Shown here: one piece after another, positions 1 to 64,000 of the stretch
Numbering within the stretch: the first letter of the stretch is position 1
Layout: each line of letters begins with the position of its first letter
NCBI RefSeq assembly: GCF_009914755.1
Contig: NC_060930.1
Source: the human T2T-CHM13v2.0 reference genome, Homo sapiens
Strand: one strand, 5' to 3'
DNA: 64,000 nt
Notes under the pieces: model-generated
Told to the model about the DNA's origin: nothing
Seen by the model: only the letters and a program-made list of their open reading frames with translations
Databases searched by the model: none
Position numbers and translations under genes: made by a program

Positions 1-486
1 GGCAGAATATTAGAAAAGAACACGCATTATTTTATGGCTTCCTTAATTACTCTATTTCCTGATTCAGAGGTTGCATCTCGTGGGTGAACAAGAGGAAATT
101 CTGATACCACATATTGGTCTCTTGCAGTGTACAGCTGATTCTATCAGACGACCTTGCTCTCTACAACATAATGATGTGTCAAATCCACCTCAACCATTAA
201 AAAAAAAGTTTCCCTTAGCTCTTACATACTTTGATTTGAAACATGATGTTGAAAATCATCTTTCCTGGTATGCATGAAGACTTAATGAAACCACTTGAAG
301 CATAAACAATCATTGATATGTTGGTCAACTACAAGTTAGATCTTGCTCATCTATCTGCATATTTGGCAGACAGTGCAAATGTAAATTTTGGCAAATTCCA
401 TTCAGACTATAAACTTTCTACCAAAGAAAATGAAAAGATCTTACATGTGACGTGTTCTGCACATGTTGTTCACAACACTGCTAAGA

Positions 487-800
<314 letters not shown>

Positions 801-1136
801 CTAAGAAGGATTGTGATTTGTTTACTGGTGATATTGAGGCTTTCATGGCTTAATGAGATTTATGGTCACTTTTTAGTTTCCTCAAAATGTGCAGAAACAA
901 TAAGAATTTTCACTTTATAGAAACGAAAGGAGGTAGCCTCCTTAGAAATGTCTAAAGTTGACTATAATTATTGCTGGCCATAGGATAGATGTTAAAATGT
1001 TTACTTGGTGTAAAATCATATTTTCAAAATGTGGGACAAGAGGAATGCTATTCTCTAATTTGACAATATTTTAAGAGTGAGAATGGAGAAAAGAACTACC
1101 GTAAAACAGAAATTTATACTTTCATTTGTTTGACGT

Positions 1137-1560
1137 TGTCGAAGAACAAAATTTCAACACACTTAGGTTAAAGATCAGATCAACTTTTATTGGCAATTCA
1201 TGAATCAGGCAGCATCTCATCTACAAAATAGGAAGGTGCTCTGACGAGGAGATGAGGTTATAGGTAGAAAAGGCTGAAGAAACTACAAACAAGGAACAAT
1301 AGGTGGATTGGTAATTACAAAGTGACTGTCCTTGTAAGGTTAAAGCAGAGGATACTTCCTTAACATGCTGGCTGAGGTAGTCTGGACCCTTTTCTACTGG
1401 TTATTGTGAATCTCCTGTTTTTTGGAAAACTGGCCTGTTTTAAATTTCAGTTTGATTACTTGGCACCCTGCACAAAGGGCTCCCTTCTGGTTTGGTCTGG
1501 TCTGTTGGAGCCTAATGCAGGAGCTCATTCCAAAACAATAGCCTCCCATTAATTTTAACA
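1137..1560 (-). mobile_element. ERV1-type solo LTR (MER67/MER31-like)
   Basis: TG...CA termini, 4-bp TSD ACGT/ATGT (CpG decay), interrupts the hAT reading frame; subfamily uncertain. Confidence 0.55.
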
Positions 1561-1721
1561 ATGTTATGTTATGTAGATTGTGACATAAAGATTCATACAC
1601 TAAGAAAAGATTCTTTTTTTAAAAAAAAAAGACTGCTTCAGAATGCAAGTTAAATAGGACTTTATCAATCTCTTGCTAAAAATACAATTTATTTGGAATC
1701 CAAGCTTTGTTTCCCAAATTT

Positions 1722-1820
1722 ATCATTTATTTATTTCATTTTATTTATTAATTTTTTTGAGATGGAGTCTCCCTCTGTTGCCCAGGCTGGAGTGCTGTGG
1801 TGCGATCTCAGCTCGCTGCA
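1722..1820 (-). mobile_element. 5'-truncated Alu fragment
   Basis: T-rich tail followed by GAGATGGAGTCT..CCCAGGCTGGAGTGC, ending abruptly. Confidence 0.85.
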
Positions 1821-2433
1821 ACAGTCTGCTATTGCTAGTAAGTAAAATACCGAGTATTCAATGCTCAAATGCTTTTGTTGAGAGGATATTTAGTGTGATT
1901 TTATCACACTAGAATGATACCAGGAATCTAAGTAATATGGGCTTGATAAGAGCAGAGCTGCAATTCAAAGTGAATTTTACCTTTGACTGTATTCAGTATT
2001 ACCACTATATAAAAGAAAATAAAGATGTCTTAAATGTTGCAGACAGGTCACAGAAAGAATATTGGAAAAAGAAACAGAAAGGGTAAAGATACTCGATTGT
2101 TTCATGCGACAGAAAGAAATGTCATTATTTTTTATTAAATATAGGTAATATCTGCTTAAGTAGTTTTATTGTAGTTATGTTCTTCTTTTACATTCTTGTT
2201 GTATTTTACGTTTTTGTATTTATGTTTTTCATTTATTAATGCGCCTTAAAGTTGAAATAATATAGCCTATGAGACTTAAATATCCAATAGTTTTAAAAAG
2301 TTAAAATAAATCACTACATAAGAGAACAGATAGAAATACTAAAAACATATTGTTATATTTTTCCCAAACATATTATTTATGTAATTAGTCCTATTATAAA
2401 TTACTTCTAATTGCCATTATTAACTACTCCTAT

Positions 2434-4135
2434 TGAGAGGTGACAGCATGCTGGCAGTCCTCAGAGCCCTCGCTTGCTCTCGGCACCTCCCCTGCCTGGG
2501 CTCCCACTTTGGTGGCATTTGAGGAGCCCTTCAGCCCCCCCACTGCACTGTGGGAGCCCCTTTCTGGGCTGGCCAAGGCTGGGGTCCACTTCCTCAGCTT
2601 GCAGGGAGGTGTGGACGGAGAGGCACGAGCGGGAACCGGGGCTGTGTGCGGCGCTTGCCGGCCAGCTGGAGTTCCGGGTGGGCGTGGGCTTGGTGGGCCC
2701 CGCACTCGGAGCAGCCAGCCAGCCCTGCTGGCCCCGGGCAATAGGGAACTTAGCACCTGGGCCAGTGGCTGCGGAGGGTGTACTGGGTCCCCAGCAGTGC
2801 CAGCCCACCAGTGCTGTGCTCGATTTCTCGCTGGGCCTTAGCTGCCTTCCCGCGGGGCAGGGCTCGGGACCTGCAGCCCACCATGCCTGAGCCTCCCATC
2901 CACTCCATGGGCTCCTGTGCGGCCCGAGCCTCCCGGACGAGCACCACCCCCTACTCCATGGTGCCCAGTCCCATGGACCACCCAAGGGCTGAGAAATGCG
3001 AGCACAGGGCGCAGGACTGTTAGCCAGCTCCACCTACAGCCCCGGTGCAGGATCCTCTAAGTGAACCCAGCTGGGCTCCTGAGTCTGGTGGGGATGTGGA
3101 GAGTCTTTATATGTAGCTCAGGATTGTAAATACACCAATCAGCACCCTGTGTTTAGCTCAAGGTTTGTGAGTGCACCAATCGACACTCTGTATCTAGCTG
3201 CTCTGGTGAGGACCTGGAGAACCTTTATGTCTAGCTCAGGGATTGTAAATACACCAATCGGCACTCTGTATCCAGCTCAAGGTTTGTAAACACACCAATC
3301 AGCACCCTGTGTTTAGCTCAAGGTTTATGAGTGCACCAATCGACACTCTGTATCTAGCTGCTCTGGTGAGGATGTGGAGAACCTTTATGTCTAGCTCAGA
3401 GATTGTAAATACACCAATCGGCACTCTGTATCTAGCTCAAGATTTATAAACACACCAATCAGCACCCTGTGTTTAGCTCAAGGTTTGTGAGTGCACCAAT
3501 CGACACTTTGGCTGCTCTGGTGGGGCCTTGGAGAACCTGTGTGTCAAAACTCTGTATCTAACTAATCTGTTGGCGACGTGGAGAACCTTTGTATCTAGCT
3601 CAGGGATTGTAAACGCACCAATCAGCGCCCTGACAAAACAGGCCACTGGGCTCTACCAATCAGCAGGATGTGGATGGGGCCAGATAGGAGAATAAAAGCA
3701 GGCTGCCCGAGCCAGCATTGGCAATCCTCTCGGGTTCCCTTCCACATTGTGGAAGCTTTGTTCTTTCGCTTTTTGCAATAAATCTTGCAACTGGTCACTC
3801 TTTGGGTCCATGCTGCTTTTGTGAGCTGTAAGACTCACCGTGAAGATCTGCAGTTTCATTCCTGAGCCCAGCAAAACCACGAGCTTACTGGGAGAAACAA
3901 ACAACTCCAGACGCGCTACCTTAAGAGATGTAACACTCACTATGAAAGTCTGCAGCTTCACTCCTGAGCCAGTGAGACCACGAACCCACCAGAAGAAAGA
4001 AACTCCGAACACATCTGAACATCAGAAGGGGCAGACTCCAGACCCACCACCTTAAGAGCTGTAATGCTCACCGTGAGGGTCCGTGGCTTCATTCTTGAAG
4101 TCAGTGAGACCAAGAACCTACCAATTCCGGACACA
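2434..4135 (+). mobile_element. LTR12C-like (HERV9) solo LTR
   Basis: Starts TGAGAGGTGACAGC, ends CCAATTCCGGACACA; tandem CCAAT repeats at about 3130-3660; poly(A) signal AATAAA at 3777-3782; near-TSD CTAT/CCAT. Confidence 0.93.
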
Positions 4136-4709
4136 CCATTATTGTTTTGTTTAAGTAATAACAGTTTTGCAATGGAGAAACAAATATTGCAGAATAATAT
4201 ATAATTTCAAACATCTATTTTTAAAATTTGATGTCAAAGTAATACATGCATATATTATATAATTGTTGGATTTTTTTTTTGTGGGGGTGGAAAGGTTTGG
4301 TATGGCTATGTCTCAGTTGGCTCCCTAAAAAGTTGAACAGCAACAGCAACTGGTTCACCAGTTTGGGGAAACACTATTTATGAAAAGAATAAAGAATTAA
4401 GAGGTCTCAGTGAGCTTCAAGGACAACGTCTGGCTTAACAGATAAAAATGGATGGTTTGATAGATAATAATGGTTTATAGGTGATTGGAGGTAACAGGAT
4501 GATTGCCAATGGCTTTTCCTTCTTTTCAGATACTTATTCTTTGGGTCATGAAACTGCTTCTGCCTGAATAATAAAACAATTTTAGCAACACTGAAGGAAG
4601 TTATTATTTCCTTTCTGCTGTGAAAAAAGATTAAAAGAGGTCATCTCATAAACTTGAGGCTGGTATACTTGAGGTCTTTCATTAACATTCAAGGATTTAA
4701 TATTTGTGA

Positions 4710-5078
<369 letters not shown>

Positions 5079-6818
5079 GGAATGTGTTTTCATGAAGGGG
5101 GAATATCAACTGGGCCAAATGACATTGAGAGGCTGAGCAAATTGAAGCCTGAAAATTGAACACTGGGAGAGCATTGGGAACATTATGGCAGACGGGAGAC
5201 AGGACTAGATTGCACCTCTTACTTCAATGGACGGAGCAGCGTGTGGAGGCCCTCATCATGAATTTTAACTCCAGAACGACTTCAGGAATAAATCCGGAAA
5301 CCCGAGAGGACCCACGGACCCTCTGAAGGAAGCAGATTGCTCCTGTAGGACCTGGGAGACACCTCAAATACTGTGAGTGCCCAAACTGTGGAAGTGAGAA
5401 AGGGAGATCCTCCGCCCCCGAGCACACACCCCCACTGGGGAAACTGAAGGTCTACTTTACGGGAGAAGATTCTGAATTTATCTGGAGCTGAGTCAATTTA
5501 GAGAGCCAAGGGAAATACAGGGGTAGAGGAATCAATTGGACAGGCCCTGTGAGCTTGCTGGGTCCCCAAGTAGGCCACTCCTGCTGGCATCACAGGGATC
5601 CTTTGGGAGGGCAGCCAGAGGCACAGGGAAAATGGCACAGGAAGAAGGAAACCTCCAGCTGAGCTTTGTAACAATTTGAACTAGTCAAGAAACCTCATGG
5701 CCAGAACTTGGGGGAGGGCATGAATCCAGCATGCAGACTCCACAGGTAGGGGAAGAACTAAAACCCTACTTTCTTTCACAGCTGGGAGGCGGGTAGCCTG
5801 GGGCAAATTCTCAACTCTTCTTGCCCACTGCCTGGAAACAGATTTGGTGCTGTTAGGGGAGGCACAGTGGGAGTGAGACTGGCCCTTCAGATTGCATGGG
5901 AGCTGGGTGAAGCCTGTGACTGCTGGCTCTCCCCCACTTCCCTGACAACCTACATGACTCAGCAGAGGCAGCCAAAATCCTTCTAGGTACATAACTCCAT
6001 TGACCTGGGAACCTCCCCTCCTCCACAGCAACCGCAGCAAGACCCACCCAAGGAGAGTCTGAACTCAGACACGCCTAGCCCTGCCCTCACCTGATGGTCC
6101 TTCTTTACCCACCCTGATAACTGAACACAAAGGGCATATACCCTTGGGAGTTCTAGGGCCCTGCCTACCGCTGGTTCATCTCCATACTACCACAGTTGAT
6201 GTTCTCTGGAAAGTGCCACCTACCAACAGGAGGCCAACCAGCACAAAAATAGAGCATTAAACCACCAAAGCTAAGAACCGTCACGGAGTCCATTTCACAC
6301 CCTGCCACCTCCACTGGAACAGATGCTGGTATCCAAGGCTGAGAGACCCATAGATGGTTCACATCACAGGACTCCGTGAAGACAACCCCCAGTACCAGCT
6401 CACAGCCTGGTAGACTTGCTGGGTGGCTAGATCCAGAAGAGAGATAACAATCATTACAGCTTGACTCTCAGGAAGCCACATCCATAGGAAAATGGGGAGA
6501 GTACTACATCAAGGCAACACCCTGTGGGACAAAAGAATCTGAACAACAGTTTTAGCCTTAGACCCTCCCTCTGACAGAGCCTACCCAAATGAGAAGGAAC
6601 CAGAAAACCAACTCTGGTAATATGACAAAACAAGGCTCTTTAACAACCCCCAAAAATCACACTAGCTCACTAGTAATGGATCCAAACCAAGAAGAAATCC
6701 CTGATTTACCTGAAAAAGGATTCAGGAGGTTAGTTACTAAGCTAATCAGAGAGGCACCAGAGAAAGGTGAAGCCCAACACAAAGAAATCCAAAAAATGAT
6801 ACAAGAAGTGAAGGGAGA

Positions 6819-7122
<304 letters not shown>

Positions 7123-7855
7123 TCAATGAAGCAGATAGCGTAAATAAAAAACAATCAAAACTTCAGGAAACATTGGACACATATATAGAAATGCAAAATG
7201 CTCTGGAAAGTCTCACCAATAGAATTGAACAAGTAGAATAAGGAAATTCAGAGCTTGAAGGCAAGGTCTTTGAATTAAACCAATCCAACAAACACAAAGA
7301 AAAAAGAAAAAGAAAATATGAACAAAGCCTCCAAGAAGTCTGGGATTATGTAATGACCAAACCTAAGAATAATTGGCGTTCCGGAGTAAAAAGAGAAATC
7401 TAAAAGTTTTGAAAACGTATTTGGGGGAATAATCGAGGAAAACTTCCCTGGTCTTGCTAGAGGCCTAGACATCCAAACACAAGAAGCACAAAAAACACCT
7501 GGAAAATTCATCACAAAAAAGATCATTGCCTAGGCACATTGTCATCAAGTTATCTAAAGTTAAGGCAAAGGAAAGAATCTTCAGAGTTGTGAGACAAAAC
7601 CACCAGGTAACCTATAAAGGAAAACCTTCAGATTAACAACAGATTTCTCAGCAGAAACCTTACAAGCTAGAAGGGATTGGGGCCCAACATTCAGCCTCCT
7701 CAAACAAAACAATTATCAGCCAAGAATTTTGTATCCTGCAAAACTAAGCATCTTATATGAAAGAAAGATAGTCTTTTTCAGACAAACCAATGCTGAGAGA
7801 ATTTGCCACTACCAAGCCACCACTACAAGAACTGATAAAAGGTTCTCTAAATCTT

Positions 7856-8209
<354 letters not shown>

Positions 8210-9372
8210 CTATTCTTATATCAGACAAAACAAACTTTAAAGCAACAGCAGTTAAAAAAGACAAAGAGAGACATTATATAATGGTAAAAGGCCTTGTCTA
8301 ACAAGAAAATATCACAATCCTAAACATGTGTGCACCTATGATTGAAGCTCCCAAATTTATAAAACAATTACTTAATAGCCCTAACAAATGAGATAGATGG
8401 CAACACAATAATAGCGAGGGACTTCAATACTCCACTGACAGTACTAGACAGGTCATCAAGACAGAAAGTCAGCAAAGAAACAATGGATTTAAACTATACC
8501 TTGGAACAAATGGACTTAACAGATATATACAAAACATTCCATTCAACAACTGCAGAATACACATTCTATTCAACAGCACATGAAACTTTCTCCAAGATAG
8601 ACCATATGATAGACCACAAAATGAGGCTCAATAAATTTAAGAAAATTCAAATTATATGAAGCACTCTCTCAGAGTACAGTGGAATAAAACTGGAAATCAA
8701 CTCCAAAAGGAACCTTCAAAACCATGCAAATACATAGAAATTAAATAAGCTGCTCCTGAATGAACATTAGGTCAAAAATGAAATCAAGATGGAAATTAAA
8801 AAATTCCTTGAACTGAACGACAATAGTGACAACCTATTAAAACCTCTGGGAAACAGCAAAGGCAGTGCTAAGAGGAAAGTTCATAGCCCTAAACACCTAC
8901 ATCAAGAAGACTGAAAGAACACAAACTGACAACCTAAGGTCACATCTCAAGGAACTGGAGAAACAAGAACAAACCAAACCCAAACACAGCAGAAGAAAGG
9001 AAATGACCAAGATCACAGCAGAACTAAATGAAATTGAAACAAACAAACAAAAAAATACAAAAGATAAATAAAACAAAAATCTGGTTCTTTGAAAAGATAA
9101 AATTGATAGACCTTTAGCAAGATTAACCAAGAAAAGAAGAGAGAAAATCCAAATAACTTCAATAAAAAATGAAATGGGAGATATTACAGCTGACACCACA
9201 GAAATACAAAAGATCATTCAAGGCTGCTATGAATACCTCTATACACATAAACTAGAAAACCTGGAAGAGATGGATAAATTCTTAGAAAGATGCAACCCTC
9301 CTAGCTTAAATCAGGAAGAATCAGATACACTGAACAGACAAATAACAAGCAGCGAGATTAAAATGATAACTA

Positions 9373-9999
<627 letters not shown>

Positions 10000-12318
10000 C
10001 ATTATCAACAAAAGAAGTTCAGTACCAGATGGATTCACAGCAGAATTCTACCAGACATTCAAAGAAGAATTGGTACCAATCCTATTGACGCTATTCCACA
10101 AGATAGAGGATGAGGGAACCCTCCCTAATTCATTCTATGAAGCCGGTATCACCCTAATACCAAAACCAGGAAAGGACATAACCAAAAAAGAAAACTACAG
10201 ACCAATATCCCTGATGAACATAGATGCTCAAATCCTTAACAAAATACTAGCTAACCGAATCCAACAACATATCAAAAAGATAATCCACATTGATCAAGTG
10301 GGTTTCATACCAGGATGCAGGGATGGTTTAACATACACAAGTATGTGTGCAATAAATGTGATACACCACATAAACAGGGTTAAAAACAAAAATTACACAA
10401 TCATCTCAATAGATGCAGAAAAAGCATTCAACAATATCAAGCATCCTTTTATGATTAAAATTCTTAGCAAAATCGGGATACAAGGGACATACCTCAACGT
10501 AATAAAAGCCATCTATGACAAACCTACATGCAACATAATCTGAATGGGGAAAAGTTGAAAGCATTCCCTCTGAGAACTGAAACAAAACAAGGATACCCAC
10601 TGTCACCACTCCTCTTCAACATAGTACTGAAAGTCCTAGCCAGAGCAATCAGATAAGAGAAAGGAAGGACATCCAAATCAGTAAAGAGGAACTCAAACTG
10701 TCACTATTTGTTGATGATATGATTGTTTACCTTGAACACCCTAAAGACTCCTCCAGAAAGCTCCTAGAATGGATAAAAGAATTCAGTAGTTTCTGGATAT
10801 AAAATTAATGTACGCAAATCAGTAGCTCTTCTATACAGCAACAGCAACCAAGTGGAGAATCAAATCAAGAACTCAACCCCGTTTACAATAGCTGCAAAAA
10901 CAATTAAAATACTTAGAAATATACCTAACCAAGGAGGAGAAAGACCTCTACAAGTAAAACTACAAAACACTGCTGAAAGAAATCATAGACAACACAAACA
11001 AATGGAAACACAACCCTTGCTCATGGGTAGAATCAATATTGTGAAAATGATCAAACTGCCAAAAGCAATCTATAAATTCAATACAATTCCCATCAAAATA
11101 TCACCATCATTCTTCACAGAATTAGAAAAAAAAATCCTAAAATTCATATGGAATGGAAAAAGAGCCCACATAGCCAAAGCAAGACTAAGCAAAAAGAACA
11201 AATCTGGAGGCATCACATTATCTGATTTCAAACTATACTATAAGGCCATAGTCACCAAAACAGCATGGTACAGGTATAAAAATAGGCACATAGACCAATG
11301 GAACAGTAGAGATCCCAGAAATAAACCCAAATACTTACAGCCAACTGATCTTCCACAAAGCAAACAAAAACATAATATGGGGAAAGGACACTCTTTTCAA
11401 CAAATGTGCTGGGATAATTGGCTAGTCACATGTAGGAGAATGAAACTGGATCCTCATCTCTCACCTTATACAAAAATCAACTCAAGATGGATTAAGGACT
11501 TAAATCTAAGACCTGAAACTATAAAAATTCTGGAAGATAACATTGGAAAAACCCTTCTAGACATTGGCTTAGGCAAGGATTTCATGCCTAAGAACCCAAA
11601 AACAAATGCAATAAAAACAAAGATAAATAGTTGGGACTTAATTAAACTAAAGAGCTTTTTCACAGCCAAAGGACAGTCAGCAGAGTAAACAGACAACTCA
11701 CAGAGTGGGAGAAAATCTTCACAATCTATACATCTGACAAAAGACTAATATCCATAATCTACAATGAACTCAAACAAATCAGTAGGGAAAAGAAACAAAC
11801 AATCCCATCAAAAAGTGGGCTAAGGACAGGAATAGACAATTCTCAAAAGAAGATATCCAAATGGCCAGCAAACATATAAAAAATGCTCAACACCACTAAT
11901 GATCAGGGAAATGCACATCAAAACTACAATGTGATACCACCTTACTCCTGCAATAATGACCATAATCAAAAAAATCAAAAAACAGTAGATGTTGGTGTGG
12001 ATGCGGTGATCAGGGAACACTTCTACACTGCTGGTGGGAATGTAAACTAGTACAACCACTGTGGAAAACAGTGGGGGAGATTTCTTAAAGAACTAAAGTA
12101 GAGCTACCCTTTGATCCAGTAATCCCACTACTGGGTATCTACCTAGAGGAAAAAAAGTCATTAAACAAAAAAGATACTTGAACATGCATGTTTATAGCAG
12201 CACAATTCACAATTGCAAAATTGTGGAGCCAACTCAAATGCCTGTCAATCAATGAGTGGATAAAGAAACTGTGGTATATATATACAATGGAATACTACTT
12301 AGCAATAAAAAGGAATGA

Positions 12319-12670
<352 letters not shown>

Positions 12671-13125
12671 TTGGAGACTATTATTTTAAGTGAAGTAATT
12701 TAGGAATGGAAAACGAAACATGATATGTTCTCACCAATAAGCTATGAGGATGCAAAGGCATAAGAATGATACAATGGACTTTGGGGGAAGGGTGGGAGGA
12801 GAGTGAGGAATAAAATACTACAAATAGGGTGCAGTGTATACTTCTCGGGTGATGGGTGCACCAAAATCTCACAAATCACCACTAAAGAACTTACTTGTGT
12901 AACCAAACGCCACCTGTTCCCCAATAACTTATGGAAAAATTCATAAATAAATAAATTAGTTAATTATGAAAAAGAAAACTAACCATTGGATCTAGCAAGA
13001 TGGAGGTTGCTGGGATTTGACAAGGAAGTTTCAGTGGAATGGAGGGGAGGAAACCTTGGTTTAGAGTGTGACAAAGAAAGGAGCGCAGTTAGGAGTATTC
13101 TCTATTCATTCACCTATTCATATTC

Positions 13126-15329
13126 AGATACGCCTTTGCAAAGATTATCACAGTGAGAGAAATCTAACATGGCTCACTCCATCTTGCTTCTTTCTACCTT
13201 CACAGGCTGATCATCCTCACTCATTCTTAGGTGTAGGCCAAGCTAACCATTGGAGGAATTTAGTTTATAGTTTAAGTTGGAAGCAAAGATGATAATATCC
13301 CTCCTTGTTTGGGGTGCTAAAACTGCCTTTGTAAGACAAATGAAAGACCATAAAATTAGGATTCTGAAAGGGGCCTGAATTCTGCTAAAATGTAGGTATA
13401 GTTTCTATAATCCCTTATGGCTCAGGAGTCATGTGGTCAGAGGTCACATGATCTGTGACTTCTCCAGTTGTTCCTATAGATAACATCACTATATAGATCC
13501 TAAGATTGGTCTTAAAGATGCTTTTCAGACTTTTGTATTCTACCAACCGGCTGACCCCACCTGGATTTGGGACTCACAACTCAACTGATCCTATACCTCC
13601 CTCCAACCCCCCACGAGAGGTGAACTCAGCACATGAGGACCGTTTTCCACACCCCTGTGATTGCATCCCCAACCAATCAGCAGCACTCATTCCTTTGTTC
13701 CCTGCCCACCAAACTATCCTTGAAAAACCCTAACTTCTAAACCTTCAGGAAGACTGATTTAAGCAATAACTCCATCTTCCACGTGGCTGGCCTTGTGTTA
13801 ATTAAACTGGTTTTTTTGTTTGTTTGTTTGTTTGTTTTTTACCTCCGAACTTCCTATTGGTCTCCTGCGCCCCAGAGGGTACCCTGCTTTTGCCAACTTG
13901 ATGTCTCAGAACTTTGGTGTCCTTGGTCTCAGACACCACTTTGCCATCCACTCACTATCGGGCGGGTGGTGGTCTTTCGGATGGTTTGCATGGAGTTGCT
14001 GCTGTCCAGGGCATCACGAAGGCTGAAGTCCTCGCCATCTTCCAGCAGGCGGCGGTAGGTGGCGATCTCAGCCTCCAGCTTTACCTTGATGTTCAGCAGG
14101 GCCTCGCACTCCTGGGCCTGGCGCTATCCGTCTGCCCCGGTCTGTGTCAGCTCTGACTCCAGGTGCAGCAGGATTCCGCTGAGCTGCTCCATCTGCAGGA
14201 CATAGCGGGCCTCCACCTCCCTCAAGCTGTTCTCCAAGCTGGCCTTCAGATTTCTCATGGAGTCCAGGTCGATCTCCAAGGACTGGACTGTATATCTCTG
14301 CTCCGTGAGCGTCATCTCAGCAGCTCCAACACCGATGGACTGCATGGTGACCACTGTGGTGCACTCTCAATCTGCTGAGGCCAGTGCTTGTCTAGCTCCT
14401 CTCGGTTCTTCCAAGACAGCTCGTCTTATTGGGCCCAGATGTCTGCCATGATCTTGGCGAGGTCCTGAGATTTGGGGACATCTACCTCCACGGTCAACCC
14501 AGAGATGGCAATCTGGGCTTGTAGGCCTTTTACTTCCTCTTCTTGGTTCTTCTTCAGGAAGAGCAGCTCCTCCTTGAGAGCCTCGATCTCTGTCTCCAGC
14601 TGCAGCCGAGTGACATTGGTATCATCAATGACCTTGCGGAACCCATGGATGTCGCTCTCCACAGACTAGCGCATGGCCAGCTCTGTCTCACACTCGACTC
14701 TGAAGTCAACAGCAGCAAGTCGGGCATTGTCAATCTGCAGAACGATGCGGGCATTGTCCACAGTATTTGATCTGAGCCCCCAGGTCCTCCATGGTCTTGA
14801 AGTAATTTGTCCAGTCTCCGACCTGGCGTCCCTTCTTCTCCAGGTGCTCCCGGATTTTGCTCTCCAGCTTCCGGTTCTTGGTCTCCATGCTTCTCACTCT
14901 GTCCAGGTAGGAGGCCAGGCGGTCCTTCAGGCTTTGCATGGTCTCCTTCTCGTTCTGGATGCCTCCCATTCCTGCCAGAACCCCAGCCATCCCTGCCGCC
15001 AGGCCTCCAGACCCCATGCCGCCCCAGAAGCTGGTGGAGGGGGACGCGGAGATCCGGGAACCAGAGCCCCCGGCGCCTGCATAGACGCTGGCCGCGCTGC
15101 AGACTGGCTGGGAACCGTAGCTGGGCGCCTGGACAGAGCCCAGGGACCGGTAGTTGGTGGAGAAGGTGGAGCGAGTGGTGAAGCTCTTGCTGTCCGGGGA
15201 GGAGAGCGAGAGGACAGGACTCAGGCTTTGCTGACGACCAATTAAACTCTTAAACGCAATACCACAGTCTCAGTGAAATGATTTTGTCTGTGCAGGGTGG
15301 GGGCAGGAAGAACCTGTCTGGTGATTACA
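13126..15329 (+). mobile_element. LTR8-family solo LTR split by the KRT18 retrocopy
   Basis: CGCCTTTGCAAAGATTAT..CTCCATCTTGCTTC start; the LTR resumes at 15240 and ends GGTGATTACA. Confidence 0.8.
13810..15239 (-). pseudogene. KRT18P1: Keratin 18 processed pseudogene
   Basis: Intronless KRT18 5'UTR, CDS and 3'UTR ([38 protein letters not shown]-like end). ATG->AAG at 15186-15188, TAA->CAA at 13898-13900, frameshifts, decayed A-tail, TSD AATTAAACT. Symbol assigned from recalled position next to ZNF311. Confidence 0.93.
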
Positions 15330-15573
15330 TGACCAATGATTGTGAGTGAGACAAAGGTTTTGTAAGCTACTAATGCTGATAATTAATCATGAAATTTAAG
15401 TTGTGTAAAGAGGGAAGTAAAGATGTAAGGAGAAAGGAGATGCATTAAATAATTTTCCACTGGGCAAAAGAAAATAAGCTGAAAAAACAGAAGGTGATAA
15501 TCAGTATAAGAGATGATTGAAATTTACATCTTGGGCTTGGTGCCTGCAGTTTAGGTTAATGTCAAGGTCAAGG

Positions 15574-15775
15574 GTAGTGTGTTTTTCAAAATGTATATTG
15601 TGACACCCTTGTGGCACATGAAGTTAATTGAGTGGATCATGAGTAGAATTTTGATTTTAGTGAAAGAGAATGGAATGCAAAATGTCCCAGTGCATTGCAA
15701 ATAAATAAGAGTTGTGTTGTAACCTATACTTATATTTTTTATTATGGGTTCCACTAAAAAAGTTTGAAAAACAGA
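15574..15775. mobile_element. Charlie4-like hAT non-autonomous element
   Basis: Terminal ..GTGTTTTTCAAA / AAAAAAGTTTGAAAAAC.. and internal similarity to the recalled consensus. Confidence 0.45.
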
Positions 15776-16136
15776 ATGGGATATTTAGAAATGAAAAAGT
15801 CAAGGACCTGGGGGAGACTAATGGCTGAGGGAATGCATGTCCCCCTGCACACCTGAAACCCATTTACTAGACAAGGTTTGGGAAGCTCTTTGGTGTATCC
15901 ACTATACAGAAAGGGAAGGAAGACACCATGAGTAAGATTTGTTTCTCACGAGTTTCATATATACCTGGAAAAGGTGAGAAGTCATAGAAGCTGGCTTTTG
16001 ACAGAATAATGCAGGCACATTTACTGAAACCATGATTTTTAAAGCAGGAAGAAATCATAGTTCTCAAATTAAGGAAAGTGAGCATATTTCTTTCTACAAA
16101 AAGACTATCTTAGATTTTATGTCGAAATATACTCGT

Positions 16137-16500
16137 GGTTGGGCATGACGGCTCATGCCTGTAATCCCAGCACTTTGGGAGGCTGAGATGGGTGGATCAC
16201 TCGGCGTCAGGAGTTCCAGACCAGAGTGGCCAAAGCGGTGAAAATCCATCTCTACTAAAAACACAAAAAATTAGGCTGGGCACAGTGGCTGACACCTGTA
16301 ATCCCAGCGCTTTGGGAGGCTGAGGCAGGCAGATCACTTGAGATCAGGCGTTCAAGACCAGCCTGGCCAAAATGGTGAGACCCTCCCCCCACCCCCGACT
16401 CCGTCTCTACTGAAAATACAAAAATTAGGTGGTGGAAGTTGAAGTGAGCCAAGATCGCCCCACTGCACTCCAGCCTGGGCAACAGAGCAAGACTCTGTCT

Positions 16501-16515
<15 letters not shown>
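16137..16515 (+). mobile_element. Alu left monomer followed by an internally deleted Alu
   Basis: Two consecutive Alu 5' ends; right arm partly deleted; poly(A) tail. Confidence 0.85.
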
Positions 16516-16555
<40 letters not shown>

Positions 16556-16603
16556 ACATATACACACACACACACACACACATATGTGTACATATATATA
16601 TAT
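16516..16603. repeat. (TA)n(CA)n microsatellite grown from an Alu tail
   Basis: Directly visible dinucleotide runs. Confidence 0.95.
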
Positions 16604-16824
16604 TTGTGCTATTATTTTCTTATCCTTTTTTAAATCTTCCCTTTTCTCCTCATTCTCCTTCCTCTTTCCTCCTCAATTTGTGAGATTTCTAAATACAGAG
16701 TCAATTCTTTTTGAGCATGTTAAGGAGAGGATTACTATCAAGCACCCCCATCAGCTTTGTAGGCTTCTTTTCACTGGGCTCCAAATTCAGTCTTGCTGAC
16801 TCTGGTAACTTCAAAACATTTTAG

Positions 16825-17150
<326 letters not shown>

Positions 17151-17370
17151 AGCATGCAATAGCATTTCTTCATCTGAATGAAATACTGTGTTAAGGCATC
17201 AGACTCAAAGTTCGTTATTCTTTTGTTTTCTTATTTTTTCAAATCTCACGTCTTCAGAAGAAAAGTATCATCTTGGAGAAGACTTGCTGCTTCTGATGGC
17301 AGGCGACTAGCATCATCACATCTGCATCCTTTTCAATCTTTTCCTCTCTTTTACTTCCCACATCTTATGA

Positions 17371-18400
<1,030 letters not shown>

Positions 18401-18779
18401 TGAATTCTGTGTCTTCAGTTCTTCTGAGTCTGTTTCCTTTATTCTAATACAAGATTACCACCACCGTTTTACATGAGACTTTTTCCCTCCTCTTCCTTCT
18501 CCTCTTTCTGTATCTTTCCTGGATTACTGCAACAGCCTCCAGTTTGGTTGATTTGCTTCTAGCCCTGCTTGTCTCCCATTGTTTCTCTATACAGGGAGTC
18601 CCACTGGTGCCCTACAAAAAAAGATTTCCAGAGAAGGTGAATGGGGGCTGAAATATGATCTGAGCACTGAGAGCTAAGAGTCCTGGAGAGAGGACTTTTG
18701 ACATTTTCCCTTTTCTATACTTCATCAGCCCTGAGGGTTGTCTTTCTGTAATTCATCCACCAAAATGGCTTACTGTGGC

Positions 18780-19076
18780 ATTTTTTTTTTATTTTATTAT
18801 TATTTTTTTGACACAGAGTCTCACTGTGTTTCCCAGGCTGGAGTGCAGTGGTGGGATCTTGGCTCACCGTTGTCTCTGCTTCCTGGGTTCAAGCCATTCT
18901 CCTGCCTCAGCCTCCCGAGTAGCTGGGATTACAGGCATGCGCCACCATGTATTTTTAGTAGAGATGGGGTTTCACCATGTTGGCCAGGCTGGTCTCGAAC
19001 TTCCGACCTCGGGTGATCCGCCCACCTGGGCCTCCCAAACTGCTGGGATTAGAGGCCTGAGCCACTGCGCCCAGCC
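18780..19076 (-). mobile_element. AluS
   Basis: Antisense Alu with a small linker deletion. Confidence 0.9.
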
Positions 19077-19311
19077 TTACTGTTGCATTATTTGCCCAAA
19101 GGCACTCTGTGTGCTAGCTGTGGCTCTGCTTCCACAGAACTGGCAAGAAGAGCTTGCAAAAATACCCGTCATACTGACCTCTCTGTTCAGAACACTTTTC
19201 TGTCTCTCCATAGCCTTTTAGGGAAAGCTCAAAGTATTTAGTATTGTCAAGATACGGCTCACAGTTTGTTCTTACTTCCTACCAATATACAAGAGACAAT
19301 TCCAAATGGAG

Positions 19312-19845
19312 TGATAGACAGAATAATGCTATTTCCACCCAAAAATATGCCCCTTCTAACCCTTGGAAACTGTAAATATGTTAACTTACATGGCAAAGGG
19401 ACTTTGAGATGTGATTAAGGTTAGGGAACTTGTGATGGAGAGATGATCCTAATCACTAGAGTCTTAAAAGTGGAAAGAGGAAGCAGAAGAGTAGTTCAGG
19501 GAGGTGTGATCTGAGGACGCCATCCACCATTGCTGGTTTTAAAGAGCCCAGCAACACAGCAGCCTTTAGAAGCTGGGAGTGGCCATTAGCTTACAGGCAG
19601 CAATAAAACAGAGACTTTGATCCAACAACTGCAAACAACTGAATTTTGCCAATAATCTGAATGAGCAGAAAACAGATTCTCCCTTGGGGCCAACAGAAAG
19701 GAATGCAGCCTGCCAATACCTTGATTTTAGCACAGTGAGACCATACCAGACTTCTGTCTTAAAAAACTCTAAATAATAAATTTATGTTTTTTATAACCAC
19801 TACATTTGTGGTAATGTGTTATGACAGCAATAGAAAACTAACACA
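19312..19845 (+). mobile_element. MLT1 (MaLR) LTR, MLT1D-like
   Basis: Typical MLT1 start and end (..GCAATAGAAAACTAACACA) with AATAAA. Confidence 0.8.
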
Positions 19846-19849
19846 TGTC

Positions 19850-20697
<848 letters not shown>

Positions 20698-21000
20698 TGA
20701 TTTTCTGCTCAGGTCTACTTGAACTAGGAACTAGTAATTTTCCCAGGCATTCATACCTTTTTAGCTTTGCTTCTGTCAGGACTTGATGGTAAAAATTTTT
20801 CCATGCCCTTCTTTATGTGCCTAATTATAGCTTATCTTTAAGACATATTTCAGGTAGCACCTCATCCAGTAAGCCATTCTTGTTCAGATTAGGTGCCTGT
20901 ATTGGTGATCCTGTACACAGTACCCTGCCCTTACACCTATGGAAGAACTTAGGAGTAAATCTTCACTCTCACTGATTTACTTGTCTCTATTCTTTTTTAA

Positions 21001-21322
<322 letters not shown>

Positions 21323-21623
21323 GTCTTCTATTCTTTAACAGGCCATAAGCTCCTTAGAGGAGTGCATTTTGTACTCTCAGATTCCCCAGGTAGACCTACT
21401 GTATATGGCACAGAAAAGGGTCTCAGTTAATGTTGGCTGACAGAAGGAGTGATTGAACAATTATCTGTACATATTTACCACTTACACAAGGTGGAAATGC
21501 ACCCAACATGAAATCGTACAAATGTCATGGCTTCCACCATGGAAAAAATTATGTATGCGTGAGGACAAGAGCTAAAAAACAAGAAAGAAAATGTCTAGAG
21601 TCACTTGTGAGGCTGGAACTGTG

Positions 21624-21765
21624 GTTTTCTTTCTTTCCTTTCTTTCTTTCTCTGTTTCTTTCCTTTCTTTCTTTCTTCCTTTCTTTCTCTTTCTCTCTCT
21701 TCTTTCTCTCTCTCTTTCTTTCTCTCTCTTTCTCTTTCTTTCTCTCTCTTTCTTTCTTTTCTTTT
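21624..21765. repeat. CT-rich polypyrimidine low-complexity repeat
   Basis: (TTTC)n/(TC)n mixture. Confidence 0.95.
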
Positions 21766-21829
21766 CATGTTCTAATATTATAATGATGTGACAAGAACTT
21801 GTAGAACCATCAGGTCCAAAAGCATCAAC

Positions 21830-22001
21830 AACCTTGTCACTTGCAGCGTGGGCTGCTGATCAGCAACACTGACCTAACCTGGGAGTTTCTCACAAATGCA
21901 GAATATCTACACCCCATCCTACACCTACAGCGTTAGAACTCTTCATTTTAGCAAGCTCCCCAGGTGATTTCATATACGTATTGAAGTCTGTGAAACCCAC
22001 T
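21830..22001. mobile_element. MER5-like hAT-Charlie MITE
   Basis: ACCTGGGAG..AAATGCAGA..CATTTTAGCAAGCTCCCCAGGTGATT motif. Confidence 0.65.
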
Positions 22002-22274
22002 CAACACAGTCCTTCACTCTTTCCCTTATTAAATTTACAGCTGTTTGTTTAATTGACCTTTTTGTAAAGGTTCCGAGGACAACATAGTAAGGGATGCTCA
22101 TTCATCTCTCTGCCAGTGCTTTCTGCGGTCTCTTCAGCTAGTTCTATCAGGCACTTCTGGCAATCTGGAGCGGCAGCCGGCTGGGCGGGGAGGAAACCGC
22201 TGCACGGATCCCGCCTCCCAGCACACGCAGTCGGCAGTTGCAGCCTCCAAGACCGCGGTGCCACCAAACCAAGC

Positions 22275-22572
22275 GCCGGACGCGGTGGCGCGCGCCTGTA
22301 ATCCCAGCTCCCCGGGAGGCTGAGGTCGGCGGATCGTGGGTGCTCGGGGGTTCGGAGCTACGGCGCTGTGTGGAGCGGGCGTCCGCACCGGGCCTGGCAC
22401 CAACATGGTACTCCCGGGGGAGCCCGGGAGTACCAGGTTGTCTAAGGAGGGGGGGACCAGGCCCAGGCCGGACACGGAGCAGGTCAAACTCCCCGTGTTG
22501 GGCGACGGTGGGACCGCGCCTGCGAGCAACGCCTGCAGTTCCGCCCGGGACATCCGACGAGACCCGGTCTCT
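22275..22572 (+). ncRNA. RN7SL471P: Full-length divergent 7SL (SRP) RNA gene or pseudogene
   Basis: Collinear with 7SL from GCCGG to GTCTCT, including the S domain (helix 6 GGAG loop, helix 8 CAGG/AGCAG). Symbol is from recalled position; functional status is discussed in findings. Confidence 0.9.
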
Positions 22573-22600
22573 TTTAACTTCCCTTTTCGGGATTTCTTTT
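22572..22600 (+). terminator. Pol III terminator T-runs after the 7SL copy
   Basis: TTTT at 22572-22575, backed up by TTTT at 22584-22587 and TTTCTTTT at 22593-22600. Confidence 0.7.
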
Positions 22601-22854
22601 AAAAAATCAACAGCATTATTTCTGCATACCAAGTGAGTTCACTGGTGGGACTGGTATATGCTACCCTTTGCTCGATCTTCCTTTTTTTTTTTTTTACCCC
22701 TCAGGGAATGATGATTCATTCAGTCAGTGGGAGCCGGAAGAAACTCGTTAGTGACTTATCATCTTGGAAATTTCTCCATGTTGCACTCTTCCTTTCCCCA
22801 AACAACAAGACAGTAGTCTGTTTTGCATTTTGCAAATGCAGTTGCATAAGAATT

Positions 22855-23342
22855 TAACAAAGACTATTCGCTTGGCCAAACTTTAGTCAGGCTTCTGAAT
22901 CTTCTGCTAGGCCCATCTGTGCACTTCCTTGTAACGTCCAGTTTTAGCAAAGAACCCTGCCAAGTCAGTTTAGCAAGAACCTCCATATCATCTATGTTTA
23001 ACCTCCATTTCTGATCAGGCTCCTCATTCTCCACCATCCCCCAGATGATTGATGTCTGATTACCTTGGCCTGTCTTCAGCAAGAATCCTGTTAGGTTTGT
23101 TTGGCCAGAATTCCCCTTACCTCTGAGGTTTTCTCTTGGTAATTTCCTGTCCACTGACCAGGACACACTGCTCCTTGGCTATAAATTCCCATTTGCCCAT
23201 GCTATATTCAGAACTGAGGCCGATCTCTTTCCCTCACTGCAAAACCTCCTTGCAATGGTCCCTTGTGCCTATCCCAATAGTCCTGAATAGTCTTCCTTAC
23301 ATTGCTTTCAGAAGTATCACTAAATAATTTTTTTAAAAAACA
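22855..23342 (+). mobile_element. MER31-like ERV1 LTR
   Basis: ACAAAGACT..CCAAACTTTAGTCAGGCTTCTGAA start, TATAAA box. Confidence 0.7.
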
Positions 23343-23454
23343 AATTGCATGGCATGAGAACTTCATAATCTAAGACAGAGATTTGGAAAAGGTTTGAACT
23401 TCCAGCTTTTTCAGGAACTTCCCACATAAAAACCTGTACACAACTATTCTTATC

Positions 23455-24345
23455 GGATTGGATAAAACACCTAAAGAGACATTTCACCGAAGAAGATATA
23501 CAGATGGCAAACGAGCACATAAAAATGTTTTCAACATCCTTAGCACTAGGGAAATACAAATTACGACCAAGATGAGATATCACTATACATCTATCAGAAT
23601 GACTAAAATAAAAATAGTGGCAACAACCAAATGCTGATGAGGCTGTATACATGTAGGTGGGAATGTGAAATGTAGCTGTTCTGGAAAACAGTTGGCAGTT
23701 TCTTAAAAAGCTAAATGTGCAAGTACCATACCACCCGGCAGCTGCACTCCTGGACATTTATCTTGGCTAAACGAAAATTTATATTAACACTAAAACCAGT
23801 ATGCAAATGTTTATGGTAGCTTTATTTGTAAAAGTCAAAAGCTGAAAATGACTCAAATGTCTTTCAGCAGGTGAATGTTCAAACTGGTAAATTCATACCA
23901 CAGAATGCTAGTGAGCGAGAAATAAGAATGAACTACTGATGCCGAACAACCTAGATGAATCTCTAGAGAATTACACTGAGTGCAAAAAGCCAATCCTAAT
24001 AGGTTACATAATGTATGATTCCATTTTCATAACATTCTCGAAATGATGAAATCATAAAAGTGAAAAACAGATTACTAGTTGCCAGAGGTTGAGGCAGGAA
24101 CAGTAGGCAAGTGGGTGTGGCTGTAAAAGGGCCAAAAGGAATCCTTGTGGTGATGGAAATGTTTTGCATCTTGACTTTATCAATATCAATATCAATATCC
24201 GGATTGTGATTTTGTGCTATAGTTTTGCAAGATGTTACCATTGGGGGCAAGCAGGTAAAGGGGACATGGGACCTCTCCATATTATTTCTTATAACTGCAT
24301 GTGAATCTACGACTACCTAAAAATTAAACATTTAATTTAAAAAAA
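23455..24345 (+). mobile_element. Old L1M 3' fragment
   Basis: ORF2 C-terminal and 3'UTR motifs (AGACATTTCACC.AAGAAGATATACAGATGGCAAA). Confidence 0.75.
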
Positions 24346-24428
24346 GACCAAAGTCATTAAAATTGGAGGGATAGGGAGCTGAAAGGGAAGAGCAAGAGAG
24401 TATGGAGAAAAATAATGGAGAGTCAAGT

Positions 24429-25058
24429 TGATACAGGAGATACAAAGAAATTGCTTAGGTAGTTAGGGCAAAAGAGTCCTCGGCAGAACTTCTCTTCTAA
24501 CAAAAAGCAGCCCTAGAAATTATTCCTTTTCTAACAAAGAGCAGCCTGCAAGATGGAGCTGCAGACATAGATAAGGAAGCTGGAAACTTGCATGGGGGAA
24601 GGCTGGCAGCTGCACCGATAGAAAAGGTCTACCTGGGGGTGAGGCATGTCCACCATGAGGCTCCACCTTCCCTTTTTTGTTAGCATGTGTACAGTAAGAA
24701 AGAAATGGGCAACATGGAGAAGTTCAGGCAGAGAACCCACCTGCATAATAACAGATTGGGGTGAGGGTTGCCAGAGATTCACACCCTATGCAGTTGGCAC
24801 ACCTGGTCCTATCTGGGTTTTTCATGCCTTATGTAGATCAGACACCATCTCCCCACTAGCTCATCTGTAAAACCCCCTGCATTTCACCGAATTTCGGCAA
24901 CCCATTTTTCCAGGACCCCTCTCTGTAGCAGAGAGATATTTTCTTTCTTTCGCCTATTAAATTTCCACTCTTAACCTCTCTGTGTGTCCAGGTCCTTGAT
25001 CTCTGTGGCTGTGAGACGATGAATCTAGGGTGTCACCCCAGACAACGAGGCTGCTTCA
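24429..25058 (+). mobile_element. MER50-like ERV1 LTR
   Basis: TGATACAGGAG..AAAGAAATT start; ..CAGACAACGAGGCTGCTTCA end. Confidence 0.75.
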
Positions 25059-25717
25059 AAATCCCAAAGTCCAAAGGAGGACTGCTTCATAAGGGAAGGA
25101 TTGTTTATAGGTTGGTATACTGTGCAAAATTAAGTATAGGACCAAAAACAGCCAAGACATTTGAAAGTTGGAAAGTTGATGGTAATGGTTTCCTGGGATT
25201 GGAAGGCAGACCTCCTCCGCTGATGAGCAAATAATGAGGTAAACATTGTTCTTTCAACAGGTTTGGTGCTGAGTGGAAGGAAAGAGTCTGAGGATAATGC
25301 ATAAGGTCATGTGTTCCATTTTTGTTGTCCAAAGATAGAGGTTTAGACATTCTGTAATTTGAAGAGAGGCACGTAAGGAGGAGAGAGATGAAAGACACAA
25401 ACATAGAGCAAAATGGAATGGGTAGAGGGTTCAAAAGCTCAGATGGAATATTAAGTAGACTTGGAAATGAGAGACCATTCCTCCGAGTAGGAAGACAGGG
25501 GTTGAATATGCCAAGAGCTAGCAAATTAGGAGGTTAGGAAAAAGGTGGCTGAGGGAATATGCTGGCTGTCTCCCTTTCACAGCGCAGCAGCCACCCCTCC
25601 CCTCCCCCACCTCTAGCAAGTAGCCACTTTTTCAACAGCTTAGGCGGCTCCTTTTTCCAGGAAACTTCCCTTCAGTTCACCGGCCGTGCCTCTCTCTATC
25701 CTTTTCCTCGGAGCAGG

Positions 25718-26167
25718 CTGTGCTATGATCAAGGCATTGTGACCCCTGTGACCCACACGTACACATCCAGAAGGTCTCCTGGAGCCAGAAAGTCTGGGAC
25801 AACAGGAAAACCACAAAAGAAGAAAAACAGCTCCTGTCTTAGCTGATTAGCCAACCTTGCGACCTTCTACCATTGTAACATGCTCTACCCTAACTGATCA
25901 ATCAACTTCGTGACACTGTGCTCTGTGACCCCTCCCACCTTGTGATAATGTACCTTGTGACATTCTTCCCTTGCCCGCAATAAACGGGCCCTTATTGTAT
26001 CTTTCCACTGCTTACTCCTAACCTATAAAACTAGCTGCAATCCCACCACCCTCCGGTGGTGGGACTCCCTTTTCGGACTCAGCCCGCTCGGACCAGAGTG
26101 AATAAACAGCTTGTTGCTCACACTTAGCCTGTTCAGGTTGTCTCTTCAGTTAGACGCGCGCATAACA
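25718..26167 (+). mobile_element. LTR7-related (HERV-H/F group) solo LTR
   Basis: CTATAAAA box, GACTC.CTTTTCGGACTCAGCCCGC and AATAAACAGC.TTGTTGCTCACAC, ending CA; 5' boundary and subfamily uncertain. Confidence 0.65.
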
Positions 26168-26471
26168 CTAACAATTCACTTAATAAATATTTATTGAGGG
26201 AACAGAGGTCGCAAATAAAATGTAATTACTATTGCTCAAGATTAAACTTCTTTCAGCACGTTTGCCTTTTCTTCTTTTATCTAGTGAGATGTTGAAACCC
26301 ATACCTAGAGTTCTGCTACAGAAATAAACGTATCCCACAGTGTTCTTGCGATTTCCTTTATGAATTTGAGAAAAATATGACCCCATTTTAGGTTCTAAGG
26401 AGTGTTTCTGTATTGTAGAAGGAAAATTCCATATTTGTATTGCCGTGGGCACAAAAAACCGAGCGCTCTCA

Positions 26472-26544
26472 TGCCGAAACCCGGGATCGAACCAGGGACC
26501 TTTAGATCTTCAGTCTAACGCTCTCCCAACTGAGCTATTTCGGC
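26472..26544 (-). tRNA. tRNA-Phe(GAA)
   Basis: Canonical 73-nt sequence GCCGAAATAGCTCAG..CTGAAGA..GGTTCGATCCCGGGTTTCGGCA; T6 terminator at 26453-26458. Confidence 0.99.
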
Positions 26545-26998
26545 TCCGCCCACGCCACTTAAAAATAAGGCTTAATGAATTTATTACTTATGTTTTTTAT
26601 TTACTATTAGGTATTTATTAAAAAAAAACCCCACAATGACAGGTACTCCGAAGGAACCAAAGACAAATTAAAAAATTATTTCGTTCTTCAAATGGCTCAC
26701 CACTTTATGCAAAGAAAAGCAAGAAGACAATTACAAATTGATGCTACAATTTATTCTCGGTTGAATGCACACATCGAAACAGAGCACGTTCCATCATCCA
26801 GTTACGAACTTCCCAAATTACTCTTATGGCATTGCCACGCCCTCTGCCGTCCAGATTTTATTGGTTGGTGCAAAACAGGAGGTCAGTGAATACGAGAGCA
26901 TGACCGTGCACTAACTCGTCGGAAAAATAGAAGTCAACTGTGTGCGTATGTGTTGAGTTCTCGCTTCATAAATATGTTTTAATAAACCTACTTCAGCT

Positions 26999-27070
26999 TC
27001 CCTGGTGGTCTAGTGGTTAGGATTCGGCGCTCTCACCGCCGCGGCCCGGGTTCGATTCCCGGTCAGGGAA
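26999..27070 (+). tRNA. tRNA-Glu(CTC)
   Basis: Canonical 72-nt TCCCTGGTGGTCTAGTGG..CTCTCAC..GGTTCGATTCCCGGTCAGGGAA; T5 terminator at 27076-27080. Confidence 0.99.
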
Positions 27071-28073
27071 TGAGGTTTTTCTGTTTTAACCTCCAAATTC
27101 TTTCATCCAGGAACGAAATCTCTGAGTAAACAGCAAATTGTGGATAAGTTAACTTTCAATTTTCATAGGAGGCATTTTCTGCATAGAAACCCTGTTCCTG
27201 TTTTAGTATTCCAGGTACAAAATGACAAGCAATGTAATTTTCAATTATTTTAAAACATTTATTAATGAATACTTAATCTAGCGTAGACCGAGTGTCCGGC
27301 ATTGTTCTAAGTAAGCGCTTTAACATTTTTAACTCAATTGGGTGATTCAGTAAGCGGGAAATTCCGGAGACAATCCATTAGGAGTTAGTTGAGATTAGCA
27401 TAACCTTTTGAAAAGACAGTTATGAAGATGACAGAGAAGAAATGGCGAAGTCATTTCTGGGAGATTTGATCGCTGTGTTCAAGCTTCTGAAGCTGCTAGA
27501 GCCTCGGTGGTTTAGACACCTACTCTATCTTCCTCGGATTTCTCTGTAAGTTTCACGCTGCTCCAACTGGGCGCTAGGGGATAGCCCTAGAAATACCTAC
27601 ACAGTAATTTAATATTCTGGGCCAAAGCAGTTTCAGGACTGCTTCATCTCTCCAGCGCTTCAACCTTTTTTCCCCTATGAAGGTACAAATTATGTTTTTT
27701 TCCTAAGAGAGGATAGGAGAAGGTCATAAACATGAAATTAAAACCTGCTGTCACAAAACTGAGAAACAGGCAAACAATGAATTCAGCACCATCTCTGAAT
27801 GCACATTTGGTAAATTTACCGAGAGCTACTGGAGAAAAAGCAGACTTTTTGTTTCTCTCCTGACAAGGTTTGGTGACCCTGTGCTAACTGGTTCCTGTCT
27901 GACAATATCGGGGCATGAATCTTTGTTTCTTGGTCTGTCTAAAGAGCAGCTATTGCTTATTATTTCTTTCTTATATCTGATAAGAGTTTGGGGCACGTAT
28001 GACTTCTCTACAAGTTTCCAAACAAAGATCGTGGTGCTCCTGATCTTATTTCACCAACAAATGGAATATGTGA

Positions 28074-28523
<450 letters not shown>

Positions 28524-29475
28524 TGAATTAATAAACTTTGACACATACATAAGATCAATTTGACTAAGAAATCTTATTTTGACATAGACATAAAAGTAAT
28601 ATGGTTTGTAAAATTCCTGTATATACGGAAGCCTTTTAATCTAATGTTTCATAGGAATTCAACCCTCTAGGCCTGCTGGTGATCAGTTCTTGAAAAGCAC
28701 CCTCTTTTCGTGATATCACACGTTGTCTCCTCTATGTGCAGCAAGAATCTCTTGCTTCATTAGTTTTTATGCCTCTGCTTTCAGAAAACAGTCTGGTTGG
28801 GACCCCTGTGAAAGGAACTGTCTGGCTTAACTTATCTTGATTAATGCCTCTTTTTTTCTTTTCTTTTCTTTTCTTTCATTTTCCACATAAAGCTAATTGG
28901 ATTAGAGAAAAAGAACTCTTCTTCGAATGCTACCAGTTTCTTTCCTTCTCATCTGAGCTATTATTCATTGTCCATAGGAAAAAAAATTCCCTAATTTTGG
29001 CACGGTAGGTTCTGTTTATTCACCAGACTTGCTACCGTTTACTCGTCAGCTCAGAGAAAACGTCGAAAAAATATAACAAAACCAAAATATGCATCAAGAC
29101 AAGAGGAGGAAAGAGAATGTGAAAGACTACTAAAAAAAAAAAAAAAAAAAAAAAGTCAACAGCTAGGGTCAAGGAATCAATCTGCAAATATTCAGAGCCA
29201 GTAGGCTTGTACTACACTAGTCACTATGGAAAATGAAAAATGACCAAGACAGAAATCTCACCTCTTAACACCCCCCAAATCCCAATTTTCTCAACTGTAA
29301 AATGGGAATAAAAGTATTACAGTATTTACTATATAAAGTTGCGATGAGTCAATAACATAATACACAAAAGCAGTCAGCCAATTATCCAAATCCGTGTTAT
29401 TAATATTATCATCATCATCATTCTTCTCACCGTACTTGGGGAATGAAGGAGACAGATACTGTGAGTAAGTTTTCC

Positions 29476-29775
29476 TTTTTTTTTTTTTTTTTTTTTAGAC
29501 AGAGTCTCGCTCTGTCGCCCAGGCTGGAGTGGAGTGGCGCCATCTCGGCTCACTGCAAGCTCTGCATCCTGGGTTCACGCCATTCTCCTGTTTCAGCCTC
29601 CAGGTAGCTGGGCCTACCGGCGCCCGCCACCACGCCCGGCTAATTTTTTGTATTTTTAGTAGAGACGGGGTTTCACCGTGTTAGCCAGGATGGTCTCGAT
29701 CTCCTGACCTGGTGATCCGCCCGCCTCGGCCTCCCAAAGTGCTGAGATTACAGGCGTGAGCTACCGCGCCCCGCC
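29476..29775 (-). mobile_element. AluY
   Basis: TSD GTGAGTAA(G/A)TTTTC, CpG-rich. Confidence 0.92.
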
Positions 29776-30508
29776 AAGTGAGTAAATTTTCTATTGGGCA
29801 CAGAGTTACCTGCTAAAATGAAGTGTGGAAAAATACAATGGGGTGTGTGTATGTGAGAGAGAGAGGGAGATTTGGAGGTGGGGTGGGGAAGACCCTATTT
29901 GAAGTGGGCTTTGAAGAATGAACAAGATTTTTATTAGGGAACAAAATGGAAACCAGCATTCCAGGACAAGCGTCTCAGGAGAAGCAAAAGCGCAGAGTTG
30001 TGAAAGCTCTTAGATTTTCAGAACTTTGAATTCTGAACTATATATAAACCTGGAAAATCTCGGTTAACTATGGGATGGCATCAAGATTTCAATTTCAAGC
30101 TTTCTGGTCATGCACAGTAAAGCTGGAATTAGAGTCTCTTACGTATGGCAGTTGTTGACAAGTCCGTACAGGTACCTAAGTGCTTCCCAGAAAATTCCTC
30201 AAGTTGGTAGGTCCTGGGGGAATCAGTTTAGTTCTAAAGAGAGGACTCATCAGAGATCTGTTCAACTTCCAGGAATCTGTGAGGATAGCTCCAAATCTCA
30301 CTCTCATGCCCAGCCTATCAAACAAAGCAAACCGGTTGGACTGAAGCTGTGGGATCGGGACTGAAATAGAACCAGCGAGAAAGGCAGTCCTCCTCGATTC
30401 CTAGAGAGAACACATTCAGCCAGCAGTTGGATAGAGGATACTAGCAAGTCCCTCGCCAGGGCGGGGGAGCAGAGACACATTCCTGTCCCGTTTACATTCT
30501 TCCTCTGG

Positions 30509-30790
30509 CGGAGGCGGGAGGGTCGCTTGAAGCCTCGGATTTCGAGATCAGCCAGGACAAAAAAGCGAGACCCCCGTTTCTACCAAAAAGGGGGGGGGGG
30601 TGGGCGGGGGGAAGAGAGAGAGAGAGAGAAAGGAAAAGAAAGAGAAAGAAAAGAAAGAAAAACTAGGCGCGGTCACGTGTACGTGTAGTTCCAGCTGCTC
30701 GGAGGTTGAGGCGGGAGGATCTCTTGAGCCCAGAAGTTCGAGGCCGCAATGAGCTCTGATCGTGGCAGAGCGAGGCCCTGGCTCAAATAC
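30509..30790 (+). mobile_element. Old AluJ-like element with a purine-rich expansion in its linker
   Basis: Left-arm and right-arm remnants separated by G-run/(GA)n/(GAAA)n at about 30585-30663. Confidence 0.75.
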
Positions 30791-31852
30791 ATACATACTT
30801 TGTTCTGACTTTGTGTGCCCTTACTCTTTCCTCAGGTGCACGCTTGGGCTCGTTACTGCTCAGAATTTTAGAATCACAGATCCAGCAGTGATCAGGCAGC
30901 TGCAGCTGTCAGGGACCACCACCACCTACGCGATTGATCCGTGGGAGAAGCCGTCCTACTCTTTTCTTTCTCCTTTGTCCTTCTCATTCCTGACCCCTTC
31001 AGGATTCTCAGTCTTCCCTCCGGGAGGTAGGGATTCTACGGAGAGAGAAGGGTTGTGGGGCTTGTTCTGTTGCGGGTTCAAACCCAAATTGTCTTTTTCT
31101 TTTCAGACTTTTGGCCAGTCTTGTCTCGCTCCAACCTCCTACCCCCACCCCATTCCTCAGTGCATTCGTGAATTTCTCCAAGCAGGCCTTTCCAGATCGA
31201 CACTAAGTTCCAATCCCGAGCTGTGTGACCCAGCACCAATTCAGTCATGATGATGACTTGCAATTGCTTAATCAGTTGGCCTTTCCTCCTAGCTGTGAAG
31301 GTGAGGACCGCCGGTGTCAGCGTTCGTCCTGAATACTCAGTGCCCAGGCACAGAGTAGGCATTCAGTCAATACTTGTTGAACGGGTTAATGGATTCCTGA
31401 TGTTCACTGGTTGATATCGTCACTTTCAAATAATTTCTCCCATTTTTCTGTTTTGTTTTCACCCTCCTAGTTTACCGTGCAGGATTGCAAACACCAGAGA
31501 GAAAATCAGTCTCTGGAATGATGCCTTTGATGGACCAAGATGCAGCTGATGAAGCATTGAACCAATTAGCACCTAGCAGGAGGGCACCCTTGCTCTGTGT
31601 CCTTGAAGGTTAAAGCTGTCAAAAAGTGGTCTCCCTCAAGTTCGGCCATCTTGCTCTCAGAGATCTAGAACTGGTAGGAGAATATAGCCTTGATAGTGGA
31701 GAGGAAACTATTGCTGTTGTGAGGGACTGAGAGAACCAGGCAGAGAGCCCAGATTGACACAGCAGGTGACAAAAGAGGCGCGCCTACCTTGGGGAATACG
31801 GAGGAACAGAGGAAAGTGAGACCAGGAGAAAGAGCAGGGGGGCGGGTGTGCA

Positions 31853-32145
31853 GGCCGGGCGCCGTGGCTCACGCCTGTAATCCCAGCACTTTGGGAGGCC
31901 AAGGCAGGCGGATCACAAGGTCAGGAGTTCGAGACCAGCCTGGCCAATATGGTGAAACCCTGTCTCTACTAAAAATACAAAAATTAGCTGGGCGTGGTGG
32001 CGAATGCCTGTAGTCCCAGCTACTCGGAAGGCTGAGGCAGGAGAATCGCTTGAACCCGGAACCCGGGAGGCAGAGGTTGCAGTGAGCCGAGATGGCGCCA
32101 TTGCACTCTAGCCTGGGCGACGGACTGAGACTTCGTCTCAAAAAA
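31853..32145 (+). mobile_element. AluS
   Basis: Full sense Alu. Confidence 0.92.
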
Positions 32146-32282
32146 GGGAGTGACTGTGTTGCTTTTGCTTTCTTGGAAATCTTTTTTCTTAGTAATTTTC
32201 CTAAAGTAATTTCCTTAGGAAATAATGTATTGCTAAGAGTATTGCAACTTTTAGTATTGACGAGGTACTTTTACTGAATCAG

Positions 32283-32505
32283 TATAAGTCAACAAGCAAC
32301 CACCAGAAGCTGGAAAAGGCCAGGATAGGATTTTACTCTAAAGTTTCTAGAGGGAGCTGGACGCAGCCCACACCTTGATTTTGGCCCACATACTGATTGT
32401 GGATTTCTGGCCTTCAGAAATACATATCTGTTGTAAGAGAATACATATCTGTTGTTTTTAGACAGTTTCTGATAATTTGTTACAGTAACCACAGGAAATT
32501 AACAC
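32283..32505 (+). mobile_element. MLT1 LTR 3' part
   Basis: CACCAGAAGCTGGAA..GGC.AGGA and TAATTTGTTACAG.A.CCACAGGAAA.TAACA motifs. Confidence 0.65.
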
Positions 32506-32562
32506 CAGGCACTATGCAGTAAATTCCGTATGAACAACTCAAGTATAAGAATTTGTAAGACA

Positions 32563-32930
32563 GCCGGGCGCGGTGGCTCACGCCTGTAATCCCAGCACTT
32601 TGGGAGGCGCGGTGGCTCACGCCTGTAATCCCAGCACTTTGGGAGGCGCGGTGGCTCACGCCTGTAATCCCAGCACTTTGGGAGGCCGAGGCGGGCGGAT
32701 CACCTGAGGTCGGGAGTTCCAGACCAGCCTGACCAACATGGAGAAACCCCCATCTCTACTAAAAATACAAAATTAGCCGGGCTTGGTAGCGCATGCCTGT
32801 GATCCCAGCTACTCGGGAGGCTGAGGCGGGAGAATTGCTTGAACCTGGGAGGCGGAGGTTGCGGTGAGTCGAGATCGCGATATTGGACTCTAGCCAACTC
32901 CATCTCCAAAAAAAAAAAAAAAAAAAAAGA
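32563..32930 (+). mobile_element. Alu with a perfect 3 x 39-bp tandem repeat of its 5' end
   Basis: Units at 32567-32605, 32606-32644 and 32645-32683; TSD AAGAATT..TAAGACAGC. Confidence 0.95.
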
Positions 32931-33119
32931 ATTCTAAGACAGCATAGTTTCCACTGGCATATTGGATAAAAACTTCCGTCAGCAGTGATTTTAATGAAGA
33001 TGAATGACAAAACAATAAGAAACTCCAGCGCTAGTTAACTTTCTTTATTATGATCTTATTTGTCATAATTTTTTGCACAATGCGTTTTTATTTTAGGACT
33101 CAGTCAAAATTTTGGGCCA

Positions 33120-33900
33120 AGGAGACCGACGCGCTGTCGCCTGCACTAAGAGAAACGCAACGAACAACTTTGTCAATGCATTGCATTATACTATAGCAGC
33201 AACTATACTTTTAAATGATTCGAATCTTGAGGTTTCAAACTGAACCGTCTTGTGCCTTTTGCCCGGCGGGCATTTCTGCGGGGACCGCGGGTCACCTTCT
33301 GAATTTTTACCTTCATAAACAGCAAGGACTGCGCTCTTTCGCACGGCGCCCCGTTTTTTCGTAGAGTTCCGTCGGCCAAAACCACTTGAAACTCGCTCAG
33401 CGGCGTCGGGGCTCCAGCCAGGCGTCACCTTCCACGGCGAACCTGCGAACCACAGCGTCCCCTGGGGGTCTCCGTCCGCGTGGCCGCTTCCTCTTACATC
33501 GGTGACGCAAGGGAAGGGCGTCTAGGATCCGCCGGTTTCCTTCCTCACTGCTCCCATCAGCGCGAAAGCAACGTGTTGGGGGTTCGGGGTGTGTGGCGGC
33601 TGAACAGCTGCCTGAAGTTCTCTGATGGCGCTGGAGGGAGCTCCAGAGAAGAGGTCATGGGGAGAAGGCACACCTTAAACGCCCCGGGGTTGGGGGGGGG
33701 GGGCGACATTCCCTAATGGGAAAAAAGACACACCTTAAACGCAGTAGAGGGCGACATTCTCTACTAGGGAAAATGCGGAAGAACACAGTTGTAATCAACG
33801 GTAGCGTGGCCGAGCGGTCTAAGGCGCTGGATTAAGGCTCCAGTCTCTTCGGGGGCGTGGGTTCAAATCCCACCGCTGCCAAGTACTTTTCATTCTCACT
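33120..33900. promoter_or_regulatory. CpG island upstream of and including tRNA-Leu
   Basis: High GC and CpG density in non-repeat sequence. Confidence 0.75.
33800..33881 (+). tRNA. tRNA-Leu(AAG)
   Basis: 82-nt type II tRNA GGTAGCGTGGCCGAGCGGTCTAAGGCGCTGGATTAAGGCTCCAG..GGTTCAAATCCCACCGCTGCCA; T4 terminator at 33887-33890. Confidence 0.98.
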
Positions 33901-34117
33901 AGGGACTGTTTTTAGGAGAATCCCTTTCCAAATGTTCAGTATGAATGGTTCTTACGTATCAATCCCATTCTCCTCTTCGACTTCTGTTTACCACGGAGCC
34001 AGAGATAACCGTCCCCAGAACAATGTTCCCCCATTATTTAGAGGACAGTGTACTCCAGGCGCCTCAGATACAGCAATGAGTGACACAAGCAAAAAAACCC
34101 TTAATGGCACATACTTA

Positions 34118-39224
<5,107 letters not shown>

Positions 39225-39454
39225 TCTTATCTGTGATTTCTAAACCTGTTCTCTCCCTGCCTCCCTTTTCACTTTGAATCTTAGCAATCCTGATACAATA
39301 TGGAGAAGTACCATTCTAGCTTTATGTTAAAAAAATTGCTAAAAATGATTGGTGTTTATAAATTACAAACTGTTTTCTGCTGAACTGAGGTATAACTTCA
39401 TGTCGGAAAGATGTGGTGCACGCATATGGGAATTGCCTAGGAAAGCCTGAGCAC

Positions 39455-39615
39455 AGAATTTACTAGTTACGTGATCCTGGGCAAGTTTGTTAATCTTTCT
39501 GTGCCTCAAATTCCTGATCTCATAGGGATGTTGTATGGATTTAAAAAGTTTAAATGTGTAAATCCCTTAGAACAGTGCCTAGAACACAGCAAGCACTAAT
39601 AAGTGTTTATTAATA
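39455..39615 (+). mobile_element. MIR overlapping the ZNF311 3' end
   Basis: GTGA.CCTGGGCAAGTT..TAA.CT.TCTGTGCCTCA core and CTTAGAACAGTGCCT tail. Confidence 0.75.
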
Positions 39616-39806
39616 TTAGGAAGTGATTGATATACTCTTGGAAGTAAATGTGCTCACTGAAAAAATAGTGAATAAGAAGGTAAAGCACAATGTCTTTGGG
39701 GAATCTCACAATTAAGGGTCAGGAAATCAGGAATAACTAATATAAGAGACAGAAGGACCAGCCTAAGAGGTAGGAAAAACAGAAAGTAACACCAGAATCG
39801 TTATAC

Positions 39807-48761
<8,955 letters not shown>

Positions 48762-49129
48762 CTTTTTACTCAGGTTTCTTTAACAGTCTTCCACTGCTGT
48801 CCTGGTTTCTTCCTACTGGTCAGATCCAGTTCTCAAACAAGCTGTGAAGTGGCTCCAGTTGATGCCAGCCTCCTTTGGAGAACACATGTTTTGGTGGTGC
48901 CAGCCAAAGGGCCCTTCTTGACCCACAGTGCCGCTACTGTTTGGCTTAATGTGTCAAACACTGCCCTGGATTTGGGGTTCATTAGCAACACTAAACCGCT
49001 GTGATCTCACATCTTGTTTCCCTGCATATTTGGTGAAGGGAAAAGAGGAATGTGACCACAGGAAAAAATAGGGAGTCACTGAGAACCTGAGGCACGAAGT
49101 CAAACTGAAAATGTGAACATATCCAGAAT

Positions 49130-49960
49130 ACAATCTCAACGGCTACCACCCTTGTCTGAGCCACCATCACCTGCTATCTCCCCTCCTTTCCATTACTGCG
49201 GTAGTCTTCTAACTGGTCTCCTTTCTTCAATCCTTGCCTTCCTCCTTTCTTAATAGGGCAGTCTGAGTAGTCCGTTTACAACTTGAGTTGGATCATTTCA
49301 TCGCTCTGCTGAAAACTCTCCAGTGGTTCATACTTAAAATAAAACCTGAAGTCCTTACCGAGGTATACAAGGCCCTACTGAATGTGCCCGTGACTTCTAA
49401 CTTCCTCTCCTGCTCACCCAAAATAAGAGCTGAAGTCTTAAGAGTGGCATACAAGTCTACAGGATGTGTCATTCTCAACACCTTCTACTCTTCTCCCACT
49501 CCCTCAATCTTCAGCCATACCGACCTTCCTTCTCTTTCATCTTAGGGCCTTTCCATTGGCTGCTCCCTTCACCTTAAGCGATCTCCATGGCTAATAATCT
49601 TGCCTCCTTCAAGTGTTTTCTTATAGGTCATCTTCCCAAGGAGGTCTACTCTGAGTGCCTTATTTAAAATTGCAGCCTATCCCCTCCTTCCAATCCTGAT
49701 GGGCCTTACCTTGCTTTACATGAATTCTTCTTTTCCTCTATAGCACTTTATAATTTTCCAGTATGGTGCATAAGTTACTTATTAATATATACATTGTTTA
49801 CGGTGGTTCTACCTTCGCTAAAATCTAGGCTCTTAGGCTCCATGAGGGCAGGAATTTTTGTCGTCTTGTTCACAGTTGTATTCTCAACGCCTAAAACAGC
49901 GCTTGCAATAGTATGTGCTGGATTAAAAATTAGCTGACTGAATGAATATATGAATGGATG
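49130..49960. mobile_element. L2 fragments
   Basis: ..CCATGAGGGCAGGAATTTTTGTC..TTGTTCAC and TGAATGAAT tail. Confidence 0.65.
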
Positions 49961-50039
49961 CTGTAGAGAAGAATAAAAAGAATGGGTCAGGAGGCGACAA
50001 GAGCAAGACTCCGGTCTCAAAAAAAAAAAAAAAAAATGG

Positions 50040-50460
50040 GTCACGAGCCCCTGGGAGGAGGTAGGGCAAATGGGCGGGAAATGCTCATTTTGGGGAATGG
50101 CTTCGAGGGAGGAAACCGCAGCCGACTCCCTCCTCAAATATGGCCCCAAAGACCCGCCCCTGCCTGCAACCCCAGGGGCCCGGGTATTTAGGTGAGGGGG
50201 GCGACGGCGGCACCGGACTCCTCTCCTCTCAGCTGCAAATTCCGACCCACGACGGCCCAAGGCACAGACCTTCCCGCCGGTACTCTCCCCAAGAAATGAG
50301 AAACAGAAATATACAGAAGCTCCACTTCCTAGTCCGCCAATTATCATTTCCGGTGATTTTCTAGGAAAGGCGTCAACTCTCTGGTCTAGGCGTTCCCTTA
50401 AACTCTCCGCCCTCCTCCTCGCGGCTCAGCCTTCTAGGAGTTTGCGTGCGTTTATGGCCT
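50040..50460 (-). promoter_or_regulatory. CpG-rich promoter / first-exon region of ZNF311
   Basis: CpG cluster upstream of the ATG exon with GC box (CCCGCCCC) and ETS-like CACTTCCT/TTTCCGG sites. Confidence 0.75.
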
Positions 50461-51616
50461 GTGCAAAGGGGTTGCAGAAATATTACCCTTTTGCTCCTTT
50501 TTTCCCATGTAGAGGAACCTCTAGATAGGAATGGACAGAAGTTTTGTGACAAATATATGAAAAAGTTACTTTTAAATATTAACTAAGAACACAAATAATT
50601 GAATGTCTTTTTCAAAAGTAAAGACTATTTTAAGCCTATGCAGAAGTCGAAAGAAGAGTATAATTAACCCATATATACCCATCATTTACATTTAAAAATA
50701 CATAAAATTCTGCCACACTTGTTTCATCCATCTCCATTTTTTCTTGCTGAAACGTTTTAAAGCAAACCCCAAATATCTTACTTTCAACTTCATTATGCAT
50801 TTATTTTAAAAAGGATATTTTCCTACAGAATCACAATACCATTATCCCATTTAACAAAATAATTCCTGGTTATCATCTAATACCAAGTCCATATTATATT
50901 TCCCTAAATATATACATATGCTTCTTACATTTGTTTTCTATTTCATTCAAGATCTAAAGTTCCAGTATTTAATTTGGGCATGTGTCTTAATTCTTTTAAA
51001 ATTCACATCTGAACTAGTTCCTCCTTCCATCCTCCTCTTCGTCTTCCCCTCATATAGTCAACTAATTGAACAAATTGGGACATTTGTCCTGAATGTTCTA
51101 CATGCTGGCTTTGTCTATTTGTGTCCCCATTTTATTAGTTTCTCTAGCCTCATATTTCCTGTAAAACTTGATGTTACCTCTAAAGGTTTGATTAGAGTTA
51201 GGTTTAACTTTGTTAGTAAGAATCCTTAGGTGGTGCTATGTACTTTTTGCCACACATCAGGAAGCATATAATGTTTTTGATGCTAAGATTGACCAGTGGG
51301 TTTAATACTTGATAGCTGAATCCTTCCATGTAAACTTTCCCACTGGCTTTTAATCTGATAGATTCAGCCACCCCATTTCATTAGAGTTTGTAAAATTGTA
51401 ATTTTTCTAATTCAATAATTTTTTCACATTTATTAGTTAGAACTCCTCTATAAAGAAAAACTTTCCTTCATCAATTTAGCAATTTAGGGCTATTTGGTTA
51501 TCCTGAAATGTAGTTTGTACAGGAAAGAAAGACTGTTTAATTTTCAACATAATTGCCAATTTTCAGAAAAAGCAGTTGTGCCTTAGGTGCCATCAATGGT
51601 AACCACCTTACAAAAT

Positions 51617-52430
51617 GTGATAGCCATCCTATAAAATGGCTAGCTGGGCCCTACTGTCCAGCATTCACATCCTTGTGTAGCCCCCTTCCACATTGTACCA
51701 GGGTTGGTTTGTGTGACTGAATGATCTGGTAAAAGTGATGCTATGTTTTTTTTTTTTGTTTGTTTGTTTGTTTTGTTTTTTGAGACAGAGTCTTGCTCTG
51801 TTGCCCAGGCTGGAGTGCAGTGGCGCGATCTTGGCTCACTGAAATCGCCACCTCCCGGGTTCAAGTGAGTCTCCTGCCTCGGTTTCCCAAGTAGCTGGGA
51901 CTATAGGCATGCATCAGCATGCCCAGCTAATTTTTATATTTTAGTAGAGATAGAGTTTCGCCATGTTGGCTGACTGGTCTTAAACTCCTGGCCTCAAGTG
52001 ATCTGCCCACCTTGGCCTCCCAAAGTGCTGGGATTACAGCCATGAGCCACCGCACCTGGCCGATGCTACATTATCTCTAATATTAGGTTATAAAATAATC
52101 TACGGCTTCTGTTTTGGTCTGTTTTTCTTTCGTAGATCACACACCCTTGGGAAAGCCAAATGCCATGTTGTAAGGAGAGGCCCAGGTGGTGAGGAACTGA
52201 AGCCTCCTGCCAGCAGACACATGAGTGAGTTTGGAAGTGGATCTTTCTACCTTAGTCAAGCTTTCAGATGACTGCAGCCCTGGTTGATGTCTTGGGTGCA
52301 ACCTTATGACATACGCAGGACCACCAGCCAAGCTGCTCCCAGATTTCTGGTCTTCAGAAGCTGGGGAATGGCTTTGAGGGAGGAAACTGCAACAGATGTT
52401 TGGTTCTAAGTTTTATAACTAATGCAAAAT
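51617..52430 (+). mobile_element. MLT1 LTR interrupted by an antisense Alu (about 51745-52061)
   Basis: GAGGAACTGAAGCCTCCTGCCAGCAG..GAGTGAG.TTGGAAGTGGATC motif; Alu TSD GATGCTA. Confidence 0.75.
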
Positions 52431-55079
52431 TTTGTTTTCTCTTTTTGTGCATCTAATGTGCACTAATGTAAAATCTTTTTGTGCAACTAATGCAAAATTT
52501 TGTTTTCTCTTTTTGTGCACAACATCAAGTGTTCTGCATCAGTTGATAACTAATGCAAAATTTTGTTTTCTCTTTTTGCATATCAATATGAACACATGGA
52601 TTTAAAAAAATACATTCAATGAGTCTCAATCAATTGCAGTAGTTATTCTTTTTAATGTTCAAATTATTTCATCTTTGGTCAGTGGGAGTCCCTTTATTTT
52701 ATCTCCTGTGTTCTTTTCATCCAACTCTAAGCGTCTTTGCTTTTTTCCTTTATGGCAAGATAAATGTTTCAGACACATGTCATACATTTCCTGCCTCAGA
52801 CCTGGAATCAGCCATTTTTCCAAGGTGTTCTGGTGCTTTCAGTGGGGGCAAGGATTGCATACCTTTGTGAATAGTCATGGTTAGCTGTTTTAAAAATGTA
52901 TCAAAATGAAATAAAATTTGCTTAATTATGAGATTAAATCCTGGCTACCCCACTCACAATGTGTGTGTATCATACCTTAGACCCACCCTAGTTTGCCTAT
53001 CTGCAAAATGGGTCCAGTGTAAATACCTAAATTTCAGAGCCGTTATAAGGATAAATTAGTTAATACGTGGAAATCACTTAACACATTGCCTGGCATCAAA
53101 TTTCATGATGAGAATAACTGCAAACCTGGAAGATACTATAATGGTAATGAGGTATACTTTCTTCATTTTATACTTGAGAAAATTGAGGCCCAAGAGATTA
53201 AAAACTTGTTTGTACAAAAGAGGATAAAATTAGAAGAGAATCTAATGATTTCAGACTCTTGGATCTCATACCTAGACTACTTTGGATATAAATGCAGCCT
53301 TTCCAGCCCAGTCGGGTCTTCTATTTATTCAAAGACAAAGGAGGTAAGAAAATACTTGGCACAGTAGCAATAAAGTGGTATTATGGGAAGTGCAGAAACT
53401 TTATATTGAGAAGATCTTGTTCCTGATTCTGCAACTTGTTAGCTATGATACTGTGAGCAAGTTACTTAATTTCTCTGTGTCTTAATTGCTGCATCTGTAA
53501 AATAGTGAAAACAAATCCCTTATGCACAAATTCATTGTGAGAGGGTTAATATACATATATTGTATATGAAAATGCCTGGCCATATTGCTTGCTGAATAAA
53601 AATCATTATACAAAAATAATTTCTTCAATCCCCCAATTTTATAAAATTTTATTCTCATCTAATGGAAATTGGCATTTTAAGTAGAATGATCCCTAAGGAT
53701 ACTAAGTCTATAATTTTGTAAAGGACTTTAGTGAATACTGTGCAAAGGCACTGTGCAAGGAGCTACAGGAGAGATGCTATGCGTGGTCATCTACCTTCCA
53801 GGCTGACTGGGTACAGTCTTTCTTCCCAATATTAATCTACTTAATAGTAATAATGTCCAGTTCACATATTTTTGTGCAATACATTCATGAAAGACTGCTA
53901 TACCCTTTGCTGTTATAAAGATACTTCCACAGTAGACTGTTAGCATATACTTTAATAATCTAGTTGGATTAAGAGACATTTATTTACATTATTTCCTCTA
54001 GGCTAACCACAATCGCTCATAAAACATCTCCTAAAATAATTAATACTGGAATTTTACCAGGGATCCATGTCAAATTTTTCACCCTGTTAATTCCACAGTT
54101 CACCTTCTTACTTTTTGAAAATTTGGATATTTGTCAGACTTGGGCATTTGTTGCACTACTCAAAAATGGGCTTCAGGGGTCCTGTGGCCAATCCTCCTGA
54201 ACTTTAGTATGCTTTAAGCTGGGCATGAAAACTTGTAGTTACTGTTTAACTACCTTCCTTATGTAAATGTTTGTCCTATCATTCTCAACTTGAAGGTCAC
54301 GACACTTGATGGAGATATGAAAGCCTGATAATGTTAAGTAATTTTATGGCCCTTCTGCCATCTGTCAAAATTACAAAATTCATTTCCTGGGGCTTTTGAA
54401 AAAAATAGCAAATATTTCAGGCATACTAAAGAGTAATATAAAGAACACTCAACATCTAGCTTAAGACATAAAAGATTATATACACAATTAAATCACCATG
54501 TCTACTCCTCACCAATTCCTTCCCCCTTCCTTCCCAGGTTAACTACTATCTTGATTTTGATGTTATTATTCCCATGCATGTTCACATATTTTTAGTACAT
54601 ACGTGGGTAGCCACAAATATTATATAGTATAATTTACATGTTTTACAAATTTTATACAAATAGTTTCAGTTTGTACATATCCTTTGAGCTCTAAATACTT
54701 GATTTCATTTTGGTTCAATATTTTTGGCAAGAATACATTATAGGGGTTACTATGTAATTTGTACTCAACTTTACATGTAGTTTTGAGATTTATCCTTCAT
54801 GAAAAATGTGGCTCTAGCTCATCCATTTTAACTGCCATAGACAGGTCTTTCCATTTTCCTTCCAATAATCTTTTTAATTAACCTGATTGTTTTTCAGTTC
54901 AACTCAGAACTTGCTAGCAAGTATTTTTTTTGTCTTTGATATTTCATTTAAAAAATATTGGCAATCTTTTTGAAATAATTGTTTTCTTGGAATTTTCCCT
55001 TCTAAAAGGGTAATTTCCCATAATTTTTGGTAGAAAGTTTATATTCTAATATGGGAAAGAACAATCTAAAAAGTATTTA

Positions 55080-55520
55080 CTATGGTACATAGAGGAAACT
55101 TAAATGCATATTATTAAGTGAAAGAAGCCAATTTGAAAAGGTTACATTCTGTATGATTTCAACTATATGACATTCTGGAAAAGGCAAAACTATGGAGACA
55201 GTAAAAAGATCATATATGTAGCATCTTAACCAAAGAAAAAAAAGTTCAGTGGTTGTCAGGGGTTGGAAGTGGAGAAGGATGACCAGGCCGAGCACAAAGG
55301 GTATTTTTAGGGCAGTGAAAATACTACGTATGATTATGTAATGGTGGATACATGCCACTATACATTTGTCCGGACTCCAGGTGATTGTCAATGTAGGTTC
55401 ACCCCTCCGGTTGGGGATGCTGAGAGTGAGAGAGCTACACATGTGTGGAGCAAGGAGTATGGGACATCTCTGTACTTTCAGCTCAATTTTGCTGTGAACC
55501 TAAAACTGCTCTAAAAGATA
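55080..55520 (+). mobile_element. L1MC-like 3'UTR
   Basis: GAAAAGGCAAAACTATGGAGACAGTAAAAAGATC..CAATTTTGCTGTGAACCTAAAACTGCTC. Confidence 0.7.
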
Positions 55521-56119
55521 AAATCTAGTAAAAAAAGTATTTATTACTTCCCCAAACTTTTAAATATATCTTTTGTGTTTAACCTTATTACTTACATAGA
55601 TGGAACAATTTTCTGTTCAAGGTTCTGCTCATAATCATTATATTGAAACATAACATGATAAAAATATATTATAGAAAAATACCATATATTGGAAATATAT
55701 TCTTGAAAATACAGAATACATTACTTATAACGTATGCTTGTTGGCCCTCATGATCCTAAAAGTTATAGCACATTTAAATGTATGTGACTTATGGTTCTTT
55801 TTAAAATAAAGCTACTGAGAACAGTCAAATGGTGATAGATCAGTCAAAGCTGCTTTGCGTCCATTTTGTTCAGACTCATTTCAATTCATTCTTCAACAAA
55901 TATTTCTAAAAGCAACTGTACTAAGAGCTTGGAATAACATGAATGTACAAAACGGTTAAAGATCTCTGCCCCGTGGAGCTTATATTCAAGTAATTCTAAT
56001 TGACTCGTGCTTTCATTTTCTTTGTTTTTCTCTTTGTATACTGAAGAGGATAAATTTCATATTCAAGCTAATCTGTTCCTCCCAAATGGTAACAGTGCAA
56101 CACTGGCCAAGCTGATTCA

Positions 56120-56600
56120 GACAGCACAGCTTCCCGGTGTCTGCAGGGCTGGACCAAAGAGAAGAGTCTTCCGCGGGTGCTAGAAAAGCGAAGCACGCGT
56201 TACCATGGAGACTGCGGAATGGAAAAGCGTTCGGTTTCTTGTTTCCTAGCCGCGAATGGGGTCGTGGTTCCTTCGACCTCGCCTGGGGAGAAAGGGGACG
56301 GAGGGCTTCGGGCTATACTTGGGCCACACAGCCGGGAAGCTGAGGCCGCGGGGCAGGTCTGCGTGGCGGCGTCGAGTCCGAGCGGGGAAGCCCCTTTGCG
56401 GGAACTCTGGGGCGGGGCGGGGCGGGGAGGTGGGTAGGGAGGGTCCCGCCAGCAGAGGCATCTTATTTTTAACCTCTTCTCGGCTGTTTTTCTCTCGTCC
56501 ATTTGCTCTCCTCCTTTAAGCCATCCTTTAATATTAAACATTAAAAAATATATTTGGCAAACATTTGAATAGAGCGCGCTTATTCTGGGTCAGGTGTCGT
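56120..56600. promoter_or_regulatory. Orphan CpG island with an RFX X-box and tandem GC boxes
   Basis: GTTACCATGGAGAC at 56199-56212; GGGGCGGGGCGGGGCGGGG at about 56409-56427. Confidence 0.7.
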
Positions 56601-56819
56601 TTTAAATGCTTTATGTGTGCTAACTCATTTAATTCTCAAACAATCCAATGGGGTAAGTATTATCATTATCCCAATTTTTAGATAGGTCTGGAGAAGATAA
56701 TAAACTTGCCAACAGTGTCACAGCTGGTAAGTTGAGGGTGGGAAACCCCGGCCTAACACATATATTTTCTTTTTATGTTCTGTAAGGATTGGGATCCTTT
56801 TCATTTTATTAGACAGAAA

Positions 56820-57176
56820 AGGACAGTTAGCACTGTCATTGAACCCTCAACATGGTATGATCTCTTGAGAAGATTAAGCAGCCATTTGGTGGCAGATTGA
56901 TCACTTTGAACCCTTTCTATTAATACCTTGCAGTGGGCAGAGACTCATCCTTATAGGGATTTGTATGTATTCCAGGTATAATTTTGCTTCCCTGTCTCCA
57001 ATGCCCCTGCTAATACTACCCAAGGACTCACAATGTCTGATGTACTGACATGGAACCTTGCCTTACATCTCAGACCAAGGGACTCACTTTACTGTGAAGG
57101 ATGTGTTACAAAGGGCACATGATCATGGGATCTACTGGTCCTACCTTATTCTATATTACACAGAAATGGCAGCCTG
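56820..57176 (+). mobile_element. ERVL integrase fragment
   Basis: Translates to ..WWQIDH.. and SDQGTHF..AHDHGIYWSY.., matching the ERVL integrase core. Confidence 0.7.
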
Positions 57177-59650
57177 TTTTTCCCCAGCTTTGCCAACATA
57201 ATAATTAGCAAAACTTTTTAATTATATGATAATATATTTCAGGAAGAAAACACTGACAACCGTGAAATTCAAACTAGATAGTAGAGAAACTGGAATTGGG
57301 GAGACCAGTTAGAAAGCGGTTTGGAAACAAAGATACACATGAGTTTTAAAGCTGTGGGCTAATGTAGATGTTGATGTGATTATAAGTCTCTGTTAAAAGA
57401 GTTAGGGTGAGGTTTGAGGTGGTTTTAGATTATTATTTTTGCTAAAGAACCCAGAAATGACTAAGTTTATCCCTGTCAATCACTTCTGACACTCTACTCA
57501 TATCATGTTCCTAAGGAAGTTGAACAAAAGGAGCGATAGCCAAATGGGACTAACTATAATAGCTAATATTTATTGAGTACTTAATACTGTACTAAAGATA
57601 TTGTGTGCTACATTTTACTTAATATTCTATGGGGCAATAAGCAGAACTATTCAGAAATGATCCTGGGATCTCACTCTAGATTGCCCAGGAAATGTGCTAG
57701 CTACAACTGGAGTTTCCCGTTCCTCTTGGAAAGAGGGGCTGCACCTACGTATAGCTTTGCATGAGACCAGCTGCTTACACTTTCTAACACGAAGGGGCTG
57801 CAACTGTCCATAGGATGCATGGTCTCCAGGTGTTGGGCATCTGGTCCTCAGATGCTTCCTCAGCTCTGCTAGCATCTAAACCCAGACTGCCCGGCAATCA
57901 AGTAGTCTGCTTGTTGTCTTACTGAAAAGTGGTGTTCAAGTTTATCCTTGACAAGATAGAATAATTGGGTCAGGACCAGAGCCCCAACCTATTGCATGTG
58001 AAATGGCTTGTTCTTGCCCCTGGTTCACCTCTCCATGGGATTATGAGAGGATTGAGAACTCTATGCCTCTTGTGCCTGACTCTTGCTTTCTAAGTTTCCC
58101 CAGTAAATCTTATTCCCATTCCTTCGTTCATACTATGTGATGTTGTAGAATTTATTGCAAGGCCCGTTGTACCACATCCTTGCAGCAAATTTATGACTCA
58201 GAAATTACTATTTCTATCTTAGAGATGAGGAATATGAGACAGAAAAAGTCACATAGCAGGTAGGTGGTAGGATTTGAAACCAAGTCATCTAGTTCCTGAG
58301 CCCATGATCTCAAAAACTTTGTTAAACTAAATGGAACTACTAATTTATAAAGAGCTAAGTGAGTGCTCAGATAATCAAATAATCACCCATGGAGAAGTTC
58401 AAATCTCTTGCAGAAGTTCAGATCTCTGTTGGAGCATGTAGCCTAGATTTAACCTCCAGTGGTGCCTTTAACTTTGTCCTAAGTCTTAGGCTTGTGTCAA
58501 CTGCTGGCCAGCTACATGGAGGAAATAAGTTGAGAAAAAGCAGGAAGCAACATGGCTGGGTCTACAGAGAAGATCCAAGTTTAGCTGTCTCATGCTCTTT
58601 GGGCCCAGAGGAGAGGAAAAGCAAGACAAAGTCTTAAACTTTCCACCAGATATCAAGACCTTGTTGATGTCCTAGAACATGACCAATCAGATTAATGATG
58701 GCTCTACCTGGGAAGAGTAGCTGAGAAAGGATTAAGTTGAGGCAGGCCTGGTGTGGGCAGATGTTGTTGAATGTTTCCCACTACCCCTTCCAGCCCACTG
58801 GAAGAATGGGTTTTTTAAAAAAACATACACTCAAGATGAGCTCTATTAGTCATTTCCTCATCTCACTTATTATTCCAGTTAAACCAAGGCTGAAGGACAG
58901 AAAGATCACAAACTTATTAATCTCTGGACAAACCTAGCTCAGGGCCAGAATCAGGAGGGTGAATCTCAGGAGGCTGTAACCCAACTGATTGCAAATAGGA
59001 TTTTGGAATAACAGTTTCTGAGGTGTCACAAAGAACTGTCAGCCCTTGTGTCTGTTCTCTAATAGAATTTTTACTTTCTTCTATGATCCCAAATTTCATA
59101 AACTCATACTATAACTAGGAAGTAGGCAGAAATGTCCTTTTGATGAACCAAATAATCAGAAACTTTTCTAATAATCCTCTTTGTGTATTTTTCCAGCCAC
59201 AGAACTGAATCATTCATTACCCAAAGCTAAACCCTGCCTACATGGTAACGCTTTTGTAAATGGGATTCTTTCTCTCTGACATCCCTTTTTCCTGCAGTCC
59301 CTTATACCCTCTCAATACCAGTGTGGCTCAAGGGGCCTTCAGTTCTGTCCTAATTCAGTCTCACATTCAAGCTGCACCTCCTTAGGCACCAGAATGCGAG
59401 AGAAGGTTGTTCCTTCAGGGAATATTTTCTTTTGGCAGGGCCATGTCACTGAGTCAGGCTTACTAATTATGTCCCAAGGTGGGCTCAGCCTCTGGCCCTT
59501 CAAGGAGCTTAGAGAGCTCTGGAGAGCTAAAGGACGCAATTCCACTCAGTTCCCCTAGGGACTTGTTTTGTTACGACCCTGTAGCGGTTGCCGCCAGCCT
59601 CCCGTCCCCGGACAGCGCGCCTCTTTCCTCCGCGCGGAATCTCGCCTTGC

Positions 59651-61146
59651 CGAGAGGTGACAGCGTGGTGCCAGGCCTCGCTCGCTCTCCGCGCCTCCTC
59701 GGCCTCGGCGCCCACTCTGGCCGCGCTCGAGGAGCCCTTCAGCTCGCCGCTGCACTGTGGGAACCCCTCTCTGGGCTGGCGAGGCCGGCTCCCTGTTTGC
59801 GGGGAGGTGTGGAGGAAGAGGCGGGAACTCTCTTGCGGGCCAGTGCGAGTTCCGGGTGGGCGCGGGTTCCGGGGGCCCCACACTCGGAGCGGCCGGCCGG
59901 CGCCACCGCTCCGGGCAGTGAGGGGTTTAGCACCCGGGCCAGCAGCTACGGAGGGGGCGCTGGGTCCCCCACCGCTGCCGGCCCACCCGCGCCGCGCTCG
60001 CGTGCTTCAGCCGCCTCCTCGCGGGGCAGGGCTTGGGACCTGCAACCTGCCATGCCCGAGAATTCGCGGTGGGCTCCTGCGCCGCCGGAGCCTCCCCGAC
60101 GATTGCCGCCCCCTGCTTCACGGCTTCCCGTCCCATCCACCGCCCAAGGGCTGAGAAGTGCGGGCGCACGGCGCGCGGGACTGGCGGGCAGCTCCGCCTG
60201 CGGCCCGGGTGCAGGATCCACCAGGTGAAGCCAGCTGGACTCCTGAGTCTAGTGGCGACTTGGAGAACCTTTATGTCTAGCTAAGGGATTGTAAATATAC
60301 CAATTAGCACTCTGTATCTAGCTAAACTGGTGGGGACTTGGAGAACCTTTATGTCTAGCTAAGGGATTGTAAATACAGCAATCAGCACTCTGTGTCTAGC
60401 TCAAGGTTTGTAAACAAACCAATCAGCACTCTGTGTCTAGCTAATCTGGTGGGGACTTGGAGAACCTTTATGTCTATCTAAGGGATTGTAAATTCACCAG
60501 TCAGCACTCTGTGTCTAGCTCAAGGTTTGTAAATACACCAATCAGCACTCTGTGCCTAGCTCAAGGTTTGTAAATGCACCAATCAGTGCTCTGTGTCTAG
60601 CTAATCTAGTGGGGACTTCGAGAACTTTTGTGTCTAGCTCAGGGATTGTAAACACACCAATCAGCACCCTGTCAAAACGGACCAATCGGCTCTCTGTAAA
60701 ATGGACCAATCAGCAGGATGTGGGTGGGGCCAGATAAGGGAATAAAAGCAGGTTACCGGAGTTGGCCGTTGTAATTTGTTTTGTCCTGTTTCACATTGTG
60801 GTGGTTTTATTTTTTACTATTAGCTGTTTGGATCTGCATTTTGTTTTGTGAGGTGTAACACTGTGAGGGCCTGTAGTTTCACTCTTGAGGTCAGCGAGGC
60901 CACGAACCCACCTGGAAAAACAAACAGTTCCAGATATGCCGCCTTAAGAGCTGTAACACTCATTGTAGAGGTCTGCGGTTTCACTTCTGAAGCTAGCTAG
61001 TCGACGAACCCACCAAAAGGAACAAACTCCAAACACGTCTGACTATCAGAAGGAACAAACTCCAGACACATTTTTTAGAACTAACACCCTGAGGGTCTGC
61101 AGCTTCATTCTAGAATCATGCCAAGAACTCACAAATTTCTGACACA
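59651..61146 (+). mobile_element. LTR12-family solo LTR inserted into a CpG island
   Basis: CGAGAGGTGACAGCGTG start (TG->CG), GACACA end, perfect TSD TTGC at 59647-59650 and 61147-61150, CCAAT tandem repeats at about 60300-60710. Confidence 0.92.
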
Positions 61147-61149
61147 TTG

Positions 61150-61760
61150 CTTTTCCGCAGGAGGTTGCGGGAAGACGTACAAGGAAGGGTCGGGATGGTG
61201 CTTGAGGTGGTCAGAGCCACACCCAGGGCTGCATTCTCATCAGAGACACCTCTAAGTTACTGCGAAGTCGGAGACACCAGAAAGGAAGACTCCAACGTAT
61301 TCCGAGAGGAGTGGAGGCAAATGGGATAGACTAGCCCTCCCGCCCGGGATCCCGCGTCTCGGGGAACGGAGACCCGGGCACACGCCACTTGCTTGCTGGG
61401 AGATTCCTTACAAGTTACATAGAGGGGGAGCTTCTCCTGGCCAAACGTGGGTTATTCTCGTTCTCCCTTCCCCACACTGTCGCAGAGGAGGAAGACGTCT
61501 TGGTCGCCGTTAAGAGCTAAAACGAACGCCAAGGCTCTAAGTGGCCCTGGGGTCCAGCGCTCGCCGGAGGCACCAGCGTGTGCAGGCCCGGAGCGCCGTC
61601 TTCTGGGCGAGGAGTGTCATTAGTAACACTTTATGTTGCGGATAGGTGAAAGAAAAACTGACGCTTCGGAGATGGGGGTGCCCAAAGAGGAAGAGAGAAC
61701 AGCGATTAGGGCCTTAAACCTCACACCCGAACAAATTCGGCCGGAGTTACTGAGCGGCAG
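61150..61760. promoter_or_regulatory. CpG island, 3' half of the island split by LTR12 (5' part at about 59570-59650)
   Basis: CpG-dense non-repeat sequence on both sides of the LTR. Confidence 0.65.
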
Positions 61761-61988
61761 GCTCTCTGATGGAGATGGGTGCTTTCAGACTTAAGACGTG
61801 AAAACAAAGATCAGCCACTCATGAACGAACTCAAGGCTCACTGAGATGCAACTGCCATGAAGAAGTGGGTGCAGGGTGAGAGGTCTGTCTACCTCCTTAG
61901 AAGGACCACTGTGGCTTGTGCAGAGATCCGAAGTTTGTTCTCATTACAATGGGGACGGTGAGTGCTAGTAATGTGGACCATTTTTCAA

Positions 61989-62007
61989 TAGCGCCACCTT
62001 GTGGCAG
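61989..62007 (-). promoter_or_regulatory. CTCF motif
   Basis: Minus strand reads CTGCCACAAGGTGGCGCTA, close to consensus TGGCCACCAGGGGGCGCTA. Confidence 0.65.
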
Positions 62008-62405
62008 TGACAAAATGGCCGTAGTGGACTTGGGCTCAGGTGCTTTCTTGAGTGTGCAAACTGGTAAGAACTAATTTTTTGAATCAGATTTGGGGATTAT
62101 TCAGGCAGAAGGGGATCCCTAAATGGAAACACTGACATTTTAATACTGCAAGTGGGGGATGATGAACAGACAAATAACAAGCAATGGGGGGCCACATTTG
62201 TGTTCAGAATTCATGGAACTTTTTTTTTTGATTTTTCTATTTCTCATTTTTTTAATGTATGTATTTTGAGGGTACATGTAATATTTTGATACATAACGTA
62301 TAAAGGTCAAAGATAAGGATAATTTGTGTGTGTGTGTATATATATGTATAAACTTAAATGTCCTTTTTGCTTGGAACGTTCAAATTTTTTTCTAGTTATA
62401 TCTAA

Positions 62406-62734
<329 letters not shown>

Positions 62735-62739
62735 AGAAG

Positions 62740-64000
62740 TGTCTAATAGATTATAGTCACCCTACTGATCTATTGAACTCTGGTTGTCTTTCTTCTACCT
62801 AATTGTATACTTATACCGTTTAACCAACCTCTCTTTATCCCACGTCTTCCCTCCTCTTTCCAGGCCCTGATAACCACCATTGTACTCCCTAGCTTCATGA
62901 GATCTTCTGTTTTAGCTCCCACATAGGAGTGAGAACATGCAGTATTCATGAATCACACTCATCATGAGCGATCTTCTTGGTTGTTGAATTGGGGTTGCTA
63001 GTTATTTTGAGAATTTTTGTATCTATGTTCATCAGGGATTTTGGCCTGTAGTTTTGTTTTTGATTTGATTTCTGACACAGATTTTGCTGTATCCTTGTCT
63101 GGTTTTCACATCAGGGCAATGCTGGCCTTGTAGAATGAGTTTAGAGGAATACCCTCCTCTTCAATTTTTTTTTAAAAGAGTTTGAGTAGAATTGGTATCA
63201 GTTCTCTAAATATTTGCTAGAATTCAGCAGTGAGGCCATAATGTCCTGGGCTTTTCTTTGATGAGAGACTTTATTAAGGCTTCAATTTCATTACTCATAA
63301 TTGGTTTGTTAGGGTTTCTATTCATGGTTCAATCTTAGTACGTTGTATATGTTTAATAATTTATCCATTTTTTCTATGTTTTCCAATTTGTTGGTGTATA
63401 GTTGTTCATATTCTCTGATTCTTTGTATTTTTGTGGTCTGTTATATCTCTTTTTTTTTCTTTCTGATTGATTTATTTGGGTTTCTCTTTTTTAGTCTAGG
63501 GAAAGGTTTGTTAATTTTGTCTATCTTCAAAAAATCAACTTTTCATTTCATTGATCAAATGTATTTATGTTTTAGTTTCAATTTCATTTATGTCTGTTCT
63601 GATATTTATTTCTTTCTACTAATTTTGGATTTGGTTCATCCTTGCTTTTTTGAGTTCCTTGAGATCCATTTTTAGGTTGATTATTTGAAGTCTTTTCCCT
63701 TTTTTGATGTAGGTGTTTATTGCTATAAAGTTATTGTTATGCTGTATTCTGTAGGCTTCGGTATGTTGTATATCTATTTTCACTAGTTTCATGAAATTTT
63801 TAAAATTTTCTTAGCTTATTCATTGACCCATTGGTTGTAGGAGCATGTTGATTTCCATGTGTTTGTATAGTTTCCAAGGTTCCTCTTGTTGATTTCTGGT
63901 TTTATTCCATTGTGATCAGAAAAGATACTTGATATAATTTTTACTTTTTTGAATTTGCTGAGACTTCTTTTGTGACTTAAGGTATGGTCTGTTCTGGAGA
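62740..64000 (-). mobile_element. Old L1 (L1M) fragments, antisense
   Basis: TATGTTCATCAGGGAT.TTGGCCTGTAGTTT and TTTTATTCCATTGTG.TCAGA.AAGATACTTGAT ORF2 motifs. Confidence 0.8.

What the first reader, a model, noticed from the sequence alone, without database searches (positions are those of the whole stretch)
22275..22600. Supposed 7SL pseudogene looks like a structurally selected, Pol III-terminated variant SRP RNA gene
Seen in sequence: the copy is full length with dozens of substitutions against recalled RN7SL1, but they are mostly paired. (1) Helix 6 is a perfect 12-bp stem GGTACTCCCGGG-GGAG-CCCGGGAGTACC (22407-22434; canonical GGTGACCTCCCG-GGAG-CGGGGGACCACC) that keeps the GGAG loop. 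(2) In helix 5, CACTA/TAGTG becomes CACCG/CGGTG (22386-22390 / 22506-22510), TCGC/GCGA becomes TCGT/ACGA, CCAGG/CCTGG becomes TCGGG/CCCGG, and CGGAGCT pairs with AGTTCCG. (3) The terminal GAGGTCGG/CCGGTCTC pairs throughout when G-U is allowed. (4) The UGUNR motif (TGTAA) and the helix 8 CAGG/AGCAG loop are intact. It ends in TTTT plus backup T-runs, has no poly(A) tail or TSD, keeps its CpGs and lies about 4 kb from tRNA genes. Established: 7SL retrocopies usually carry A-tails and TSDs, lose CpGs and decay without covariation; SRP19, SRP54 and SRP9/14 bind these motifs. Inference: an expressed, old paralogous SRP-like RNA, possibly forming a specialised SRP.
Basis: partly seen in the sequence, partly recalled or inferred. 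Interest (0 to 1): 0.92.

Follow-up and report, generated by a model that had tools for sequence, protein, structure and literature searches.

The report
Divergent 7SL copy keeps SRP fold
A human DNA stretch labelled as a dead copy of the signal-recognition-particle RNA gene has changed about a quarter of its letters yet kept the RNA's folded shape almost perfectly, so it has most likely been preserved as a working RNA gene, though its expression has not been shown.

Summary
Window 22275-22573 (+) is a full-length match to Rfam Metazoa_SRP (200.6 bits). It is only 72-77% identical to the three chr14 7SL genes. Even so, 102 of 120 model base pairs are standard, against 100-101 in the real genes. 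Nineteen pairs differ on both sides and still pair, and 6 are broken. Shuffling the same substitutions gives 77.8±3.5 pairs, and 0 of 20000 shuffles reach 102. Long-range helix 5 alone is significant. Twenty retro-pseudogenes behave neutrally in the same test. Unlike them, this copy has no A-tail, ends in the genes' own T4 terminator, and keeps 34 CpGs inside a ~450-bp CpG island. Its ancestral CpG sites diverged less than its other sites. The SRP9/14, SRP19, SRP54 and 5e motifs are kept. The helix 8 tetraloop is GACA, not GNRA. Transcription and protein binding could not be tested, and no orthologues were available. A 2024 preprint already singles out RN7SL471P as the only conserved 7SL pseudogene. 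Verdict: a structure-selected divergent 7SL paralogue, probably mislabelled as a pseudogene. A "specialised SRP" remains speculation.

The parts
22125..22274 (+). CpG-rich 5' flank, the upstream half of a ~450-bp CpG island; a candidate upstream promoter region
   Evidence: GC 0.65 and CpG o/e 0.71, against 0.26-0.39 further out on both sides. The stretch is unique in the genome. Similarity to the chr14 genes' upstream 60 nt is weak and inconclusive: z 0.9, 1.5 and 2.7, while controls reach 2.6.
22183..22188 (+). GGGCGG (Sp1-type box) at -92/-87
   Evidence: Sp1 boxes in the -90/-52 region are described for mammalian 7SL genes in PMC7279448 (passages). Binding was not tested.
22210..22215 (+). 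CCCGCC (Sp1-type box, other orientation) at -65/-60
   Evidence: compared with Table 1 of PMC7279448.
22245..22252 (+). CTCCAAGA at -30/-23, where 7SL genes carry their TATA-like box
   Evidence: It matches 5 of 8 positions of the CTCTAGTA consensus for -31/-24. This is not significant on its own. It is also GC-richer than the chr14 genes' boxes.
22275..22573 (+). Full-length SRP RNA (7SL) homologue, annotated RN7SL471P
   Evidence: RF00017 positions 1-299, 200.6 bits, E 1.8e-54. 102/120 model pairs are standard. The MFE of -165.4 kcal/mol reproduces the SRP architecture.
22349..22359 (+). B-box-like GGTTCGGAGCT at +75
   Evidence: It has 2 mismatches to GGTTCGANNCC. The chr14 genes have no match within 2 mismatches. 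The three tRNA genes of the window match with 0-1. The consensus is recalled, not taken from a call.
22401..22440 (+). Helix 6 with its GGAG tetraloop (22419-22422); the distal 12 bp are a perfect palindrome (22407-22434)
   Evidence: 17/18 model pairs are standard, against 15/18 in the gene. Three pairs changed on both sides, and two gene mismatches became pairs.
22448..22494 (+). Helix 8: the internal loops (CAGG / AGCAG) are kept, and the apical tetraloop GACA lies at 22471-22474
   Evidence: Invariant columns are listed. The loop changes from GAAA to GACA (model column 199, A>C).
22572..22575 (+). T4 run at the RNA 3' end, a Pol III terminator in the same place as in the chr14 genes
   Evidence: The string CTCTTTT is shared by all four copies.
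22584..22600 (+). Two further T4 runs (22584-22587 and 22597-22600)

Best explanation
RN7SL471P is an old paralogue of the chr14 7SL genes, not a decayed retro-pseudogene. For most or all of its history it has been kept under selection for the SRP RNA fold, which means selection acted on an RNA product.

Proposed mechanism. Steps 1 and 3 are inferred; step 2 is shown at the level of sequence and predicted folding.

1. Pol III starts at G22275. It would be driven by the internal A/B-box region (the B-box-like GGTTCGGAGCT at +75) together with a GC-rich upstream flank carrying Sp1-type boxes and a weak TATA-like box. It stops at the T4 run at 22572-22575.

2. The ~300-nt RNA folds into the standard SRP RNA architecture: the Alu domain (helices 2-4), the long helix 5, helix 6 and helix 8. 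The predicted fold is more stable than that of canonical 7SL.

3. The RNA keeps the UGUAAU turn, G13/G14 with C34/C37, the GGAG loop of helix 6, the helix 8 internal loops and A240. It should therefore bind SRP9/14, SRP19, SRP54 and SRP68/72 and form an SRP-like particle. That particle would probably be of low abundance. The altered helix 8 tetraloop (GACA) and the fully paired helix 6 could change how it assembles.
For: The match is full length and strong: RF00017 at 200.6 bits.

The fold is kept despite heavy divergence. 83 of 299 model columns differ from the chr14 gene, yet 102/120 pairs are standard against 100-101 in the genes. Of the 120 pairs, 14 changed on both sides and stayed paired, 5 gene mismatches became pairs through two changes, 17 changed on one side and stayed paired, and 6 are broken. 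Shuffles of the same substitutions give 77.8±3.5, with 0/20000 reaching 102. Helix 5 alone has 59/71 against 45.4±2.8, 0/20000. All helices except helix 6 give 85/102 against 69.2±3.0, 0/20000.

The result does not depend on the alignment or the structure source. On a structure-blind MAFFT alignment, 13 pairs changed on both sides, against 4.5±1.7 in shuffles (0/500) and 1-3 in slid controls. RNAalifold recovers an SRP-like consensus on its own.

Retro-pseudogenes calibrate the test. Twenty of them give z of mean 0.87 and max 3.35, against 5.04 for 471P. A regression on those 20 predicts 94.8 bits and 0.654 paired at 76.9% identity. The observed values are 200.6 bits and 0.835.

The features around the gene are those of a gene, not a retrocopy. 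It has the T4 end like the genes, while most sampled retrocopies carry A-rich tails. It has 34 CpGs at o/e 0.91 inside a CpG island. CpG-site divergence is 9.1% against 25.5% at non-CpG sites, the reverse of 19 of the 20 retro-pseudogenes.

The positions of the protein-binding motifs are invariant.

The MFE fold contains 65 of the 102 Rfam pairs, against 11 of 101 for the chr14 gene.

Independent support comes from a preprint. It reports RN7SL471P as the only one of 684 7SL pseudogenes with significant phyloP100 conservation (10.1101/2024.12.08.627405; Results, Methods and a Discussion passage read).
Against: No evidence of transcription or Pol III occupancy was obtained. The name is absent from the four held supplements of PMC12775064. 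It is also absent from the 53 RN7SL occurrences in the stored, truncated supplement of PMC9151912.

The CRE at about -50 of the real genes is missing within 2 mismatches, and the TATA-like box is GC-richer. PMC7279448 states that such changes lower 7SL transcription. G6>A alters the A-box region and breaks pair 6-21.

No 471P-derived retrocopy exists among the scored genome matches: the best non-self hits are the chr14 genes at 74-77%. This argues against abundant germline RNA.

The helix 8 tetraloop is not GNRA.

All the covariation rests on one sequence compared with its human paralogues. No orthologues could be examined.
Confidence: 0.7

Rival explanations
1. It is the relic of a once-functional paralogue. 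The RNA was selected for its fold over a long period, but the gene is now silent or only recently dead, and what is seen is an undecayed corpse.
For: The promoter looks weakened: no CRE, a GC-rich TATA-like box and G6>A. No retrocopies derive from it. The preprint does not single it out for expression. GACA replaces the GNRA loop.
Against: There is no excess of broken pairs: 18 non-standard model pairs against 19-20 in the working genes. Ancestral CpG sites are 91% intact, and the body plus flank is still a CpG island. Both argue against tens of millions of years of methylated, unconstrained decay. A recent death, on the order of 10 Myr by my rough estimate, cannot be excluded.
Confidence: 0.2
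2. It is a neutral pseudogene. Its pairing would then come from chance, GC-biased gene conversion, or template-switch mutations that copy one hairpin arm onto the other.
For: Substitutions are biased from A/T to G/C, 47 against 22. The perfect 12-bp palindrome of helix 6 could arise from a single template-switch event. That mechanism is recalled from the literature, not taken from a call.
Against: The shuffles keep the from-to substitution counts, so they already contain the GC bias, and they never reach the observed value. The signal stays significant without helix 6 and in helix 5, whose partners lie up to ~250 nt apart. Real neutral copies lose 7-29 pairs at lower divergence. One-sided changes run both ways: reading the pair list, I count 9 GU>GC, 7 GC>GU and 1 UA>UG. 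Three pairs flip between G-C and C-G.
Confidence: 0.04
3. It is a DNA-level element, such as a CpG-island promoter or a TFIIIC/Pol III-bound boundary in the tRNA cluster. Conservation would then reflect protein binding to DNA, not an RNA.
For: It has CpG-island character and Sp1-type boxes. It lies in the 6p22 tRNA cluster, 3.9 kb from a tRNA gene. It has a B-box-like motif.
Against: DNA-binding constraint does not predict compensatory changes between positions up to 250 nt apart, nor retention of RNA loop motifs.
Confidence: 0.06

Closest known systems
Canonical human 7SL/SRP RNA genes on chr14 (loci L002, L003, L004; the RN7SL1/2/3 names are recalled)
   Same: The length is the same to within a base (299 vs 300 nt), and the Rfam family and architecture are the same. 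The number of standard pairs is equal. The CTCTTTT end is shared. Both have a CpG-rich body and upstream flank. The positions of the protein-binding motifs are invariant.
   Different: Identity is only 72-77%, while the three chr14 genes are 98-99% alike. The Rfam score is 200.6 against 286-293 bits. 471P has no CRE, its helix 6 is fully paired, and its helix 8 loop is GACA. GC is 0.71 against 0.62-0.63, and the predicted fold is more stable. It lies on chr6 in a tRNA cluster.
7SL retro-pseudogenes (RN7SLnnnP; 20 sampled here: L005-L017, L019-L021, L023, L024, L026, L027)
   Same: All derive from 7SL, share the annotation class and pass the RF00017 gathering score.
   Different: Most of the retrocopies carry A-rich tails right after ...TCTCT. 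All have CpG-poor 5' flanks. All but L005 and L006 have CpG o/e of 0.06-0.34 in the body. They have 7-29 broken pairs and 0-4 double changes at 79-92% identity. All but L005 have CpG sites 2-8 times more diverged than other sites. 471P shows the opposite on every count.
7SL-derived exapted Pol III genes (BC200/BCYRN1, rodent 4.5SH, snaR, Alu source genes)
   Same: All descend from 7SL and are Pol III type-2 genes, with upstream TATA-like, CRE or Sp1 elements (passages of PMC10498592 and PMC7279448).
   Different: Those RNAs came through SINE intermediates (Alu or B1) rather than a full-length 7SL copy. By recall, they keep only Alu-domain sequence. 471P is a full-length copy with a complete S domain.
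Small-RNA 'pseudogenes' re-read as functional genes (RNU2-2P, RNU1-27P, RNU1-28P)
   Same: All are labelled P by nomenclature yet are conserved. The same preprint flags RN7SL471P as the one conserved 7SL pseudogene.
   Different: Those snRNA copies are close in sequence to their parents and highly expressed. 471P is 25% diverged, and its expression is unproven.

Membership tests
Metazoan SRP RNA (Rfam RF00017), as a sequence/structure family | A full-length covariance-model match above the gathering score (70 bits) | tested here: met
   200.6 bits over model positions 1-299, E 1.8e-54.
Metazoan SRP RNA (Rfam RF00017), as a sequence/structure family | The helices 2-4, 5, 6 and 8 are formed by standard pairs | tested here: met
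   102/120 model pairs are standard, against 100-101 in the chr14 genes. The MFE fold and the RNAalifold consensus both give the same architecture.
Functional SRP RNA | Alu-domain motifs: the UGUNR turn, and the loop-loop partners G13/G14 with C37/C34 (numbering and roles recalled) | tested here: met
   T23 G24 T25 A26, G13, G14, C34 and C37 are invariant in the four-way alignment. The loop changes A36>C and U38>C lie next to them.
Functional SRP RNA | Helix 6 GNAR tetraloop (SRP19 site; role recalled) | tested here: met
   GGAG at 22419-22422, invariant.
Functional SRP RNA | Helix 8 GNRA tetraloop. This is a typical conserved feature; I do not treat it as strictly defining | tested here: not met
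   GAAA in the chr14 genes, GACA at 22471-22474 in 471P.
Functional SRP RNA | Helix 8 internal loops that bind the SRP54 M domain (role recalled) | tested here: met
   CAGG and AGCAGG are invariant. The 5' side of the asymmetric loop has A>G plus one inserted base.
Functional SRP RNA | The 5e motif with A240 (SRP72 site; role recalled) | tested here: met
   G237-A240 are invariant; the neighbour 241 is U>C.
Functional SRP RNA | Transcribed by Pol III: upstream CRE and TATA-like box, internal control region, T4 terminator | tested here: inconclusive
   The T4 is present at the right place. A B-box-like motif and Sp1 boxes are present. The CRE is absent within 2 mismatches. The TATA-like box matches 5/8. 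Upstream homology is not significant. Transcription itself cannot be tested with these tools.
Functional SRP RNA | Assembles with SRP9/14, SRP19, SRP54 and SRP68/72 | not testable with these tools
   Only motif retention could be scored.
7SL retro-pseudogene | A-rich tail after the RNA 3' end, with flanking target-site duplications | tested here: not met
   TCTCTTTTAAC... follows the body, with no A-rich run. The longest flank repeat is 6 nt, and 372 of 1000 shuffles do as well. Age could have erased both features.
7SL retro-pseudogene | Neutral decay: CpG loss, and pairs broken without compensation | tested here: not met
   CpG o/e is 0.91, and CpG-site divergence is 9.1% against 25.5% elsewhere. 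z is 5.0-7.2 for pair retention.

The most novel reading that the evidence does not exclude
Humans, and probably other mammals, carry a fourth, deeply diverged SRP RNA gene in the 6p22 tRNA cluster. Its product would assemble with SRP proteins into a variant particle, or act as a decoy for them, with altered assembly or stability. The altered features would be a hyper-stable helix 5/6 and a non-GNRA helix 8 loop. That would mean SRP heterogeneity encoded at the RNA level.
Probability: 0.3. Interest if true: 0.9.

Novelty: new member of a known kind. Interest (0 to 1): 0.7.

Why it matters
SRP RNA in humans is treated as the product of three near-identical chr14 genes. A fourth copy that is 25% different in sequence but intact in fold would be the first candidate for an RNA-encoded SRP variant in mammals.

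It would also be another small-RNA "pseudogene" that needs re-annotation. [quoted passage not shown]

The S-domain half of this copy has no genomic match above 77% over most of its length. It can therefore be tested directly in existing Pol III ChIP-seq, TGIRT/nanopore small-RNA and SRP-protein CLIP data without multi-mapping ambiguity.

Tried and rejected
**Genome-wide ranking.** A genome-wide Rfam RF00017 scan of the window's own assembly failed four times with machine errors. I therefore could not rank 471P among all ~700 copies.

- Paper reading closed, so the supplements of PMC4864463 and the other papers that mention RN7SL471P could not be read.
- The Pol III ChIP-seq paper with DOI 10.1101/gr.101337.109 is not held.

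**Orthologues.** No mammalian genomes are available in these tools. No orthologue covariation test was possible.

**Literature searches for the locus.**
- Searches for a printed description of a conserved, structured or Pol III-occupied 7SL paralogue showed nothing relevant in their listings.
- A search for mouse Rn7s6 also showed nothing relevant in its listing.
- The search on the name itself found 10 papers.
- The passages read in PMC3896398 and PMC10498592 do not mention the locus.

**Upstream homology to the chr14 promoters.** The first MAFFT view suggested a shared GCAGC(C/T)TC... block. The anchored alignment test was not significant for two of the three genes, and one of 39 control comparisons scored as high. 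I do not claim promoter homology.

**Target-site duplication.** Only a 6-mer (ACCAAG) is shared between the flanks, which is at chance level.

**Helix 8.** On its own it shows no significant excess of pairs: 12/15, with 1480 of 20000 shuffles as high. It is simply conserved.

**Bit score.** By bit score alone 471P is not exceptional, since four of the 20 retrocopies score 208-220 bits. It is exceptional only relative to its identity.

Full report
**What is there.** Window 22275-22573 (+) matches the Rfam metazoan SRP RNA model RF00017 end to end: model positions 1-299, 200.6 bits against a gathering score of 70, E 1.8e-54, GC 0.71. A DNA search of the window's own assembly shows that the nearest relatives are the three chr14 7SL genes, at 74-75% identity over the full length. 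Everything else found is an ordinary 7SL pseudogene or an Alu. The three chr14 genes score 286-293 bits.

**Is the fold kept beyond chance?**

I placed 471P and the chr14 gene L003 on the 299 model columns, using the cmscan alignments.
- They differ at 83 columns: 70 of 240 paired columns and 13 of 59 unpaired ones.
- Even so, 471P has 102 of 120 standard pairs, against 101, 101 and 100 in the three genes.
- The 120 pairs break down as follows:

| Class | Pairs |
|---|---|
| Unchanged standard pair | 64 |
| Changed on one side, still paired | 17 |
| Changed on both sides, still paired | 14 |
| Gene mismatch turned into a pair by two changes | 5 |
| Gene mismatch turned into a pair by one change | 2 |
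| Gene pair broken | 6 |
| Non-standard in both | 12 |

Redistributing the very same from-to substitutions at random gives 77.8 pairs (sd 3.5, max 91). None of 20000 shuffles reaches 102. Restricting the shuffles to paired columns gives the same result.

The signal is not carried by helix 6 alone:
- Helix 5, whose partners lie up to ~250 nt apart, has 59/71 against 45.4±2.8 (0/20000).
- All helices except helix 6 have 85/102 against 69.2±3.0 (0/20000).
- Helix 8 alone is not significant (1480/20000). It is simply conserved.

The cmscan alignment is fitted to the structure, so I repeated the work on structure-blind alignments.
- A pairwise alignment gives 76.9% identity, 96/115 pairs standard, 12 double changes and 7 broken pairs.
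- On a MAFFT alignment, the count of structure pairs finds 13 pairs changed on both sides. Shuffles give 4.5±1.7 (0/500) and slid controls give 1-3.
- RNAalifold, with no input structure, returns an SRP-like consensus of 101 pairs, 13 of them with kept double changes.

**Calibration against real pseudogenes.** Twenty 7SL retro-pseudogenes came from the same genome: L005-L017, L019-L021, L023, L024, L026 and L027. I left out L018, L022, L025 and L028-L030, which are Alu-like or poor matches.
- At 79-92% identity to the gene they have 62-81% standard pairs, 7-29 broken pairs and 0-4 double changes.
- In the same shuffle test their z-scores average 0.87 (sd 1.18, max 3.35 for L027). 471P scores 5.04 on that alignment.
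- A regression over the 20 predicts 94.8 bits and 0.654 paired at 471P's identity. The observed values are 200.6 bits (+2.9 sd) and 0.835 (+4.2 sd).
- By bit score alone 471P is unremarkable, since four of the 20 retrocopies reach 208-220 bits. It is exceptional only given how far its sequence has moved.

**Gene-like, not retrocopy-like.**
- Most of the sampled retrocopies run from ...TCTCT into A-rich tails. All of them have CpG-poor upstream DNA. All but L005 and L006 have CpG o/e of 0.06-0.34 in the body.
- 471P ends CTCTTTT exactly as the three genes do, and two more T4 runs follow within 28 nt. It has no significant flanking direct repeat.
- It carries 34 CpGs (o/e 0.91), more than the genes, which have 19-22.
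- With its 150-nt upstream flank (o/e 0.71) it forms a ~450-bp CpG island. The DNA on either side has o/e 0.26-0.39.
- The most telling point is this. Relative to the gene, 471P has changed 25.5% of non-CpG sites but only 9.1% of CpG sites. In 19 of the 20 retro-pseudogenes the order is reversed: 6.7-16.1% against 27-55%.
- I infer two things. The locus has escaped germline methylation decay for a long time. It is also older, or faster evolving, than every sampled retrocopy.
- Both flanks are single-copy in the genome.

**Promoter signals are mixed.** PMC7279448 (passages) describes three upstream elements in mammalian 7SL genes: a TATA-like box (CTCTAGTA, -31/-24), a CRE (TGACGTCA, -51/-44) and Sp1 boxes between -90 and -52.
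- 471P has GGGCGG at -92/-87 and CCCGCC at -65/-60.
- Its TATA-like box matches only 5 of 8 positions (CTCCAAGA, -30/-23).
- It has no CRE within two mismatches.
- An anchored alignment of the upstream 60 nt with the chr14 genes is not convincingly above chance (z 0.9, 1.5, 2.7; controls reach 2.6). I therefore do not claim promoter homology.
- Internally, 471P has a B-box-like GGTTCGGAGCT at +75, which the chr14 genes lack. The consensus is recalled, and the three tRNA genes of the window match it with 0-1 mismatches.
- G6>A touches the A-box region.

**RNA features.**
- Folded alone, 471P gives -165.4 kcal/mol (z -2.6), and its minimum-energy structure is the SRP architecture. It contains 65 of the 102 Rfam pairs.
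- The chr14 gene folds to -136 kcal/mol into an alternative structure that contains 11 of its 101 Rfam pairs.
- These positions are invariant between 471P and the genes: the UGUAAU turn, G13/G14, C34/C37, the GGAG loop of helix 6, CAGG/AGCAGG in helix 8, A213-A215 and G237-A240. Their assignment to SRP9/14, SRP19, SRP54 and SRP72 is recalled knowledge.
- Three deviations stand out. The helix 8 tetraloop is GACA instead of GAAA. The 5' side of the asymmetric loop has A>G plus one inserted base. Helix 6 has lost its two mismatches.

**Expression is unproven.**
- Passages in three papers show that reads get assigned to RN7SL471P: PBMC RNA-seq, exosome RNA-seq, and a heterozygous SNP with extreme allelic imbalance in brain fractions, which the authors excluded as an outlier.
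- A methylation study lists a 4-probe differentially methylated region in the locus.
- None of these demonstrates a Pol III transcript. The first ~60 nt resemble Alus at up to 94% identity, so mis-mapping is possible.
- The name does not occur in the held supplements of a nanopore Pol III study. It also does not occur among the 53 RN7SL occurrences in the stored, truncated supplement of a Pol III occupancy study.
- No genomic copy is closer to 471P than the chr14 genes are (40 of 1649 and 40 of 71 candidates scored). It has therefore spawned no detectable retrocopies, unlike canonical 7SL.

**In print.** A 2024 preprint scored 684 7SL pseudogenes by phyloP100 and states that only RN7SL471P shows significant conservation. 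It calls a functional role a noteworthy possibility (10.1101/2024.12.08.627405; Discussion passage, Results and Methods read; supplements closed). This is independent support for constraint, and it means the idea of function is not wholly new. I found no printed account of the compensatory-pair evidence, the CpG pattern or the non-retrocopy anatomy (searches; listings only for most hits).

**Verdict.** I put about 0.9 on the locus having been under RNA-structure selection. I put about 0.7 on the fuller reading reported as best explanation, that it is a structure-selected paralogous gene which is probably still active. A recently silenced relic gets about 0.2. The neutral and DNA-element readings are poorly supported. 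A "specialised SRP" is a reasonable but untested extrapolation.

The main limits are these:
- Only human paralogues were compared, with no orthologues.
- There are no transcription or binding data.

Noticed in passing
L005 (G000:C9:9453224-9453510 region; locus coordinates ~1501-1787): This 7SL copy is 92% identical to the gene and keeps its CpGs (18 CpGs, o/e 0.73). CpG-site divergence is 9.5% against 7.3% elsewhere, and it has no A-rich tail. However, it has 10 broken pairs and no compensations, and its upstream DNA has no CpGs at all. It escapes CpG decay without any sign of structural selection.
   Followed up: partly
L027 (G000:C1:40674088-40674377) and L015 (G000:C16:72813822-72814087): These two retro-pseudogenes carry A-tails and are CpG-depleted, yet they keep more pairs than shuffles predict (z 3.35 and 2.16; 4 double changes each). 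They may descend from a variant source gene.
   Followed up: no
L004 upstream (chr14 7SL gene at G000:C14:44058838-44059137, minus strand): This chr14 gene lacks the TGACGTCA/TGACGTAA CRE that the other two chr14 genes carry at about -50. It also has CTCTAGCA as its TATA-like box.
   Followed up: no
window 20388-20661 and 21040-21323 (minus strand): Alu elements just upstream give partial RF00017 hits (17-46 bits). One also gives a sub-threshold mir-1268 hit (68.2 bits against a gathering score of 83) at 21138-21189.
   Followed up: no
window 22682-22695: A T14 run lies 110 nt downstream of the 7SL copy. From about 22845 onward the flank matches an interspersed repeat present at many loci (87-95% identity over ~45 nt).
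   Followed up: partly
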